The position numbers and the translations under genes were made by a program. Source: Candidatus Magasanikiibacteriota bacterium (GTDB taxonomy: Bacteria; Patescibacteriota; Patescibacteriia; Magasanikbacterales; UBA922). From it: a DNA stretch of 64,000 bases. The DNA is taken from positions 27,029 through 91,028 of the forward strand of contig JBAYVA010000003.1 of assembly GCA_041674805.1 (NCBI GenBank). The letters run 5' to 3'. A model generated the notes under the pieces. That model was not told the DNA's origin. It was given only the letters and a program-made list of their open reading frames with translations, and did no database searches. Positions 1 through 64,000 of the stretch are shown in pieces; the first letter of the stretch is position 1; the number at the start of each line of letters is the position of its first letter.

Positions 1-81
1 AGCAATACTGCCCAATCTTTTTTTGTTTACTACAATAAAAATGACTCCGAAACTTCTGTCGGTGGAAAAGCTGTCGCCAAT

Positions 82-1320
82 ATGAACTCACCAAAAGTAA
101 AGGTGGTAGCAACTACAGGTATCAGCCATGCTCAAGTTTTGAGTAAATGTTTTATAGATCATATCAACAATTCTCTTTGTGCAGGCAAAGGCGAAATAAT
201 GACTTCAGCCAAAATAACTACAGCCAATACTACAGCTTCACAAAATATTACAAAAAATAATATAGTAGCCAATGATCTAGAAATTTTACAACCAGATTTG
301 AAAATAAAGATACCTGGTGTCAATTTTTCTGAAGTAAATATAGACCAAATGAAAAGTACAGATAGTCTTGGTAATACCTGGCTAAACATTCCTTTTTTGG
401 GTGAATACATTGCCACAGTATATAAATATAGTATTGTTGTTATTTCTCTATTAGCTGTCATAGTCATTATCATAAGTGGCATAACTATAGTCGCAAGCGG
501 AGGCAACACTGATATACTAAATACAGCAAAAAAAAGAATTGTCGCTAGTGTTATAAGTATTATCGTCGCCACTACTTCTTACACCCTACTCTATCTAATA
601 AATCCCAACTTAGTAAATTTCAAAAGTTTAAAAATATTATATATAGCCTCAAAAGAATATCCAATAGAAGAAAATGAATACAATCAAATAGAAGCAGGTA
701 AAAAAATTACCATCAAAGAAGGTTGTGACATAATCTCCCCTACTTGGGACGAAAATTCCTTCAACTGTAGTCTATGGAATGCTGATAATGACAATTATCC
801 TGCAATGGGTGTTATAGAAGATAAATGTCTAGTAGAATATTCTTGTGAAAATATTTACGAAGATCTAAAAAATAAAAAACTAGCAAACATAAAAACTATA
901 GCCGAAATGGAAAAACCACTGTGCCAAGTAGCTCAATTGGCCAAACAAGCAGGTTACCAACTTGTTTTGACAACTTCTTTTAGAAAATTTAAAGATCAAG
1001 CAAATTCTTGGTGTACTTCTAAGTATCCTATCAACCAAAGAAGATCTTACAATGCTCTACCTGGCGGATCCAATCACGGACAAGGCATCGCAGTAGATCT
1101 TTTGCTAGCACAAAATTTCAAAGCACTAATGACTATCGATAGTAAAAAAATGTGTAATGTAGATGCACAACATATCAAATTGTTAGCAGACTTCTTGTAT
1201 CAAGCTGATCCAAAATTTGTGAGACTAGAAACAGAAATTTGGCATTTTGAATATAATACAGGCAAGCAAGCACTACGTGGTAAGTATGATTCTTATCCCG
1301 AAGCCAAAAATTGTAAATAA
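82..1320 (+). CDS. Membrane-anchored zinc D-Ala-D-Ala carboxypeptidase, peptidase M15 / VanY-like (LAS superfamily)
   Basis: Hydrophobic segment in the N-terminal half (VVISLLAVIVIIISGITIVA). The C-terminal domain carries the M15 motifs SNHGQGIAVD (SxHxxGxAxD) and EIWHFEY (ExWH). It sits 5 bp upstream of radA in the same direction. Confidence 0.65.
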   Translation: MNSPKVKVVATTGISHAQVLSKCFIDHINNSLCAGKGEIMTSAKITTANTTASQNITKNNIVANDLEILQPDLKIKIPGVNFSEVNIDQMKSTDSLGNTWLNIPFLGEYIATVYKYSIVVISLLAVIVIIISGITIVASGGNTDILNTAKKRIVASVISIIVATTSYTLLYLINPNLVNFKSLKILYIASKEYPIEENEYNQIEAGKKITIKEGCDIISPTWDENSFNCSLWNADNDNYPAMGVIEDKCLVEYSCENIYEDLKNKKLANIKTIAEMEKPLCQVAQLAKQAGYQLVLTTSFRKFKDQANSWCTSKYPINQRRSYNALPGGSNHGQGIAVDLLLAQNFKALMTIDSKKMCNVDAQHIKLLADFLYQADPKFVRLETEIWHFEYNTGKQALRGKYDSYPEAKNCK

Positions 1321-1325
1321 TTTTT

Positions 1326-2687
1326 ATGAAAAACGAATCTCAAACTTTCTTTATCTGTTCCAAATGTGACGCCCAATTTACCAAATGGTCTGGACGTTGT
1401 CTTGAATGTGGTTCTTGGGGTACAGTAAAAGAAGAAGAAAAAACTATTGATAAAAAAGAAAAAGCTAAAGCAAATTACAAAGCAACCGAAATAAAAAGTT
1501 TGTCACAAATTAGTAAACAAGAATTACAAAGAATCACTACCAAAATCTCAGAACTCGATAGAGTTCTCGGTAGTAGTGATACAACCGGACAAAACGCAGG
1601 CTTTGTTCCAGGTAGTCTTGTTCTTCTTGGTGGCGAACCTGGCATTGGTAAATCCACACTTTCTATTCAACTGGCTTCTCTCATCTCCCCTACTATTTAT
1701 ATTTCAGGTGAAGAATCTGTCGAGCAAATCAAGATGCGCGCCGACAGACTAAAAATAAAATCTGACAAACTATTTCTTGCCAACGAAACTAATATTGAAA
1801 CTATTTGCGCGACAATTGAAAAAGCCAAACCAACTATGGTTATTATTGATAGTATACAAACTATTTATTCAGAAGAAGTAGAAGGTGAACCAGGCAATAT
1901 CAACCAAATCCGCGCTTGTACTGCCAAACTACTCGAAGTAGCCAAAGCAACCAACACCACGATTATAATCATCGGACATGTCACCAAAGAAGGCACTGTT
2001 GCTGGTCCCAGAACTCTTGAGCACATGGTAGATACTGTACTTTATCTAGAAGGCGATAGACATCATAGTTATAGAATTCTTCGTACTGTCAAAAATCGTT
2101 TTGGTGCCACCGACGAAGTAGGAATTTTTGAGATGAATGAACTAGGTTTGCAAGCAGTCAAAAATCCTTCGGCATGTTTCTTGGAAGAACGCGAAGACAA
2201 TTCTCCAGGTAGTGTCATCACTTGTCTCATGGAAGGCACTAGACCAATGCTGATTGAAATCCAAGCATTAGTCAACAAAACTAGTTTTGGTTTTCCTGTC
2301 CGCAAAGCTAGTGGTTTTGATTTGAATAGATTACACGTTTTGACCGCTGTGCTACAAAAACGTGCTGGCCTCAATCTTGGTCAATATGACATTCATGTCA
2401 ATGTTGTAGGAGGTATTAGAGCCAGTGAACCAGCTGCTGACTTGGCCGTATGCCTCGCTATCGCCAGCTCATTTAAAGACAAAGAACTTGGCAAAGATTT
2501 AGTCGTATTTGGTGAAGTCGGTCTTGGTGGCGAAGTCCGTAGTATCGCCCAATTGGAAAAAAGAATCAAAGAAAGTCATGGACTTGGTATGAAAAGGGTC
2601 ATCACTCACTTAGGAAAAAATAAAAACAAAACTGATATCAAAATTATCGATGTGAAGAATATTGCGGAGTTGATAAGACAGACTTAA
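1326..2687 (+). CDS. radA: DNA repair protein RadA/Sms
   Basis: N-terminal C4 zinc finger (CSKCDAQF...CLECGSWG), Walker A GGEPGIGKSTL, the RadA-specific KNRFG motif (VKNRFGATDE) and a Lon-protease-like C-terminal domain. Confidence 0.9.
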   Translation: MKNESQTFFICSKCDAQFTKWSGRCLECGSWGTVKEEEKTIDKKEKAKANYKATEIKSLSQISKQELQRITTKISELDRVLGSSDTTGQNAGFVPGSLVLLGGEPGIGKSTLSIQLASLISPTIYISGEESVEQIKMRADRLKIKSDKLFLANETNIETICATIEKAKPTMVIIDSIQTIYSEEVEGEPGNINQIRACTAKLLEVAKATNTTIIIIGHVTKEGTVAGPRTLEHMVDTVLYLEGDRHHSYRILRTVKNRFGATDEVGIFEMNELGLQAVKNPSACFLEEREDNSPGSVITCLMEGTRPMLIEIQALVNKTSFGFPVRKASGFDLNRLHVLTAVLQKRAGLNLGQYDIHVNVVGGIRASEPAADLAVCLAIASSFKDKELGKDLVVFGEVGLGGEVRSIAQLEKRIKESHGLGMKRVITHLGKNKNKTDIKIIDVKNIAELIRQT

Positions 2688-2807
2688 AAATACCAAAAAT
2701 GCTTGAAAGGCCTGAAAAGCCAGAAAGGCTTAAAAGGTTCCTCTATCAAAAATTAAGTTGATAAAAAAATGTTACGTTCCACATTCCTCATTCCCCATTC
2801 CACAAAA

Positions 2808-2842
2808 AAACACTCCGCTTTTCAGCAGAGTGTTTTATTTTT
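2808..2842 (+). terminator. Rho-independent terminator downstream of radA
   Basis: Hairpin acactc-cgcttttcagca-gagtgt followed by ttttattttt. Confidence 0.5.
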
Positions 2843-2879
2843 AGAAGACAACCACTCGTTTAAGGTTTTCACCTTGCTT

Positions 2880-3240
2880 TGCCTTCAATCCAGACTAAGT
2901 CGGGATTAAAAATAAAGCGAGGTGCGAATGGTTGTCTGAGGAACAATGAATGTAGCGGACGGCCACCCGCTCCTCGGCCCCGACCGCGTTCAACCGCGAC
3001 GGGACACTCCGGCGGCGGCGCGAGCCACCGCCAACTCGAGACAGTCAGGGTTCAGAGCCCCCAGCTCGAGGAGACCATGCCGTCCGGTTTGGTACCAGAC
3101 AACAGGCACTCGAATGACTCGGCCAGACCCTTTACGGGCCCCGCCGAAGTCTGCCTCAATTTTATCACCATTGAATTTTTTTACTACTTTCAAGTTCTTC
3201 CCTCCGCCGGCCAAGATAGCCAGCATTTCTAAAAGAAACA
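2880..3240. ncRNA. GC-rich (~65% GC) island, candidate structured RNA of unresolved class (RNase P RNA or SRP RNA among the possibilities)
   Basis: About 350 nt of very high GC embedded in ~30% GC DNA and in an intergenic gap. The six-frame ORFs across it are Pro/Arg/Gly-rich and low-complexity, with no protein-like motifs. In this kind of genome such islands are typically structural RNAs. I could not match the tmRNA T-loop or the RNase P P4/CR-II consensus by eye. Confidence 0.35.
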
Positions 3241-3306
3241 TAGCACAAAAACAAAAAAAGTCAAGTATCCAACCTGGATAACTGACTTTTTTATTTTTTG
3301 TAAATC

Positions 3307-5649
3307 TTATTTTTTTACACCATTTTTCTTATTTTGAGTATGTGATCCTCTCAAATTATGCATCACATTACCATAAATAGCTGTCGGAAACAACAATTCA
3401 AGTACAGATTGAAAACCTTTGGAAGCCATCAAACGATCAAAATAATAACGTTTGTCATCTTCTTCTTTTTGTTTTTTCCAGAAAAAAGCAGTCTTATCAG
3501 CTGAAGGTGTATACACTTGTACTTCTTCATAACGTACTTCACCATTATCATCAGTATGCTTGATATAAAATTTAGCAAGTCTAATATCACCACCACCAGC
3601 AGCCCCTTTACTAGAAAATTTTTCTCCTTTCATAGGTGTTGGAGTATAAGATATTATTTGCACACCAGGCTGACCACTCATATGTTCTATAATATCTAAC
3701 ACAGGATCCATATCCGTGTAGGCTTTCAATCGTCCATCTATACGCAAATTCCTTGTACCAATATTTCTAATATAACTAAATGATTTTGGATCACTTGGAT
3801 TACTAGCTATTACCAAAGCCCTTCCAAAAATGTCTATTACTCTTCTAGGGTCATCATATCCTCTTTCTATCATTTTTCTATATAATGAATCTCTATCTTT
3901 AGTTCTACCCATTGTCTGTATCAAATATTTATCTTTCAAATTAGGAGCTTTTAATCTTCTCATACCAATTTTAGAACTTTCTTCATCTTCTATTGTATAT
4001 ATTTTTACATCTTGTAAATTTTTATTTTCATCAACAACATCTTTTGTCCAAATAAACTGTTGTGGTGGAGACATGAAATCGTTCCATAATTTATTAATAG
4101 GGCCCTTCGTAACTCTTTCTACAACACGATCATAATATTCATCAGTAGCAGTGTACAAATCTAATAAAGACAATTGACGTCTAGCTTCAAAAACTTGACG
4201 TTTTTTTTCTAATTTCATTTCTTCTGTACTATCAAAATTATCTTTCCAAGAATTGTCCCCAAATGGAAAAGCGCGTCTAATTAATTGTCCCAAAGAAGCG
4301 TCTGATACTTCATCAGTAGTCTCTACTGAATTACCATAATGATTATTATCATTACCGTTAATTCTTGGCGAAATGGCCTTTTGCACTAAATTTCTTAAAA
4401 AAACATTTATATTTTGTAATCTTGTATTTACATTTTCTTCGTTTATACCAAAAGACTCACAAAAAATTGATGCCAACAATTCATCAGGTAGATCTTTCAA
4501 AGCACCCAATTTTTTTCTCAAATCTTTTTTTTGATAAGCTGGTCCATTTCCTTTGTCTTTATCATCTGTCAATGCTTCTATAAACTTTTGTAATTTATCT
4601 AAAAAATGAGCTACTTTGTGATTTTTCTTTGCTATATCAAAAAAAACATCATAATCACCTTGTGTTTCTAACAAAGCATAAATAGTATGCAAGGCAGATT
4701 CTATATTAGATTCTTGTTTGGCAGGTCCCACTAATTCTTCTTCCAAATTACTAACTTCTATAGCAGTTTTGAAAGCTGACCAAAAATCATCATCACCATA
4801 ATGTGATTTCATCAAAGTACAAATATTTTGAAATTCTATTTGATGATTAAAAAAATTTGATGCTTGCAAAAATTTGTCAAAAGCAGAATCTATTTCTTTA
4901 CCACAAGGCTTTATCTGTGACAGATATTCATACAAAAGTTTTATTATAGATTGTCTTTTTTCAAGTTCTGCACTTTGAGATTTGTCAGCCAACTCGAAAA
5001 ATACATCGACAGCTTTTCTTTTATTTTCACCATCACGTAACACTTTTTCATCTTCTTTTTCGGACAAACGAAGATTACCCAATAATTCAACTTTTTTACC
5101 ATCTGAAAATTCTCCTTTGTCAGCATAAAGACTAGCCATCATCGACAAATCAAGATTATGAAATTTTTTTATTTTGTCTTCTTCTGGATCAATAGGGAAA
5201 GCTGTATTTGTTGGCAAAATTTTTGCAAAAAATAATTTTTGTTTTATATCTACATTTCCATTTTTTGTATCCAAAGTATAATCAATATTATGATCAAACT
5301 CTTGCAAACCCAAAACACGTAAATGTGTTTCTTCCAATACTTCACGCATAGCTGCAGCATGATATGTCTTATCAGTTTCGTCAACTTTTCCACCAACTGG
5401 CATTACTTGCCCAGAATTTTGCACACTTATACTATCTTTTTCTGCCCAAACAATAGTATTGAAAAGAAGACGTGTGAAATCAAAAGGTTTTTCTAGAGGT
5501 TTTTCTGATGTCTTTTCCTCTTGCATCTTTTGAATAATCTCCCACATTTCCTCCACAGATCTAGATTGCGCCAAAAAAACACGCACAACTTCTCTAGTTT
5601 CTTTTTCTTTAGAAGGTTCTTTTATTTCTGGTCTTAATACTTCTCCCAT
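3307..5649 (-). CDS. Multidomain protein: N-terminal Nudix-like hydrolase domain fused to a C-terminal RelA/SpoT-like (RSD) nucleotidyltransferase domain
   Basis: The N-terminal region has Nudix-fold strands and a degenerate Nudix box (GGKVDETDKTYHAAAMREVLEETHL). The C-terminal region has GRTKDRDSLYRKM (R-x-K...S...K) followed by VIDIFGRALVI (D-x-x-G-R) and a later EEVQVYT (compare EVQIRT of Rel/SAS). The probable true start is the ATG at 5649 (MGEVLRPEI); the ORF-track extension to 5724 is AT-rich and not protein-like. Confidence 0.6.
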   Translation of the reverse strand: MGEVLRPEIKEPSKEKETREVVRVFLAQSRSVEEMWEIIQKMQEEKTSEKPLEKPFDFTRLLFNTIVWAEKDSISVQNSGQVMPVGGKVDETDKTYHAAAMREVLEETHLRVLGLQEFDHNIDYTLDTKNGNVDIKQKLFFAKILPTNTAFPIDPEEDKIKKFHNLDLSMMASLYADKGEFSDGKKVELLGNLRLSEKEDEKVLRDGENKRKAVDVFFELADKSQSAELEKRQSIIKLLYEYLSQIKPCGKEIDSAFDKFLQASNFFNHQIEFQNICTLMKSHYGDDDFWSAFKTAIEVSNLEEELVGPAKQESNIESALHTIYALLETQGDYDVFFDIAKKNHKVAHFLDKLQKFIEALTDDKDKGNGPAYQKKDLRKKLGALKDLPDELLASIFCESFGINEENVNTRLQNINVFLRNLVQKAISPRINGNDNNHYGNSVETTDEVSDASLGQLIRRAFPFGDNSWKDNFDSTEEMKLEKKRQVFEARRQLSLLDLYTATDEYYDRVVERVTKGPINKLWNDFMSPPQQFIWTKDVVDENKNLQDVKIYTIEDEESSKIGMRRLKAPNLKDKYLIQTMGRTKDRDSLYRKMIERGYDDPRRVIDIFGRALVIASNPSDPKSFSYIRNIGTRNLRIDGRLKAYTDMDPVLDIIEHMSGQPGVQIISYTPTPMKGEKFSSKGAAGGGDIRLAKFYIKHTDDNGEVRYEEVQVYTPSADKTAFFWKKQKEEDDKRYYFDRLMASKGFQSVLELLFPTAIYGNVMHNLRGSHTQNKKNGVKK

Positions 5650-5825
5650 AAATATAACTAAATAATAATTTATAAATAAATTAAAATAACTAAATCCAAA
5701 TTTCAAATCAATAACAAATATCAAATTTTTTGATATTAATTCATTTAAATTTTGTTTGATATTTGGATTTTAAAATTTAGATTTTTTATTTTATCATTCC
5801 ACATTCCCCGTTCCTCATTCCTCAT

Positions 5826-8000
5826 TTATTCCAAATGTACACTCTTCTCCCACTCCCCCACTTTTTTCTTCAAACTAGGATATTTATCAAAATCCATACC
5901 ACGAGCCACATCACGAGCCAACTTAATAATATCATTATCTTTCATTGTTGCCAACTTCAAGTTCATCATACCACTTTGTGAAGTACCATAGACTGCACCA
6001 GGACCACGTACCTGCAAGTCATATTCCGCCAAAGCAAAGCCATCACTAGTATTCTCAAAAAATTCCAAACGTTCCTTACTTTTGGCAGAATTCTTGGCAG
6101 TAAACAGAAAACAATAAGATTGGTGACTACTTCTACCTACACGACCACGAAATTGATGAAGCTGAGCTAGCCCAAAATATTCCGCTCCTTCTATCATCAT
6201 CACACTAGCATTGGGAATATTTACTCCAACTTCGACAACAGAGGTAGAAACCAAAATGTCTATTTTGCCACTAGAAAAATCTTGCATAATTTCGTCTTTT
6301 TCAGCCGATTTCATTTTGCCATGCAAATAATCTACTTTGAGATCTGGAAATATTTTTTTGCTCAATTTTTCAAACTCTGCCAAAACTGATTTCTTTTCTT
6401 GACTACCAGTAAAACTATAATTTATTATTTCTATTTCATTTTCATCTTTTTCTTTTTCTTCAATCAACGGACAAATTACAAAGACTTGTCTTCCTTGCTT
6501 CACTTGTTCGCGAATAAAATCATAAGCTTTTTGTCTGTTACTATCTTCAACTAATCTTGTCTTAATTACTTTTCTGTCTTTTGGCATTTGCTTGATAATA
6601 GACAAATCCAAATCTCCATACATAGTAAGAGCAAAAGAACGTGGAATCGGCGTCGCGGTCATAGACAAGAAGTGAGGTGTGGTTTTCTTGTTGCCACTTT
6701 TTTCTTTGATTGTTTTTCTCTGCTCAACACCAAATCTATGTTGTTCATCGACAATGACTAATGCTAAATCTTTGAACTTTATTTTGTCAGACAATAAAGC
6801 ATGTGTACCAATGATAACATTCATTTCACCTAATTCTATTTTCTCTGATATTTCTTTCAAAGACAAACTATGTTTTTCAACATTATCTCCACCCATCTCT
6901 ATTTTATCTCTATTTATCTCTTTATCTTTATTTACAAATCTCATCGATCTAGTTAAAAGACAAACTCCAATATCATGCTCACTAAAAAGTGAAGTAAATG
7001 ATTCAAAATGTTGCTTTGCCAAAACTTCTGTCGGCGCCATAATAGCTACTTGATAATTATTGACTACCGTGTTCAAAGCTACCATCGCGGCTACGATTGT
7101 TTTTCCAGAGCCAACATCACCTTCTAGCAATCTATTCATTGGCGTGTTTTTTTCTAAATCTTGTATAATTTCCCAACTAGCAACTTTTTGATCACGAGTA
7201 AGTTCAAAAGGCAAAGAAGCTACAAAATCTTTGATAGTCTGTTCACTAAATTTTATTTTTGAAGCTTTGGAAACTTTGATAGCCTGACGCAACATCTCAG
7301 CACGCAATTGCAAAATAAATAACTCATCAAACTTGAGACGTTTTTGTGCAAATTTTATCTCATCTAAATTTTCAGGAAAATGTATAGCTCGGATAGCTTC
7401 ATTTAGTCCCATCACATCAGCCACGTCACGCACATCTTCTGGTACCCAATCCACTATATCTTCAATATAGTGAATAGCCTGACTCATAATAAAACGCAAT
7501 TGTTTTTGAGTAATTCCTGCTGTCAACGGATACATCGGCACAATCCTAGCCGTATTATTTGTACCCACATTCCTCATTCCTCCTTCCTCATTCCTCACTC
7601 TATCATAACTCGGGCTAACCATTTGTAAACCAAACATATCTGACTTCACTTTACCAGAAAAATATAATTCATCACCCACATGCAAAGTTTTACTAATAAA
7701 AGGCTGACCAAACCAGACAATTCGCAATCTTTCTTTACCATCAAAAACCAAAGCTTCTGTGATAAGTTTCCTACTTCTATGACTTCTTTTGGTATTTATC
7801 AATTCTATTTTAGCTTTGATAGTTACTTCTTGTCCTGTTTGCAAATTACTAATATCCAAAATTTCACTATAATCTTCATAACGAAACGGAAAATAAAACA
7901 ACAAATCTTCAATAGTTTCAATGCCAAGATAAGACAATCTTTTTTCAAGAGTCTTCCCTATTTTGTTTAGTTTGTTTACCTTAGTTTTTAGACCATTCAT
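5826..8000 (-). CDS. recG: ATP-dependent DNA helicase RecG
   Basis: N-terminal wedge/OB region, helicase motifs GDVGSGKT, DEQHRFGV and RGRVGR. It contains an in-frame insertion (RVRNEEGGMRNVG) encoded by a GAGGAATG repeat. Confidence 0.9.
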   Translation of the reverse strand: MNGLKTKVNKLNKIGKTLEKRLSYLGIETIEDLLFYFPFRYEDYSEILDISNLQTGQEVTIKAKIELINTKRSHRSRKLITEALVFDGKERLRIVWFGQPFISKTLHVGDELYFSGKVKSDMFGLQMVSPSYDRVRNEEGGMRNVGTNNTARIVPMYPLTAGITQKQLRFIMSQAIHYIEDIVDWVPEDVRDVADVMGLNEAIRAIHFPENLDEIKFAQKRLKFDELFILQLRAEMLRQAIKVSKASKIKFSEQTIKDFVASLPFELTRDQKVASWEIIQDLEKNTPMNRLLEGDVGSGKTIVAAMVALNTVVNNYQVAIMAPTEVLAKQHFESFTSLFSEHDIGVCLLTRSMRFVNKDKEINRDKIEMGGDNVEKHSLSLKEISEKIELGEMNVIIGTHALLSDKIKFKDLALVIVDEQHRFGVEQRKTIKEKSGNKKTTPHFLSMTATPIPRSFALTMYGDLDLSIIKQMPKDRKVIKTRLVEDSNRQKAYDFIREQVKQGRQVFVICPLIEEKEKDENEIEIINYSFTGSQEKKSVLAEFEKLSKKIFPDLKVDYLHGKMKSAEKDEIMQDFSSGKIDILVSTSVVEVGVNIPNASVMMIEGAEYFGLAQLHQFRGRVGRSSHQSYCFLFTAKNSAKSKERLEFFENTSDGFALAEYDLQVRGPGAVYGTSQSGMMNLKLATMKDNDIIKLARDVARGMDFDKYPSLKKKVGEWEKSVHLE

Positions 8001-8114
8001 ATTTATAGTTCCTAGTTCAGAGTTCTTAGTTCAAAGTTGTTATTTCTCATTTTCTATTTGTTAGTCCCCAAATATATTGTATCAAAAAACTCCCTCTTTG
8101 GGGAGTGTGCTTTG

Positions 8115-8186
8115 TGCTCTCGCTAAGAATCGAACTTAGATTATCAGTTCCGCAAACTGATGTCCTATCCATTGAACGACGGGAGC
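8115..8186 (-). tRNA. tRNA, probable tRNA-Arg (anticodon GCG by manual folding)
   Basis: The reverse complement folds as a cloverleaf. The acceptor stem is GCTCCCG/CGAGAGC with one C-A mismatch. D stem is GTTC/GGAC, anticodon stem TCAGT/ACTGA with loop TTGCGGA, T arm CTAAG-TTCGATT-CTTAG, discriminator A; CCA is not encoded. Confidence 0.55.
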
Positions 8187-8251
8187 CTTTCTAAAATTAT
8201 GGAAGGATTATAATACAAAATTGTGATTTTGTCAATAAAAAACAGCTAAAT

Positions 8252-8758
8252 CTAAAAAATTCGCCATCTTCTAGATATCATATCTGTAATAGGTTCTTCT
8301 TCCTTTTCTAGGTTTTCATCAATAAAAGAACGCAAAGTCATACGAATTTCATTTGGATCCATATCCATCAGAGGTATACGCAAAATAGGGCTAAAAGAAG
8401 ACAAACTTTCTATATACAAATTTTTTACAACTTCTTGTGGATTGTAAATAATATAAAAATCTTTCAATTCAGAATAAACATAAAATCTATCATTGACGAT
8501 TACTCCCAAATCAGTAATACGAAAAGGAATAATAATAGGATCTTGTTGTGATTGCAAAAAAATAATAACAGCAAACAAAACCAAAACCAAAGAAAACAAA
8601 AAACTCGCACTAAGTAAAGAATATATCAAAAAAATACCTCCCAAAACACCCATAAAAATATACCAGAATTTACTTCTTGTATATTTTTCATATTCCGCAA
8701 TACTCCACTCGTGTAATATTTCACCAATGTTTGGATTTTCTTCTAATTTTTTTGGCAT
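8252..8758 (-). CDS. Hypothetical membrane protein (two TM helices plus a soluble C-terminal domain)
   Basis: ORF with a hydrophobic N-terminal third (FWYIFMGVLGGIFLIYSLLSASFLFSLVLVLFAVIIF); no recognisable catalytic motifs. Confidence 0.45.
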   Translation of the reverse strand: MPKKLEENPNIGEILHEWSIAEYEKYTRSKFWYIFMGVLGGIFLIYSLLSASFLFSLVLVLFAVIIFLQSQQDPIIIPFRITDLGVIVNDRFYVYSELKDFYIIYNPQEVVKNLYIESLSSFSPILRIPLMDMDPNEIRMTLRSFIDENLEKEEEPITDMISRRWRIF

Positions 8759-8980
8759 ACTTTTTTATATAAAGTTATATACATATAATAGCATATTTAT
8801 TTTTTTTAGTCTATATATATTTTTAAAAAAAATCTAAAATCCTAAATCAAAAATCTAAATTATAATCAACTACCCCGCAGTCCCGACAAACTCAGGATTA
8901 AAATAATTTACTTATGATTTTAGATTCACAATAAAAAAACCTCCCAATAAAGAGAGGTCTTTTAAAATTTGAAATAACTA

Positions 8981-9319
8981 TTAGATATCTAGGTTGTCGA
9001 TAGCACTAGTATCAATATCATCATGACTATTACTACTACTTGTTGATGATGATTCAGGTCTACGGTGTTGTGAACCTTCTGGTTCGTTAATTTTTAAGTT
9101 TACAAGGGCATTGTTCTTAGCGCCAACAACTTTCAATAAAGTGCGGATAGCACGAACAGTGTTTCCACGTCTACCAATGACATAACCAATGTCAGTTGGA
9201 TTAAGATCCAAAGTGATAAGAACACCACGTTCATCTACTGTACGGGTAACTTTTACTTCTTCTGGATTGTTTACAATCGCCTTAACGACGAATTCGATAA
9301 ATTCTTGATCTTGTACCAT
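8981..9319 (-). CDS. KH-domain RNA-binding protein (KhpA/UPF0109-like) with a Ser/Asp-rich C-terminal tail
   Basis: VIGRRGNTVRAIRTLL is a GXXG-type KH motif, and the N-terminal VKAIVNNPEEVKV is typical of UPF0109. The tail is ESSSTSSSNSHDDIDTSAIDNLDI. Confidence 0.6.
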   Translation of the reverse strand: MVQDQEFIEFVVKAIVNNPEEVKVTRTVDERGVLITLDLNPTDIGYVIGRRGNTVRAIRTLLKVVGAKNNALVNLKINEPEGSQHRRPESSSTSSSNSHDDIDTSAIDNLDI

Positions 9320-10049
9320 ATCTTTTCAATATTACATAATAAATAAACTCATCCGCGGTAAACTGACTAAACAGTATAGGCTAAAAGCCTACTTATATGT
9401 CTTTTGCGGACATAAATCTACGATAATTTACAAACTTTCTCGACTAAAAGAATGCTCAAAACCGTGAAAATATTATAACACAAAAAAGTTGTAAGGTCAA
9501 TATAACGACAAAAATGATTTATCCACAAACAAAAAATACAAAAGAATAAAGTTTAGCCATTTTTTGTTATTTTTAACAAAAAAACATTCAAATATTATTT
9601 CTATCTCTATTCCACAACGCCGGATTCATTTGCACGTATTTGTATATTTGATGGTATTTTTTTTCATTCCTAATGATATGATCATGAAATGACCGTTGCC
9701 AAATGAATCTTGGTAAACATTCTTGATGAATTATTTTAGATGATGTGGTTTTGAAGGCGCCAATTAATTCTGAAATCGATTTTATTTTGGTTTTTTTGTC
9801 AGGTTTATTTTGTATTAAAATGTCTGGATTGTTTCCAACATCCGTAGGGACAGGTCGCGACCTGTCCCTACCATTGCTGTCTAAATAATTTTCCTAATTT
9901 TATTCCCTTTAAATAAATCTATTTTTATTTCCTCCATATTTTTTTAATAAATAACAAATTTATTATAACACAAAAAATATCTATTCAAAATATCACAACA
10001 GACACTCTCCTCCCCCACGATAAGGGGGAGGTCGGGAGGGGGTTGCGTG

Positions 10050-10092
10050 GCAATAAAAAAACAAAACCCACCCCCGAAAGGGTGGGAAATGT
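10050..10092 (-). terminator. Rho-independent terminator of the large surface-protein gene
   Basis: On the minus strand: cccaccc-tttcggg-ggtggg followed by ttttgttttttt. A second GC hairpin (cctccccc/gggggagg) follows at 10008-10045. Confidence 0.5.
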
Positions 10093-10140
10093 TTAGAAAA
10101 ATATCTAATTTGTTCAAATTCAATTTAATGAATCAAACTA

Positions 10141-13100
10141 TTAGTTATTTTCTGTTGCTAAGAATTTAGCAGATGGTAATACATCTACGTATGTACCTGT
10201 AATACTTGATGTAGTTTCATCATCATCCCAAGTAATACCTGTAACTTTCATAGCAATTTGAGCACTAGCATCGACAGCTGAAGTTTTTACTGATAGATAA
10301 TATACACCTGTTGTACCAATTTCTCTATCAGAATCAGCTAAACCACTTAAATCCCAACCACCAGCATCAGTAGCATCAGAAACTGTAGTTGTTGCTAATG
10401 AACTTCTTGTTGAATCTAACAATTCAACATAAGTTGTAGTAACACCAGTTTGTACTAAATCCAAAGTTATACCTTTGAAATCAACAGTACCACCGTCAGC
10501 AGTGATTGTAAGTTTAATCATTTCGTTGTCACCAATACTCAAGAAACCTTTTTGAGCAGCTTCAGCACCAGCTGTATAAGCTAATACTGGTCTAGCAGCA
10601 CGTAATTCAAATACATTACTTGCACCAGCAGAAGTTGATGTGTCAACAACATCATCACCTTGTGTAGCAGAAGCTTCATAGCCAGTCATTTCAAATGTTG
10701 TTGTAACACCTGAAGCGATACCTAAGTCTGAATCAACAAGAGCAAAGTCAGCATAGACATCTACTGTTGTTTTCTTACTCAAATCAATTGTTAAACCATC
10801 AAAGTTTGCAACTCCAGAGAAGAATTGTGTAACTTCTTTGTTACCAATACGTACAGCTGTTACAGCAGCTGAATTTGACATTGTCAAATCAAGATCTGTA
10901 AGAGTGAAAGTATCATAACTAGGTTCAAATTGTAAAGAGTAAACTTTTACATTTTTTGCTTCACTCAATACGATATCAGCATCAGGATTAGCTGAAGCTA
11001 ATGAATCAGTTAAACCACCAGCAGCAACAGTAACAGTTTGACCTGTTACAGCACTTGTAGTAGTAGTAATACCATCAGAAGAACCTTTAAATTCTACAGC
11101 AAGAGTAGTTGTAACAGCACCTGTAGTAGAAGAATCAAGACTTCCATATACATCCAATGTCAAAGTATTTTCTTTTGACAATAGAGTACTTACTGTGAAG
11201 TTGTTTGAAGCAGCAGGATCTTTGATAACATCTGTATCACCAGATACATGTAAATCAGAGATATTTGCTACACCATAAGCACCACCAACAGTTACAGTAT
11301 ATTTCTTAATTGTAACATCTTGTGATGTTGGAGCTTTAATTACGAAAGAAGCTAATTTATAATCACTAGCACCAGTTGTAATTGTTCTGTTTGCATAACT
11401 AGTATTCTTTGATACTGACAATGTTCCTGAAGAAGCTGTCATAGCTTTACCAGTAGCACTACCAGATACGTCATATGTAGTACCTGTACTATATAATGCA
11501 TCACCACTTAAATCTTCAATTTTTACAGCATTACCAGAAGAAACGATAGAAAATACAAAAGCATCATTAGAATCAACAGTTTCTGCAAAATCAGCAGTAA
11601 CTACTAATTTTTGTTTGCCTTTTACTTCAAATTCTTCATCACAAGTAATAGTTGCACTAGTTACGTCAACTGGACCACAAACAGTTTTGCCATCCAATTT
11701 AACTCTTAAATTTTCTAAATCTAAATCTCCAGCAGTTGTATGTAATGTACCGGCACTAGCTGTAATTGAGATAGGCAATTCTGTAACTACTACAGTTTCG
11801 TCACTAGCATCCAATTCAGCTACCAACATTACGATATCTTTTGTTTTTGGAGCGTAAGTTCCTGCTTTTGGATTATCTGAATGTTCATCAATAGACAAAG
11901 CACCACCTTTGATAGTATGAGTAACTTCATTAGAAGCATCAACATCAGTTGGTACTGTTAAGAAACCATTTTTTGTTCCTTTAGCTACTACGTCTGTTCT
12001 TTCATCTAATACAAGTTTTACTGTTTCACCGTTGCCAGAAACGACATCAGCTTTTACAGTGAAATCATAATTGATTTCATCTTGTTCAAGTAACATTGGA
12101 CTACTCAAAACAAATTTTACATAGTCATTACTGCCCAATTGTACTGGACCAGCAACAACTTCATCACCATAATACAAAGTGTAATCAACAACATCAGATG
12201 TACTAGCTGTACCTTTTTGTTTCAATAAAACAGAGTACAATTTTACATCTTCAGTAGTTGAAGCATCAAAAGAGAATTCAGCTACAGTTTTGTCAGTTTC
12301 ACCAACAATTAAATCTGAAGTGTTACCACTATAATCAAAAGTAATACTTGGAGCAGACACACCAGAAACTGTCATTGCATTACCACTGATTGGGAATGTA
12401 GCATTTACTTTTGCTGTAGTTTCTACTGAAGCAATTCTCAAATAACTTGAGTTACCAGAATCAGCAAGAGTACCATTCATATCAGCTACGATACTGATAG
12501 ATACTGAAGAGTTTGCAGGAATAGTGATTTTGTTACTATCTGTTGAGAAATAGATTTCTACTTCATCATCAGAACCCAAAACACGTTTACTACCATGTGT
12601 TATACCGTCTACTACTACGTAAACTTTATCAAAATCATCATAACGTCCAAGACCAGCACGTTCTACAGTAAGACCTGTAAGATCTACTGCTTTGTCGCCA
12701 GCTTTTGCTACCATAGTAACGTATGTTTGTCCCAAAATATCTTTTGGAAGATTCATACTACTTGGAGTATTAGCACTTAGACTCAATGTCAAAGTACCAG
12801 CTTGATTTGGAGTTTCAGTTGATGGAGCAGTTTGCATCAAGATAGCTGATTCAGTTACAGAAGCTGTACTCATTTCTACAGAAGCAAATACTTCAGCAGA
12901 AACTGTACGAACAGCAGGAGCTGTTACTTTTGATAAAGTACCAGATACTTTATACAATTTACCTGACATAACACTATATACATCTGTAGTACCAGATTTC
13001 TTAACTAGCATACCTTCGTGAAGAGTAGCTGTTGAAATTTGTTTACTAGTTTCGATATAAGACATTAATTCTGTATCAGGCAATGTTCTTAATACTGCTG

Positions 13101-13548
13101 ATTGATTCCAATTACTGCCGTATAGTGAGATAGCTACTTGTTCACTTAAAATATGACTAAGTTCGCCACCAGGAAGGATCGCGAAAACGCGAGCTGCTTC
13201 AGCACTTTTTACAAGCATACTACCTTCACGGAAAGTAAGCATTCTTGAAGCCAATGGGAATTGAGCTAAACAAGTTTCAGGAATTGTTACAACACCTGAG
13301 AAATCCTTGTACCAAGTATAAAATACTGATTCATTTGGGATAACTTGTCTTTTTAAATCACTACTTATTACGTATACAGATGCTTTACCAGCTACTTTTA
13401 CTAAGTCGCCAGCTTCAACTGTAGGACATTCACCTTCAGCATGAGCAACTACTGGTGCAAGTGCGGCTAAACCAACACTCCATACCATAGTCATTGCTAC
13501 TACTGAAAAGGTGAACAATTTTTTTCCGAATTTTAATACATCGTTCAT
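10141..13548 (-). CDS. Large secreted Thr/Ser/Val-rich repetitive surface protein (putative S-layer / adhesin-like)
   Basis: N-terminal signal peptide (MTMVWSVGLAALAPVVAHA-EGE). The 1135-aa protein is rich in T/S/V/A/D and reads like repeated beta-sandwich domains. No LPXTG motif is present. Confidence 0.65.
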   Translation of the reverse strand: MNDVLKFGKKLFTFSVVAMTMVWSVGLAALAPVVAHAEGECPTVEAGDLVKVAGKASVYVISSDLKRQVIPNESVFYTWYKDFSGVVTIPETCLAQFPLASRMLTFREGSMLVKSAEAARVFAILPGGELSHILSEQVAISLYGSNWNQSAVLRTLPDTELMSYIETSKQISTATLHEGMLVKKSGTTDVYSVMSGKLYKVSGTLSKVTAPAVRTVSAEVFASVEMSTASVTESAILMQTAPSTETPNQAGTLTLSLSANTPSSMNLPKDILGQTYVTMVAKAGDKAVDLTGLTVERAGLGRYDDFDKVYVVVDGITHGSKRVLGSDDEVEIYFSTDSNKITIPANSSVSISIVADMNGTLADSGNSSYLRIASVETTAKVNATFPISGNAMTVSGVSAPSITFDYSGNTSDLIVGETDKTVAEFSFDASTTEDVKLYSVLLKQKGTASTSDVVDYTLYYGDEVVAGPVQLGSNDYVKFVLSSPMLLEQDEINYDFTVKADVVSGNGETVKLVLDERTDVVAKGTKNGFLTVPTDVDASNEVTHTIKGGALSIDEHSDNPKAGTYAPKTKDIVMLVAELDASDETVVVTELPISITASAGTLHTTAGDLDLENLRVKLDGKTVCGPVDVTSATITCDEEFEVKGKQKLVVTADFAETVDSNDAFVFSIVSSGNAVKIEDLSGDALYSTGTTYDVSGSATGKAMTASSGTLSVSKNTSYANRTITTGASDYKLASFVIKAPTSQDVTIKKYTVTVGGAYGVANISDLHVSGDTDVIKDPAASNNFTVSTLLSKENTLTLDVYGSLDSSTTGAVTTTLAVEFKGSSDGITTTTSAVTGQTVTVAAGGLTDSLASANPDADIVLSEAKNVKVYSLQFEPSYDTFTLTDLDLTMSNSAAVTAVRIGNKEVTQFFSGVANFDGLTIDLSKKTTVDVYADFALVDSDLGIASGVTTTFEMTGYEASATQGDDVVDTSTSAGASNVFELRAARPVLAYTAGAEAAQKGFLSIGDNEMIKLTITADGGTVDFKGITLDLVQTGVTTTYVELLDSTRSSLATTTVSDATDAGGWDLSGLADSDREIGTTGVYYLSVKTSAVDASAQIAMKVTGITWDDDETTSSITGTYVDVLPSAKFLATENN

Positions 13549-13835
13549 AAATACCTTTTAAATTTATTGAAACGCGCCTCCGTATAGGTGTAAACACCAC
13601 GGTGTCGTGACAATAAATCTGAATAAATAGCCACTCAACTCTGCCTTACGACAGATCGACCTTGTGGTCAAGTGGGATCTCTCAAATAGTTTGCTTTTGG
13701 CAAAACTTACTTGAGATAGAGTCTCGTCGGCCAAGACGAGTGCCCTTTTTTCCCAAAATAGATTTCTCTATCTTGGTTACTGTATGGCCCACAATTCACC
13801 AATGATGAACTTTGGCTCATACAGTATAATACTTT

Positions 13836-13870
13836 GAATTTTGAAATTTAGTAATTTTAAATTTTAAATT
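13836..13870. repeat. Left arm of a ~34-bp inverted repeat flanking the four-helix-bundle gene
   Basis: gaattttgaaatttagtaattttaaattttaaatt; its reverse complement matches 14228-14263 with 1 mismatch. Confidence 0.7.
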
Positions 13871-14228
13871 AAATGTTATTTTTTGAACTATGATATATCT
13901 TATTAAAGATACGTACTAATTCACTTGTTTCTAACCATAAACTTCTTAAATCATTTTTGTTATTTATTTTTAATTCACCTAATAACTCTATCCAATATTT
14001 CGTTTCATTTATTTCTTTTCTCACTATAGCTATCTTATTTATAAAATCTTTTTTAGAACTAGCACTATTTGCTTCTCTATAATTCGCTCCAACACTTGTC
14101 GCTGATCTTATTAACTGTGATATAATAGCTCTATTCAAATTTGTTATTTCAATACCTTTTAGATAATTTAAGATTGATTTACTAAAATCAAATGTTCTCT
14201 TTTCTAAATTGTATTCCATACCCTCCAA
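13869..14228 (-). CDS. Four-helix-bundle protein (23S rRNA intervening-sequence protein family, TIGR02436-like)
   Basis: LIRSATSVGANYREANSASSKKDFINKIAIVRKEINETKYWIELL is the characteristic motif of this family. The gene sits exactly between near-perfect inverted repeats. Confidence 0.7.
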   Translation of the reverse strand: MEGMEYNLEKRTFDFSKSILNYLKGIEITNLNRAIISQLIRSATSVGANYREANSASSKKDFINKIAIVRKEINETKYWIELLGELKINNKNDLRSLWLETSELVRIFNKIYHSSKNNI

Positions 14229-14263
14229 AAATTTAAAATTTAAAATTACTAAATTTAAAATTT
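14228..14263. repeat. Right arm of the inverted repeat flanking the four-helix-bundle gene
   Basis: aaatttaaaatttaaaattactaaatttaaaattt. Confidence 0.7.
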
Positions 14264-15532
14264 TTCTACACTACTACTAGTAGTCGTAACAACACTTGAT
14301 GTGTTACTATTTACTACAGGTAATATAATAGGTATCACCGGTGTAGTAGTCAATATTTGTTCTTTCGTTGTTACTACTTCTTTACTCACAGTATCTACAG
14401 AAGTCTTTAGTTCAATAGTTTTTTTCACGGCTTCTAGAATATTTGTTTCTACCAAATTTGTTACTGTTGTTTTTTCACTTTCTACTGCTTTGGACATCTC
14501 AGCTACTTTGCTAGTCAATTCTGTAGTTTTTATTTGTGCATCTTGGACTGGTGTTGTTGTTTTCAATTCCACACTACTTGTTGTTGTATTTGTAGTAGTC
14601 ACACTGACATCTTCTTTTATAAGAGTACTTGTAGTATTCAAAGCTTGTGATTCACTTGTCGCTACATTATTGTTAGCACTAGCAGACAATCCTACCAAAT
14701 CTTCTTTCGCTTTTTCTGTATCTTTTTTTATTTCTTCTACAGCAGTAGCTAGATGATCTTTGATAATGATTTTTTCTTCTTCAGAAACAGCTGTCTTAGA
14801 TTCTACTTTCTTTTCCAAAACTCTTTCTACCATCTGCAAACTAGTTTGTGAGACATCTACTGCTTTGGCAGACAATTCTTTGGAAAGACTTGCATCTACG
14901 ACATTTTGTGAAGCTACTTCTTTTAGTGTACTAGATATTTCTTGAGTTTTTAGAGCTACATCTTTTACCAAATCTGATATTTTTATGACATCACTGTCTT
15001 TTAGTTCTTCTTTGGCAGTATCCAATTTTTGTTGCAATTCATCTGAAGCTTGTCTAATAATTTTAGTTTTTACATTTATATTTGCATCACTGTCAGCTAC
15101 TTCTTTTAGTACTTGAGCTCTCTTTGATGCAAACTCCAAATTCAAACTAGCTTTATTTTCTTTTGATGTAACTACCAGCTGACCTTGTTCTACGACATTA
15201 CTTATAGCTTTTTTGGTGGACCACATGATATCTCCAGGTTCAGCATAAGCACTTGCTATCCAACCACCAGAAGTGATGATAAGTGCTAATACCGTAGTGA
15301 AAACTGGTTTCAAAGTTCTTCCAATATTCTTTGGTAAAAGCATTTGATAAACATGAGCAATGTTTTTTAATTTTTCTGTCAAAATGTTTTCATTTTCATT
15401 GTGAATTGTTTCTACCGTAGTTTTGGCAATTTGACTCATCAACATTTTTTTATTTTCCAAAACCCAAGAAGGACGTGCTGTTAACACTTCCGTATTTTTC
15501 AAGTTCTTCAATTGTTCTTTCATTCTTTTCAT
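14255..15532 (-). CDS. Membrane-anchored coiled-coil protein downstream of the ECF sigma factor; possible anti-sigma factor (DUF5667-like)
   Basis: Cytoplasmic N-terminus, one TM helix (FTTVLALIITSGGWIASAYA), then a long coiled-coil and Thr-rich extracytoplasmic region. It lies directly downstream of the sigma gene in the same direction. Confidence 0.4.
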   Translation of the reverse strand: MKRMKEQLKNLKNTEVLTARPSWVLENKKMLMSQIAKTTVETIHNENENILTEKLKNIAHVYQMLLPKNIGRTLKPVFTTVLALIITSGGWIASAYAEPGDIMWSTKKAISNVVEQGQLVVTSKENKASLNLEFASKRAQVLKEVADSDANINVKTKIIRQASDELQQKLDTAKEELKDSDVIKISDLVKDVALKTQEISSTLKEVASQNVVDASLSKELSAKAVDVSQTSLQMVERVLEKKVESKTAVSEEEKIIIKDHLATAVEEIKKDTEKAKEDLVGLSASANNNVATSESQALNTTSTLIKEDVSVTTTNTTTSSVELKTTTPVQDAQIKTTELTSKVAEMSKAVESEKTTVTNLVETNILEAVKKTIELKTSVDTVSKEVVTTKEQILTTTPVIPIILPVVNSNTSSVVTTTSSSVEKF

Positions 15533-15585
15533 AAAAATAAATAGAATTTTGAATTTAGTCCCGACTAGTCGGGATAAAATTTTAT

Positions 15586-16173
15586 TTACCTCTCCAACAT
15601 CTTCTTCAATATTTTCAACGCTCTATACAAAGTAACTCTGACATTAGTAGTATTCTTTTGCAAAATATCTGATATTTCACTTGTACTCATTTCTTCTACA
15701 TATTTGAGTAAAATAATTTCTTGATATTCACGTTTCATTTTTTGCAAAGCTTTTGCCACTCTTTCTATTTCTTGTTTATCACCCAAATTTTTCAAAATCT
15801 TCGTCTCAGCAAAAATATCGCCAACTTCTTCTATAGATATTTCCAAATTGTGATTCTTACGATAATAATCTATCAAAGTGTTACGAGCTATTCTATAGAT
15901 AAGTCCACTAAAACTATTTATCACAGCTTCTCTATTGTCTATCAAATAGTTCCAAACTTTTAGAAAGACTTCACTTGTAATATCCTCAGCTTCTTCTCTA
16001 TTACCTAATTTCATATATACAAAACGATAAATTTTTTGTATATAAAGATCATAAAGAGTAGCGAAGCTGTCAGTATCTCCCATTTGTTGGATTTTGTGAA
16101 CAAGGAATTTTTCCTTATATTCAGCCTTCATATATAGAAGTCGTAAAAAATAAAAAAGTGTTACAGTTACCAA
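15586..16173 (-). CDS. RNA polymerase sigma factor, sigma-70 family (ECF-like, regions 2 and 4)
   Basis: Region 2 is DLYIQKIYRFVYMKLGNREEAEDITSEVFLKVWNYL; the region 4 HTH is ILLKYVEEMSTSEISDILQKNTTNVRVTLYRALKILKK. The real start is probably the internal MKAEYKEK. Confidence 0.8.
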   Translation of the reverse strand: MVTVTLFYFLRLLYMKAEYKEKFLVHKIQQMGDTDSFATLYDLYIQKIYRFVYMKLGNREEAEDITSEVFLKVWNYLIDNREAVINSFSGLIYRIARNTLIDYYRKNHNLEISIEEVGDIFAETKILKNLGDKQEIERVAKALQKMKREYQEIILLKYVEEMSTSEISDILQKNTTNVRVTLYRALKILKKMLER

Positions 16174-16299
16174 ACCAAAACAATAGTTTATCTACCTATA
16201 ACACGAAAAAATAGCTCAAGTGAGCTGAAATTATTTAAATTTTGAAATGCTTTTATCATAAATAGCGTAAGTGACTATAACACATAATACGCAAAAAGG

Positions 16300-16570
16300 C
16301 AATAATCTGTGTACAAAATGTAGTCAAACATAACATAGTTATAAAATTATAATGTTATAAAGTTTGTAAAGTCTACAATATTTAAAATTGTAGATAAATT
16401 AGCCAAATTATCTAACATAATTATTTAAAACAAATATTATAAAAAACCTATTTTTTGGCTAAAATAACAATTAAAATGAACAAATTCGCACTTACAACAT
16501 TACAACGTTATAACATTATAACTTTATAACTTTACAAACTTTATAAACTCTTTGTATATAATAGTGTAAA
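16300..16570. repeat. Dense cluster of TTGTAAAGTT / TTATAAAGTT / TTATAATGTT units and small palindromes in a 445-bp divergent intergenic region
   Basis: Examples: gttataaaattataatgttataaagtttgtaaagtctacaatatttaaaattgtag and cattacaacgttataacattataactttataactttacaaactttataaactc. Confidence 0.6.
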
Positions 16571-16618
16571 CAAATATCCACTTAAAATCAAAAACAGTCT
16601 TGACAAAACCGCAAAAAT

Positions 16619-16984
16619 TTGATAATATTAGTCTATACAAACATAAATATGCCTGAAACAAACAATAAACAAGCCAAAGAAATCATTCGCGTTTCTATTT
16701 CAGAAGCTGCCAGACTCTTTGGTGTTAATCCACAGACCATTAGAAGAGCTATCAAAAGTCAAGAAATCACTTATGTAGTAGTAGCAGGCAGATACAAAAT
16801 AAATTTTGAAAGTCTAGTCCGTTGGTCCCAAAAAAAAGTTACTGTCAAAAATAAAGCTGAAAAATACGGCATAGGCCAATATGTGGATAAATGGAAAATA
16901 AAAAACACTCTTTACTCCCCTAGTCCAAAAAGCATCCAAAAAGAAGAACTAGATGAAGAAAACAACAACTCATCAAAATTATAA
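16619..16984 (+). CDS. Excisionase-family helix-turn-helix DNA-binding protein (HTH_17-like)
   Basis: ISEAARLFGVNPQTIRRAIKSQEITYVVVAGRYKINFESLVRW matches the excisionase-family DNA-binding domain. The likely true start is MPETNNKQ at 16649. Confidence 0.55.
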   Translation: MIILVYTNINMPETNNKQAKEIIRVSISEAARLFGVNPQTIRRAIKSQEITYVVVAGRYKINFESLVRWSQKKVTVKNKAEKYGIGQYVDKWKIKNTLYSPSPKSIQKEELDEENNNSSKL

Positions 16985-16986
16985 AC

Positions 16987-17012
16987 TCCAGCCAAAAAAG
17001 CTGGATTTTTGT
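16987..17012 (+). terminator. Rho-independent terminator
   Basis: ccagc-caaaaaa-gctgg followed by atttttg. Confidence 0.5.
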
Positions 17013-17183
17013 TGACAAAACAATAACTAAAAAGTAACTGACAAAGTTTCTTTAATTACTTTTAGTTACCTAAAGTTACTGATAAGTTAAACTATAAAGC
17101 ATAACAAGACAATAACTAAAAGTAACTGGTCTAAACTTTGTCAGTTACTTTTAATTACAGTTATTGTTAGTTATTGCTAGTTA

Positions 17184-19076
17184 TTGTATAATAAACTAAA
17201 TAAAAAAGATAAAAAAATAATTATGAAATTTGTAGAAACCTATCTAAAAAAACACCATTTATTCAGAACTCCTCACAAATGGTTTTTGGCTTTTTTATCA
17301 TCCCCTATTCACTTAGCCGAATTACACTACAAAAAAAGATACCACTTACAATTTGCCCATGCTCGCAAATTATTTATTTTTGATATGTTATTATTTTTTG
17401 GTGTTTTTATTATTTTATCAGCTGGCATTTTTTGGAAACTATATGATCCAACAGTGACTGACTTAGTTTATCTTTCTATTGAAAAAGAACCTCATCGTGT
17501 TTTGAGTGGTGAAGATTTCAATTTTGAAGTTGTGTACAAAAATGAAAGTGAAGTAAAACTAGTTTCACCAAAATTAATTTTACAATTACCAGATGGCTTT
17601 GTCTTACAAAAAACTGAACCAGAAAATAATTTTGATAAAAATAAAAATACTTTTTATCTTTCAGACTTAGCCAAAAATGACGCAGGAAAAGTCAGTATTT
17701 TTGGTCGCATTTATGAAACACCTCACTTAGAAACACAAATTATAGCTTCTCTTGAATACCAACAAGAAGGTAAAAAACATTTAGAAAAAGCTAGCACACC
17801 TTTTATCGCAATTCTACGTGGATCAGTACTAAAAAGTTTTTTCAATATTGCAGACAAAGCATTGTCACACTCTAGCTTAGCTTTTGATTTAACTATAAAA
17901 AATGATGGAGATACACCAATAGAAAAAATAAAAATACCTTTGCCAAATATCTCAGGTATCACACTCCTAAATGAAAAAATAACAAAAGGAAAAATAGCCA
18001 ACAACATTTGGGAAATAGACAATCTGCTAGCAAAAGAAGAAAGTATTTTGACAGCTTACTTCAATTTTAATATCAAAAACAAAAATTCACAAATAGCTCT
18101 AGAAATTGTGCCAAAAGTCATTATCAACGAAAAAGAAATAGCTCAAGAAAAAATCCAAAAAAATATTCAAATTTTTTATCCAAACTTGACGATTAATAGT
18201 AATTTTGAAAATGATCTTACTCAAGTTTTACCAGGTGAAAATATAAATTTGTATTTGAATTTACAAAATACTGGCGACGTAGATTTGAAAAATCTAAAAA
18301 TAACTTTGCCCGTAGACACTAATATCATTGATAAAAATAAATTTGTAACTTTGAACAAATTAACTATTGAAAAAAATAATATCTACTTAGATTATGAAAA
18401 TAATCCTAACTTAAAAAAATTAGATAAAAATAAAAACATAGAATTAAAATTGATTTTGCCAATACTAGAATATCCAAAAGGCAACACTGATTTATTGTTG
18501 GGATTGAATCCTCAAATAGAAGCTCAACTAAATGATATAAACAATGTTTACAAAACAGATTTTGAAACCAACAAAATAAAAATTGGTACCAATATTTTCA
18601 CAACTGCTGAAATTCGTTACTTCACCAAAGAAGGTGACCAATTGGGCAGAGGTCCACTACCTATCAAAATTGGCGAAGAAACAAAATACTGGGCACTCAT
18701 TGAAATCCAAAATACAACTAGTCGTATCAGCAATATAAATTTCAAAGCTACTTTACCTAGTTATGTAAAATGGACAGGAAAAAGTAGTGTCAGTATTGGA
18801 CGTGATCTTAGTTTTGATCCAATTACTAGAAATATTTCTTGGAGCAGTGAAAGACTTGCCGCCAATAGCAATGCTGGAATTTATTTTGAACTTAGTGTCA
18901 CACCTGATGCTACTATGATAGAAAACAATTTGATAATGTTGAAAAATATCAATATCACAGGTTTGGACAGTTTTTTGAATGTTTATCTAAACAAAAATTT
19001 AGCAAATCTAGATAATTCTCTAAAAACTGATACTATTGGCAAAAACAAAATGACAAGTGACGAAATAAGTGAATAA
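17184..19076 (+). CDS. Membrane-anchored extracytoplasmic protein with repeated beta-sandwich domains (DUF11 / CARDB-like)
   Basis: One N-terminal TM helix (LLFFGVFIILSAGIFW) followed by about 540 aa of Asn/Lys-rich repeats such as VSPKLILQLPDGF and NLKITLPVDTN. Confidence 0.45.
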   Translation: MYNKLNKKDKKIIMKFVETYLKKHHLFRTPHKWFLAFLSSPIHLAELHYKKRYHLQFAHARKLFIFDMLLFFGVFIILSAGIFWKLYDPTVTDLVYLSIEKEPHRVLSGEDFNFEVVYKNESEVKLVSPKLILQLPDGFVLQKTEPENNFDKNKNTFYLSDLAKNDAGKVSIFGRIYETPHLETQIIASLEYQQEGKKHLEKASTPFIAILRGSVLKSFFNIADKALSHSSLAFDLTIKNDGDTPIEKIKIPLPNISGITLLNEKITKGKIANNIWEIDNLLAKEESILTAYFNFNIKNKNSQIALEIVPKVIINEKEIAQEKIQKNIQIFYPNLTINSNFENDLTQVLPGENINLYLNLQNTGDVDLKNLKITLPVDTNIIDKNKFVTLNKLTIEKNNIYLDYENNPNLKKLDKNKNIELKLILPILEYPKGNTDLLLGLNPQIEAQLNDINNVYKTDFETNKIKIGTNIFTTAEIRYFTKEGDQLGRGPLPIKIGEETKYWALIEIQNTTSRISNINFKATLPSYVKWTGKSSVSIGRDLSFDPITRNISWSSERLAANSNAGIYFELSVTPDATMIENNLIMLKNINITGLDSFLNVYLNKNLANLDNSLKTDTIGKNKMTSDEISE

Positions 19077-19165
19077 AACTCTTAAAAAATATATATAATC
19101 TAAATAGTTTTTACTAATTGCCAAAACCACTATTTTAGTATATAATAATCAGCGGTCAAAACGCT

Positions 19166-20632
19166 ATGAATCATATCAATTTTTTACACAAAAATAATCC
19201 CGAAGAAAAAACCAAAATAAACACAAAAAAGTGGTTATTTTTATTATTATTATTTTTTTTCTTAGGTTCAGGTATTTCTTTGGCTTACAATACTATTATC
19301 AAAAATAATGACAAAAATGACTTGATATATTCTGAAAACGCCTTAGAACCAAAAAAACCCGAAGGTCTCTTCAAAAAGCTATCTTATCTTATTTTCAACA
19401 AAGAAGTAGCGTTGGAGGGTTCAAAAAATGACAGAATAAACGTCTTATTACTAGGTATGGGAGGTTTGGGTCACGATGGTCCATACTTGACAGATACCAT
19501 AATGATTGCTAGTCTAAAACCTTCTACCAATGAAGTAGCTCTTATTTCTATTCCTCGTGATTTGGGTGTCTATACTGCCAATTACGGTTTACGAAAAATT
19601 AATAGTCTAAATTCATTTGGAGAAGTAAAACAAGCCAACATGGGCGGTGCCTATGCCACGGAAATAATTTCCAAAACATTTGGCTTGGATATACAATATT
19701 ATTTACGTGTAGATTTTAATGCTTTTGAAAAAATAATAGACGAAGTAGGTGGTGTAAAAATTAATGTAGAAAGATCTTTTACTGATTACATGTACCCTAC
19801 CCCAAATTATCTTTATCAAACTCTTGTTTTTGAAAAAGGTATCCAAACCTTAAATGGTGAAACAGCTTTAAAATTTGTACGTTCTAGACATGGCAACAAT
19901 GGAGAAGGATCAGATTTTGCTAGAGCCGAAAGACAACAAAAAGTAATAATGGCTCTCAAAGAAAAAATCTTATCATTTGGAGTATTGGCAAATCCAGTAA
20001 AAATAAAAAATATTATTGATACTCTGGAATCACACATTACTACCAATATGACTTTTGAAGAAATGGTAAGTTTTGGCAGTGTAGCCAAAGAATTACAATC
20101 ACAAAATATCAAGAATCTAGTAATAGACAATGGTATCAATGGTTATCTAGTAAATTATACAGATCCAAAAACAGGTGCTTTTATGCTCGCACCAAACACT
20201 GGAAATTTTTTGAAGATATCTGATGCTATCCAAAATATTTTTGAAAATGATAGTACCACTGCAAATAATAATATTAACGGAAATGATACAGAAACTCCTA
20301 TTCAAGAAGCCCCAAAATTAGATTATGCTGAAGTTGAAATTCAAAATGGTACTTGGCAAGCTGGTTTAGCCACAAGATTAAAAGAAAAATTAGTTAATGA
20401 AGATTTTTTTGTAAATGAAATTGGTAATATTGAAGTAGAATTAAAACCTTTTAGAGAAAGTGGCATTTATGCTATTACTTCTTCTACCAAAGAAAAAAAT
20501 TTGGAAAATGTTTTGAAAGGACTAAACAATGAATTGAAAATACCTATCAAACAAAATTTACCAACAAGTATCACGACACTTAGCAGTTCCACAGATATTT
20601 TGGTAATTTTGGGAGATAATTTTGTAGAATAA
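19166..20632 (+). CDS. LCP family protein (LytR-CpsA-Psr cell-wall glycopolymer transferase)
   Basis: N-terminal TM helix, then LLLGMGGLGHDGPYLTDTIMIASL, ISIPRDL, YYLRVDFNAFEKIIDEVGGVKINV and TLNGETALKFVRSRH, which are typical LCP motifs. Confidence 0.8.
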   Translation: MNHINFLHKNNPEEKTKINTKKWLFLLLLFFFLGSGISLAYNTIIKNNDKNDLIYSENALEPKKPEGLFKKLSYLIFNKEVALEGSKNDRINVLLLGMGGLGHDGPYLTDTIMIASLKPSTNEVALISIPRDLGVYTANYGLRKINSLNSFGEVKQANMGGAYATEIISKTFGLDIQYYLRVDFNAFEKIIDEVGGVKINVERSFTDYMYPTPNYLYQTLVFEKGIQTLNGETALKFVRSRHGNNGEGSDFARAERQQKVIMALKEKILSFGVLANPVKIKNIIDTLESHITTNMTFEEMVSFGSVAKELQSQNIKNLVIDNGINGYLVNYTDPKTGAFMLAPNTGNFLKISDAIQNIFENDSTTANNNINGNDTETPIQEAPKLDYAEVEIQNGTWQAGLATRLKEKLVNEDFFVNEIGNIEVELKPFRESGIYAITSSTKEKNLENVLKGLNNELKIPIKQNLPTSITTLSSSTDILVILGDNFVE

Positions 20633-20660
20633 AATTTTTTAAATAAATCAAATAAATTAT

Positions 20661-22049
20661 ATGTTTGAAAAGAAGATAATGAAGAACAATTTACCAACGA
20701 TAGCTTTGATAGGAAGAGCCAATGTAGGCAAATCTACTTTTTTTAATACCTTAATAGAAGAACACAAAGCTCTAGTTTCTAATATTGCTGGCACCACTAG
20801 AAACAACAACGAAGGTATCATGGTATGGCGTGGTAAAGAAATAAACGTCATTGATACAGGTGGCGTTGATAATGATGAAAACGAATTTTTTGCTGATGAA
20901 ATTTTGGATCAAGCACACAGAGCTCTTGAAAAAGCTGATATCATTGTTATGATAGTAGATGCCAAATCTCCCCTACTTCCACAAGAACGTGACTTAGCAA
21001 AAAAAATGAAACAAGATTATAAAGACAAAAAAATATTTTTGCTAGCCAACAAATCTGACAGTAAAAGAGACAGAACTAATTTTGACCAAAGTTATTACAA
21101 ACTAGGTTTTGGTGAACCTATTCTTATTTCAGCTGTAAATGGACATGGCGTCGGAGATTTTTTGGATATTCTTTACAAAGAATTTGGCAAATTATCTAGC
21201 AGACCAAAAAAGATGAAAGAAGAAGTAAGTAGTATCAAAGTAAGTCTTATTGGCAAACCAAATGTTGGCAAATCTTCTATCTTCAACAAAATTATTGGCG
21301 AAGAAAAAGTAATCGTCAGTGATATTGCTCATACAACACGCGAACCTTTTGATACAGTGATTGAATATGAAGATGATGAAAACAAAAAAACCAAAATTAC
21401 TTTTATAGATACTGCTGGTATTCGTCGCAAAGCCAAAGTTGATGGCTTTCTAGAAAGACAAGGTATTCAAAAGAGTCTTGAAACTATTGCTAATAGTGAT
21501 ATAATTTTATTAGTAATAGATGGTAGTGAAACTATCTCTTCACAAGATATGCAATTAGGTGGTCTTATTGAACGCAAAAGTAAAAGTGTCATTATCATAG
21601 TAAACAAATGGGATTTAGCAGAAGACAACAGTGATGAAGCTAGAAATGATGTCAAAAAAATGGTTTACAGTCATTTTCCTCATTTAGATTTTTCACCAAT
21701 ACTTTTTATTAGTGGCAAAACTGGTTATAGAACACAACAAATTTTTCCAGCCATCATAAAAGTAATTGAAGCTAGAAAAACAATTATTACTGAAAATGCT
21801 TTGGACAAATTTATAGACAAAATTATCAAAACACACAAACCATCTCGTGGCAAAGGAACTAGACAACCAAAAGTTTTGGGACTAAAACAAATCAATGCCG
21901 ATCCTCCTATATTTACTCTTTTTATCAAATACAAAACTTCTTTGCACCGCTCTTATATCAACTATATTGAAAATAAATTGCGTGAAAAATTCAACTTTTT
22001 TGGAACACCGATTGTGATCAAAATGGCTAAAATGAAGATTACCAAGTAA
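20661..22049 (+). CDS. der: Ribosome-biogenesis GTPase Der (EngA)
   Basis: Two tandem GTPase domains (GRANVGKST...DTGG; GKPNVGKSS...DTAG) plus a KH-like C-terminal domain. Confidence 0.9.
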   Translation: MFEKKIMKNNLPTIALIGRANVGKSTFFNTLIEEHKALVSNIAGTTRNNNEGIMVWRGKEINVIDTGGVDNDENEFFADEILDQAHRALEKADIIVMIVDAKSPLLPQERDLAKKMKQDYKDKKIFLLANKSDSKRDRTNFDQSYYKLGFGEPILISAVNGHGVGDFLDILYKEFGKLSSRPKKMKEEVSSIKVSLIGKPNVGKSSIFNKIIGEEKVIVSDIAHTTREPFDTVIEYEDDENKKTKITFIDTAGIRRKAKVDGFLERQGIQKSLETIANSDIILLVIDGSETISSQDMQLGGLIERKSKSVIIIVNKWDLAEDNSDEARNDVKKMVYSHFPHLDFSPILFISGKTGYRTQQIFPAIIKVIEARKTIITENALDKFIDKIIKTHKPSRGKGTRQPKVLGLKQINADPPIFTLFIKYKTSLHRSYINYIENKLREKFNFFGTPIVIKMAKMKITK

Positions 22050-22114
22050 AATTTTAAATTTAATCCCGATTTAAATCAGGACAAAGTTTCTAAATTAATA
22101 AGTAACACTTATTT

Positions 22115-22660
22115 ATGAAGCTTATCGTTGGACTGGGTAACCCAGGAAAAAAATACGAGAAAACTCGTCACAATGTTGGTTTCATGGTCTTAGACGAATT
22201 ACACAAAAATTTGTTATCTTTTGGTATTACACCTTGGGAATTAAGCAAAAAATTCAATGCTCTAGTCTGTGGTTGTAGTCTAAAAGGAGACAAAATAATT
22301 TTGGCAAAACCTCTAACTTTTATGAATAGTTCGGGTGAGGCTGTCCAAAACATAGGACATTTTTACAAACTAAATCAAAAAGACATTCTAGTAGTACACG
22401 ATGACAAAGATATTTTGTTAGGTGAAATAAAAATACAAGAAAATCGTGGTCCTGCTGGTCACAATGGTATCAAATCAATTATAGAACATATTGGCACCCA
22501 AGATTTTTCTCGCGTACGCATTGGTATTGCTAGCGACAATAAAAACAAAATGAAAGACATCCCAAAATTTGTTTTGAATAAATTTGGTTTTTTAGAAAAG
22601 AAAAAATTACAAGCAAGTATTAGTGAAGCGATTGAGAAAATAATGGAGATTATAAGCTAG
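22115..22660 (+). CDS. pth: Peptidyl-tRNA hydrolase
   Basis: MKLIVGLGNPGKKYEKTRHNVGF is the canonical Pth N-terminus. Confidence 0.9.
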   Translation: MKLIVGLGNPGKKYEKTRHNVGFMVLDELHKNLLSFGITPWELSKKFNALVCGCSLKGDKIILAKPLTFMNSSGEAVQNIGHFYKLNQKDILVVHDDKDILLGEIKIQENRGPAGHNGIKSIIEHIGTQDFSRVRIGIASDNKNKMKDIPKFVLNKFGFLEKKKLQASISEAIEKIMEIIS

Positions 22661-22801
22661 TAAGCAAGGTAAGCAGAATAGGCAGGATAAGTATTTTGTT
22701 ATCTCAATTTTATATCTATTTTATCTCAATTTATTTTAAAACAATCCGCAAACCAGTATTCCACCCAAGGCGGACAAGTATCAGTATATCAGTATTTTCA
22801 C

Positions 22802-23881
22802 ATGCAAAAAGAAATCCTCCTCGCCCACTTTCCAAAAATCACAGTCAAACGCTACCAGCAACTACTGGCAGCTTTTTCATCTCTAGAAGAAGTTTGGCAA
22901 GCAGAATTTGATGAATTAACAAAAACAGGTCTTGATGAAAAAATTATTCATGAATTTTTGACTTGGCGAGAAAAATTAGACGAAGAAAAAATATACAAAA
23001 TATTGGAACAAGAAAAAATTCAATGTCTTACTCTCAATGACAAAAATTATCCGACATTACTCAAAGAAATTTATGATCCCCCATTTTGTCTTTTTGTACG
23101 TGGTAATTTACAAAAAGATGATTTCAATTTGGCTGTTGTTGGTACCAGAAAATATACTACTTATGGCAAACAAGTTACTGAAAATTTGGTAACAGACTTA
23201 GTACATCAAGGTGTGACTATTACTAGTGGATTGGCTTTTGGGATAGATATCATTGCTCATCAGACAACACTAAAAAATAATGGCAAAACTATTGCTGTCT
23301 TGGGCTCTGGTATAAACAAAAGACACATTTATCCACACGAACACCAAAATATTGCCGAAGAAATAATTTCCAAATCTGGAGCTGTTATTTCTGAATATCC
23401 ACCAGGAACTTTGCCAAACAAATATACTTTTCCACGTCGCAATCGTATCATTGCTGGTATTTCTTCTGGTACTCTGGTCATAGAAGCTGCTGAAAAATCT
23501 GGAGCTCTCATCACGGCTGAATGTGCGCTAGAAGCTGGACGAGAAGTCTTCGCTGTTCCTCAAAATATTACTTCAAATACCTCTATTGGACCAAATCAAC
23601 TGATCAAAAATGGTGCTAAACTAATCACTAGTAGCCAAGACATTATTGAAGCCTTAGACTTGCAAGATATTCAAGTTTATGTTAAAAATAAGCAAATATT
23701 AGCAGATTCGCCCGAAGAAGAAGTTATTTTGGCTATACTTAGCCAAGAACCTCGTCATATTGACGATATTACCAAAAATAGTGGCTTATCTAGTACCCAA
23801 ATTAGTGCCAACTTGACAATTATGGAAATGAAGGGTAAAGTGCGAAATCTTGGGAATATGATGTACGTGACAAGAAGTTGA
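22802..23881 (+). CDS. dprA: DNA processing protein DprA (Smf)
   Basis: Rossmann-like DprA core with AVVGTRKYTTYG, GLAFGIDIIAHQ and VIEAAEKSGALITAECALEAGREVFAVP, plus a C-terminal winged-helix domain. Confidence 0.85.
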   Translation: MQKEILLAHFPKITVKRYQQLLAAFSSLEEVWQAEFDELTKTGLDEKIIHEFLTWREKLDEEKIYKILEQEKIQCLTLNDKNYPTLLKEIYDPPFCLFVRGNLQKDDFNLAVVGTRKYTTYGKQVTENLVTDLVHQGVTITSGLAFGIDIIAHQTTLKNNGKTIAVLGSGINKRHIYPHEHQNIAEEIISKSGAVISEYPPGTLPNKYTFPRRNRIIAGISSGTLVIEAAEKSGALITAECALEAGREVFAVPQNITSNTSIGPNQLIKNGAKLITSSQDIIEALDLQDIQVYVKNKQILADSPEEEVILAILSQEPRHIDDITKNSGLSSTQISANLTIMEMKGKVRNLGNMMYVTRS

Positions 23882-23987
23882 AAGTTTGTAAAGTTATAAT
23901 GTTATAAAGTTGTAATGTTATAAAATTTGTAAAGTAATTTGTTTTAATCCCGACTAAGTCGGGACCTAAATTAAAAATTTTCAAAAT

Positions 23988-25298
23988 ATGAATTTTGAAA
24001 GCGCCTACAACTATATCCTCTCCCTCTCCAACATGCCACGCATGGAATATATGAAAGAGGGCAACATGTGCGATTGGTACTTGAAACGTCTCCAATTCTT
24101 TTTGGATTTGCTAGGTAATCCGGAGCAAAAAATCAAACACTATATTCACGTGACAGGCACCAGTGGCAAAGGTTCGACTGTTTCTTTTTTACACAATATC
24201 TTGCAAGCTAGTGGCAAGCGTGTTGCGTCGACTTACTCCCCTCACCCAACTATCATTACCGAGCGTTGGAAAGTCGGTAATAGATTCATGACAAAAAAAG
24301 AATTTGTGGAGATTGTCGAATACTTGAAACCAAAGCTCGATGAATATTTAGCCAAAACTCCTTACGACATGCTTTCATTTTTTGAACTGACAGAAGTCAT
24401 TGGTTTTATATTTTTTGCTAAGAAAAAAGTGGAATGGCTAGTGCTTGAAGTTGCTTGTGGTGGACGCTATGATTCTAGCAATATCATTCCTTACAAAGAT
24501 GTCGCGGTGATAACAAATATTGGACTAGACCATGTCGGTATTATTGGCAACAATAAAGAAGAAATAGCTTACGAAAAAGCTGGCATTATCAAACAAAATT
24601 GTACTGCTTTCACTACAGAACAAGACAAAAAAATCTTGAAGGTTATTGATACCGAAGCCAAATTACAAAAAGTTGTTTTGCAAAAATTGAAAATAAATGA
24701 TTATAAATTGATAAAAGAAAATCTAAATAAAATTATTTTTTCTTATCAAAACGAACAATACGAAATACAAGCACTTGGCGAACACCAAATAAAAAATGCA
24801 ATTCTAGTTATCAATGTTGCTAAATTTTTGAAATTGAAAATTCAAGATATTCAAAAAGGTCTTAGTCAAACTTTGCAACCTTTGCGCTTTGAGATTGTGA
24901 GAGAAAAACCATATATTATTCTTGATGGCGCGCACAACGAAGACAAAATGAAAAGCACAGTCGCAGCAATGAAAAAAATACAAATAAATAAATTGTATAT
25001 TATCGCCGGTTTTAGTGGCGACAAAAAAGTAAACAACATGATAAAAAGTCTAAGTACTTTGAATCCAACATTTGTTTGTGCTACCAAAAATACTAGTAAC
25101 CATTTCCGCAAAGTAGCTGACCCAAAAATCATTGCTCAAGAATTTGCCAAAAACAAAAATACTAAAACAAAAATTTTCCTTGACCCAGCTGACGCACTAG
25201 AATTTGTGATGAAAAAATTAAAGAAAAACGACGCGTTACTGATTACTGGATCAATTTTCCTAAGTGGTGAATTGCGCAAAAACTTTTATAAAATATAA
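23988..25298 (+). CDS. folC: Folylpolyglutamate synthase / dihydrofolate synthase (Mur ligase family)
   Basis: HVTGTSGKGST P-loop of Mur ligases and the FolC-type motif ILDGAHNEDKM. Confidence 0.8.
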   Translation: MNFESAYNYILSLSNMPRMEYMKEGNMCDWYLKRLQFFLDLLGNPEQKIKHYIHVTGTSGKGSTVSFLHNILQASGKRVASTYSPHPTIITERWKVGNRFMTKKEFVEIVEYLKPKLDEYLAKTPYDMLSFFELTEVIGFIFFAKKKVEWLVLEVACGGRYDSSNIIPYKDVAVITNIGLDHVGIIGNNKEEIAYEKAGIIKQNCTAFTTEQDKKILKVIDTEAKLQKVVLQKLKINDYKLIKENLNKIIFSYQNEQYEIQALGEHQIKNAILVINVAKFLKLKIQDIQKGLSQTLQPLRFEIVREKPYIILDGAHNEDKMKSTVAAMKKIQINKLYIIAGFSGDKKVNNMIKSLSTLNPTFVCATKNTSNHFRKVADPKIIAQEFAKNKNTKTKIFLDPADALEFVMKKLKKNDALLITGSIFLSGELRKNFYKI

Positions 25299-25320
25299 AT
25301 AATGTGTTATCATATATAAA

Positions 25321-25450
25321 TAATTTAGAAATTTAGTAATTTTAAATTTTAAAACAATTTTGAATGCTCTAATTTTAAAAAGTAATTTAAAATTAATTCA
25401 TTTAAAAATTTAAAATTGTTTTAAAATTCGAAATTTAAAATTCCAAAATT
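25321..25450. repeat. Inverted-repeat element related to the arms flanking the four-helix-bundle gene at 13.8-14.3 kb, but with only a ~60-bp spacer (no cargo gene)
   Basis: Contains gaaatttagtaattttaaattttaaa (matches the left arm at 13836) and aaaatttaaaattgttttaaaattcgaaatttaaaatt, which resembles the right arm. Confidence 0.55.
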
Positions 25451-25467
25451 TCTCTAATAAACGTCTT

Positions 25468-27741
25468 ATGAAGTTAGTCATAGTAGAGTCCCCTACCAAA
25501 GCTAAAACTATTTCCAAATTTTTGGGTGCAGCTTACAAAGTTGAATCTTCTTATGGTCACACTCGTGATTTACCAAAAAGTAAAATGGGTATAGACATTG
25601 CTGGAGGAACTTTTGAACCCACCTATGAAGTCCCAAAAGACAAAACACCACAAGTAAACAAACTAAAAAAATTAGCCAAAGAAGCTACTGAAGTCATATT
25701 CGCATCCGATGAGGACCGCGAAGGAGAAGCTATTTCTTGGCACTTGGCCGAACTTTTCAAAATTGATCCCAAAAAAGCTAAGCGTATTGTTTTTCACGAA
25801 ATCACCAAAAGTGCTATCGAAGAAGCTATCGCCAATCCTCGTCACATTGATTTGAAATTGGTCGACGCCCAGCAAGCTCGCCGTATTTTGGATAGAATCG
25901 TCGGTTACGAGCTCTCCCCTTTCTTGTGGAAAAAAGTCGCCCGCGGTTTATCTGCTGGTCGTGTGCAATCTGTTGCCGTCAGATTAGTCGTAGAGCGTGA
26001 AGAAGAACGCAAAGCTTTTGTCTCACAAGAATATTGGTCAATCGATGCTCTGTTCAACAAAGTGGCAGATTTCAGTGGCAAACTTCACAGTATTGCTGAC
26101 AAAAAAATCGACAAACTAGGTTTGAAAACCAAAGAAGAAGTCGACCAAATTTTGGCAAACTTGGATAGTGCGCAGTATAAAATAAAAGACATCGTCAAAA
26201 AAGAAACCAAACGCACTCCTCCACCTCCATTCACGACATCTACTTTACAACAACAAGCTAGTTACAAATTGGGCTATTCTGCCAAACAAACCATGCGTCT
26301 TGCACAACAACTTTATGAAGGAATAAAAATTGGTACTGAAGGCCAAGTCGGTCTGATTACTTATATGCGTACTGATGCCTTGAATTTGTCTGAAAAATTC
26401 TTGACTGAAAGTAAAGATTTTGTTGCCAAAAAATATGGCGAAAAATTTGCTTTGTCCAAACCACGCTTCTATGCCAACAAAAGTAAAAATGCCCAAGAAG
26501 CCCATGAAGCTATCCGCCCAACTGATGTTAGCAAAAATCCTGAATCTATCAGTGCTTATTTAGACCCTCAACAATTGAAACTTTATAGTCTTATTTGGAA
26601 AAGAGCCGTAGCCACCCAAATGGCCGTAGCCAATCTAAACAAAGAAAACATAGATATAGAAGCCAAAGAGTACCTATTTCGCGCTACCGGACAATCTGTG
26701 GTCTTCCCAGGCTGGTTACAACTCTATCCTGAGCAAATGAAAGACGAAATGTTGCCAGAAATGAAAATTGATGAATTGGTAGATTGCAAAGAATTGAAAC
26801 CAGAACAACATTTCACCGAACCAAAACCTCGCTACTCTGACGCCACGCTCGTCAAAGCCATGGAAGAATACGGCATCGGCCGTCCATCTACTTATGCCCC
26901 AACTATTTCAACAATTGAAAGTCGTGGCTATGTCGAACGTGACGAAAATAAAAGATTGAAACCACTCGACATCGCCTTTGTCGTCAACAGTCTACTTGTC
27001 GAACATTTTCCAGACGTTGTTGATTACAAATTCACAGCCACCATGGAAGAAAATCTCGATGAAATTGCTCACGGTACTAAAGATTGGCAACCAATCATCG
27101 CCACTTTCTATTTCCCTTTCCACGAAAATTTAGTTTCCAAAAGTGACAATCTTACCAAAGAAGAAACAGTTTCCATGCGTGAATTGGGTATTGATCCAAA
27201 ATCAAAAAAACCAATTTACGGACGCATCGGACGCTTCGGACCTTTTGTTCAAAAAGGTAGCAAAGATGACGAAGAAAAACCAACTTTCGCCAAACTAAAA
27301 CCAGGTCAGACTATCGACGAACTGACACTAGCAGACGCACTTGAACTGTTCAAATTACCAAGAAGTCTAGGCAAAGACAAAACTGGTGAAGAAATACTAG
27401 CCAGTGTCGGACGCTTCGGACCTTATGTCAAAGTTGGTGCCAAATTTTATTCTACCAAAGACAAAGACCCTTACACTATCACTCTAAAAGAAGCTCTAGA
27501 AGTAATCAGAGAAAAAGATCAAGCCGATGCCAACAAGACAATAAAGCTTTTTGCAGGCAGTACTATCCAAGTCCTCAATGGACGCTATGGACCATACATC
27601 ACAGATACTGAGAAAAAGATAAATGCCAAAATTCCCAAAGACATTGAACCAAAAAATCTTACTCTAGAAGAATGTGAGAAACTTATCACCGAAGCTCCTA
27701 GTAAAAAACGTAGCGCTTGGGCGAAAAAGAAGAGTGAATAA
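25468..27741 (+). CDS. topA: DNA topoisomerase I
   Basis: TOPRIM N-terminus (MKLVIVESPTKAKTI...SDEDREGEAISWH), the catalytic Tyr region (ITYMRTD) and three C-terminal GRFGPF / GRFGPY / NGRYGPY repeats. Confidence 0.9.
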   Translation: MKLVIVESPTKAKTISKFLGAAYKVESSYGHTRDLPKSKMGIDIAGGTFEPTYEVPKDKTPQVNKLKKLAKEATEVIFASDEDREGEAISWHLAELFKIDPKKAKRIVFHEITKSAIEEAIANPRHIDLKLVDAQQARRILDRIVGYELSPFLWKKVARGLSAGRVQSVAVRLVVEREEERKAFVSQEYWSIDALFNKVADFSGKLHSIADKKIDKLGLKTKEEVDQILANLDSAQYKIKDIVKKETKRTPPPPFTTSTLQQQASYKLGYSAKQTMRLAQQLYEGIKIGTEGQVGLITYMRTDALNLSEKFLTESKDFVAKKYGEKFALSKPRFYANKSKNAQEAHEAIRPTDVSKNPESISAYLDPQQLKLYSLIWKRAVATQMAVANLNKENIDIEAKEYLFRATGQSVVFPGWLQLYPEQMKDEMLPEMKIDELVDCKELKPEQHFTEPKPRYSDATLVKAMEEYGIGRPSTYAPTISTIESRGYVERDENKRLKPLDIAFVVNSLLVEHFPDVVDYKFTATMEENLDEIAHGTKDWQPIIATFYFPFHENLVSKSDNLTKEETVSMRELGIDPKSKKPIYGRIGRFGPFVQKGSKDDEEKPTFAKLKPGQTIDELTLADALELFKLPRSLGKDKTGEEILASVGRFGPYVKVGAKFYSTKDKDPYTITLKEALEVIREKDQADANKTIKLFAGSTIQVLNGRYGPYITDTEKKINAKIPKDIEPKNLTLEECEKLITEAPSKKRSAWAKKKSE

Positions 27742-27748
27742 TTTAGAA

Positions 27749-27780
27749 AACCGTCAAAATTTTGTTTGACGGTTTTTTTG
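27749..27780 (+). terminator. topA terminator
   Basis: ccgtcaaa-attttg-tttgacgg followed by ttttttt. Confidence 0.6.
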
Positions 27781-27793
27781 TGAGTGGTATACT
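27766..27793 (+). promoter_or_regulatory. Sigma-70-like promoter TTGACG-N16-TATACT for the OLD-family gene
   Basis: ttgacg gtttttttgtgagtgg tatact. The block tgtgagtgStatact is repeated at 30296-30313. Confidence 0.5.
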
Positions 27794-27875
27794 GAAATAT
27801 ACATTATATTAAAATATAGAGATAATATAAAGAGTATTTCTAATTATATATAAGAAATACTCAAGTAAAAAAAAT

Positions 27876-29450
27876 ATGAAAATAAAGAAAATTCAACTTA
27901 AAGAATTTAAACGGTTTGATGACTTGACTATTGACTTAGGGGATAGCCCAAAGAAAATAGTAGCAATCGTTGGACCAAATGGTTGCGGAAAAAGCTCAGT
28001 TTTTGATGCATTAGAAGATAAACTAAGAGATTTTAGACATCTTGGAGATGAAGGTCATTCTTTTTACTCAAAAGCCCTATATTATCAAGATGAGGAAAAA
28101 CAAAAATCCATATATAACAAAGCAGAAGCAGTAAAAATTACACTTGAAGATGGGGTCATAAATCGAAAAAGTTTTTACATAAGGACTGCCTATAGATTTA
28201 CTTCGAAATTTAATGTAACTCATCTTGAAGCACAGCCTGAAATTCTCGCTCTTAGGGACGAGCCAATTAGTTCTATAGCAATTGATACAAGACTCGAATC
28301 AAATTACAAAAGGCTATTAGGTAAAGCATATACTGAATTCTTTGATGGAGCAAAAACAGGAGATGAGGTAAGAGAAGCATTAATTGGAAAAGTAAATCAA
28401 ATACTTAACCAAATTTTGGATATCGAAATTTCAGAATTAGGGAATATCCTTGAAAAGAAAGGCCAACTATATTTTAAGAAAGGGAATGTCGAAAATTTCC
28501 CTTATTCAAATTTATCTTCCGGTGAAAAAGAAGTCGTAGATATTATTTTGGATTTAATTATTAAAACTGAGGAATACAATGAAACAGTTTTCTGCATTGA
28601 TGAGCCTGAACTTCATTTAAATACTTCTATTCAAAGAAAGCTTCTACTAGAAATAGAAAAACTAATTCCAGATAATTGCCAGCTTTGGGTGGCAACTCAT
28701 AGTATTGGCTTTCTTCGTGGACTGCAAGAAGATTTAAAAGAAAAATCACAAGTCTTGGATTTTTCTGAAAAGGACTTTTTTACAGGTACCCACACCATAA
28801 CTCCAATAATTCCCTCGAGAAATAATTGGCAACGAATTTTTGGCACTGTTCTCGAAGATTTGACAGGACTAATCAGTCCAAGAAAGATTATCTATTGTGA
28901 GGGAAAAGATAGACCAGGTCAAAATGGAGAAGAAAAAGGTTTTGATGCTAAGGTCTTTAATTCAATTTTCACTGTAAAATATCATGATCTTGTGTTTGTA
29001 TCTAGCGGAGGAAATACAGAGCTTGACCAACGAAGCAATATTGCCATGACGATTTTAACAAAAGTTTTGAATGATATTGAAATATTGGTTCTAAAAGATA
29101 GAGATATATCGTCAGGTCGATTAAATACAGAAAAAGATAGACAAGTTTATTTATCAAATAACCCTAATAATTATCGTGTTTTGAAAAGATGGGAAATTGA
29201 AAATTACTTGTACGACAAAGAGGTTCTCAGTAAGTACTGTATTCAAAATGACTTGGAATTTAAAGAAGTAGATTATGACAATTTTGTTACGGACATAATA
29301 AATCAGAATGTTAAAGATAGCACAGGACTTATTAAGAACTTTTGCAGTATAATAACCAATGTAAACCCTGAAAACTTTAAATTTAATTTGGCTACATTGA
29401 TTACTGAAGACATGAATATTTATAAAGAATTAGAGAAATGTATAATGTAA
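27876..29450 (+). CDS. OLD-family ATP-dependent endonuclease (N-terminal ABC-type ATPase plus C-terminal TOPRIM), single-gene (class 1-like) arrangement
   Basis: Walker A GPNGCGKSS, ABC signature-like LSSGEKE, Walker B VFCIDEPELHLN and H-loop VATHS. The C-terminal domain has IIYCEGKDRPG (TOPRIM Glu) and LVLKDRDISSG (DxD). Confidence 0.65.
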   Translation: MKIKKIQLKEFKRFDDLTIDLGDSPKKIVAIVGPNGCGKSSVFDALEDKLRDFRHLGDEGHSFYSKALYYQDEEKQKSIYNKAEAVKITLEDGVINRKSFYIRTAYRFTSKFNVTHLEAQPEILALRDEPISSIAIDTRLESNYKRLLGKAYTEFFDGAKTGDEVREALIGKVNQILNQILDIEISELGNILEKKGQLYFKKGNVENFPYSNLSSGEKEVVDIILDLIIKTEEYNETVFCIDEPELHLNTSIQRKLLLEIEKLIPDNCQLWVATHSIGFLRGLQEDLKEKSQVLDFSEKDFFTGTHTITPIIPSRNNWQRIFGTVLEDLTGLISPRKIIYCEGKDRPGQNGEEKGFDAKVFNSIFTVKYHDLVFVSSGGNTELDQRSNIAMTILTKVLNDIEILVLKDRDISSGRLNTEKDRQVYLSNNPNNYRVLKRWEIENYLYDKEVLSKYCIQNDLEFKEVDYDNFVTDIINQNVKDSTGLIKNFCSIITNVNPENFKFNLATLITEDMNIYKELEKCIM

Positions 29451-29606
29451 ACAAGTCAGAATATAACAAAACACATAATAGATATTCCATTTTTCTTAAT
29501 CATTTATCCTTGTATAATCAATAAACAATACGGAATTCAACCCACACAACAATATTGTCCAGATCTGCCTCCAAGGTATGGCGCTGGAAGAAAAAAACAA
29601 ATAAAT

Positions 29607-30236
29607 ATGAAGAAAAAAATCTTACTATCCATACCGACACTATTATTATGTCTAATATCAGCCTTCATCTTTTTGATAGGCATTTATGGGAGTGGTTGGA
29701 ATAGAACCTACGTATTAACTGCCTTTCTAATATCAATTGTTCTAAACTTGATTTATTATTTCTGGTTATACAAAACAAAAAAAATTACAGGCAAGATAAT
29801 CTCTTTTTATATTCCTATAGCTTTTGTGTTTTTTGTTTTTTTCATATTTGCGATCATCTATAGATTCTGGATTGTAAGAGAAATTTATATCGATATGGGT
29901 CCAGATCCATTTGTACCAGAAACTAATATAACCAGTGGCATGCACGTTGGAATATGGCAAAAAGAATATTGGTTCAAATCTGCACAAGCAGATTATCGTT
30001 TACGTCATTTAAAAGAAATGCAAATTACTAGACAAGGAAGTCTTATTGGTCATATTGGTACAGACTTACAAGGTTGGACGGCAGAAGAAATAAAATATGC
30101 TTTTTATGAACCATCAAAAGTTATAAAAATTGCTGCAAATCTTGAAAAATGGATTTATCATCCTTGGACAAATCATACAGACTGGGAAATGCCAGTCTAT
30201 GTACAAGATGGTTTACTACTAAAAATTGGTGACTAA
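29607..30236 (+). CDS. Hypothetical 4-TM membrane protein with a soluble C-terminal domain
   Basis: Hydrophobic segments across the N-terminal 90 aa. It has its own extended -10 promoter (cttgtataat at 29509-29518). No recognisable catalytic motifs. Confidence 0.45.
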   Translation: MKKKILLSIPTLLLCLISAFIFLIGIYGSGWNRTYVLTAFLISIVLNLIYYFWLYKTKKITGKIISFYIPIAFVFFVFFIFAIIYRFWIVREIYIDMGPDPFVPETNITSGMHVGIWQKEYWFKSAQADYRLRHLKEMQITRQGSLIGHIGTDLQGWTAEEIKYAFYEPSKVIKIAANLEKWIYHPWTNHTDWEMPVYVQDGLLLKIGD

Positions 30237-30285
30237 TAAAAATACAAAAAACACTTTTTCCAAAACTAGTGTTTTTTATTTTACA

Positions 30286-30313
30286 TTGACGCTTTCCCTG
30301 TGAGTGCTATACT
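30286..30313 (+). promoter_or_regulatory. Sigma-70-like promoter TTGACG-N16-TATACT, near-duplicate of the one at 27766
   Basis: ttgacg ctttccctgtgagtgc tatact. Confidence 0.5.
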
Positions 30314-30353
30314 TAAATATGTAAGCAAGATTAACTCACTAACCACAGATCAT

Positions 30354-31094
30354 ATGAATAGACAAGGCTTTACAAACACATTTTTACTCATAATAACTCT
30401 AGTCGTAGTAGCTGTCCTTGCTGGATCTTTTGTGTTTTTCCAAAAACAAAAGAATTCACCACCAACTGACACCAATATAGAAATCACAACCACTACCACC
30501 AAAATACCAACTCCACCAGTCGCAGAAACTACAATCACTCTTTCAGCTGACAAAAAAAGTATCATGGAAAATGACAAAGTTTTGCTAAAAATAGATAACG
30601 AAACAATTTTCAATTGGTTCAAAACAAAAAGTCAATTGTGCGAAGGCTATAATCTAACTAGCGCTCCTGACAGAGAAAAATTTTGTACAGACCAGGCTTC
30701 TTTCAAAAGCCAAACTAGATTTTCTTCTATTGTAGTCTCTACAGACAAAACCAAAGTAGGCTTCACGATAGAAAGCGATACTCTAACCCCTGACGAAGTA
30801 GTCGGGATTTTCTTGACTTCAAACAATAAGCTAGAATTACTTAGCAACTATTATCTTGGTAATGAATTCATCAGTTTTTCACCAGAAAATAATTACTTCG
30901 TTTACAAAGGTAATTGTTGGGAAGGATTGTGCGGACTTTTTGTAAAAGATGCGACTACACTAAAAGAAAAAATAAGCTTGAACAATCCAGAATTTTTGGA
31001 TATGAAAAGTGTGGATATAGATTTCATCAGATGGGTAACAGATACTAAAATAGAATACAAATTAGGCACCGAGACAAAACAAAGTTCTTTCTAA
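30354..31094 (+). CDS. Hypothetical single-pass membrane protein with a Thr/Pro-rich linker and an extracytoplasmic domain
   Basis: The ORF-track GTG start at 30300 falls inside the promoter -10, so the likely start is the ATG at 30354 (MNRQGF...). TM helix LLIITLVVVAVLAGSFVFF, then a TTTTTKIPTPP linker. Confidence 0.45.
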   Translation: MNRQGFTNTFLLIITLVVVAVLAGSFVFFQKQKNSPPTDTNIEITTTTTKIPTPPVAETTITLSADKKSIMENDKVLLKIDNETIFNWFKTKSQLCEGYNLTSAPDREKFCTDQASFKSQTRFSSIVVSTDKTKVGFTIESDTLTPDEVVGIFLTSNNKLELLSNYYLGNEFISFSPENNYFVYKGNCWEGLCGLFVKDATTLKEKISLNNPEFLDMKSVDIDFIRWVTDTKIEYKLGTETKQSSF

Positions 31095-31498
31095 TTTTTT
31101 GGGATAAAAATGAAGACTACTAACATAATCGTTAGTGGTTTTTTCTTGTTAACTATAGAAATTAAACGATTAGTTCCAATTTATATAACTCATGGGGAGT
31201 TTGAGGGGGAAACTGTTTGAGCTCCGTTGTTTGTCAATGATTACTTTGCCCTTGGCAACACAGGCGAGTTCTTTTCCCCTCAACAGTTTTTGTTACTTTT
31301 TGATGACAAAAAGTAAGGACTATTCTGTAAAAATATTCCTTCAATCTTTTTATCAATGTTATTATCTAACTAAAAATCACACTTTATTCCAAATTCCGAC
31401 AAAAACTTTTAGTTAACATTTTATTATCCAATATTGCCCAAATCTCCCCTATCTTGTATAATATTGTCATATAAACAAATAAAAGAACATTATAAAAT

Positions 31499-31930
31499 AT
31501 GATTTACCAAGAACAACCAGAAGACTTTAACCCAAAATTTGAAGTAGTTAGTTGTTTTGTGGATTATGAAGGAAAAATACTTCTACTTCATAGGCAAGAC
31601 CACAAACCAGAAGGAAATACTTGGGGTGTTCCTGCCGGTAAAGTAGATGAAGGAGAAAAAATCTTAGATACTATAGTAAGAGAAATCAGAGAAGAAACAG
31701 GTTTGGAAATACCATCTTCCAAAATTTCTTATTTTGGTAAAGTCTATGTAAAATTTCCTAATTATGATTTTGTTTATCATATGTTTGATACCAAATTAAC
31801 TATCAAACCACAAATTACTATAAACAACACCGAACATAAAGATTATAAATGGATTTCTATATCAGAAGCTCTGGAGATGCCCTTAATACAAGACTTAGAT
31901 GATTGTATAAAGTTGTTTTATAAAATATAG
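31499..31930 (+). CDS. Nudix hydrolase
   Basis: Canonical Nudix box GKVDEGEKILDTIVREIREETGL (GX5EX7REUXEEXGU). Confidence 0.85.
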   Translation: MIYQEQPEDFNPKFEVVSCFVDYEGKILLLHRQDHKPEGNTWGVPAGKVDEGEKILDTIVREIREETGLEIPSSKISYFGKVYVKFPNYDFVYHMFDTKLTIKPQITINNTEHKDYKWISISEALEMPLIQDLDDCIKLFYKI

Positions 31931-32009
31931 TAATTCATAACTTTTTTTATGATCCAATATTGTTCAAATCTCCCCTATCTTGTATAATATACTCACTAAT
32001 CAATATATT

Positions 32010-32312
32010 ATGAACAAAGAACAAAAGTATAATGAAAAATCTATTCTCACCTTAATATTGGCTTTATCTCCATATTTATTACCTTATCTGTTAAAAATAT
32101 TCCATAATTCAAACATAATAACAATGATAATTTATATACTAGGCCAAATATTGGGAATCATTGGCTTAATATTAGGTATAAAAATACTTAAAGAAAATAA
32201 AAAAAATATATTTGCAATTATTTCAATTATTCTTGGTGTCTGCACAATAATTCTTTTTATATTTGCTACACTTGTTGCACTTTCCGGAAGTTATTCTTCC
32301 AATATATATTAA
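32010..32312 (+). CDS. Small hypothetical membrane protein
   Basis: Two or three hydrophobic helices. The ORF-track start at 31980 lies within the promoter -10 (atgtataat), so I take the start at MNKEQKY. Confidence 0.35.
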   Translation: MNKEQKYNEKSILTLILALSPYLLPYLLKIFHNSNIITMIIYILGQILGIIGLILGIKILKENKKNIFAIISIILGVCTIILFIFATLVALSGSYSSNIY

Positions 32313-32334
32313 AATTATTAGTAATTGAACAAAC

Positions 32335-33051
32335 ATGATAAACAAACCCAAACAAGAGCTTCTCGCTCGCCTCAAAAAAATCCAAGAAAGTCTTGTCAAA
32401 ACCAAAGATATAGAAATGAAAAAACTCTCTGAAATGGGAGATGAAATCGTCTCTGCTTTTGAACGCGCTATGAATGCTCTCGACGCCAAGACCAATATCT
32501 TGACCGAACTAAAAGCAAAAAAGGAACAGATGAAAAAATGGAAATTGAGCTGGATCAAAAGTTTTTTTCCCATCAATTTTCGTTATCTACTCAGTATGCC
32601 TTTTATCTACGGCATGATTATACCAGGGATTATTTTTCATTTTTGTCTTGAAATATATCATCGTGTTTCTTTTCGCTTTTACGGCATTCCTCGTGTGAGA
32701 GCTCGTGATTATTTCATTTACGACCGACATCTTCTTCCCTATCTCAACTGGTTTGAAAAAATAAATTGTTTTTACTGTAGTTATTTCAACAATCTTTTGC
32801 GCTTCGCCACTGAAGTCGCTGGACGTACCGAACGTTACTGGTGCCCTATTAAATACGCGAGACGAGTAACTAAGACTCATTCTCAATATAATAAGTTTGT
32901 TGATTATCTCGATGCTCCTCACTTCCGCGAAAAATGGGAAGAACTGCGTGACTTTTCTGATATTGTAGAGGAAGAAAAATCCTCCGCTAATAAAATTATT
33001 GAAGATGATGAAGATTGTGAAGATTGTGATTTTATTGAAAAGAAAAAATAA
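32335..33051 (+). CDS. Hypothetical protein: N-terminal coiled coil, central hydrophobic hairpin, Cys-rich acidic C-terminus
   Basis: CFYCSY...CPIKY...DCEDCDF cysteine pairs suggest a metal-binding module. No recognisable family. Confidence 0.4.
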   Translation: MINKPKQELLARLKKIQESLVKTKDIEMKKLSEMGDEIVSAFERAMNALDAKTNILTELKAKKEQMKKWKLSWIKSFFPINFRYLLSMPFIYGMIIPGIIFHFCLEIYHRVSFRFYGIPRVRARDYFIYDRHLLPYLNWFEKINCFYCSYFNNLLRFATEVAGRTERYWCPIKYARRVTKTHSQYNKFVDYLDAPHFREKWEELRDFSDIVEEEKSSANKIIEDDEDCEDCDFIEKKK

Positions 33052-33114
33052 ATAAAACATTTTAAGCCTTTTGAGCCTTTCAAGCTTTTCAGGAATTTTC
33101 AGCCTTTTAACAAT

Positions 33115-33567
33115 ATGAAACTTACTTCCAAACTATTACTTTCATTCATCTTAGTTTTTTCTTTCTTTATGACCACCCAATCCGTCTCTGCCAAAATTGC
33201 TGGCACACCAGAACCAACAAATGTAAATTATAATGAACTAGAATTTTCTGCACCACAAAATCACATGGGCTATGTTGAAGCTCGAGACAAAAATAATAAT
33301 AAAGTTTGGGAAAAAGAACTTTATAAAGTAGAAATAGATCCAAATCTAGAAACCGATGTCCAATGGGTATTCATAAATAAATTGGAAATACTAGATGGAA
33401 TGCTAATTGCGACTAATGATAAAAACGAAAAATATTCAGTAGATTTGACAAAAGAATTCTCAGATTCAGAACAATACAACAAACAAAATATTCTCTACCC
33501 TATTGTTATTATATCTATAATAATTTTATTTGCTCTTGCTTACTTCATTATCAAAACAAAAAAATAA
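33115..33567 (+). CDS. Small secreted / C-terminally anchored hypothetical protein
   Basis: Signal peptide (LLLSFILVFSFFMTTQSVSA) and a C-terminal TM helix. Confidence 0.4.
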   Translation: MKLTSKLLLSFILVFSFFMTTQSVSAKIAGTPEPTNVNYNELEFSAPQNHMGYVEARDKNNNKVWEKELYKVEIDPNLETDVQWVFINKLEILDGMLIATNDKNEKYSVDLTKEFSDSEQYNKQNILYPIVIISIIILFALAYFIIKTKK

Positions 33568-33577
33568 TACAAAAAAT

Positions 33578-33928
33578 ATGCAAGAAGAAAATTTACCACA
33601 AAAAAATAGTATTTGGAGAAATCGTATTCTTTGGACGGTTGGATTATATTTTTTAATAGGACTAATATTCTTTTTATTTGGACACTTTTTAGACTACAAA
33701 GCAGCAAATTCACCTCTTGTAATTTTTATGTGGGGTCTTTTTTTAGTTATGGCTTTTGTTATACCAATATATCTTATTCCATTGATTCCTATTTTCATAC
33801 TGTACTTTTATATAATAAAAAATATAAAAGTTCTAAATAATACAAAATTTCTAATATTAACAATAATATTTTTTTCTTTGCTCTTGTTAATTATTCCTTC
33901 TTGTTCAAATAAATTAAGTAGCTTCTAA
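33578..33928 (+). CDS. Small hypothetical multi-TM membrane protein
   Basis: Three hydrophobic helices. The start is taken at MQEENLPQKN to avoid overlap with the upstream gene. Confidence 0.35.
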   Translation: MQEENLPQKNSIWRNRILWTVGLYFLIGLIFFLFGHFLDYKAANSPLVIFMWGLFLVMAFVIPIYLIPLIPIFILYFYIIKNIKVLNNTKFLILTIIFFSLLLLIIPSCSNKLSSF

Positions 33929-34038
33929 TACAAAAAACACCAATCTTTATATTGGTGTTTTTTGTTTAAAATAAGCCCATATTGCCTAAATTAAAGCTTT
34001 TTGATATATTAAGAGTAACATAAAAGTTAATAATAAAT

Positions 34039-35520
34039 ATGCCTCATAGAAATCAGACAATTAATGGTCTTATAAAAATTATAGAATCTTACGACAAAAA
34101 AGCTGATTTCGAAATGATTAGACTTGTTTATGATTATGCCAAAGAAGCTCACGAAGGACAATTCCGTAAATCTGGTGAACCTTATATCACTCACCCACTT
34201 GCCGCTGCCTACATACTGGCAAACATGTCTATTGATCCTGTTATTATTATGGCGACATTACTTCATGACGTACCAGAAGATACAGATAGAACTCTTGAAG
34301 ATATAGAAAAAAACTTTGGAGCCGAAATAGCTTCACTAGTCAAAGGTATTACCAAACTTGGTAAATTAAAATATCGTGGTGTCGAAAGATATATAGAAAA
34401 TTTGCGCAAAATGTTTATTGCTATGGCTGAAGACGTACGTGTCATGATTATCAAGTTTGCTGATAGAATACACAATTTATCCACATTAGATTCACTTCCT
34501 CCACAAAAAAGATACCGCATAGCTTTGGAAAGTTTGGAAATTTATGCACCTATTGCTAGCCGTCTTGGTATGGATGAAATGAAAGGTCAATTAGAAGATT
34601 TGTCTTTCAAATTTATTTATCCAAAAGAATATGAACGTGTAAAAAAATTAAGAGATGAAAAACTCAAAGGCAAAGAAAAATACTTCAAACATTTGATGGA
34701 TATTACTCAACAAGAATTAGAAAAATCTAATATCTCTATTATTTCTATTCACGGTAGAAACAAAAAATTATACAGTCTATACAAAAAATTATTAGACAAA
34801 GACAATGACGTTGAAAGAATTTATGACATTGTAGCTTTACGTATTGTCGTAGACAACATTGCCAAATGTTATGCTACACTTGGTATATTACACAGTATTT
34901 GGAAACCAATAAAAGGTAGAATAAAAGATTATATTGCACAACCAAAACCAAATGGATATCAATCTTTACACACTACCGTATTTGCTGAAGGTGGCAAACC
35001 CGTTGAATTTCAAATTCGTACTTTAGAAATGCATGAAGATGCTGAATATGGTATTGCTGCCCATTGGCACTATGATGAAAATGGTAGTAGAAGACCACAA
35101 AAAGAAATAAAATGGGTTCAAGAATTAGCTCAAATACAAAAAGATATTTTGAACAAATTATCAGATTTAGAAGAAATGAAAGTAGATTTTTTACAAAGTA
35201 GAATTTTTGTTTTTACACCCAAAGGTGATGTGATAGATTTGCCAGAAGGTGCTACACCTGTTGATTTTGCTTATCATATTCACTCCGACATTGGCAACAA
35301 ATGTGTAGCTTCACTTGTAAATGACAAAATGGTTAGTCTAGATACTATGCTTAGAAATGGTGACATAGTGGATATAACTACAGACAAAAATCGCAAAGGA
35401 CCAAGTCCTGATTGGATAAAATTTGTCAAAACTCACACTGCAAAAAATCATATCATCAATTTTACCAAACAAAAAAATATTGGCATTGCTCGTTTCTTTC
35501 ATATACTACCAAAAAAATAA
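34039..35520 (+). CDS. rel: Short bifunctional (p)ppGpp synthetase/hydrolase of the RelA/SpoT family (HD + synthetase + TGS, no ACT domain)
   Basis: HD motif HPLAAAYIL...LLHDVPEDT. Synthetase motifs GRNKKLYSLYKK, DIVALRIVV, GYQSLHTTV and EFQIRTLEMHEDAEYGIAAHW. TGS region FVFTPKGDVIDLPEGATPVDFAYHIHSDIG. Confidence 0.85.
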   Translation: MPHRNQTINGLIKIIESYDKKADFEMIRLVYDYAKEAHEGQFRKSGEPYITHPLAAAYILANMSIDPVIIMATLLHDVPEDTDRTLEDIEKNFGAEIASLVKGITKLGKLKYRGVERYIENLRKMFIAMAEDVRVMIIKFADRIHNLSTLDSLPPQKRYRIALESLEIYAPIASRLGMDEMKGQLEDLSFKFIYPKEYERVKKLRDEKLKGKEKYFKHLMDITQQELEKSNISIISIHGRNKKLYSLYKKLLDKDNDVERIYDIVALRIVVDNIAKCYATLGILHSIWKPIKGRIKDYIAQPKPNGYQSLHTTVFAEGGKPVEFQIRTLEMHEDAEYGIAAHWHYDENGSRRPQKEIKWVQELAQIQKDILNKLSDLEEMKVDFLQSRIFVFTPKGDVIDLPEGATPVDFAYHIHSDIGNKCVASLVNDKMVSLDTMLRNGDIVDITTDKNRKGPSPDWIKFVKTHTAKNHIINFTKQKNIGIARFFHILPKK

Positions 35521-35530
35521 TAAAATAAAA

Positions 35531-35566
35531 AACAGTCCCAATTTTATCGGGACTGTTTTTTTATTT
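35531..35566 (+). terminator. Rho-independent terminator
   Basis: cagtccc-aattttatc-gggactg followed by tttttttattttt. Confidence 0.6.
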
Positions 35567-35575
35567 TTGAATGAA

Positions 35576-36430
35576 CTAAATCAACTCTGAAATCAATCTC
35601 TTCAATTCTTCCATAGAACTAAAATCTATAGTTATTTTTCCTCTTTTATTAGTATTCAAAGTAATTGTAATTTTTGAACCAAATTTTTCTTCCAACATTT
35701 TTTCTTGAGCAGAAATATTTGGATCTTTGTAATTTATATTATTATTTTTTTTCAAAGCAACTTTACTTTCTACTTCACGCACACTCATCTTCTGACCTAT
35801 CATACTTTCAAACATATCCAATTGTTCATCTTCATTCTTGAGACTAAGTATAGCACGTGCTTTACCTGCGCTTATATCACCTTTGATAAGAGCTTCTTGT
35901 ATCTTTTGTGGTAAATCCAAAAGTCTAATAGTGTTGGCAATTGCCGGGCGACTTTTACCAAGTTGTTCAGCTGCTTGTTCTTGAGTCAAATTGAATTCTT
36001 CTATAAGACGAGCATAAGCATAAGCTTCTTCTATTGGATTCAAATCATGTCTTTGAATATTTTCTATCAAAGCCAATTCCAATTTTTCTTGTTGTGTTGC
36101 ACTACGTACCAAAGCAGGTACCGTATTTAATCCTGCTAAACCAGCAGCTCGCAAACGTCTTTCACCAGCAATCAATTCGTAACCACCTTCTTGTCTTTCT
36201 GTGACAACAAGTGGTTGCATAATACCATGTTTTTTGATGGACAAGACAAGACTTTGTAATTCTTCTTCATTGAATTCTTTTCTTGGTTGTTCGGGATTTG
36301 GAACAATGTCTGATATATTTAAATGCCAAACTCTATCATCACCACCAACGATACCTGTCTCTCTACGAATAATATTTCTTACTTTTTGTTGTTGTGGTAT
36401 AAGTGAGTTGAGACCTTTTCCGAGTGCCAT
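35576..36430 (-). CDS. parB: Chromosome partitioning protein ParB (Spo0J)
   Basis: ParB box LIAGERRLRAAGLAGL plus an HTH domain. Confidence 0.9.
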   Translation of the reverse strand: MALGKGLNSLIPQQQKVRNIIRRETGIVGGDDRVWHLNISDIVPNPEQPRKEFNEEELQSLVLSIKKHGIMQPLVVTERQEGGYELIAGERRLRAAGLAGLNTVPALVRSATQQEKLELALIENIQRHDLNPIEEAYAYARLIEEFNLTQEQAAEQLGKSRPAIANTIRLLDLPQKIQEALIKGDISAGKARAILSLKNEDEQLDMFESMIGQKMSVREVESKVALKKNNNINYKDPNISAQEKMLEEKFGSKITITLNTNKRGKITIDFSSMEELKRLISELI

Positions 36431-36485
36431 ACTTTGTAGTTAAAAGTTTATAAAGTTTGTAAAGTTATAAAGTTACTTATTCTGC

Positions 36486-37268
36486 TTACTTTGCTTGTTC
36501 ATTATGTTTTTCTACCAATTCTCTTGCCAGTCTTTCATAAGCTTTGGCACCTTTGCCACGAGGTTCATAATGAAAAATAGATTGACCAAAACTTGGAGCT
36601 TCTGCTAATTTTACAGTACGTGGAATTACTGAACGAAAAATATTATTTGGAAAATATTTATAAAGTTCATTCATTATTTCAGTAGAAAGTTTGGTACGTT
36701 TGTCAAACATAGTAAGTACTGCACCCAAAATACCCAGGTTAGGATGAATATGTGTTCTTACTAATTCTACTGTTTTGAGTAACTGTCCAAGACCTTCCAA
36801 AGCATAATATTCTGCTTGTACAGGAATAAGAAGCTCATCAGCTGCTACCAAGCCATTGATAGTCAAAAGACCAAGAGATGGTGGACAATCTATAATAATA
36901 TAATCATAAGCATGAGAAACTTCAGCCAATAAATCACGCAATTGAAATTCTCTATTTTCTACACTTACTAGTTCAATAGACGCACCTGCTAAATTTTGGG
37001 TAGCCGGAACAACACGCAAACCTTCATGGGCTGTATTATACATTACATCATGAATTCTTTTTTGTTTTGCCAAAGCTTCATAAATACCATTTTCTATACT
37101 ATCCTTACTAATACCCAGACCACTACTAGCATTACCTTGTGGATCCAAATCTACCAATAAAACAAATTTTCCCATTTCAGCCAAAAAGGCAGATAAATTG
37201 ATAGCAGTAGTTGTCTTACCTACACCACCTTTTTGATTGACAACAGAGATAATTTTTGACATATTCAA
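36486..37268 (-). CDS. parA: Chromosome partitioning ATPase ParA (Soj)
   Basis: Deviant Walker A KGGVGKTTTAINLSAFLAE. Confidence 0.9.
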   Translation of the reverse strand: MNMSKIISVVNQKGGVGKTTTAINLSAFLAEMGKFVLLVDLDPQGNASSGLGISKDSIENGIYEALAKQKRIHDVMYNTAHEGLRVVPATQNLAGASIELVSVENREFQLRDLLAEVSHAYDYIIIDCPPSLGLLTINGLVAADELLIPVQAEYYALEGLGQLLKTVELVRTHIHPNLGILGAVLTMFDKRTKLSTEIMNELYKYFPNNIFRSVIPRTVKLAEAPSFGQSIFHYEPRGKGAKAYERLARELVEKHNEQAK

Positions 37269-37370
37269 AATTTAGTTTATAGACTTTATAAACAATTTAC
37301 TAACTAAAATCATTATAACAAATATTGACAAATTTCACAATAATCTATATAATGTAAAAACAATAAATAA

Positions 37371-37453
37371 GCCCGAATGGCGGAACTGGTAGACGCGCAC
37401 GACTCAAAATCGTGTTCCTTCTGGGAGTGAGAGTTCGATTCTCTCTTTGGGCA
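37371..37453 (+). tRNA. tRNA-Leu (anticodon CAA)
   Basis: Acceptor GCCCGAA/TTTGGGC, anticodon stem CACGA/TCGTG with loop CTCAAAA, long variable arm, T loop GTTCGATTC, discriminator A; CCA is not encoded. Confidence 0.8.
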
Positions 37454-37570
37454 CAACAATAGTTTGTAAAGTTAAAAGTTTATAAAGTAAAAAGTTACTT
37501 TATAAAAAATACTTTATAACTTTATGAAATTTTCAGACCAAGACTTGGGCTGAATGAACTTTTAAATTCA

Positions 37571-38533
37571 ATGCCTTACTATTACGATTTGTTAATAGCT
37601 ATCATGATAATTACAACTGCACTACCTGCAGTAATTTTTTTGTATAATCTTTTCAACAAAAAAAACACTTGGGAAAAAAGACACAAAAAATTAACTATAT
37701 CTTTTTCTACAATTTTATTTTTAGGAACAACTATTTTGATTTGGGGTAGTTTTATTGAATCAAAATTATTGTTAGTCAACAAACAAAATATTGATTTAAC
37801 ACAAATAAATCAAGAAATAAAAATAGCTTTTGTTTCAGATATTCATGCTGGACCATACAAAAAAACAAAATGGGTAGAAAAAATAGTACAAAAAATTTTA
37901 GAACAAAAACCAGATATTATCTTAATTGGTGGTGATGATTTGTACAACAGTGATTACAATGAACAAGAATTAAATTATTTGTCCCCTCTTCAAAATTTAA
38001 CAAAACAAATTCCAACTTATGCTATCGCAGGTAACCATGAATATGGTATTGGAGATGGCAAGGCTACAAAAAGTCGTACCGCAGATTGGAGTAAAGAACA
38101 TGCTCAAAAATTACAAAAACTAGGTATCAATTACTTAGAAAATAATTTGAAACTACTAAACATAAAAAATCAAAATATATATCTTTTTGGAGGTGATTCT
38201 ATTTTGGCACAAAAACTTGATTATCAAATATTAAATACCCGAGAAAAAAATATACCAACAATAGCTCTAATTCATAATCCAGCTTTTTTATTCAAAACTA
38301 CTTACCCAAAATTTGATTTGACACTCTCAGGACATACTCATGGTGGACAAATTCGTTTACCTTTTTTAGGACCTATCGGACGAGTAGACAGTATCATCCC
38401 AGCCGATTTTTACCAAGGTTTACATAAGCAAATTAATGGTACTTATAATTTTATTTCTAGTGGAGCTGGTGAAAGTGGACCAAGAGCCAGACTTTTTAAT
38501 CCACCAGAAATTGTACTTATCACAATCAAATAA
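37571..38533 (+). CDS. Membrane-anchored metallophosphoesterase (calcineurin-like)
   Basis: VSDIHAG, GGDDL, AGNHEYG and GHTHGGQIRLPFLGPI phosphoesterase motifs, with N-terminal TM helices. Confidence 0.8.
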   Translation: MPYYYDLLIAIMIITTALPAVIFLYNLFNKKNTWEKRHKKLTISFSTILFLGTTILIWGSFIESKLLLVNKQNIDLTQINQEIKIAFVSDIHAGPYKKTKWVEKIVQKILEQKPDIILIGGDDLYNSDYNEQELNYLSPLQNLTKQIPTYAIAGNHEYGIGDGKATKSRTADWSKEHAQKLQKLGINYLENNLKLLNIKNQNIYLFGGDSILAQKLDYQILNTREKNIPTIALIHNPAFLFKTTYPKFDLTLSGHTHGGQIRLPFLGPIGRVDSIIPADFYQGLHKQINGTYNFISSGAGESGPRARLFNPPEIVLITIK

Positions 38534-38646
38534 AAATAATATTTTATCAAAAAAATACAATATTATATAAAAAAAACTACTTTATTTAAAGCAGTTTTTT
38601 TATTATATCATCCCACATTTTTATGCGTCAATCTCAATTTTAAAAT

Positions 38647-39150
38647 TTAAGAAAATATACTTCTAATAGTTCCTCCAGCAAACAAAGTTATCAAAGTTAC
38701 AATAGTAGCAGCCATACAAACACCTGCCAAAATTAATGGCCAAGATTTTTTTAAAGGAATATTGAAAATAAAAGCAGCCATAGAACCAGTCCAACTACCA
38801 GTAAAAGGTAAAGGAATACCTACAAAAATTATCAATCCCAAAGCACCATATTTATCATAATTACGAGCAAAAGCTTTTTCAGCTTGCTGTAATTTTTTGT
38901 TGAACATGTTACCAAATATTTTTGATTTTTGAAAAAAATTATTTAATTTTGGCATCATCCAAAGTATAAATAAAGCCGGCAAAAAATCTCCAATAACTGC
39001 TATAATCCAAACTTTCCAAATTTCTAACTTGTAAGCTTCAATTCCGATAGGTATAGAAGCACGCAACTCTGTAATAGGAATCATGGACAAAAAAAATACT
39101 GCCCAATAATGATTTACATTTGAAAAAAATTGTATAATTTCATTGACCAT
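38647..39150 (-). CDS. Small membrane protein, possibly of the small multidrug export protein family (PF06695-like)
   Basis: Four TM helices with a conserved-looking ITELRASIPIG segment. Confidence 0.35.
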   Translation of the reverse strand: MVNEIIQFFSNVNHYWAVFFLSMIPITELRASIPIGIEAYKLEIWKVWIIAVIGDFLPALFILWMMPKLNNFFQKSKIFGNMFNKKLQQAEKAFARNYDKYGALGLIIFVGIPLPFTGSWTGSMAAFIFNIPLKKSWPLILAGVCMAATIVTLITLFAGGTIRSIFS

Positions 39151-39159
39151 AAAATAAAA

Positions 39160-40206
39160 TTACTCCCAAAGATAATTATCCAAAGCCCATTGTGCTATTC
39201 TTTTAGCTTCTGTAAATCTTTTTTCATGCTCTTTTGCTCCCAAGATAACAACATCAATTATATTACCATCCTCATTCTCTACAGATACTGTAAAATTGTA
39301 AAGAGAACTTTCAATATAACCAGTTTTACCACCGTTTATTTTCAAAGAATTTGGAACCCAACCAAGCAACAACCAATTAGTATTCCAAGCTTGTATACTT
39401 TTGTTTCTCTCTTTTGAAAAAAATTTTACTTCTTTCATATTCAAAGCTCGAGATATTTCTTCTTTGCTAAGAGCTTCTTTCAAAAGTATAGCCACATCAG
39501 AAGCTGTAGAAATATTACGAGCATCCAAACCAGTAGGTTCTACAAAAAAAGTATCTACCATACCCAAATTTAAAGCTTTTTTATTCATCAAATTTACAAA
39601 TTCTTCTCTACTTAAACCACTAGCATCTACCAAACTCAAAATAGCTTTGTTGGAAGAAGCTACCAAAGAAATATTCCACAAATCAGCTATAGTAATAGTA
39701 TCACCTCCATAAATATGATTACCACTTACTTCATCCAAAGCTACAGTAGTAGTAGCCTCCAAGTTCAAATTTAACTCTGACAAAATCAAAGCACTCATCA
39801 ACTTAGTAATACTAGCTAGAGCATGTTCTTCATAAGTATTTTTACCATACAAAATCATACCACTTTTTCTGTCCTTCACTAAAATATTAGAAGCTGTAAA
39901 TTCTGAAGCACTCAATGGTGTAGATGACGAAGATAATTTTGGTAAAATAATTTTTTCTTCTTCAAAATATACATCACCACCTATTTCTAAATTCAAATCA
40001 ACCACTTCTTCTTTTACAATAGCTACAGATTCTTGCAATCTTGGAAAAGCTAATGATAAATAATGAATTCTTTCTTGATCAAACTGATAATAAAAAAATC
40101 CTGTGGCAACAAAAAAAATTAATAAAAAAAATGTATAAAAATTTTTTTTCCAATTAGTAAAAATATAAAAAAATTTAGTTTTCTCTTTGAAATTTACTTC
40201 AATCAT
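39160..40206 (-). CDS. Serine-type D-Ala-D-Ala carboxypeptidase (peptidase S11, PBP5-like)
   Basis: SITK (SxxK), SSNKA (SxN) and GKTGY (KTG) motifs, with an N-terminal TM anchor. Confidence 0.8.
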   Translation of the reverse strand: MIEVNFKEKTKFFYIFTNWKKNFYTFFLLIFFVATGFFYYQFDQERIHYLSLAFPRLQESVAIVKEEVVDLNLEIGGDVYFEEEKIILPKLSSSSTPLSASEFTASNILVKDRKSGMILYGKNTYEEHALASITKLMSALILSELNLNLEATTTVALDEVSGNHIYGGDTITIADLWNISLVASSNKAILSLVDASGLSREEFVNLMNKKALNLGMVDTFFVEPTGLDARNISTASDVAILLKEALSKEEISRALNMKEVKFFSKERNKSIQAWNTNWLLLGWVPNSLKINGGKTGYIESSLYNFTVSVENEDGNIIDVVILGAKEHEKRFTEAKRIAQWALDNYLWE

Positions 40207-40208
40207 AA

Positions 40209-40760
40209 TTAATTAGTACTTAAAATGTTTTCTTCATCTTTTTTATTTTCCAACAATTCATTGCTATGCAAAGATTCATAATCTGGTAATTCAGTTATAT
40301 CACTAACACCCAAGAAACGCAAAGCATCAATAGAAAGTTCATAGACAGGTAAAAGATGCTCACTATCTTCATATTCGTTGACAAGTCCACGAATAAGTAA
40401 ATTACGCAAAATCACAGCGCAATTGACGCCTCTGATATTTTCTATTTCTGGTCTAGTAATAGGTCCACGATAAGCCACTACTGTCAAAGTCTCTAATTGT
40501 GCTTTGGTCAAATCTTCTTTGAACTCTATTTTGACAAATTTTTCTACAAATTCTGTATTATTTGGGTTACTCACCAATTGTACATTATCTTCTAATATCA
40601 CCAAATGTACACCAGAAATATCTGTATATTTATTCAAAAGAGCATCCAAAGCATTTTCTACTTCACTAAGAGAAACATCCAAAGATTTGGCAATTTTTTT
40701 TATAGACAAAGGTTTTGAAGCTACAAATAGTACTGATTCTAAAACTGAAACTATATCCAT
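40209..40760 (-). CDS. scpB: Segregation and condensation protein B
   Basis: Winged-helix GPITRPEIENIRGVNCAVILRNLLIRGLV. Confidence 0.85.
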   Translation of the reverse strand: MDIVSVLESVLFVASKPLSIKKIAKSLDVSLSEVENALDALLNKYTDISGVHLVILEDNVQLVSNPNNTEFVEKFVKIEFKEDLTKAQLETLTVVAYRGPITRPEIENIRGVNCAVILRNLLIRGLVNEYEDSEHLLPVYELSIDALRFLGVSDITELPDYESLHSNELLENKKDEENILSTN

Positions 40761-40801
40761 ATTTTTTACTAATTTTAAATTTTATCCCGATTTTATCGAG
40801 A

Positions 40802-41503
40802 CTAAATTTTTGATAATTCTATATCACCAAAAGATTCATCCTGACGTAAAACTATATCATTTTGTTTAATAAGTTCCAAAACAGCCAAAAAAGAAACAAT
40901 CACTTCTGTACGAGAAGTTGCAGTTTCTATCAATTTTTTGAAGCTAACTTTTTTATTAGCTTTGAGCATTTCTTTCATTTTATCTATTTTTTCCTTTATC
41001 GTGATCGTCTTATCTATATAAGTTCTAGGCAAAGCTTTTGGAGGTTGTAATCTCTTTAACAATTGTACCATAGATTGGGACAAAGTTTCCAGTGAAAAAT
41101 TGATTGGACGTACTATTTCTGTAGCTTTCTTAATTTCTTCGATATGTGGATAAGCTGTTTTTTTTTCATCCAGCCACATTTTGTGTAGTTTATGACTAAC
41201 TTCCACAAAACGACGATACAAACGCAATTGTTCATCCAAATTAATATCACTTTCTTCATCATTATCAATTTGTGGCAATAAAGAACGAGATTTGAGCAAA
41301 AGCAATTTGGCAGCAACAACCAAAAAATCAGACAACTCCTCTGCTTCTATTTCTTCCAAACTCTCTAAATAATTCAAAAAAGGTTCTGTCACTGCAGAAA
41401 TAGATATTTCACTTATTTCCATTTTCTTTTCATCAAGCAAAGACAATAACAAATCAAGTGGACCTGAAAATTCTTTAGACTGTATTTGTAAATTATTTTT
41501 CAT
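40802..41503 (-). CDS. scpA: Segregation and condensation protein A
   Basis: FSGPLDLLLSLLDEKKMEISEISISAVTEPFLNYL is the ScpA N-terminus. Confidence 0.85.
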   Translation of the reverse strand: MKNNLQIQSKEFSGPLDLLLSLLDEKKMEISEISISAVTEPFLNYLESLEEIEAEELSDFLVVAAKLLLLKSRSLLPQIDNDEESDINLDEQLRLYRRFVEVSHKLHKMWLDEKKTAYPHIEEIKKATEIVRPINFSLETLSQSMVQLLKRLQPPKALPRTYIDKTITIKEKIDKMKEMLKANKKVSFKKLIETATSRTEVIVSFLAVLELIKQNDIVLRQDESFGDIELSKI

Positions 41504-42224
41504 AAACTCCAGATTTTAAGTTTTGTTTTATCTTAAACAAATCAGCCAAGATATGAAAACTGTGTTTGTACAAAGAGACACCACCTTTTTTCTTTAATAA
41601 TTTTCTATCAATAGAAACTGTTAACTCATAAATAGAATATTTATAAATAACAGCTATAATAAAAAGCTCAATATCAAATACCCAACGAAAAGTAGTCACT
41701 CGTGAAAAAATAGATTGAAAAACTTCGGTTCTAAAAAATTTGAAACCACACTGAGTATCTTGAAAATTAGTAACTTCTCTTGGTATAAAAAGTCTAAATA
41801 TCTTTCTCATCACTGATCTATAAAAACTATACTGCTTTTCTTCATTTTCTTTTCTACTGCCCACTACAATATCATATTTTGACAAATTTGTCTGCACTTC
41901 CAATAGTTTAGATAAACCGTAAGGTAATTCTGCATCAGTAAAACCCACAAAGCTACTGTCCCCCTTCACATATTTACTAGCATATTTTATTGCATAACCT
42001 TTTCCTTTGTTTACTTCGTAACCACAAATAATAATTGGCAAAATTTCATTTTTAATTTTGAAATCTTGTAATAACTCTTGTGTTTTGTCGATACTACCAT
42101 CATTGACAAAAATTACCTGACATAAAATATCAGAATTATTCACAAAATCCAAAATTTTACTAAAAGTACTAGATAAAACTTCTGCTCCATTGTAAACAGG
42201 AATTATCAAAACAATATTAGACAT
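41493..42224 (-). CDS. Family 2 glycosyltransferase (dolichyl/polyprenyl-phosphate sugar transferase-like)
   Basis: IIPVYNGAEVL...FVNDGSIDKT plus a DxD-like region. Confidence 0.8.
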   Translation of the reverse strand: MSNIVLIIPVYNGAEVLSSTFSKILDFVNNSDILCQVIFVNDGSIDKTQELLQDFKIKNEILPIIICGYEVNKGKGYAIKYASKYVKGDSSFVGFTDAELPYGLSKLLEVQTNLSKYDIVVGSRKENEEKQYSFYRSVMRKIFRLFIPREVTNFQDTQCGFKFFRTEVFQSIFSRVTTFRWVFDIELFIIAVIYKYSIYELTVSIDRKLLKKKGGVSLYKHSFHILADLFKIKQNLKSGVYEK

Positions 42225-42228
42225 ATAT

Positions 42229-43704
42229 TTAGTCTCCTTTATATTTTAAACTTTCTTCGCTATTATCTACAACAACAAATTTCATATTAGTATTATCCCA
42301 AATTAATAATAAATTACCTTCTTTATAATATTTATCAAAAGCCTTGTCCCATTTTATCTCTGAATCCCACTTGTCTAACTGCAAAATATGGTCAGAAGAA
42401 ACATACTGAGCATACATATATATATAATACTGATTACTAAAAAATGGATAAGCTTGTACAATTATGACTTTATTGGATTTTTCAATTTGTGGCTTTAATT
42501 CTGTAAATGAATTTATCATACCATACATTTGTTTTTGTAAATAATTGTACTCTCTAAATAAAATTTTAGACTGATAAAAATTGAAGATCAAATATATCGC
42601 TACAAAAAAAACAACCAAAAATTTTCCAACTTTTTTTTTCTCTAACTTAGTAAATATTATTGTCAAAAACAAAGACCATCCTACAGCGGGCAAATATGAG
42701 TAACGTCCTTGTACAATGGCATGCCAAGAACCAAAATAGAAAAAAACCAAAGGTAAAAAAGTGATAATAATAAAAGAAATTGCGTACCAATAAATATCCC
42801 AAGATTTTTTAGTTTTATAAAAATAAACAGTAGTAGAAAATAAGATCAATAAAAATATATAAAAAAAATAAATATTGTCCAATACAAGTCTGACTGAAGG
42901 CTCATAAATTAAAGCAAACATGGACATTACTAATATGTAAAAAGCTCTTATATCTATTTTATACACCCCCTGATCAATCCAGATAGAATTTTTTTGTACT
43001 AAATAACTATAAATAAACAAAAAAACAGCGACTATAAAAAAATAAAATAAATCCCTAATATACTTTTTATTAAAAAAATTTTTGTGGTTTATTTTGCTTA
43101 AAAAAACATAAGTCAAAGGCACCAAGGCAAAGGCTACAATTCCATTTTCTTTAGTTAAAAAAGCAAATAAAGCCGATAGCAAAGAAAGAAATAAAAATAT
43201 ATTTTTGGTAACCACTTTGTCTTCTGCAAAATATTTTTGATAAAAAAGTAAAGACAATAATACAAATGTAGACACCAACACATGCATTATAGAACTAATC
43301 CAAACTTTAGTCTCAAAACTAAAAGTGGATGTCATAAAAATTAAAGAGGCTAAAAGAGATGCCCATTTTGATTTTGAAATTTTTTGCAAAAACAAAAAAA
43401 CCAAAAAACCATTTAGACCATGAAGAAGTAATACACCCACATGATACATCTTATAACTATACGGGAAAAAAGATTGGCCAATATAAAAAAACAAATTTAC
43501 AAAAAAAGAATAGAAAGTTGTGACTTTGAGATGAAACAACTGCCAAAAATCATTTTTTATAATATTACCAAATTCTAACCAATTATAATCATCCGATAGA
43601 AAAAAATTATTAATTGTATAATAATAAAAAAATAAAGAAAACGACAAGAAAAAAAACAAATATTTTATATAGAAAAAAATTCTTTTTTTTACTAGGTTAG
43701 ACAT
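42229..43704 (-). CDS. Polytopic membrane protein, putative GT-C-fold glycosyltransferase (PMT/ArnT-like)
   Basis: More than ten predicted TM helices and a C-terminal soluble domain. It lies immediately downstream of the GT2 gene in the same direction. Confidence 0.4.
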   Translation of the reverse strand: MSNLVKKRIFFYIKYLFFFLSFSLFFYYYTINNFFLSDDYNWLEFGNIIKNDFWQLFHLKVTTFYSFFVNLFFYIGQSFFPYSYKMYHVGVLLLHGLNGFLVFLFLQKISKSKWASLLASLIFMTSTFSFETKVWISSIMHVLVSTFVLLSLLFYQKYFAEDKVVTKNIFLFLSLLSALFAFLTKENGIVAFALVPLTYVFLSKINHKNFFNKKYIRDLFYFFIVAVFLFIYSYLVQKNSIWIDQGVYKIDIRAFYILVMSMFALIYEPSVRLVLDNIYFFYIFLLILFSTTVYFYKTKKSWDIYWYAISFIIITFLPLVFFYFGSWHAIVQGRYSYLPAVGWSLFLTIIFTKLEKKKVGKFLVVFFVAIYLIFNFYQSKILFREYNYLQKQMYGMINSFTELKPQIEKSNKVIIVQAYPFFSNQYYIYMYAQYVSSDHILQLDKWDSEIKWDKAFDKYYKEGNLLLIWDNTNMKFVVVDNSEESLKYKGD

Positions 43705-43946
43705 AATAATACAAAATTAAAAAATAAAACAAATACTTTTATTCTATTATTTTAACAAAAGAAAAAATCATTTTAAGTTAGAGATTATAATTTATAGAGT
43801 CTAAAATTTCTAAAGTATAACTACAAAAATTAATTACAAAAAATGTGTCTTAATATCAAAAACTTAACTAAAACAAAAAGACTATAGAATATAGACTTTA
43901 GTCAACTGTCTATAGTCTTTTTGCAAATAAATATTTTCAAAAACTT

Positions 43947-45737
43947 TTATACCGTTTTTTTCACTTCAATGCTAAGTTCTTTCAATTGCTCTGGTGTAGC
44001 TTCTGATGGACTACCAACCATTGGTTCTTCTGCTCTTTGATTTTTTGGAAAAGGAACTACAGTACGAATATTTTTTTCTCCCAAAAGTAACATTGTCATA
44101 CGCTCAATTCCCGGCGCAAAACCACAGTGAGGTGGAACACCATAAGAAAAAGCTTGAATCATGTGACCAAATTTTTTGTCCACTACATCTGGACCGTAAC
44201 CAGCTATTTCAAAAGCTTTATACATAACATCAGGATAAGTATTGCGGACACCACCAGAAGAAAGCTCAAGACCATTGGCAATAATATCATATTGTTCAGC
44301 AACAATATCTAATGGGTCAGAATTTTGTAAAGCTTCCATACCACCTTGTGGTAAAGAAAAAGGATTGTGACCAAAATCAATTTTGCCAGTTTCTGGATTT
44401 TTTTCGTACATTGGGAAATCAACTATCCAAGCCCAAGCAATAATATTTGGATCAAGCAAATTCAATTTGTCAGCTACAAGAGTTCTCACAGCACCCAATG
44501 CTTTGGCAGAAGTTTCCCAATCATCGGCACCAAAAAATATTATACAATTTTCTTCTATTTTTAATAAAGATTTTAATTCTGCAAGTTGTGCTTCATCAAA
44601 AAACTTAGCAACTCCGCCATCAAAATTACCATCAACATACTTGGTCCAGGCTAAACCTTTGGCATGAGCACGCTTAGCTACATCAGTAAATTCTTCATCA
44701 ATTTCTTTACGAGAAAAAACTTCGCCTTTTGCTACGACCATAGCACGCACAAATTCAGCACTAGAAAAAACTTGAAAACTAGTTTTGTGAGCCCAGTCAC
44801 TAATATTTTTTATTTCCAAATCACAGCGTAAATCTGGTCTGTCTGAACCATATTTTTCAATCGCTTCACGAAATGGAATACGTGGAAAAGGTTTACTTAA
44901 AACTTTTTTGGTTGTTAAATTTTCTGTAAGTTCAATAAAAAGTGGCTCCATCAATTGGAAAAATTCTTCTTTTTCCATAAAACTGACTTCACAATCTAGT
45001 TGGTAAAATTCACCAGGACTTCTGTCTGCTCTTGGATCTTCATCACGCATACAAGGAGCGACTTGGTAATATCTGTCCATACCACCAACCATGAGCAATT
45101 GTTTATATTGTTGTGGTGCTTGTGGCAAAGCATAAAATTTACCAGGATGAATACGAGATGGCACCAAGAAATCACGTGCACCTTCTGGTGAACTCACTGT
45201 CAAAATTGGAGTAGCAATATCCAAAAAATCACGTGATTCCAAAAAATCACGCATATACTTCACCATTTTTGTTCTAAAAATTAAATTTTGTTTTAGTTTT
45301 TCACGACGTAATTCAAGAAAACGATATTTGAGACGAAGTTCTTCATCATCTTCACCTTTGTTGGTTTCAAAAATTTCAAAAGGCATTGGTTTAGCTTCAC
45401 TCAAAATTCTTATTTCAGTTGCTACCATTTCAATCTCACCTGTACTCAAATCTTTGTTAACATTCTTTTCATCACGAGCTTCAATACGACCCTTAACTGA
45501 AATCACATACTCATATTTCAATTTTTCAGCCAAAGAAAAATCTGCCATATTGTCTGGATTGAAAACAATCTGAGTAATACCATATCTATCACGCAAATCA
45601 ATAAAAACAAGACTACCCAAATCACGACGACGATGTACCCAGCCAGCCAAAATTACTTCTTCCCCCACATTTGTTTTTTTTAATTCCCCACAATTTTTTG
45701 TTCTGTATGACATACTTTTAAATGCTTGTCCGCCCAA
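43947..45737 (-). CDS. aspS: Aspartyl-tRNA synthetase
   Basis: N-terminal OB anticodon-binding domain and class II motifs (FRTKMVKYMRDFL; CMRDEDPRADRSPGEFYQLD; GGVPPHCGFAPGIERMTMLL). Confidence 0.9.
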   Translation of the reverse strand: MGGQAFKSMSYRTKNCGELKKTNVGEEVILAGWVHRRRDLGSLVFIDLRDRYGITQIVFNPDNMADFSLAEKLKYEYVISVKGRIEARDEKNVNKDLSTGEIEMVATEIRILSEAKPMPFEIFETNKGEDDEELRLKYRFLELRREKLKQNLIFRTKMVKYMRDFLESRDFLDIATPILTVSSPEGARDFLVPSRIHPGKFYALPQAPQQYKQLLMVGGMDRYYQVAPCMRDEDPRADRSPGEFYQLDCEVSFMEKEEFFQLMEPLFIELTENLTTKKVLSKPFPRIPFREAIEKYGSDRPDLRCDLEIKNISDWAHKTSFQVFSSAEFVRAMVVAKGEVFSRKEIDEEFTDVAKRAHAKGLAWTKYVDGNFDGGVAKFFDEAQLAELKSLLKIEENCIIFFGADDWETSAKALGAVRTLVADKLNLLDPNIIAWAWIVDFPMYEKNPETGKIDFGHNPFSLPQGGMEALQNSDPLDIVAEQYDIIANGLELSSGGVRNTYPDVMYKAFEIAGYGPDVVDKKFGHMIQAFSYGVPPHCGFAPGIERMTMLLLGEKNIRTVVPFPKNQRAEEPMVGSPSEATPEQLKELSIEVKKTV

Positions 45738-45971
45738 GGCGGATCCGCCTGGGGCGGAAAATGCCTAAAATGCTTAAAAAGCTTAAAGGCTTAAATTACT
45801 TAATTAGTTTAGCAAGATATTACATATAAATCAAGAGCTTTTAAGATAAAAACTATTTGCCAAAAAAACATACTTTAACTCAAATATTTTAAAACATTAA
45901 TTATAAAATAAAAAAATATTAGCTTAATTAAGCCAATATTTTTTATATTTATAACAAATTTTGATATAAAA

Positions 45972-48026
45972 TTACAACTCGTCTAAACTCTTCAAAAAAC
46001 TCCTCACCGCTGGCTTTTCATCACCCAAAGCCTCATAAGTCACATCATCCACATCGTCCGACGGATCAAAAAAAGCACTGGAACTACTACTGTCTATCAT
46101 ATTTATTTCCAATAAAGCATTGTCAATTTCTTCTAGAAAAATACTAGGACCCTGCAACAAACTATAAGAACTACTAACAAGCGGATAAGTGATGTAAAGA
46201 TATTTTTTGGCGCGAGTAACAGCGACATAAAAAAGACGACGTTCTTCTTCTAGTTCTTTACTACTTCCAGTGGATCTTTCATTGGGAAATTGTCCAGCTG
46301 AAACGTTCAAAATAAACACAGCGTCCCACTCCAGACCTTTGGCTTGATGAACTGTTGAAAGTACAATCTGTTCATCGTCTTTGTGACTATTTTCGGTTTG
46401 TTTATTATTATAATTTTCTTGCAAACTTGCTTCACCTAGAAATCTATCAAGTGCTTGCGACTCTTCCAACTTAAGGTAACTATCAGCAAACACAGCTAAC
46501 TGCTCCAAATCTTGCAAGCGCTCACGATAATCTGGATATTCACTTTCCAAATATTCCAAATATTTTGATTTCAAAATTCCCCGAATCAGATCACTTGGAA
46601 ATTTTTTGCCAGAACTTTGCATAGTATTAAACACACTAAGAAAATCTGACCAACCAATCTTGGCGCGAGCAGACAATGAAATAGAAATACTAGCTAAAAT
46701 GTCATTAACATTTTCTTGCGCTATCGCAATTTGACTATACAATTTTTCAGCGCTAGCCGGACCAATACCAACTTGCATATTAAGCACACGACTCCACGCT
46801 ACACTATCATTTTTATTGTTTAGAATTCTCAAATAAGCCAAAACATCTTTGACATGAGCACGCTCAAAAAATCTAGTACCCCCACGATAATCATAAGGAA
46901 TATCACGTTTGGCAAGTTCCATTTCCAATGCTTGTGAGTGAAATGCAGCGCGAAAAAGTACGGCTATTTTATTTAGTCCTACTCCTTCATCACGCAATTC
47001 CAAAATACGCTGTGCAATAAATTCAGCTTCTTCACTACTCTCACTAAAAGCATGTACTTCTGGTTTGGCAAAAGCAGCGATGACACTACGTAATTCTTTT
47101 TTGTATTGATTTTTGTTATTGGCTATTACTTCATTGGCTACACTCAAAATTTCTGGAGTAGAACGATAATTTGTTTCTAGTTTATAAATCTTGGCCTCTG
47201 GATAATGCTTTTCAAAATCAAGAATATTTTGGATATCAGCCGCGCGAAAAGAATAAATACTTTGAGCATCATCCCCCACTACCAAAATATTTTTGTGATG
47301 ACTAGCAAAAAGCTCAATAACTGAAGCTTGGATTCTATTGGTATCTTGATATTCGTCCACCAAAACATATTTGAATTTTTCTGAATATTTTTTTCTAATA
47401 TGTTCATTTTTGTACAACAGCAAAAATAGATTGACGAGCAAATCATCGAAGTCCATGACATTGGCATTCAATTTTCTTTTTGAATATTCTTGTGCAATAC
47501 GACCCAAGACTTCATCCAAATCTACCCAATTAGGATATTTTTGTTCCAAAACATCTTTGACAGTAATTTTGGCATTACGAGAATAACTGATAATAGATTG
47601 GATGACATTTGGTGAAGGAAAACGACGTTCTTTTTTATCCACGCCTTCTTGCTTGATACAAATTTTTAGCATATCACGAGAATCCTCCGAATCAAGAATA
47701 GAAAAATTGTTTTGATAACCAAGTAATGGTGCATACTGACGTAAAATTTTATAAGCCACCCGATGAAAAGTACCAGACCAAGGCATTTTTATTTTGCCAC
47801 CAGTCAACTGACTCACTCTTTCAGTCATTTCTTTGGCAGCTTTGTTGGTAAAAGTGAGAAGCAAAATTTGATCAGGTTCAATACAGTGTTCAAGCAAGTA
47901 CGCCACGCGATAAGTAATAGTGCGTGTTTTTCCAGAACCTGCTCCAGCCAAAACCAAACAAGGGCCATCACTGTTATGGATGACCTCGAGTTGTTCTTGA
48001 TTTAATTCTTCAGCAAAATTTAGCAT
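45972..48026 (-). CDS. uvrD: UvrD/PcrA/Rep-family ATP-dependent DNA helicase
   Basis: GPCLVLAGAGSGKTRT (Walker A), YVLVDEYQDTN (motif II) and VHQAKGLEWD (motif VI). Confidence 0.9.
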   Translation of the reverse strand: MLNFAEELNQEQLEVIHNSDGPCLVLAGAGSGKTRTITYRVAYLLEHCIEPDQILLLTFTNKAAKEMTERVSQLTGGKIKMPWSGTFHRVAYKILRQYAPLLGYQNNFSILDSEDSRDMLKICIKQEGVDKKERRFPSPNVIQSIISYSRNAKITVKDVLEQKYPNWVDLDEVLGRIAQEYSKRKLNANVMDFDDLLVNLFLLLYKNEHIRKKYSEKFKYVLVDEYQDTNRIQASVIELFASHHKNILVVGDDAQSIYSFRAADIQNILDFEKHYPEAKIYKLETNYRSTPEILSVANEVIANNKNQYKKELRSVIAAFAKPEVHAFSESSEEAEFIAQRILELRDEGVGLNKIAVLFRAAFHSQALEMELAKRDIPYDYRGGTRFFERAHVKDVLAYLRILNNKNDSVAWSRVLNMQVGIGPASAEKLYSQIAIAQENVNDILASISISLSARAKIGWSDFLSVFNTMQSSGKKFPSDLIRGILKSKYLEYLESEYPDYRERLQDLEQLAVFADSYLKLEESQALDRFLGEASLQENYNNKQTENSHKDDEQIVLSTVHQAKGLEWDAVFILNVSAGQFPNERSTGSSKELEEERRLFYVAVTRAKKYLYITYPLVSSSYSLLQGPSIFLEEIDNALLEINMIDSSSSSAFFDPSDDVDDVTYEALGDEKPAVRSFLKSLDEL

Positions 48027-48030
48027 GTTA

Positions 48031-48900
48031 TTATCTCATTTTTTCAATATAATCCTTTAATAACCTTATCAATTTAGATTTAATCTCTGTAAAAGTTGTT
48101 TTGTCTTTAACACGACAAGATAAATCCTCACCAGATTTTAAAGTCAAAGTAACATCATACCAATTAGTACTAGTTTTAATAATATTATAAGAATCAATTT
48201 CACCTATATTTTTCAAAGCTTGTTCTATACGATTTTCAGTACTTTCTTTAGCAGATAATTCCTCTTGTTTTTTAACACTCATACTTCTTTCCAAATCTCT
48301 TATAGCTTTTATACCATGAACCATTCTTCTACCTTTGTCAGTTAATATATACTTATCATTATCATTTTTTTCTATCAAATTTCTTTCGAGAAGACTTTCT
48401 AACTCTTCTTCACCTATCATTTCTTTAAAAAATAAATCAGCAACAAGTATTCTAATATCAGAATCATTTATTTGAATAATAGCATGGTGACCATCTAAGG
48501 CTTCTAACCATTGTCGTCTTGCAGTATCCAATGGAGTTTTTGCTTTTGGTTTTTTTCCTGCAGTAGATCTATCTACTTTAGGCATTTCTCTTTTATGTCC
48601 TTTTGGATTAACAGCTTCTTCGGTAGGAGATACTAACATTGCTTTATCTGTCAAATTACCATTCTCATCAACAAAACCATTTTCAATAGCCTCAGCCAAT
48701 TCACTATTATAACTACCAACTTCTCCATAATTTCCTATTTTTTTACCATATAATGAGACTTTCAATTTCACACTATCACCATAACCAGAAAAACCCATAA
48801 ATTCATTACTATCACCAAGATAATGAGAAATCTCCAAATAATGTTCTTTACTTTCAGACATATTCAAAAAATTAAAAATAAACTGTGCTAATACTAACAC
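48031..48900 (-). CDS. Hypothetical protein
   Basis: Protein-like ORF co-directional with uvrD, immediately upstream of it; no recognisable motifs. The true start is probably the internal MSESKEHY. Confidence 0.35.
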   Translation of the reverse strand: MLVLAQFIFNFLNMSESKEHYLEISHYLGDSNEFMGFSGYGDSVKLKVSLYGKKIGNYGEVGSYNSELAEAIENGFVDENGNLTDKAMLVSPTEEAVNPKGHKREMPKVDRSTAGKKPKAKTPLDTARRQWLEALDGHHAIIQINDSDIRILVADLFFKEMIGEEELESLLERNLIEKNDNDKYILTDKGRRMVHGIKAIRDLERSMSVKKQEELSAKESTENRIEQALKNIGEIDSYNIIKTSTNWYDVTLTLKSGEDLSCRVKDKTTFTEIKSKLIRLLKDYIEKMR

Positions 48901-48923
48901 ATCTTGATTTTTCTTTCAAAAAA

Positions 48924-49727
48924 TTATTCTAAAACTAAAACCAAACTTTGACCATTTGGGACATCACCATCATTCCAATCATGCATAGATGCCAGCAAAT
49001 TATCAAAAGAATATAAAAAATTTGCCCCATTTTTTGTACCCGGATCATTGGTAATAAAACCTTTTTCATTGTAACCTTTTATAATCAAAGCATGATATAC
49101 AGGCCCACCATTATTAAAATTAGGATTTTCCAAAGATTTACCATCCAATAAAGCTACCAATAATTTACCATCTACTAAAAATTGTTGTAATTGTTCTTTT
49201 GTTGGTTCATAAACAATTTTCAATTTATAATCAAAAAAATTTTCAGCCAATTCTTTTACTTTGGTAGAGACAATACTTCCTCCCCAACCTTGTTGTTGTT
49301 CCCAATTTACCATTTCTATAATTTTTTCTTTGACAAATTTGATATTCAAATCATAATTATTGTAATAAGCATCAAGCATGATAAGAGATACTTCTTCACA
49401 AGCATCTTGCCAAGGTTGATCCCAATTTTTTTCTGGAGCCTGACTACTAAAAGGTACAATTTGATTAATTTGTTCTGGCAAAGCTATTTCCTGAGGATAA
49501 TCTACTAGCATTTCTCCATTGTCTATTTTTTTTTCAGTTGAAGTCACATTTGTAAAAACTTCATTCTCAATTTCCAAAGTAGAAGTAGAAAATTGAGAAA
49601 CAATCACAGGAGCATAAACAAAATCACTTTTTAACTTCAAAACATTCACAAATATCTCACTCAACAAAAAATACAAGATAATGACTAATCCAAAAAAAGA
49701 TATAATTTTCAAAAGTTTTACAAACAT
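48924..49727 (-). CDS. Membrane-anchored C39-like peptidase domain protein (Peptidase_C39_2-like)
   Basis: N-terminal TM helix. WDQPWQDACEEVSLIMLDAYY (putative Cys) and GGPVYHALIIKGY (putative His) resemble C39-like papain-fold domains. Confidence 0.45.
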   Translation of the reverse strand: MFVKLLKIISFFGLVIILYFLLSEIFVNVLKLKSDFVYAPVIVSQFSTSTLEIENEVFTNVTSTEKKIDNGEMLVDYPQEIALPEQINQIVPFSSQAPEKNWDQPWQDACEEVSLIMLDAYYNNYDLNIKFVKEKIIEMVNWEQQQGWGGSIVSTKVKELAENFFDYKLKIVYEPTKEQLQQFLVDGKLLVALLDGKSLENPNFNNGGPVYHALIIKGYNEKGFITNDPGTKNGANFLYSFDNLLASMHDWNDGDVPNGQSLVLVLE

Positions 49728-49789
49728 AGTACTATTTATACTTATATACTACCACAGCTTGATTTTTCTTTCAAAATAAGCTAAGATAA

Positions 49790-50977
<1,188 letters not shown>

Positions 50978-51062
50978 AGGTACATTCGAATTACGAATTC
51001 TTTCGAATGTACGAATTCGAATATTCGTAAGAGTTCGTAATTCAAATGTAAAATTACAAATA
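50978..51062. repeat. Cluster of nested palindromes built from cgaat/attcg units between tgt and rlmH
   Basis: gtacattcgaat...ttcgaatgtac is a perfect 11-bp inverted repeat. Further units: gaattcgaatattcg and ttcgtaagagttcgtaattc. Confidence 0.5.
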
Positions 51063-51064
51063 CT

Positions 51065-51532
51065 ATGAAAATAAATATTGTTACATTGGGAAAACTAAAA
51101 GAAAAATATTGGCAAGATGCTGAGCAAGAATATCTCAAGCGTCTTTCAGTTTTTACCAAAATAAATATTATAGAATTAAAGGAAGAAAAATTTGATGAAA
51201 AAAGTAATCACGAAGTAATAAAAACAAAAGAAGCAGAAAAAATTCTAAAAGCTATACCAAAAGATAGTTATGTAATTGTTCTTGATAAAGAAGGCAATCA
51301 ATCTAGTTCAGAAAAATTTTCTAGTAAATTGATAGAACTAAAAAATTCTAGTACTGAAATAACTTTTATAATTGGTGGACCACTTGGTTTGTCTGAAAGT
51401 ATTTTGGATGTTGCCAAAGAAAAAATATCTTTTTCCAAATTAACATTCACTCACCAAATGATGCGTGTGATTCTGCTTGAACAAATCTATCGTAGTTTTA
51501 TGATAAGTGAAGATAGAAAGTATCATTGGTAA
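51065..51532 (+). CDS. rlmH: 23S rRNA (pseudouridine1915-N3)-methyltransferase RlmH (SPOUT)
   Basis: MKINIVTLGKLKEKYW...IIGGPLGLSE...LTFTHQMMRVILLEQIYR. Confidence 0.85.
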   Translation: MKINIVTLGKLKEKYWQDAEQEYLKRLSVFTKINIIELKEEKFDEKSNHEVIKTKEAEKILKAIPKDSYVIVLDKEGNQSSSEKFSSKLIELKNSSTEITFIIGGPLGLSESILDVAKEKISFSKLTFTHQMMRVILLEQIYRSFMISEDRKYHW

Positions 51533-51608
51533 AATTCTAAAAAACTTTATAATAATTTAAAATAGTTGTATAATAAAATAAATTTAATTATCAATAAATT
51601 TATTTATT

Positions 51609-52445
51609 ATGAAATATATAGATTCTGTAAAAGGTAGTTTTATTAGTTTATTTTTACTTACACCTTTAGTAATTTTTGTAAAAGGAACAGGATCTATCCC
51701 CATTGTTGAGATGATATTAACTATTTCATCTTTTTTGTTTGCTATTTTTGCAGGTTTTTTTATTTCAAGATTAAACTCTCGTTACAGTGAAATAAGAGAA
51801 TACATTAGTGAAGAAGATGCTTATTTTTTATCATTGTTTCAAATTTCACAAGTATATGGTAAAAAATTTGTAGACAAAATCACTAATTTAATAGAAGAAT
51901 ACTATATTACAGCCTTTGAAAACAAAATTGAAGATTATTACAAACAAACAGCTAAACCTATACAAAAAATATATGACGAACTCTATAAAATGAAAGAAAA
52001 AAGTGGAGAATCTATATATGCCAACATGTTTTCAATATTATTATCACTAGAATTAGTAAGAAATAAAAACTCTGTAGTAGGTAAAGAAAAAATAGCAGTA
52101 AGTCAGTGGCTAGTAATGATCGGTTTATCTATAATAATTTTTATGTGTTTGATGTATTTGAATACCAATGAACCATTATTTCAATTTTTGATTATATTCT
52201 TAGGAGCTGTACTAGTTTTGATATTGTTGACACTTAGAGATTTACAAAATTTAAGACTAGGAGGTAAAATTATGCCCGTACTAGAATCTGGTGAAGAAGT
52301 TTTAGAAAGTATTGGTAAACCAAGATACTATAATACAGATTTATTGAAAGAATCCAATATAAAAATACCAAAAGATATTAAAAAATACAGATTAGCATCA
52401 CACAAACCTGATGGACAAACAAAAATCAAAATAATAAATAAATAA
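51609..52445 (+). CDS. Hypothetical multi-TM membrane protein
   Basis: Hydrophobic helices at both the N- and C-terminal ends with a soluble middle; no motifs recognised. Confidence 0.4.
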   Translation: MKYIDSVKGSFISLFLLTPLVIFVKGTGSIPIVEMILTISSFLFAIFAGFFISRLNSRYSEIREYISEEDAYFLSLFQISQVYGKKFVDKITNLIEEYYITAFENKIEDYYKQTAKPIQKIYDELYKMKEKSGESIYANMFSILLSLELVRNKNSVVGKEKIAVSQWLVMIGLSIIIFMCLMYLNTNEPLFQFLIIFLGAVLVLILLTLRDLQNLRLGGKIMPVLESGEEVLESIGKPRYYNTDLLKESNIKIPKDIKKYRLASHKPDGQTKIKIINK

Positions 52446-52577
52446 TACATTTAACAACAAAATAAAAAAACCACCCCACTCCTTACATATTTTGTATATG
52501 TTAAAAATTGAGGTGGTTTTTGTTTTGTATAAAAAATTTTTAACTTTACGAACTTTATAAACTTTCAACTTTACAAA

Positions 52578-53690
52578 CTAGTGTATAAACATCGCATCAC
52601 CAAAACTATAAAATCTATATTCTTTTTCTACAGCTTCTTTATAACATTGCAACATAAATTCCCTATCTCCTGCAAACGCTGAAACGAGCATAAGCAAAGT
52701 AGATTTTGGTAAATGAAAATTGGTAACCATCGCATCCACAATCTGAAATTCAAATCCAGGCTTGATAAAAATATTTATATCACCTTCATATTTAGAAATT
52801 GTAATTTGTGATTTGTTTGTATCTTGTAACTTGTTTTTTTCTAATAAAGAAACTCCTTCAAGTGTACGAACAGTAGTCGTCCCTACCGCCACCACTCTCC
52901 TACCTTCATTCTTCGCTTTATTAATTTTATTTGCAGTTTCTTCTGAAATTTCTACCCATTCACTATGCATAGTATGATCCTCCACTCTTTCACTTTTGAC
53001 TGGCAAAAAAGTTCCAAGACCAACATGAAGAGTGACTTCCGCAAATTCCACTCCTTTTTCTTTTAATTTTTGGATTACATCGTCGGTAAAATGAAAACCA
53101 GCAGTTGGCGCTGCTACCGAGCCTTCTTCTTTGGAGTACACTGTCTGATAAATTTCTATTTGATCTGGTTCATCTTTGACATAAGGTGGTACGGGAATAT
53201 GTCCGTACTTATTAGCTTTCGCCATAACTTCTTTGTCGTCTTCTTCAAATTGAACTAGAATTGTTCCTTCTATTTCTTTCATCACAACAGTACAAAAAAA
53301 ATCTGAAGCAAAACGCACGTTCATACCAGGTTTTACTCTTTTCCCTGGCTTAGCTAATATTTTCCAGACACCAGGATTTTCCATCGGACGAACAAGAAAT
53401 ATTTCTACTTCTTTTTGATTGAACAAAGCTCTGTCAGGAATATCATCTTTATCTATATCTCTTTCACTTGATTCTAATCTACCAAAAAGTCTGGCTTTGA
53501 AAACTTTGGAATTATTCCAAACGAGCAAGTCCCCTTTTTCAAAATAATCCACAATATCATAAAAATGTTTATGGTCTACTTTTTTGTTTTTTCGGTCAAC
53601 CAAAAAAAGCTTGGAACTATCACGAGGTTCTACCGGTTTTTGAGCAATACGCTCTTCTGGTAAATTGTAATCAAAATCACTAGTATTCAT
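52578..53690 (-). CDS. queA: S-adenosylmethionine:tRNA ribosyltransferase-isomerase
   Basis: MNTSDFDYNLPEERIAQKPVEPRDSSKLFLV is the canonical QueA N-terminus. The protein is about 30 aa longer than is usual. Confidence 0.9.
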   Translation of the reverse strand: MNTSDFDYNLPEERIAQKPVEPRDSSKLFLVDRKNKKVDHKHFYDIVDYFEKGDLLVWNNSKVFKARLFGRLESSERDIDKDDIPDRALFNQKEVEIFLVRPMENPGVWKILAKPGKRVKPGMNVRFASDFFCTVVMKEIEGTILVQFEEDDKEVMAKANKYGHIPVPPYVKDEPDQIEIYQTVYSKEEGSVAAPTAGFHFTDDVIQKLKEKGVEFAEVTLHVGLGTFLPVKSERVEDHTMHSEWVEISEETANKINKAKNEGRRVVAVGTTTVRTLEGVSLLEKNKLQDTNKSQITISKYEGDINIFIKPGFEFQIVDAMVTNFHLPKSTLLMLVSAFAGDREFMLQCYKEAVEKEYRFYSFGDAMFIH

Positions 53691-53743
53691 ATTTATATAT
53701 TCTGCGTTTTCCCGCGTAGTAATCCAATATTATACGCGTCTAA

Positions 53744-54874
53744 TTATTTAAATTGTTTGACAGCTTCCGCAACAATACTCGCTACATTCTTATCCAACAC
53801 AGGTGGAATAATATTTTCTGCACTTGGATTTTTTACATAATTGGCTAAGGCTTGAGCTACAGCAAGTTTCATCTCCATTGTGACTTTACTAATTCTTGCT
53901 TCCAACAAACCTTTGAAAATACCAGGGAAAGCCAAAACATTGTTTACTTGATTTGGATAGTCACTGCGACCAGTTGCCACGACAACAGCACCAGCTTCTT
54001 TGGCTTCAGCAGGGAAAATTTCTGGAGTTGGATTGGCCATAGCAAAAATAATTGCACCAGCATTCATAGTTCTCACCATATCTTGTGTCAAAACTTTTGG
54101 TTGACTTACTCCCACAAAAACATCAGCTCCAACCATCGCGTCAGCTAGACTACCACACATATTATTTTTGTTTGTTCTATTCAATAATTCTTGTTTGACA
54201 GGATTTAAATCTGTACGTTCACGACAAACAAGACCTTTGGAATCAATGAGCAAAATATCAGCCACACCAGCATGAAGAAGTAAATTGGTGATAGCAACTC
54301 CTGCGGCACCCACACCACTAATTACAACTTTGACATCTCCGATTTTTTTATTAACCACTTTTAGAGCATTGTAGAGTCCTGCCAATACAACAATCGCTGT
54401 ACCATGTTGATCATCATGAAAAACTGGGATATCCAATTTTTCTGACAGTCTTTGTTCTATCTCAAAACAACGAGGAGCAGAAATATCTTCCAGATTTATG
54501 CCACCAAACATTGGGGTGAGTAATTCTACTGTTCGAATAAATTCCTCCACATCTTTAGTTTTGATAGCTAGAGGAAAAGCATCTACACCACCAAATTCTT
54601 TGAACAACACACATTTTCCTTCCATCACGGGCAAACTTGCTTCTGGACCAATATCTCCCAAACCTAAAACAGCAGTACCGTCAGTAATAACAGCTACCAT
54701 ATTTTGCTTGCGAGTATATTCATAGACTTTTTCCTTGTCCTTCGCTATTTCCAAACAAGGTTCAGCCACACCAGGTGTATAAGCCAAACTAAGATCTTCT
54801 CGACTTGTGATTTTGGCACGAGAAATTACTTCAATTTTTCCTTTTAGATTTTTGTGGTATTCAAGTGGGTTCAT
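53744..54874 (-). CDS. NAD(P)-dependent malic enzyme (short form)
   Basis: LAYTPGVAEPC, GTAVLGLGDIGPEASLPVMEGKCVLFK and a Rossmann GVGAAG motif. Confidence 0.85.
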   Translation of the reverse strand: MNPLEYHKNLKGKIEVISRAKITSREDLSLAYTPGVAEPCLEIAKDKEKVYEYTRKQNMVAVITDGTAVLGLGDIGPEASLPVMEGKCVLFKEFGGVDAFPLAIKTKDVEEFIRTVELLTPMFGGINLEDISAPRCFEIEQRLSEKLDIPVFHDDQHGTAIVVLAGLYNALKVVNKKIGDVKVVISGVGAAGVAITNLLLHAGVADILLIDSKGLVCRERTDLNPVKQELLNRTNKNNMCGSLADAMVGADVFVGVSQPKVLTQDMVRTMNAGAIIFAMANPTPEIFPAEAKEAGAVVVATGRSDYPNQVNNVLAFPGIFKGLLEARISKVTMEMKLAVAQALANYVKNPSAENIIPPVLDKNVASIVAEAVKQFK

Positions 54875-55051
54875 ATATTTATAAACATTTATTTTTAATT
54901 TACTGTTTTATTTTTGATAAAATAAATTGAGATGAATAGAGATAAAATTGAGATAAATTTTAAGCTGATTCTGCTGTATCTGCTGATAAGCTGAATAGGC
55001 TTCTTATAAATTTGTTTTTATGTTTTAATGCTTTAATGTTTTTATTTTTAC

Positions 55052-56083
55052 TTAGAGATGTTTCACACGATTCTCATTATGCTCCTCCAAAGTTTTACCA
55101 TACCAAACTTTTCCTTTACTATCTGTCAAAAAATACCAATAATCATTTCCTTCTGGATAAATAGCTGCCATAATCGAATCTATATTTGGAGTAGAAATAG
55201 GACCGAGTGGAAGACCCGGATAACGATAAGTATTCCATGGTGAAAGTGAATCTCTATCTTCGGCAGTAGTGAATACGTCACCTTTTTTACCAACAGCATA
55301 ATGAACAGTAGAGTCGGCTTGCAATGCCCAATTTTGATCATAACGTCGCCAAAATAAGTCAGCTACAATTTTTTTATCTTCCTCACTTCTTACTTCTCTT
55401 TCGAGAACACTAGCCATAGTCAAAACTTCAAAAACAGTTCTACCAGATTTTTCAATATCTTTGTACATTTGTTCAGTAAACTGATTTTCTCTTTCATCTA
55501 TTAATTTTTGTACAATTTCTTCAATAGTTGCATTTTTGAAAATTCTATAAGTATCTGGAGCAAGATAACCATCATAGCTAACGAAGTTTGGTTTATCTTT
55601 TGTAATTTTCCAATCACCTTCTACCACAGGTGATATTTCTCTTTCTACTTTGTAATTGTAAGCAGATTTACCAACTACAGCTAGAAAATCACTACTACTA
55701 GCTATAGCATTCTTTTCAAAATATTCAGCAATATCTCTCAAATCCCAACCAGGCAAAATAGTAATAGTAGTTTCAGCTTGTGTAGGATTGGCCAAAGAAT
55801 TTATAACTCTTGCCAAAGTGATTGGAGACTCTACCACAAATTCACCTTCACGAATTTCTGTATCTAATTTTCTAAAAGATAAATATTTTTTGAAAAACCA
55901 AGCACTACGAATAATATGTTTTTCTTCCAACTTTTCAGCAACCAACGAAACACTTTCTCCTTTGGCAATAGAAAAAGTTACTTTATCTGCATACTGTGCT
56001 TCAGCACTAAAAATCTCGGAGTGTGCAAACCAAGCTCCGATTGCTCCACAGATTATTATAATTAAGAATAGTAATTTTTTCAT
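55052..56083 (-). CDS. mltG: Endolytic murein transglycosylase MltG (YceG family)
   Basis: N-terminal TM helix, then ASVLEREV, LQADSTVHYA and WNTYRYPGLPLGPISTP. Confidence 0.85.
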   Translation of the reverse strand: MKKLLFLIIIICGAIGAWFAHSEIFSAEAQYADKVTFSIAKGESVSLVAEKLEEKHIIRSAWFFKKYLSFRKLDTEIREGEFVVESPITLARVINSLANPTQAETTITILPGWDLRDIAEYFEKNAIASSSDFLAVVGKSAYNYKVEREISPVVEGDWKITKDKPNFVSYDGYLAPDTYRIFKNATIEEIVQKLIDERENQFTEQMYKDIEKSGRTVFEVLTMASVLEREVRSEEDKKIVADLFWRRYDQNWALQADSTVHYAVGKKGDVFTTAEDRDSLSPWNTYRYPGLPLGPISTPNIDSIMAAIYPEGNDYWYFLTDSKGKVWYGKTLEEHNENRVKHL

Positions 56084-56195
56084 ATGATTAAAAAGAATAA
56101 CACAAATATTAAACGAATATCACAAATAATTTTTTACATAGTTCAAATCTGTAAATCAGTATTATCTGTAATCTGTATGTATGTTAAAAATACAT

Positions 56196-57254
56196 TTAAA
56201 GATAAGACTCTAGCCCTTTTTCTTCAATCTTCTTCAACAACTCTTTTATCCTCGGCACATCATTTTTGTGACAGACCAATGTTGTATTGTTGGTATTTAC
56301 CACGACCATACCTTTGAGACCAACAGTAGCCACAAGTCTGCCATTTTCTTCATTCAAAATAAGACTATCTGTAGAATCCAAATCTACAACTGTACCTTTT
56401 TCAAAATTCTTGTCAGTACCATCAACAAGCGCTTCTTTCAAGGCATAAAGTGTACCAGGATCTGTCCAAGCCAAATCTACTTTTATCACTACTGCTTGAT
56501 CTTTGTCTATTTTTTCGACAATCGCATTGTCAAAAGATTCAGCTTCCAACTTTGCATATTCTGTATTCAAATCTTTTTGTCCACTGACCATATCAGCCAA
56601 AGCAATATACATTTCTGGTTTGTGTTTCTTATAAAGTTCCAAAACAAAATCAATATCAAAAATAAAATATCCAGGATTCCACATCCACTTTTGACTTTCA
56701 AACATTTCTTGACACTCTAGAATTTCTGGACGATATTTCCAACTTTCAAATTTGAATAAATCACCTTCAATATTTTCACCCAAATTTATCCAACCCAAAT
56801 TTTCATTGGCAAAGCGAGGTTTTTCTCCCAAGAAAACAAATCTATTAGGATTTTCAGTAATCAGTTTTTCGGCTTTTTTGAGAGCTTCCACAAAATTCTC
56901 AGGCTTCTTCATAAAATGATCTGCCCAAAGCATGGCGATAGTACCTGTCACACCTTCTTTTTTCAATTTCATAAGAGCTAAGCCCACAGCGGCCGCCAAA
57001 TCTCGTCTAGTCGGTTCACCCATAATATGATTTTTATCTAGTTCTGGCAAGTGTGAATAAACCAAATCAACATATTTGTCATTGGTAGAAACATAGACAT
57101 TGTCGAGACCAAAACTTCTGATTCTCTCAAGAGCCATTTGAATAGTCGATTGATCACCTTTTAGAATTTCAAATTGTTTTGGACTAGATTTGCGACTGAT
57201 TGGCCAAAGTCTAGTACCAGCCCCTCCGGCGAAGATTAAGATTTTCATATACAA
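56196..57254 (-). CDS. Mannose-1-phosphate guanylyltransferase-like sugar nucleotidyltransferase
   Basis: ILIFAGGAGTRLWPISRKSSPKQF N-terminal nucleotidyltransferase motif. Confidence 0.75.
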   Translation of the reverse strand: MYMKILIFAGGAGTRLWPISRKSSPKQFEILKGDQSTIQMALERIRSFGLDNVYVSTNDKYVDLVYSHLPELDKNHIMGEPTRRDLAAAVGLALMKLKKEGVTGTIAMLWADHFMKKPENFVEALKKAEKLITENPNRFVFLGEKPRFANENLGWINLGENIEGDLFKFESWKYRPEILECQEMFESQKWMWNPGYFIFDIDFVLELYKKHKPEMYIALADMVSGQKDLNTEYAKLEAESFDNAIVEKIDKDQAVVIKVDLAWTDPGTLYALKEALVDGTDKNFEKGTVVDLDSTDSLILNEENGRLVATVGLKGMVVVNTNNTTLVCHKNDVPRIKELLKKIEEKGLESYL

Positions 57255-57388
57255 TAGTTATAATGTTAAAAGTTTGTAAAGTTTATAAAGTTTTTTTATA
57301 TAATAATTATTATATAATTAATAATGAATGCGTGTAAACAATGAAAAATTTTTATTTCACAGATAGACGAAATTCAATCAGGACAATT

Positions 57389-58354
57389 TTATTTTTTTAA
57401 TCTTTCAAGCATAGTTTTAATCTCCGGAGATAACTGCGGATTAGACAACACTCTTTCAATAAATTTAGGAACTTTTCTTTCGTATGCTGGCGGATTTTCT
57501 TTACCCTCATTTCGATGAATATGAGAAACCTCCATTGCATCCTCATAATCTGTAAGTACTTGCTGGGTAATTTGCTCTAATTCTTCATCGCTGTACATTT
57601 CCTTTAAAGCCCCAAGAAGTTTTCTAAAATCGGCATTAAATTTTTCAGGTTTTTGTTCATAGCTTTGAAGCAAATGTAAAACTTTATATGCGAGGATAGT
57701 ATCTGGCCTCGCAACATAATAATCTTTTCCCTCAATATTCACTTTAGCCACCCTTCTTGGCCCATAAGCTTCAACAGGATCGCACATTACTTTAAATTGA
57801 TCATCACCTCGTTTTAAAACTTTACGTCCTTTTTCTGGCACTTCGTCAAAAGAGGGACCACTACCACCTTTCCAGATGTACTGAGTACGCAATCGACTAT
57901 ATTCTTCATCACTTACTTTACCGAAAGAATTTTGGACGTGAATTTTCTTTGCTTTGTAGTGGTCTGTAGGAACATAATCTAAATCGCCAATCTGGCGAGC
58001 AAAAGAAGCCAAAATTTTTCTTGTTGATTCAGGTATTTCTCTTGTACGAACATCTCTTAAAGCAGGAATCCGAGTTTCGTCCATTTCAGTAAATTTTTCT
58101 GCACAAGATAAAAGCATAGAGGCCAAAGAGCCAGAAAGATAATAATTCATTCTTGATATAGTTTCTACACCCTCGGATAACTCTGACAATTCAACATCAG
58201 TGTCAACTTGTGGCCATCGACCTGTTAAATATTCTGCAAATATTATTGCTGATTTTAAAATTTCTTTCTGTTCTGGTGTAATTTCTACTTCAGGAATTAT
58301 TGCCTTAGGAGTTTCTTGTGGTGGAGTAAATTGTGATATTCTTTCAGTAATCAT
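57389..58354 (-). CDS. Hypothetical protein
   Basis: Protein-like ORF with slightly elevated GC; no motif recognised with confidence. Confidence 0.35.
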   Translation of the reverse strand: MITERISQFTPPQETPKAIIPEVEITPEQKEILKSAIIFAEYLTGRWPQVDTDVELSELSEGVETISRMNYYLSGSLASMLLSCAEKFTEMDETRIPALRDVRTREIPESTRKILASFARQIGDLDYVPTDHYKAKKIHVQNSFGKVSDEEYSRLRTQYIWKGGSGPSFDEVPEKGRKVLKRGDDQFKVMCDPVEAYGPRRVAKVNIEGKDYYVARPDTILAYKVLHLLQSYEQKPEKFNADFRKLLGALKEMYSDEELEQITQQVLTDYEDAMEVSHIHRNEGKENPPAYERKVPKFIERVLSNPQLSPEIKTMLERLKK

Positions 58355-58435
58355 ATATTTATGTATTAAAAGACAAAATTTCTCCGATAAATTTACCCAA
58401 TAAGTCTTTTCTTTTTACTTTATTTTAAATTTCAA

Positions 58436-58840
58436 TTAACTTTCATCTTTGAGGGGAAATCCAATCTTAGTTAAAGCTTCCATTGCTTGTTTATATGTTT
58501 CTTCACGCACAAGAATGTAATCTTTTGAAAATGTTGAAACTACAAGAACATTCAATCCTTCGTCAGACACGGTTTTTGTTACACGAGCAAGAAACCCCTT
58601 TGCTAAAAAAGGCAGAGACACTTTAATTTCAAATAATTTAAACCATTTTTCATCTTTATCATATTTAACTTTAAATAAATTTGCCTCCTCCGTAACAACA
58701 GTCGTTTCATCCTTATCCTTGGAAACAAGAAAATGTCCATCAAAAGAAGTTTCTTGCGTCGCCTTAAGATACGCATATCTACCTTTATGAACCACAACTT
58801 CGCTGGATTGAATGACTTCTTGTAAAGTTGGATTTTCCAT
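58436..58840 (-). CDS. ACT-domain-containing protein (ACT_7-like)
   Basis: C-terminal GLNVLVVSTFSKDYILVREETYKQAMEAL resembles a ligand-binding ACT fold. Confidence 0.45.
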   Translation of the reverse strand: MENPTLQEVIQSSEVVVHKGRYAYLKATQETSFDGHFLVSKDKDETTVVTEEANLFKVKYDKDEKWFKLFEIKVSLPFLAKGFLARVTKTVSDEGLNVLVVSTFSKDYILVREETYKQAMEALTKIGFPLKDES

Positions 58841-58895
58841 ATTTTGAATTAAATGTTGTTTTTTTAGATTTAAATTTCGTACAACACTTGTTATA

Positions 58896-58940
58896 CGCTA
58901 CGTGTTACGTGTTACGTGTTACGCGTCATGCGTTACGCGA
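58896..58940. repeat. Tandem heptamer repeat (GTTACGT/GTTACGC, about 6 units)
   Basis: gctacgt gttacgt gttacgt gttacgc gtcatgc gttacgc. Confidence 0.7.
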
Positions 58941-59505
58941 TCAAATTAGTCAAAAACGTATACAAAGGTTGTGTTATATATTCCAAAAGCCAACTTGAAC
59001 CAAAAAGCAAAACTAAAGCCAAAACAAAACCACCCATAATATCACGAGGATAATGCACTCCGACATAAACACGAGAAAAAGCAATAATTGTCGCAAGCAA
59101 TAAAACAAAAATAGAAAAGCCAAGACCAGCACCCATAAGTACTACGCTTCCGGCGAGCAAAAATGACATGCTAGTATGGTCAGAAGGAAAAGATTTCCAA
59201 ACTTCGATTGGGTGAAGCAACATTTTTGTTTCTGGAAATTCAACTATCGGGCGAGGATGCTTCCAAAGTAAAGCAATACCATAACTAATAGCAAAAGAAA
59301 AAACGAAAACAGTAAGTAATATTTTTACCATTGTTTCAAATTTTTCTGGATCAACACCACCCAAAACAAATACACCCCAAGTAATAACAAAAAATGCCAA
59401 AACATAAATTAGTAAGTTGGCTGACAAATACATGAGTCTATCAAGCCAAGCATATTTGCCGACTTTGGCGTTTATTTTGAAGAATAGTTTTTTTGATAGA
59501 GACAT
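58933..59505 (-). CDS. PAP2-family phosphatase (undecaprenyl-diphosphatase-like)
   Basis: KHPRP, PSDHTS and SRVYVGVHYPRD acid-phosphatase motifs in a polytopic membrane protein. Confidence 0.75.
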   Translation of the reverse strand: MSLSKKLFFKINAKVGKYAWLDRLMYLSANLLIYVLAFFVITWGVFVLGGVDPEKFETMVKILLTVFVFSFAISYGIALLWKHPRPIVEFPETKMLLHPIEVWKSFPSDHTSMSFLLAGSVVLMGAGLGFSIFVLLLATIIAFSRVYVGVHYPRDIMGGFVLALVLLFGSSWLLEYITQPLYTFLTNLIA

Positions 59506-59562
59506 AACACTTCATCACTTTAACACCTAATCACCTGATCACTTTCAGACTAATTAGATAAA

Positions 59563-59937
59563 TTAATTAATATTTTTTTCTACTGATTTTATTTCTGACC
59601 AAAGCATTGCACCAATTTCTTCTCCAAGATCTAAAGCTTTTTTATAATCTTTGTGTTCTATCCAATTTTCATCAAGTGCAAAATAAAATATATATTTTGA
59701 TTCATTTAATGATCCATAGGACATCTCATAAAAATTTAATTTTACTTTATCTCTTCGTCGACCATAGCCTTCCACAAAATTTAATATCACAGACATAGAT
59801 GATCTTCTCAATTGAGAGACTGACGAATACAATTCTTCTTTTGGAAATTTTTTTGTTACTTCATAAGCGCATTTTACATAACTATGCATTAGTTTTTTTA
59901 ATTTATTTCGAAACTCACTCATTGTATTTTCCAACAT
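59563..59937 (-). CDS. Four-helix-bundle protein (23S rRNA IVS protein family), second copy
   Basis: VILNFVEGYGRRRDKVKLNFYEMSYGSLNESKYIFYFALDENW. Flanked by imperfect inverted repeats made of cacctaatcac-type units (59509-59545 and 59949-59984). Confidence 0.65.
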   Translation of the reverse strand: MLENTMSEFRNKLKKLMHSYVKCAYEVTKKFPKEELYSSVSQLRRSSMSVILNFVEGYGRRRDKVKLNFYEMSYGSLNESKYIFYFALDENWIEHKDYKKALDLGEEIGAMLWSEIKSVEKNIN

Positions 59938-59978
59938 AATTCAACGTAGTGTGATTAGGTGATAAGGTGATTAAGTGA

Positions 59979-61082
59979 TTAGGTATTTTTTAGATAACGC
60001 AAGTATGCTTCAACAAAGGGATCCAATTCTCCATTGAGAACTCCTTCATCATCTGTCGTTTCATATCTCGTGCGTAAATCTTTGACCATGTGATAAGGAT
60101 GCAAGACATAACTTCTGATTTGACTTCCCCACTCAGGACTTTTGTATTCTCCGCGAAGTTTCAATCTTTCTTCTTCATCTTTCTCTTCTTGAACTTTTTG
60201 TAATCTAGAAAGTAAGACTTTCATTGCTAATTTTCTATTTTGTTGTTGAGATTTTTCATTTTGACAAGTTACAGTAATACCTGTTGGAAGATGTACCAGA
60301 CGCACAGCACTATAAGTCGTGTTGACACTTTGACCACCATTTCCACCAGCCATAAACGTATCTATACGTATATCTTTATCATCTATTTTGACATCTTCTG
60401 ATTCTTCTAGCTCAGGAATTACTTCTACCAGAGCAAAAGAAGTGTGACGCATTTTTTCGGCATCAAAAGGAGAAATACGAACCAAACGATGTGTGCCATG
60501 TTCAGATTTCAAATGACCATAAGCGAAATTACCTTCTACTTGAAAAGTAACAGACTTGAATCCAGCTTCTTGCCCCCTAGTTTCATCCAAAATCGTTGTT
60601 TTCCAGCCTTTTTGGTCAGCATAGCGCAGATACATCCGAAGTAACATCTCAGCCCAATCCTGGGCCTCTGTACCACCACTGCCAGAGTGAATAGAGACAA
60701 TGGCACTCTCTTTATCATGTTTACCGTCAAATAAAGTCTTGAACTCTAATTTGAGAATATTCTTTTCCAAAATTACATACTGTTTTTCAATGTCTTCTCG
60801 CATATTCACGTCACTATCTGCTTCGTCCATTTGTGCGATTTCTAGCAAATCTTTTGTTTCTTTGTCATATTTACCCCAAATATCAATTTCAGCTTGCAAA
60901 TCACTCATCTCTCTACTTTTTTTGGTAGCATTTTCTTGGTCTTTCCAAAAATCTGGTTTGTTTACTTCTTCTGCGATTACCAAAACTTGTGACTGTTTTT
61001 TGGCAATATCCAAAATATCGTACATTTCTGACAATTTTTTTTGTAGATTTTCAATTGATTTTAGCACTTCTTGCATTTCCAT
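59979..61082 (-). CDS. prfB: Peptide chain release factor 2
   Basis: GGQ motif (AGGNGGQSVNTT) and the RF2-specific SPF motif (RISPFD). It is a single continuous ORF with no +1 frameshift site. Confidence 0.9.
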   Translation of the reverse strand: MEMQEVLKSIENLQKKLSEMYDILDIAKKQSQVLVIAEEVNKPDFWKDQENATKKSREMSDLQAEIDIWGKYDKETKDLLEIAQMDEADSDVNMREDIEKQYVILEKNILKLEFKTLFDGKHDKESAIVSIHSGSGGTEAQDWAEMLLRMYLRYADQKGWKTTILDETRGQEAGFKSVTFQVEGNFAYGHLKSEHGTHRLVRISPFDAEKMRHTSFALVEVIPELEESEDVKIDDKDIRIDTFMAGGNGGQSVNTTYSAVRLVHLPTGITVTCQNEKSQQQNRKLAMKVLLSRLQKVQEEKDEEERLKLRGEYKSPEWGSQIRSYVLHPYHMVKDLRTRYETTDDEGVLNGELDPFVEAYLRYLKNT

Positions 61083-61283
61083 ATTTGGGATTATTTGTTA
61101 CCTTATTATGCCTTAATTTGAAATAAAAGACAAGGGTAAAATTACATATTACAAATACAAAAAACACACAAACAATGCAACAATTAAAAACTCTTATAAA
61201 CAAAACAACCCCCAAATTGAGGATTGTTTTAATCACCGACAAAGTCGGGACAAGTGTTTTTATGCTTTAATATTTTAATGAAA

Positions 61284-62918
<1,635 letters not shown>

Positions 62919-63103
62919 TTATTTTAATTATTTTATTAAGTTTATATTTTAATTTTTATTTTGTTTGTAAAAAAATTTTTAATAAATTGAGATAAAATTT
63001 TATAAGTAAATAAAACTAATTATCTCAATTTATCTCCTTATCTCTATTTATTTTTTCTAAAACGAAGAGATAAGTAGAGATAATAAATAAACTTGCAAAA
63101 AAA

Positions 63104-63379
63104 TTATTCTACTACCGCGATAACATCTACATGGTCCAAAATTTTATATTCAACATCACCTATTTTTATTTCTTCTCCACCCCATTTTTTAAACAATACT
63201 TTCATACCAACAGCCAAATCTAATTTAGCTAGTTTTTCACCATTACCAAGTGCGATAATCTCACCTTCAGCCTTTTTTTCTTTATCCACTGTCTCTGGCA
63301 AAATAATTCCAGAAAGAGTTTTTTCTTCCTCTACTTGAGGTTTGACCAAAAGACGGTCACCAAGTGGTTTTATATTCAT
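63104..63379 (-). CDS. groS: Co-chaperonin GroES
   Basis: MNIKPLGDRLLVKP...VGMKVLFKKWGGEEIKIGDVEYKIL. The ORF-track N-terminal extension to 63547 is spurious; the ATG is at 63379. Confidence 0.9.
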   Translation of the reverse strand: MNIKPLGDRLLVKPQVEEEKTLSGIILPETVDKEKKAEGEIIALGNGEKLAKLDLAVGMKVLFKKWGGEEIKIGDVEYKILDHVDVIAVVE

Positions 63380-63395
63380 ACTATATATAATTAAA

Positions 63396-63422
63396 AATAA
63401 ACATATTATCACTCGTACTAAG
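63396..63422. promoter_or_regulatory. CIRCE-like inverted repeat (HrcA operator) upstream of groES
   Basis: TTATCACTC-N9-GAGTGATAA; one mismatch per half-site versus the consensus TTAGCACTC-N9-GAGTGCTAA. Confidence 0.7.
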
Positions 63423-63423
63423 T

Positions 63424-63452
63424 GAGTGATAATATCATATAACTCTTGAAAA
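63424..63452 (-). promoter_or_regulatory. Sigma-70-type groESL promoter
   Basis: On the minus strand: TTGACA-N17-TATGAT, immediately followed by the CIRCE element. Confidence 0.55.
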
Positions 63453-63745
63453 AAAATGTCAAGAGAATTTTTTTGTGAAAAAATATCAATGTATATTCGT
63501 TTAATATTTAAATTATTCTCAACACACAAAAAAACCAATGTTAGCAACGAGCTTGATGCGACGACTGTGTATAAAATTCGTGATGCCTGTCAGAAAACAC
63601 GAATTTTGAACAGCGTACGCTTCACGCCTGTTGCTAACACTGGCTTCTTTAAATTTCTTGTTAGCCTATGTATCTTAGTAAAAATACCAAGAAGTGTCAA
63701 TCTTTGCCTAGTGGCTAAAATTAGCCAAATAAAAATATGATGTTA

Positions 63746-63997
63746 TTAATCTGTGGACAAACGGTAGATAAGAGCAAAAAATATACTCAAAAACAAAAAA
63801 CCTAAATAAGAAGACAAAAGATAATGATCAAAAAGTCCTAAAGTAGAAAAAATAATAGCTAAAATTAGCCAAAAAAATATTTGATCAACTTTTTTTACAC
63901 TTAGCCAATAAATCACAAAATTAATTAAAACAAAAACAAACAAAGCAAAACCAACAATACCATATTCTACAAAAAACAATAGATATATATTGTGCAC
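63746..63997 (-). CDS. C-terminal fragment of a polytopic membrane protein, possibly an O-antigen ligase (Wzy_C-like); its 5' part lies beyond the window edge
   Basis: FFVEYGIVGFALFVFVLI...LFDHYLL resembles the C-terminal helices of O-antigen ligases. The ORF is truncated by the window end. Confidence 0.35.
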   Translation of the reverse strand: MHNIYLLFFVEYGIVGFALFVFVLINFVIYWLSVKKVDQIFFWLILAIIFSTLGLFDHYLLSSYLGFLFLSIFFALIYRLSTD

Positions 63998-64000
63998 TGG

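Follow-up and report, generated by a model that had tools for sequence, protein, structure and literature searches.

The locus at positions 13837-14263 of the Candidatus Magasanikbacteria DNA analysed here (a stretch of 64,000 nucleotides, hereafter the window) is probably a promoterless selfish cassette, bounded by inverted repeats and of the kind known from rRNA intervening sequences (IVSs), which resides between protein-coding genes of an operon and has MITE-like derivatives. Comparison with related contigs indicates that this cassette has been inherited with its host operon over long periods, yet is lost in steps and can relocate together with its arms. Elements without the ORF, found on further metagenome contigs, have spread like MITEs to unrelated loci and in either orientation.

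A repeat search places the two arms of the cassette, both given for the minus strand, at 14230-14263 (upstream or 5' arm in gene orientation, AAATTTTAAATTTAGTAATTTTAAATTTTAAATT) and at 13837-13870 (downstream or 3' arm). Each arm is 34 nt long; they are 94% complementary, with two mismatches, and are spaced 359 nt apart. The 34-bp inverted repeat of the preliminary description is thus present, with coordinates that were off by 1-2 nt and with two mismatches instead of one. The minus-strand ORF between the arms (13869-14228) has 119 codons when counted from a TTG. Its conserved start codon, an ATG, is at 14219, and the gene therefore extends over 13869-14219 and encodes 116 amino acids followed by a stop. 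Its product is 100% identical to a database protein (P0001) annotated as 'four helix bundle protein' of Candidatus Magasanikbacteria. A Shine-Dalgarno-like GGAGGG, read from the sequence, is found at 14221-14226 of the minus strand, separated from the ATG by 1 nt and situated 3 nt inside the arm; orthologues have GGGGGA at this place. At the other end, the TAA stop (13869-13871) shares 2 nt with the inner end of the downstream arm. The preceding gene of the operon, in turn, ends within the outer portion of the upstream arm. The four-helix-bundle gene thus fills the loop exactly, and the proposal that the arms bracket a small four-helix-bundle gene with almost no spare sequence is borne out.

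In the MFE fold of the cassette transcript, the arms pair with each other (z -3.8), as expected for the long stem that had been anticipated, and the inverted repeat itself has a z of about 17 against shuffles. The arms are 97% A+T in a genome of 31% GC. The upstream arm contains a 26-nt sequence that is present three times in the window, versus 0.01 expected by chance. A PF05635 ORF within a terminal inverted repeat is the layout of ORF-containing 23S rRNA IVSs (PMC4990558), in agreement with the likeness to a gene in a long stem drawn at the outset. The cassette also lies outside any rRNA, as had been stated: Rfam and ARAGORN detected no rRNA gene in the window, and only two tRNAs. Its setting, in this CPR genome, is an anti-sigma-like gene on one side and the leader of a surface-protein gene on the other. 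Rfam returned no RNA family, ribozyme or intron, either for 13450-14350 at E <= 1 or for the whole window at the gathering threshold. A scan for sigma-70 promoters and terminators gave no convincing promoter on the coding strand inside the cassette, and neither an rnc gene nor an RNase III signature was found within the window.

The 116-aa protein matches PF05635 (23S_rRNA_IVP, E 3.7e-18) and TIGR02436 (E 1e-24). Its AlphaFold model is a four-helix bundle (pLDDT 92.8), for which the nearest solved structures, 2RLD (TM 0.82) and 2GSC (TM 0.80), are both pentameric; bAvd, an RNA-binding DGR protein, is a more distant fold match (TM 0.66-0.75). Alignment of 27 family sequences leaves 24 invariant columns, a conservation that indicates purifying selection on the PF05635 protein. 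The 116-aa protein matched nothing in PADLOC or PHROGs, and thus nothing points to a known role in defence or in phages. To our knowledge, no transposase, recombinase, nuclease or other catalytic motif is known in PF05635. A Pfam scan of the neighbouring genes likewise found no transposase, recombinase, nuclease or integrase adjoining the cassette.

The layout is family-wide rather than special to the locus of the window, and the unit is the gene together with its two arms. The 27-sequence alignment was used to scan one genome per species, and 80 loci were picked by protein similarity alone; they belong mostly to Patescibacteria, with some Planctomycetota, Verrucomicrobiota and Desulfobacterota. 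To score flanking repeats, the 150 nt upstream of each gene were locally aligned with the reverse complement of the 150 nt that follow it, and the best alignment score was taken, with a cut-off of >= 30. This score was reached by 76 of 87 PF05635 genes of other genomes (87%; median score 45, median z 9.9 against shuffles), versus 3 of 127 control ORFs (2.4%; median score 16) taken from the same loci, none of them within 250 nt of a PF05635 gene (Fisher p = 1e-41; Mann-Whitney p = 3e-32). The three high-scoring controls (a PaaX-like gene, PrgI and a Y1 transposase) have a self-palindromic hairpin on both sides, which is a different phenomenon. The inverted repeat is absent in about 13% of PF05635 homologues, L132 being an example. 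The family arms have a median length of 41 nt (range 15-75) and a median GC fraction of 0.15, even in GC-rich genomes; the median distance is 6 nt between the upstream arm and the start codon, and 10 nt between the stop and the downstream arm. When the 60 nt upstream of the gene are shifted against themselves, a shift of 7 is best in 52 of 75 cassettes, versus 14 of 127 controls, and the cassette arms can be described, from these sequence periodicities, as arrays of ~7-nt repeats. The arms of the window cassette have a mixed 7-8-nt period and not a clean 7. When the arm mismatches were sorted for wobble asymmetry, 80 were of the G:T type and 84 of the A:C type, so that the mismatch spectrum carries no signal of RNA-level selection and no excess of G:U-compatible types. 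Such equal numbers point to a symmetric DNA-level constraint, or to copying, rather than to selection for RNA pairing.

Non-palindromic inverted repeats were also seen around two PDDEXK_3 genes (GxxExxY-type PD-(D/E)XK), one DUF559 endonuclease-like gene and one divergent PF05635 gene (L089 923-1324 and 3920-4273, L019 4317-4709, L026 4117-4467), each with an arm sequence of its own. The gene-in-a-stem layout may therefore extend to other small multi-copy gene families.

The placement of the cassettes with respect to host genes is strongly biased. Both neighbouring genes could be identified for 80 cassettes. In 66 of these the cassette runs in the same direction as the two neighbours, another 14 occupy a convergent or divergent boundary, and no cassette is antisense to both genes. 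The distance to the next gene has a median of 56 nt on the upstream and 70 nt on the downstream side, little beyond the size of the arms. One cassette separates atpG from atpD (L037 1120-1590) and another directly follows parB (L124 2452-2923). PF05635 genes occur twice in a gap-speD-rpiB-rpe-tkt string (L132 2501-2854 and L133 4365-4730); there, the upstream arm has been lost and only heptamer repeats are left downstream. Because cassettes sit inside conserved operons, their arms cannot be strong terminators. As there is no room for a promoter and the gene is never antisense to both neighbours, transcription by read-through can be inferred, and the orientation bias of the ORF-bearing cassettes is best explained by selection for protein expression. 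Movement appears to be rare. The exact proteins P0019 and P0116 each have one genomic context (18 and 17 contigs, respectively), so that for these two proteins the occurrence of one exact protein in several contexts, which would be a sign of recent transposition, was not found. The near-identical contigs L001-L006 and L008-L013 show no micro-variation either, and compensatory changes are consequently not scorable among them. Most of the pattern could, as far as these sequences tell, reflect vertical descent plus decay.

The history of the cassette can be followed in its host operon. On the minus strand of the window, an ECF sigma factor gene (15586-16173) precedes a gene for a 425-aa anti-sigma-like protein (14255-15532, with its stop at 14255-14257), which lies upstream of the cassette; this operon (14255-16173) is the likely source of read-through transcription. 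On the other side, a conserved structured leader RNA (13549-13835, minus strand) occupies the host sequence between the cassette and the gene for a 1135-aa surface protein; it marks the 3' boundary of the insertion and is not part of the cassette. Eight related contigs share this order: a divergent HTH_17 gene, the ECF sigma factor, the ~425-aa gene, the leader and a ~1200-aa surface protein. In the window, the 3' end of the 425-aa gene, comprising three sense codons and the stop (14255-14266), overlaps the outer upstream arm. The protein ends with SSSVEKF before its stop, and orthologues stop two to three codons sooner (after SSTVR or STLR). The arm thus appears, from these reading frames, to have supplied a new C-terminus and stop codon to the anti-sigma-like gene.

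The junction after the 425-aa gene is found in four states. A cassette is present in the window, in L007 (arms of 38 nt, 95% complementary) and in L008-L013 (in L008, arms of 24 nt, 100% complementary). In L120 and L121 an ORF-less palindrome of 135-150 nt is found instead, both arms of which are homologous to the arms of L007; L001 has a 60-nt hairpin with a 20-bp perfect stem, and L123 a remnant of about 20 nt that resembles the outermost arm ends. The cassette of L001 sits one junction upstream, between the sigma factor and a 432-aa gene, and its arms are 81-87% identical to those of L007, which argues that the arms moved together with the gene. The four-helix-bundle proteins of these operons share 70, 71 and 77% identity and the sigma factors 78, 72 and 74%; the anti-sigma-like protein likewise co-diverges with the four-helix-bundle protein. 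Since the cassette protein tracks the sigma factor in this way, the cassette was probably present in the common ancestor of the operon; it was then probably lost stepwise in the clade of L120, L121 and L123 and relocated in the lineage of L001. The orthologous ORFs are near saturation at third codon positions (46-57% identity), yet each retains its own arms at 94-95% complementarity, which indicates that arm complementarity is actively maintained.

The leader RNA measures about 270 nt and is also present in relatives (L001 4790-5093, L007 3455-3747, also L120-L123). Extended blocks of it are invariant; in the RNAalifold prediction it has 76 pairs, compensatory double changes being seen in 28, in addition to hairpins of variable length. 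Rfam gave no match to it even at E <= 1, and the sequence at 13549-13835 is a candidate novel leader, riboregulator or ncRNA. In the divergent region between the HTH_17 and sigma factor genes, a second A/T-rich intergenic repeat family, made of TATAAC/TTATAA(A)CTTT units, forms an inverted pair (16312-16364 and 16504-16556). Another inverted pair of this family brackets a tRNA-Leu (36452-36473 and 37511-37532). An isolated, GC-rich overlapping palindrome (TTGTCCGCCCAAGGCGGATCCGCCTGGGGCGGAAAA, 45726-45761) in an A/T-rich intergenic stretch adjoins an A/T palindrome at 45893-45962.

An ORF-less, MITE-like copy of the element, about 139 nt long, lies on the plus strand at 25318-25456 between a folC-like gene and topA. 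Its arms (left ~25322-25365, right ~25408-25453) flank a conserved loop and are 89% complementary over 28 nt, extending to about 40 nt; it contains no ORF and forms its own hairpin (z -4.6). Positions 25328-25353 match the left arm of the cassette exactly (26/26 nt). The near-empty copy of the arms that the preliminary description had noticed at 25321-25450 is therefore genuine. The accompanying idea of an occupied and an unoccupied site holds insofar as cargo-bearing and cargo-less forms of one element exist, but 25318-25456 should not be read as an empty target: the element there is an ORF-less derivative copy at another locus, belonging to a dispersed MITE-like family of which it is the only copy in the window. 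Directly downstream of topA, a gene at 27876-29450 encodes a 524-aa AAA_21/AbiEii-type ATPase that also matches SMC_N and AAA_15, and that may, from these matches, be a defence-type ATPase.

When a 22-nt core of the arm was searched against metagenome contigs, 26 loci were retrieved, the source contig not being among them. The arm was found both with and without the cargo gene, as cassettes in relatives and as gene-less elements on other contigs. At least seven metagenome contigs carry the full palindromic element as at 25318-25456, loop sequence included, and no FolC or TopA homologue and no PF05635 gene was found near these copies. The flanks of the L015 cassette align with the ORF-less elements over about 70 nt on the left (60/69 with the window copy, 62/67 with L094) and about 40 nt on the right (33/40 with the window copy, up to 40/46). 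As the 5' and 3' flanks of a cassette thus align to the two sides of the gene-less element, the latter corresponds to a cassette without the ORF. The ORF-less form thus has a longer counterpart that shares its ends, namely the ORF-bearing cassette, whose ORF is no known transposase, and the alignments indicate that the gene-less element relates to the cassette as MITEs relate to their parent elements. An inner-arm motif, AAACAAT/ATTGTTT, is common to the gene-less family and to six cassettes at different loci, which are among the closest relatives, and occurs in 0 of 131 controls. The gene-less copies take either orientation; those of L094 and L118 run antisense to the genes on their two sides. 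Since ORF-bearing cassettes are never so placed, these copies must have arrived already gene-less. All ORF-less copies begin and end with AATT, their flanks are A/T-rich, and inspection revealed no consistent direct repeat; with ends and flanks of such composition, no target-site duplication can be defined for the element.

Several other explanations have to be weighed against a selfish cassette. It could be proposed that the gene is an ordinary, vertically inherited host gene, that its stem is an RNA-level device (for RNase III processing or stability) uncoupling its expression, that it has no mobility and that the hairpins are unrelated palindromes. The co-divergence of the protein with the sigma factor and the anti-sigma-like protein is what this would predict, and the strictly sense orientation, the purifying selection on the protein, the single context per protein and the pairing of the arms in the predicted fold also agree with it. 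Such a host gene is nevertheless quite improbable. The gene is absent from four orthologous operons, two of which have kept homologous arms, and in L001 cassette and arms are found together at a different junction. ORF-less elements that align with the cassette flanks, loop included, occur at unrelated loci and also in antisense. Neither do the near-equal mismatch counts show the excess of G:U-compatible types that RNA pairing would leave, and the same family is known to be inserted at scattered 16S and 23S rRNA sites in CPR bacteria (10.1101/2024.02.27.582315). A palindrome arisen by chance in A/T-rich intergenic DNA of low complexity, to which the composition of the arms in this 31% GC genome might point, is scarcely credible in view of the shuffle z of the repeat and the threefold occurrence of the 26-mer, and is refuted by the comparison of PF05635 genes with controls.

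A different kind of mobility can also be envisaged. MICs, for example MIC231 of Bacillus cereus, have the repeats of a resident IS, which supplies the transposase, and their cargo is variable. If the cassette were a MIC, or a MITE with a passenger, its arms would be the ends of a conventional IS, a transposase would act in trans and the four-helix-bundle protein would be mere cargo. Terminal repeats around a non-transposase ORF, together with short ORF-less copies, are indeed the layout of MICs and MITEs (PMC10969869), the arm mismatches show DNA-level symmetry and the ORF-less copies occur in both orientations. This explanation is unlikely, however, because a single passenger family is bracketed in 87% of cases and dominates across several phyla, with arms that differ even within one genome, which argues for a link between gene and arms and against a single IS family. 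The arms adjoin the ORF directly and leave no sequence to spare; no transposase or matching IS with such repeats was found in the window or in the ~120 loci fetched and examined, and the sole Y1 transposase (L031) is flanked by different, REP-type hairpins. Moreover, a neutral passenger would not explain why 0 of 80 cassettes are antisense to both neighbours. The protein might, finally, be an Avd accessory protein of a DGR, of which the repeats would be part. CPR genomes are rich in DGRs, and bAvd, which binds nucleic acid and takes part in a mobile-information system, shares with the cassette protein the four-helix-bundle fold, for which the crystal structures are pentamers; a divergent relative even has a weak match to PF22296 (bAvd). 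For the 116-aa protein itself, however, the bAvd model stays below significance, and no sequence similarity is detectable. The repeats, which are non-coding, are inverted and form no pair of template and variable direct repeats, and the neighbours within 10 kb are RecG, KhpA, LytR, Der, Pth, DprA, FolC and TopA. A DGR, which is very improbable on these grounds, is excluded by the Pfam scan, since no reverse transcriptase lies within 10 kb on either side.

The closest known counterparts of the selfish cassette are the rRNA IVSs of Leptospira, Coxiella and Brucella, which carry the S23p ORF. Both belong to the PF05635 family, have an ORF filling the loop of a terminal inverted repeat of ~28-40 bp, have short tandem heptamers before the start codon and are sporadically distributed. 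In the Coxiella 23S IVS, tandem heptamers directly precede the S23p start codon and the terminal stem has 28 bp (PMC4990558). Unlike rRNA IVSs, the cassette of the window is not inserted in a helix of 23S or 16S rRNA but between protein-coding genes of an mRNA operon, where it has a ribosome-binding site; operon cassettes hold an intact, conserved ORF in sense orientation and have dispersed, ORF-less miniature derivatives.

Other systems share some of these features. The form at 25318-25456 resembles Correia/NEMIS elements and bacterial MITEs in its size (~135 bp), its terminal inverted repeats, its dispersed intergenic location with presumed co-transcription with genes and the RNase III-type hairpin that it would make. 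It differs from them in that its apparent parent encodes a four-helix-bundle protein and no transposase, that the arms of the cassette are heptamer arrays and that no target-site duplication is recognisable in the A/T-rich ends. RAYT/REPIN systems likewise have a gene flanked by inverted repeats, dispersed gene-less inverted doublets and mostly vertical inheritance with rare movement. Their protein, however, is a Y1/HUH transposase (PF01797) and not PF05635, their REP hairpins are short and self-palindromic whereas cassette arms are long linear arrays, and there is one RAYT per REP family, whereas many cassettes, each with its own arms, occur per genome. An integron gene cassette can be rejected, as the arms stand on both sides of the ORF, 359 nt apart, instead of forming a single 3' attC, and no integrase is nearby.

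The following mechanism can be proposed. The cassette would be expressed by read-through from the host operon, and the ORF-bearing form would persist only where the protein is expressed. In the polycistronic transcript the arms would form a 34-bp A-U duplex, which might, like the stems of rRNA IVSs (PMC4990558) and of Correia elements (PMC10969869), be a substrate of RNase III; RNase III excision belongs to the rRNA system, and in the operon cassette the corresponding cleavage would free a monocistronic mRNA. At the DNA level, the arms may be symmetric, TIR-like recognition sites for a protein, as they are conserved across loci, are under symmetric constraint and consist of repeat arrays typical of protein-binding sites. 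The most plausible candidate for this protein would be the pentameric four-helix-bundle protein itself, since it is the only gene consistently linked to the arms, since its solved relatives are pentamers and since its distant relative bAvd binds nucleic acid. On these grounds, self-recognition of the arms would be the most likely mechanism. The cassette itself decays into MITE-like elements, and occasionally seeds them, through a series leading from deletion of the ORF to a palindrome of 135-150 nt, a short hairpin and a remnant. A stronger version, which we put forward tentatively and hold to be rather doubtful, is that the pentamer is the cassette's own recognition and mobility factor, binding the heptamer arrays (about five to six repeats per arm) and moving or maintaining the cassette and, in trans, its ORF-less derivatives. 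If this were true, rRNA IVSs and operon cassettes would form one widespread mobile class, served by a protein unlike known transposases, recombinases and homing endonucleases.

ORF-containing IVSs in rRNA are already known, and free-standing 'four helix bundle protein' genes are routinely annotated. In the full-text literature searched, we found no description of PF05635 genes bracketed by inverted repeats outside rRNA, of heptamer-array arms that nearly always enclose the free-standing genes, of their sense placement inside operons, of occupied, gene-less and decayed states at orthologous sites or of dispersed gene-less derivatives; an earlier mention in subscription journals is possible. The origin of rRNA IVSs, their mode of spread and the function of their conserved ORF have been debated since the early 1990s (hypotheses reviewed in PMC4990558). 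If the gene-in-a-stem is the normal state of free-standing PF05635 genes, the IVS question can be approached with comparative genomics and simple biochemistry, helped by the gene-less miniatures, the stepwise decay and the occasional relocations: occupied, empty and decayed sites then exist in nature in large numbers for studying how IVS-type elements move, and a candidate protein-nucleic acid pair, the pentamer and the heptamer array, is defined. The finding also bears on annotation, as the streamlined CPR genomes carry cassettes in essential operons (ATP synthase, parAB, pentose-phosphate genes), where the cassettes would put long double-stranded RNA segments into host transcripts.
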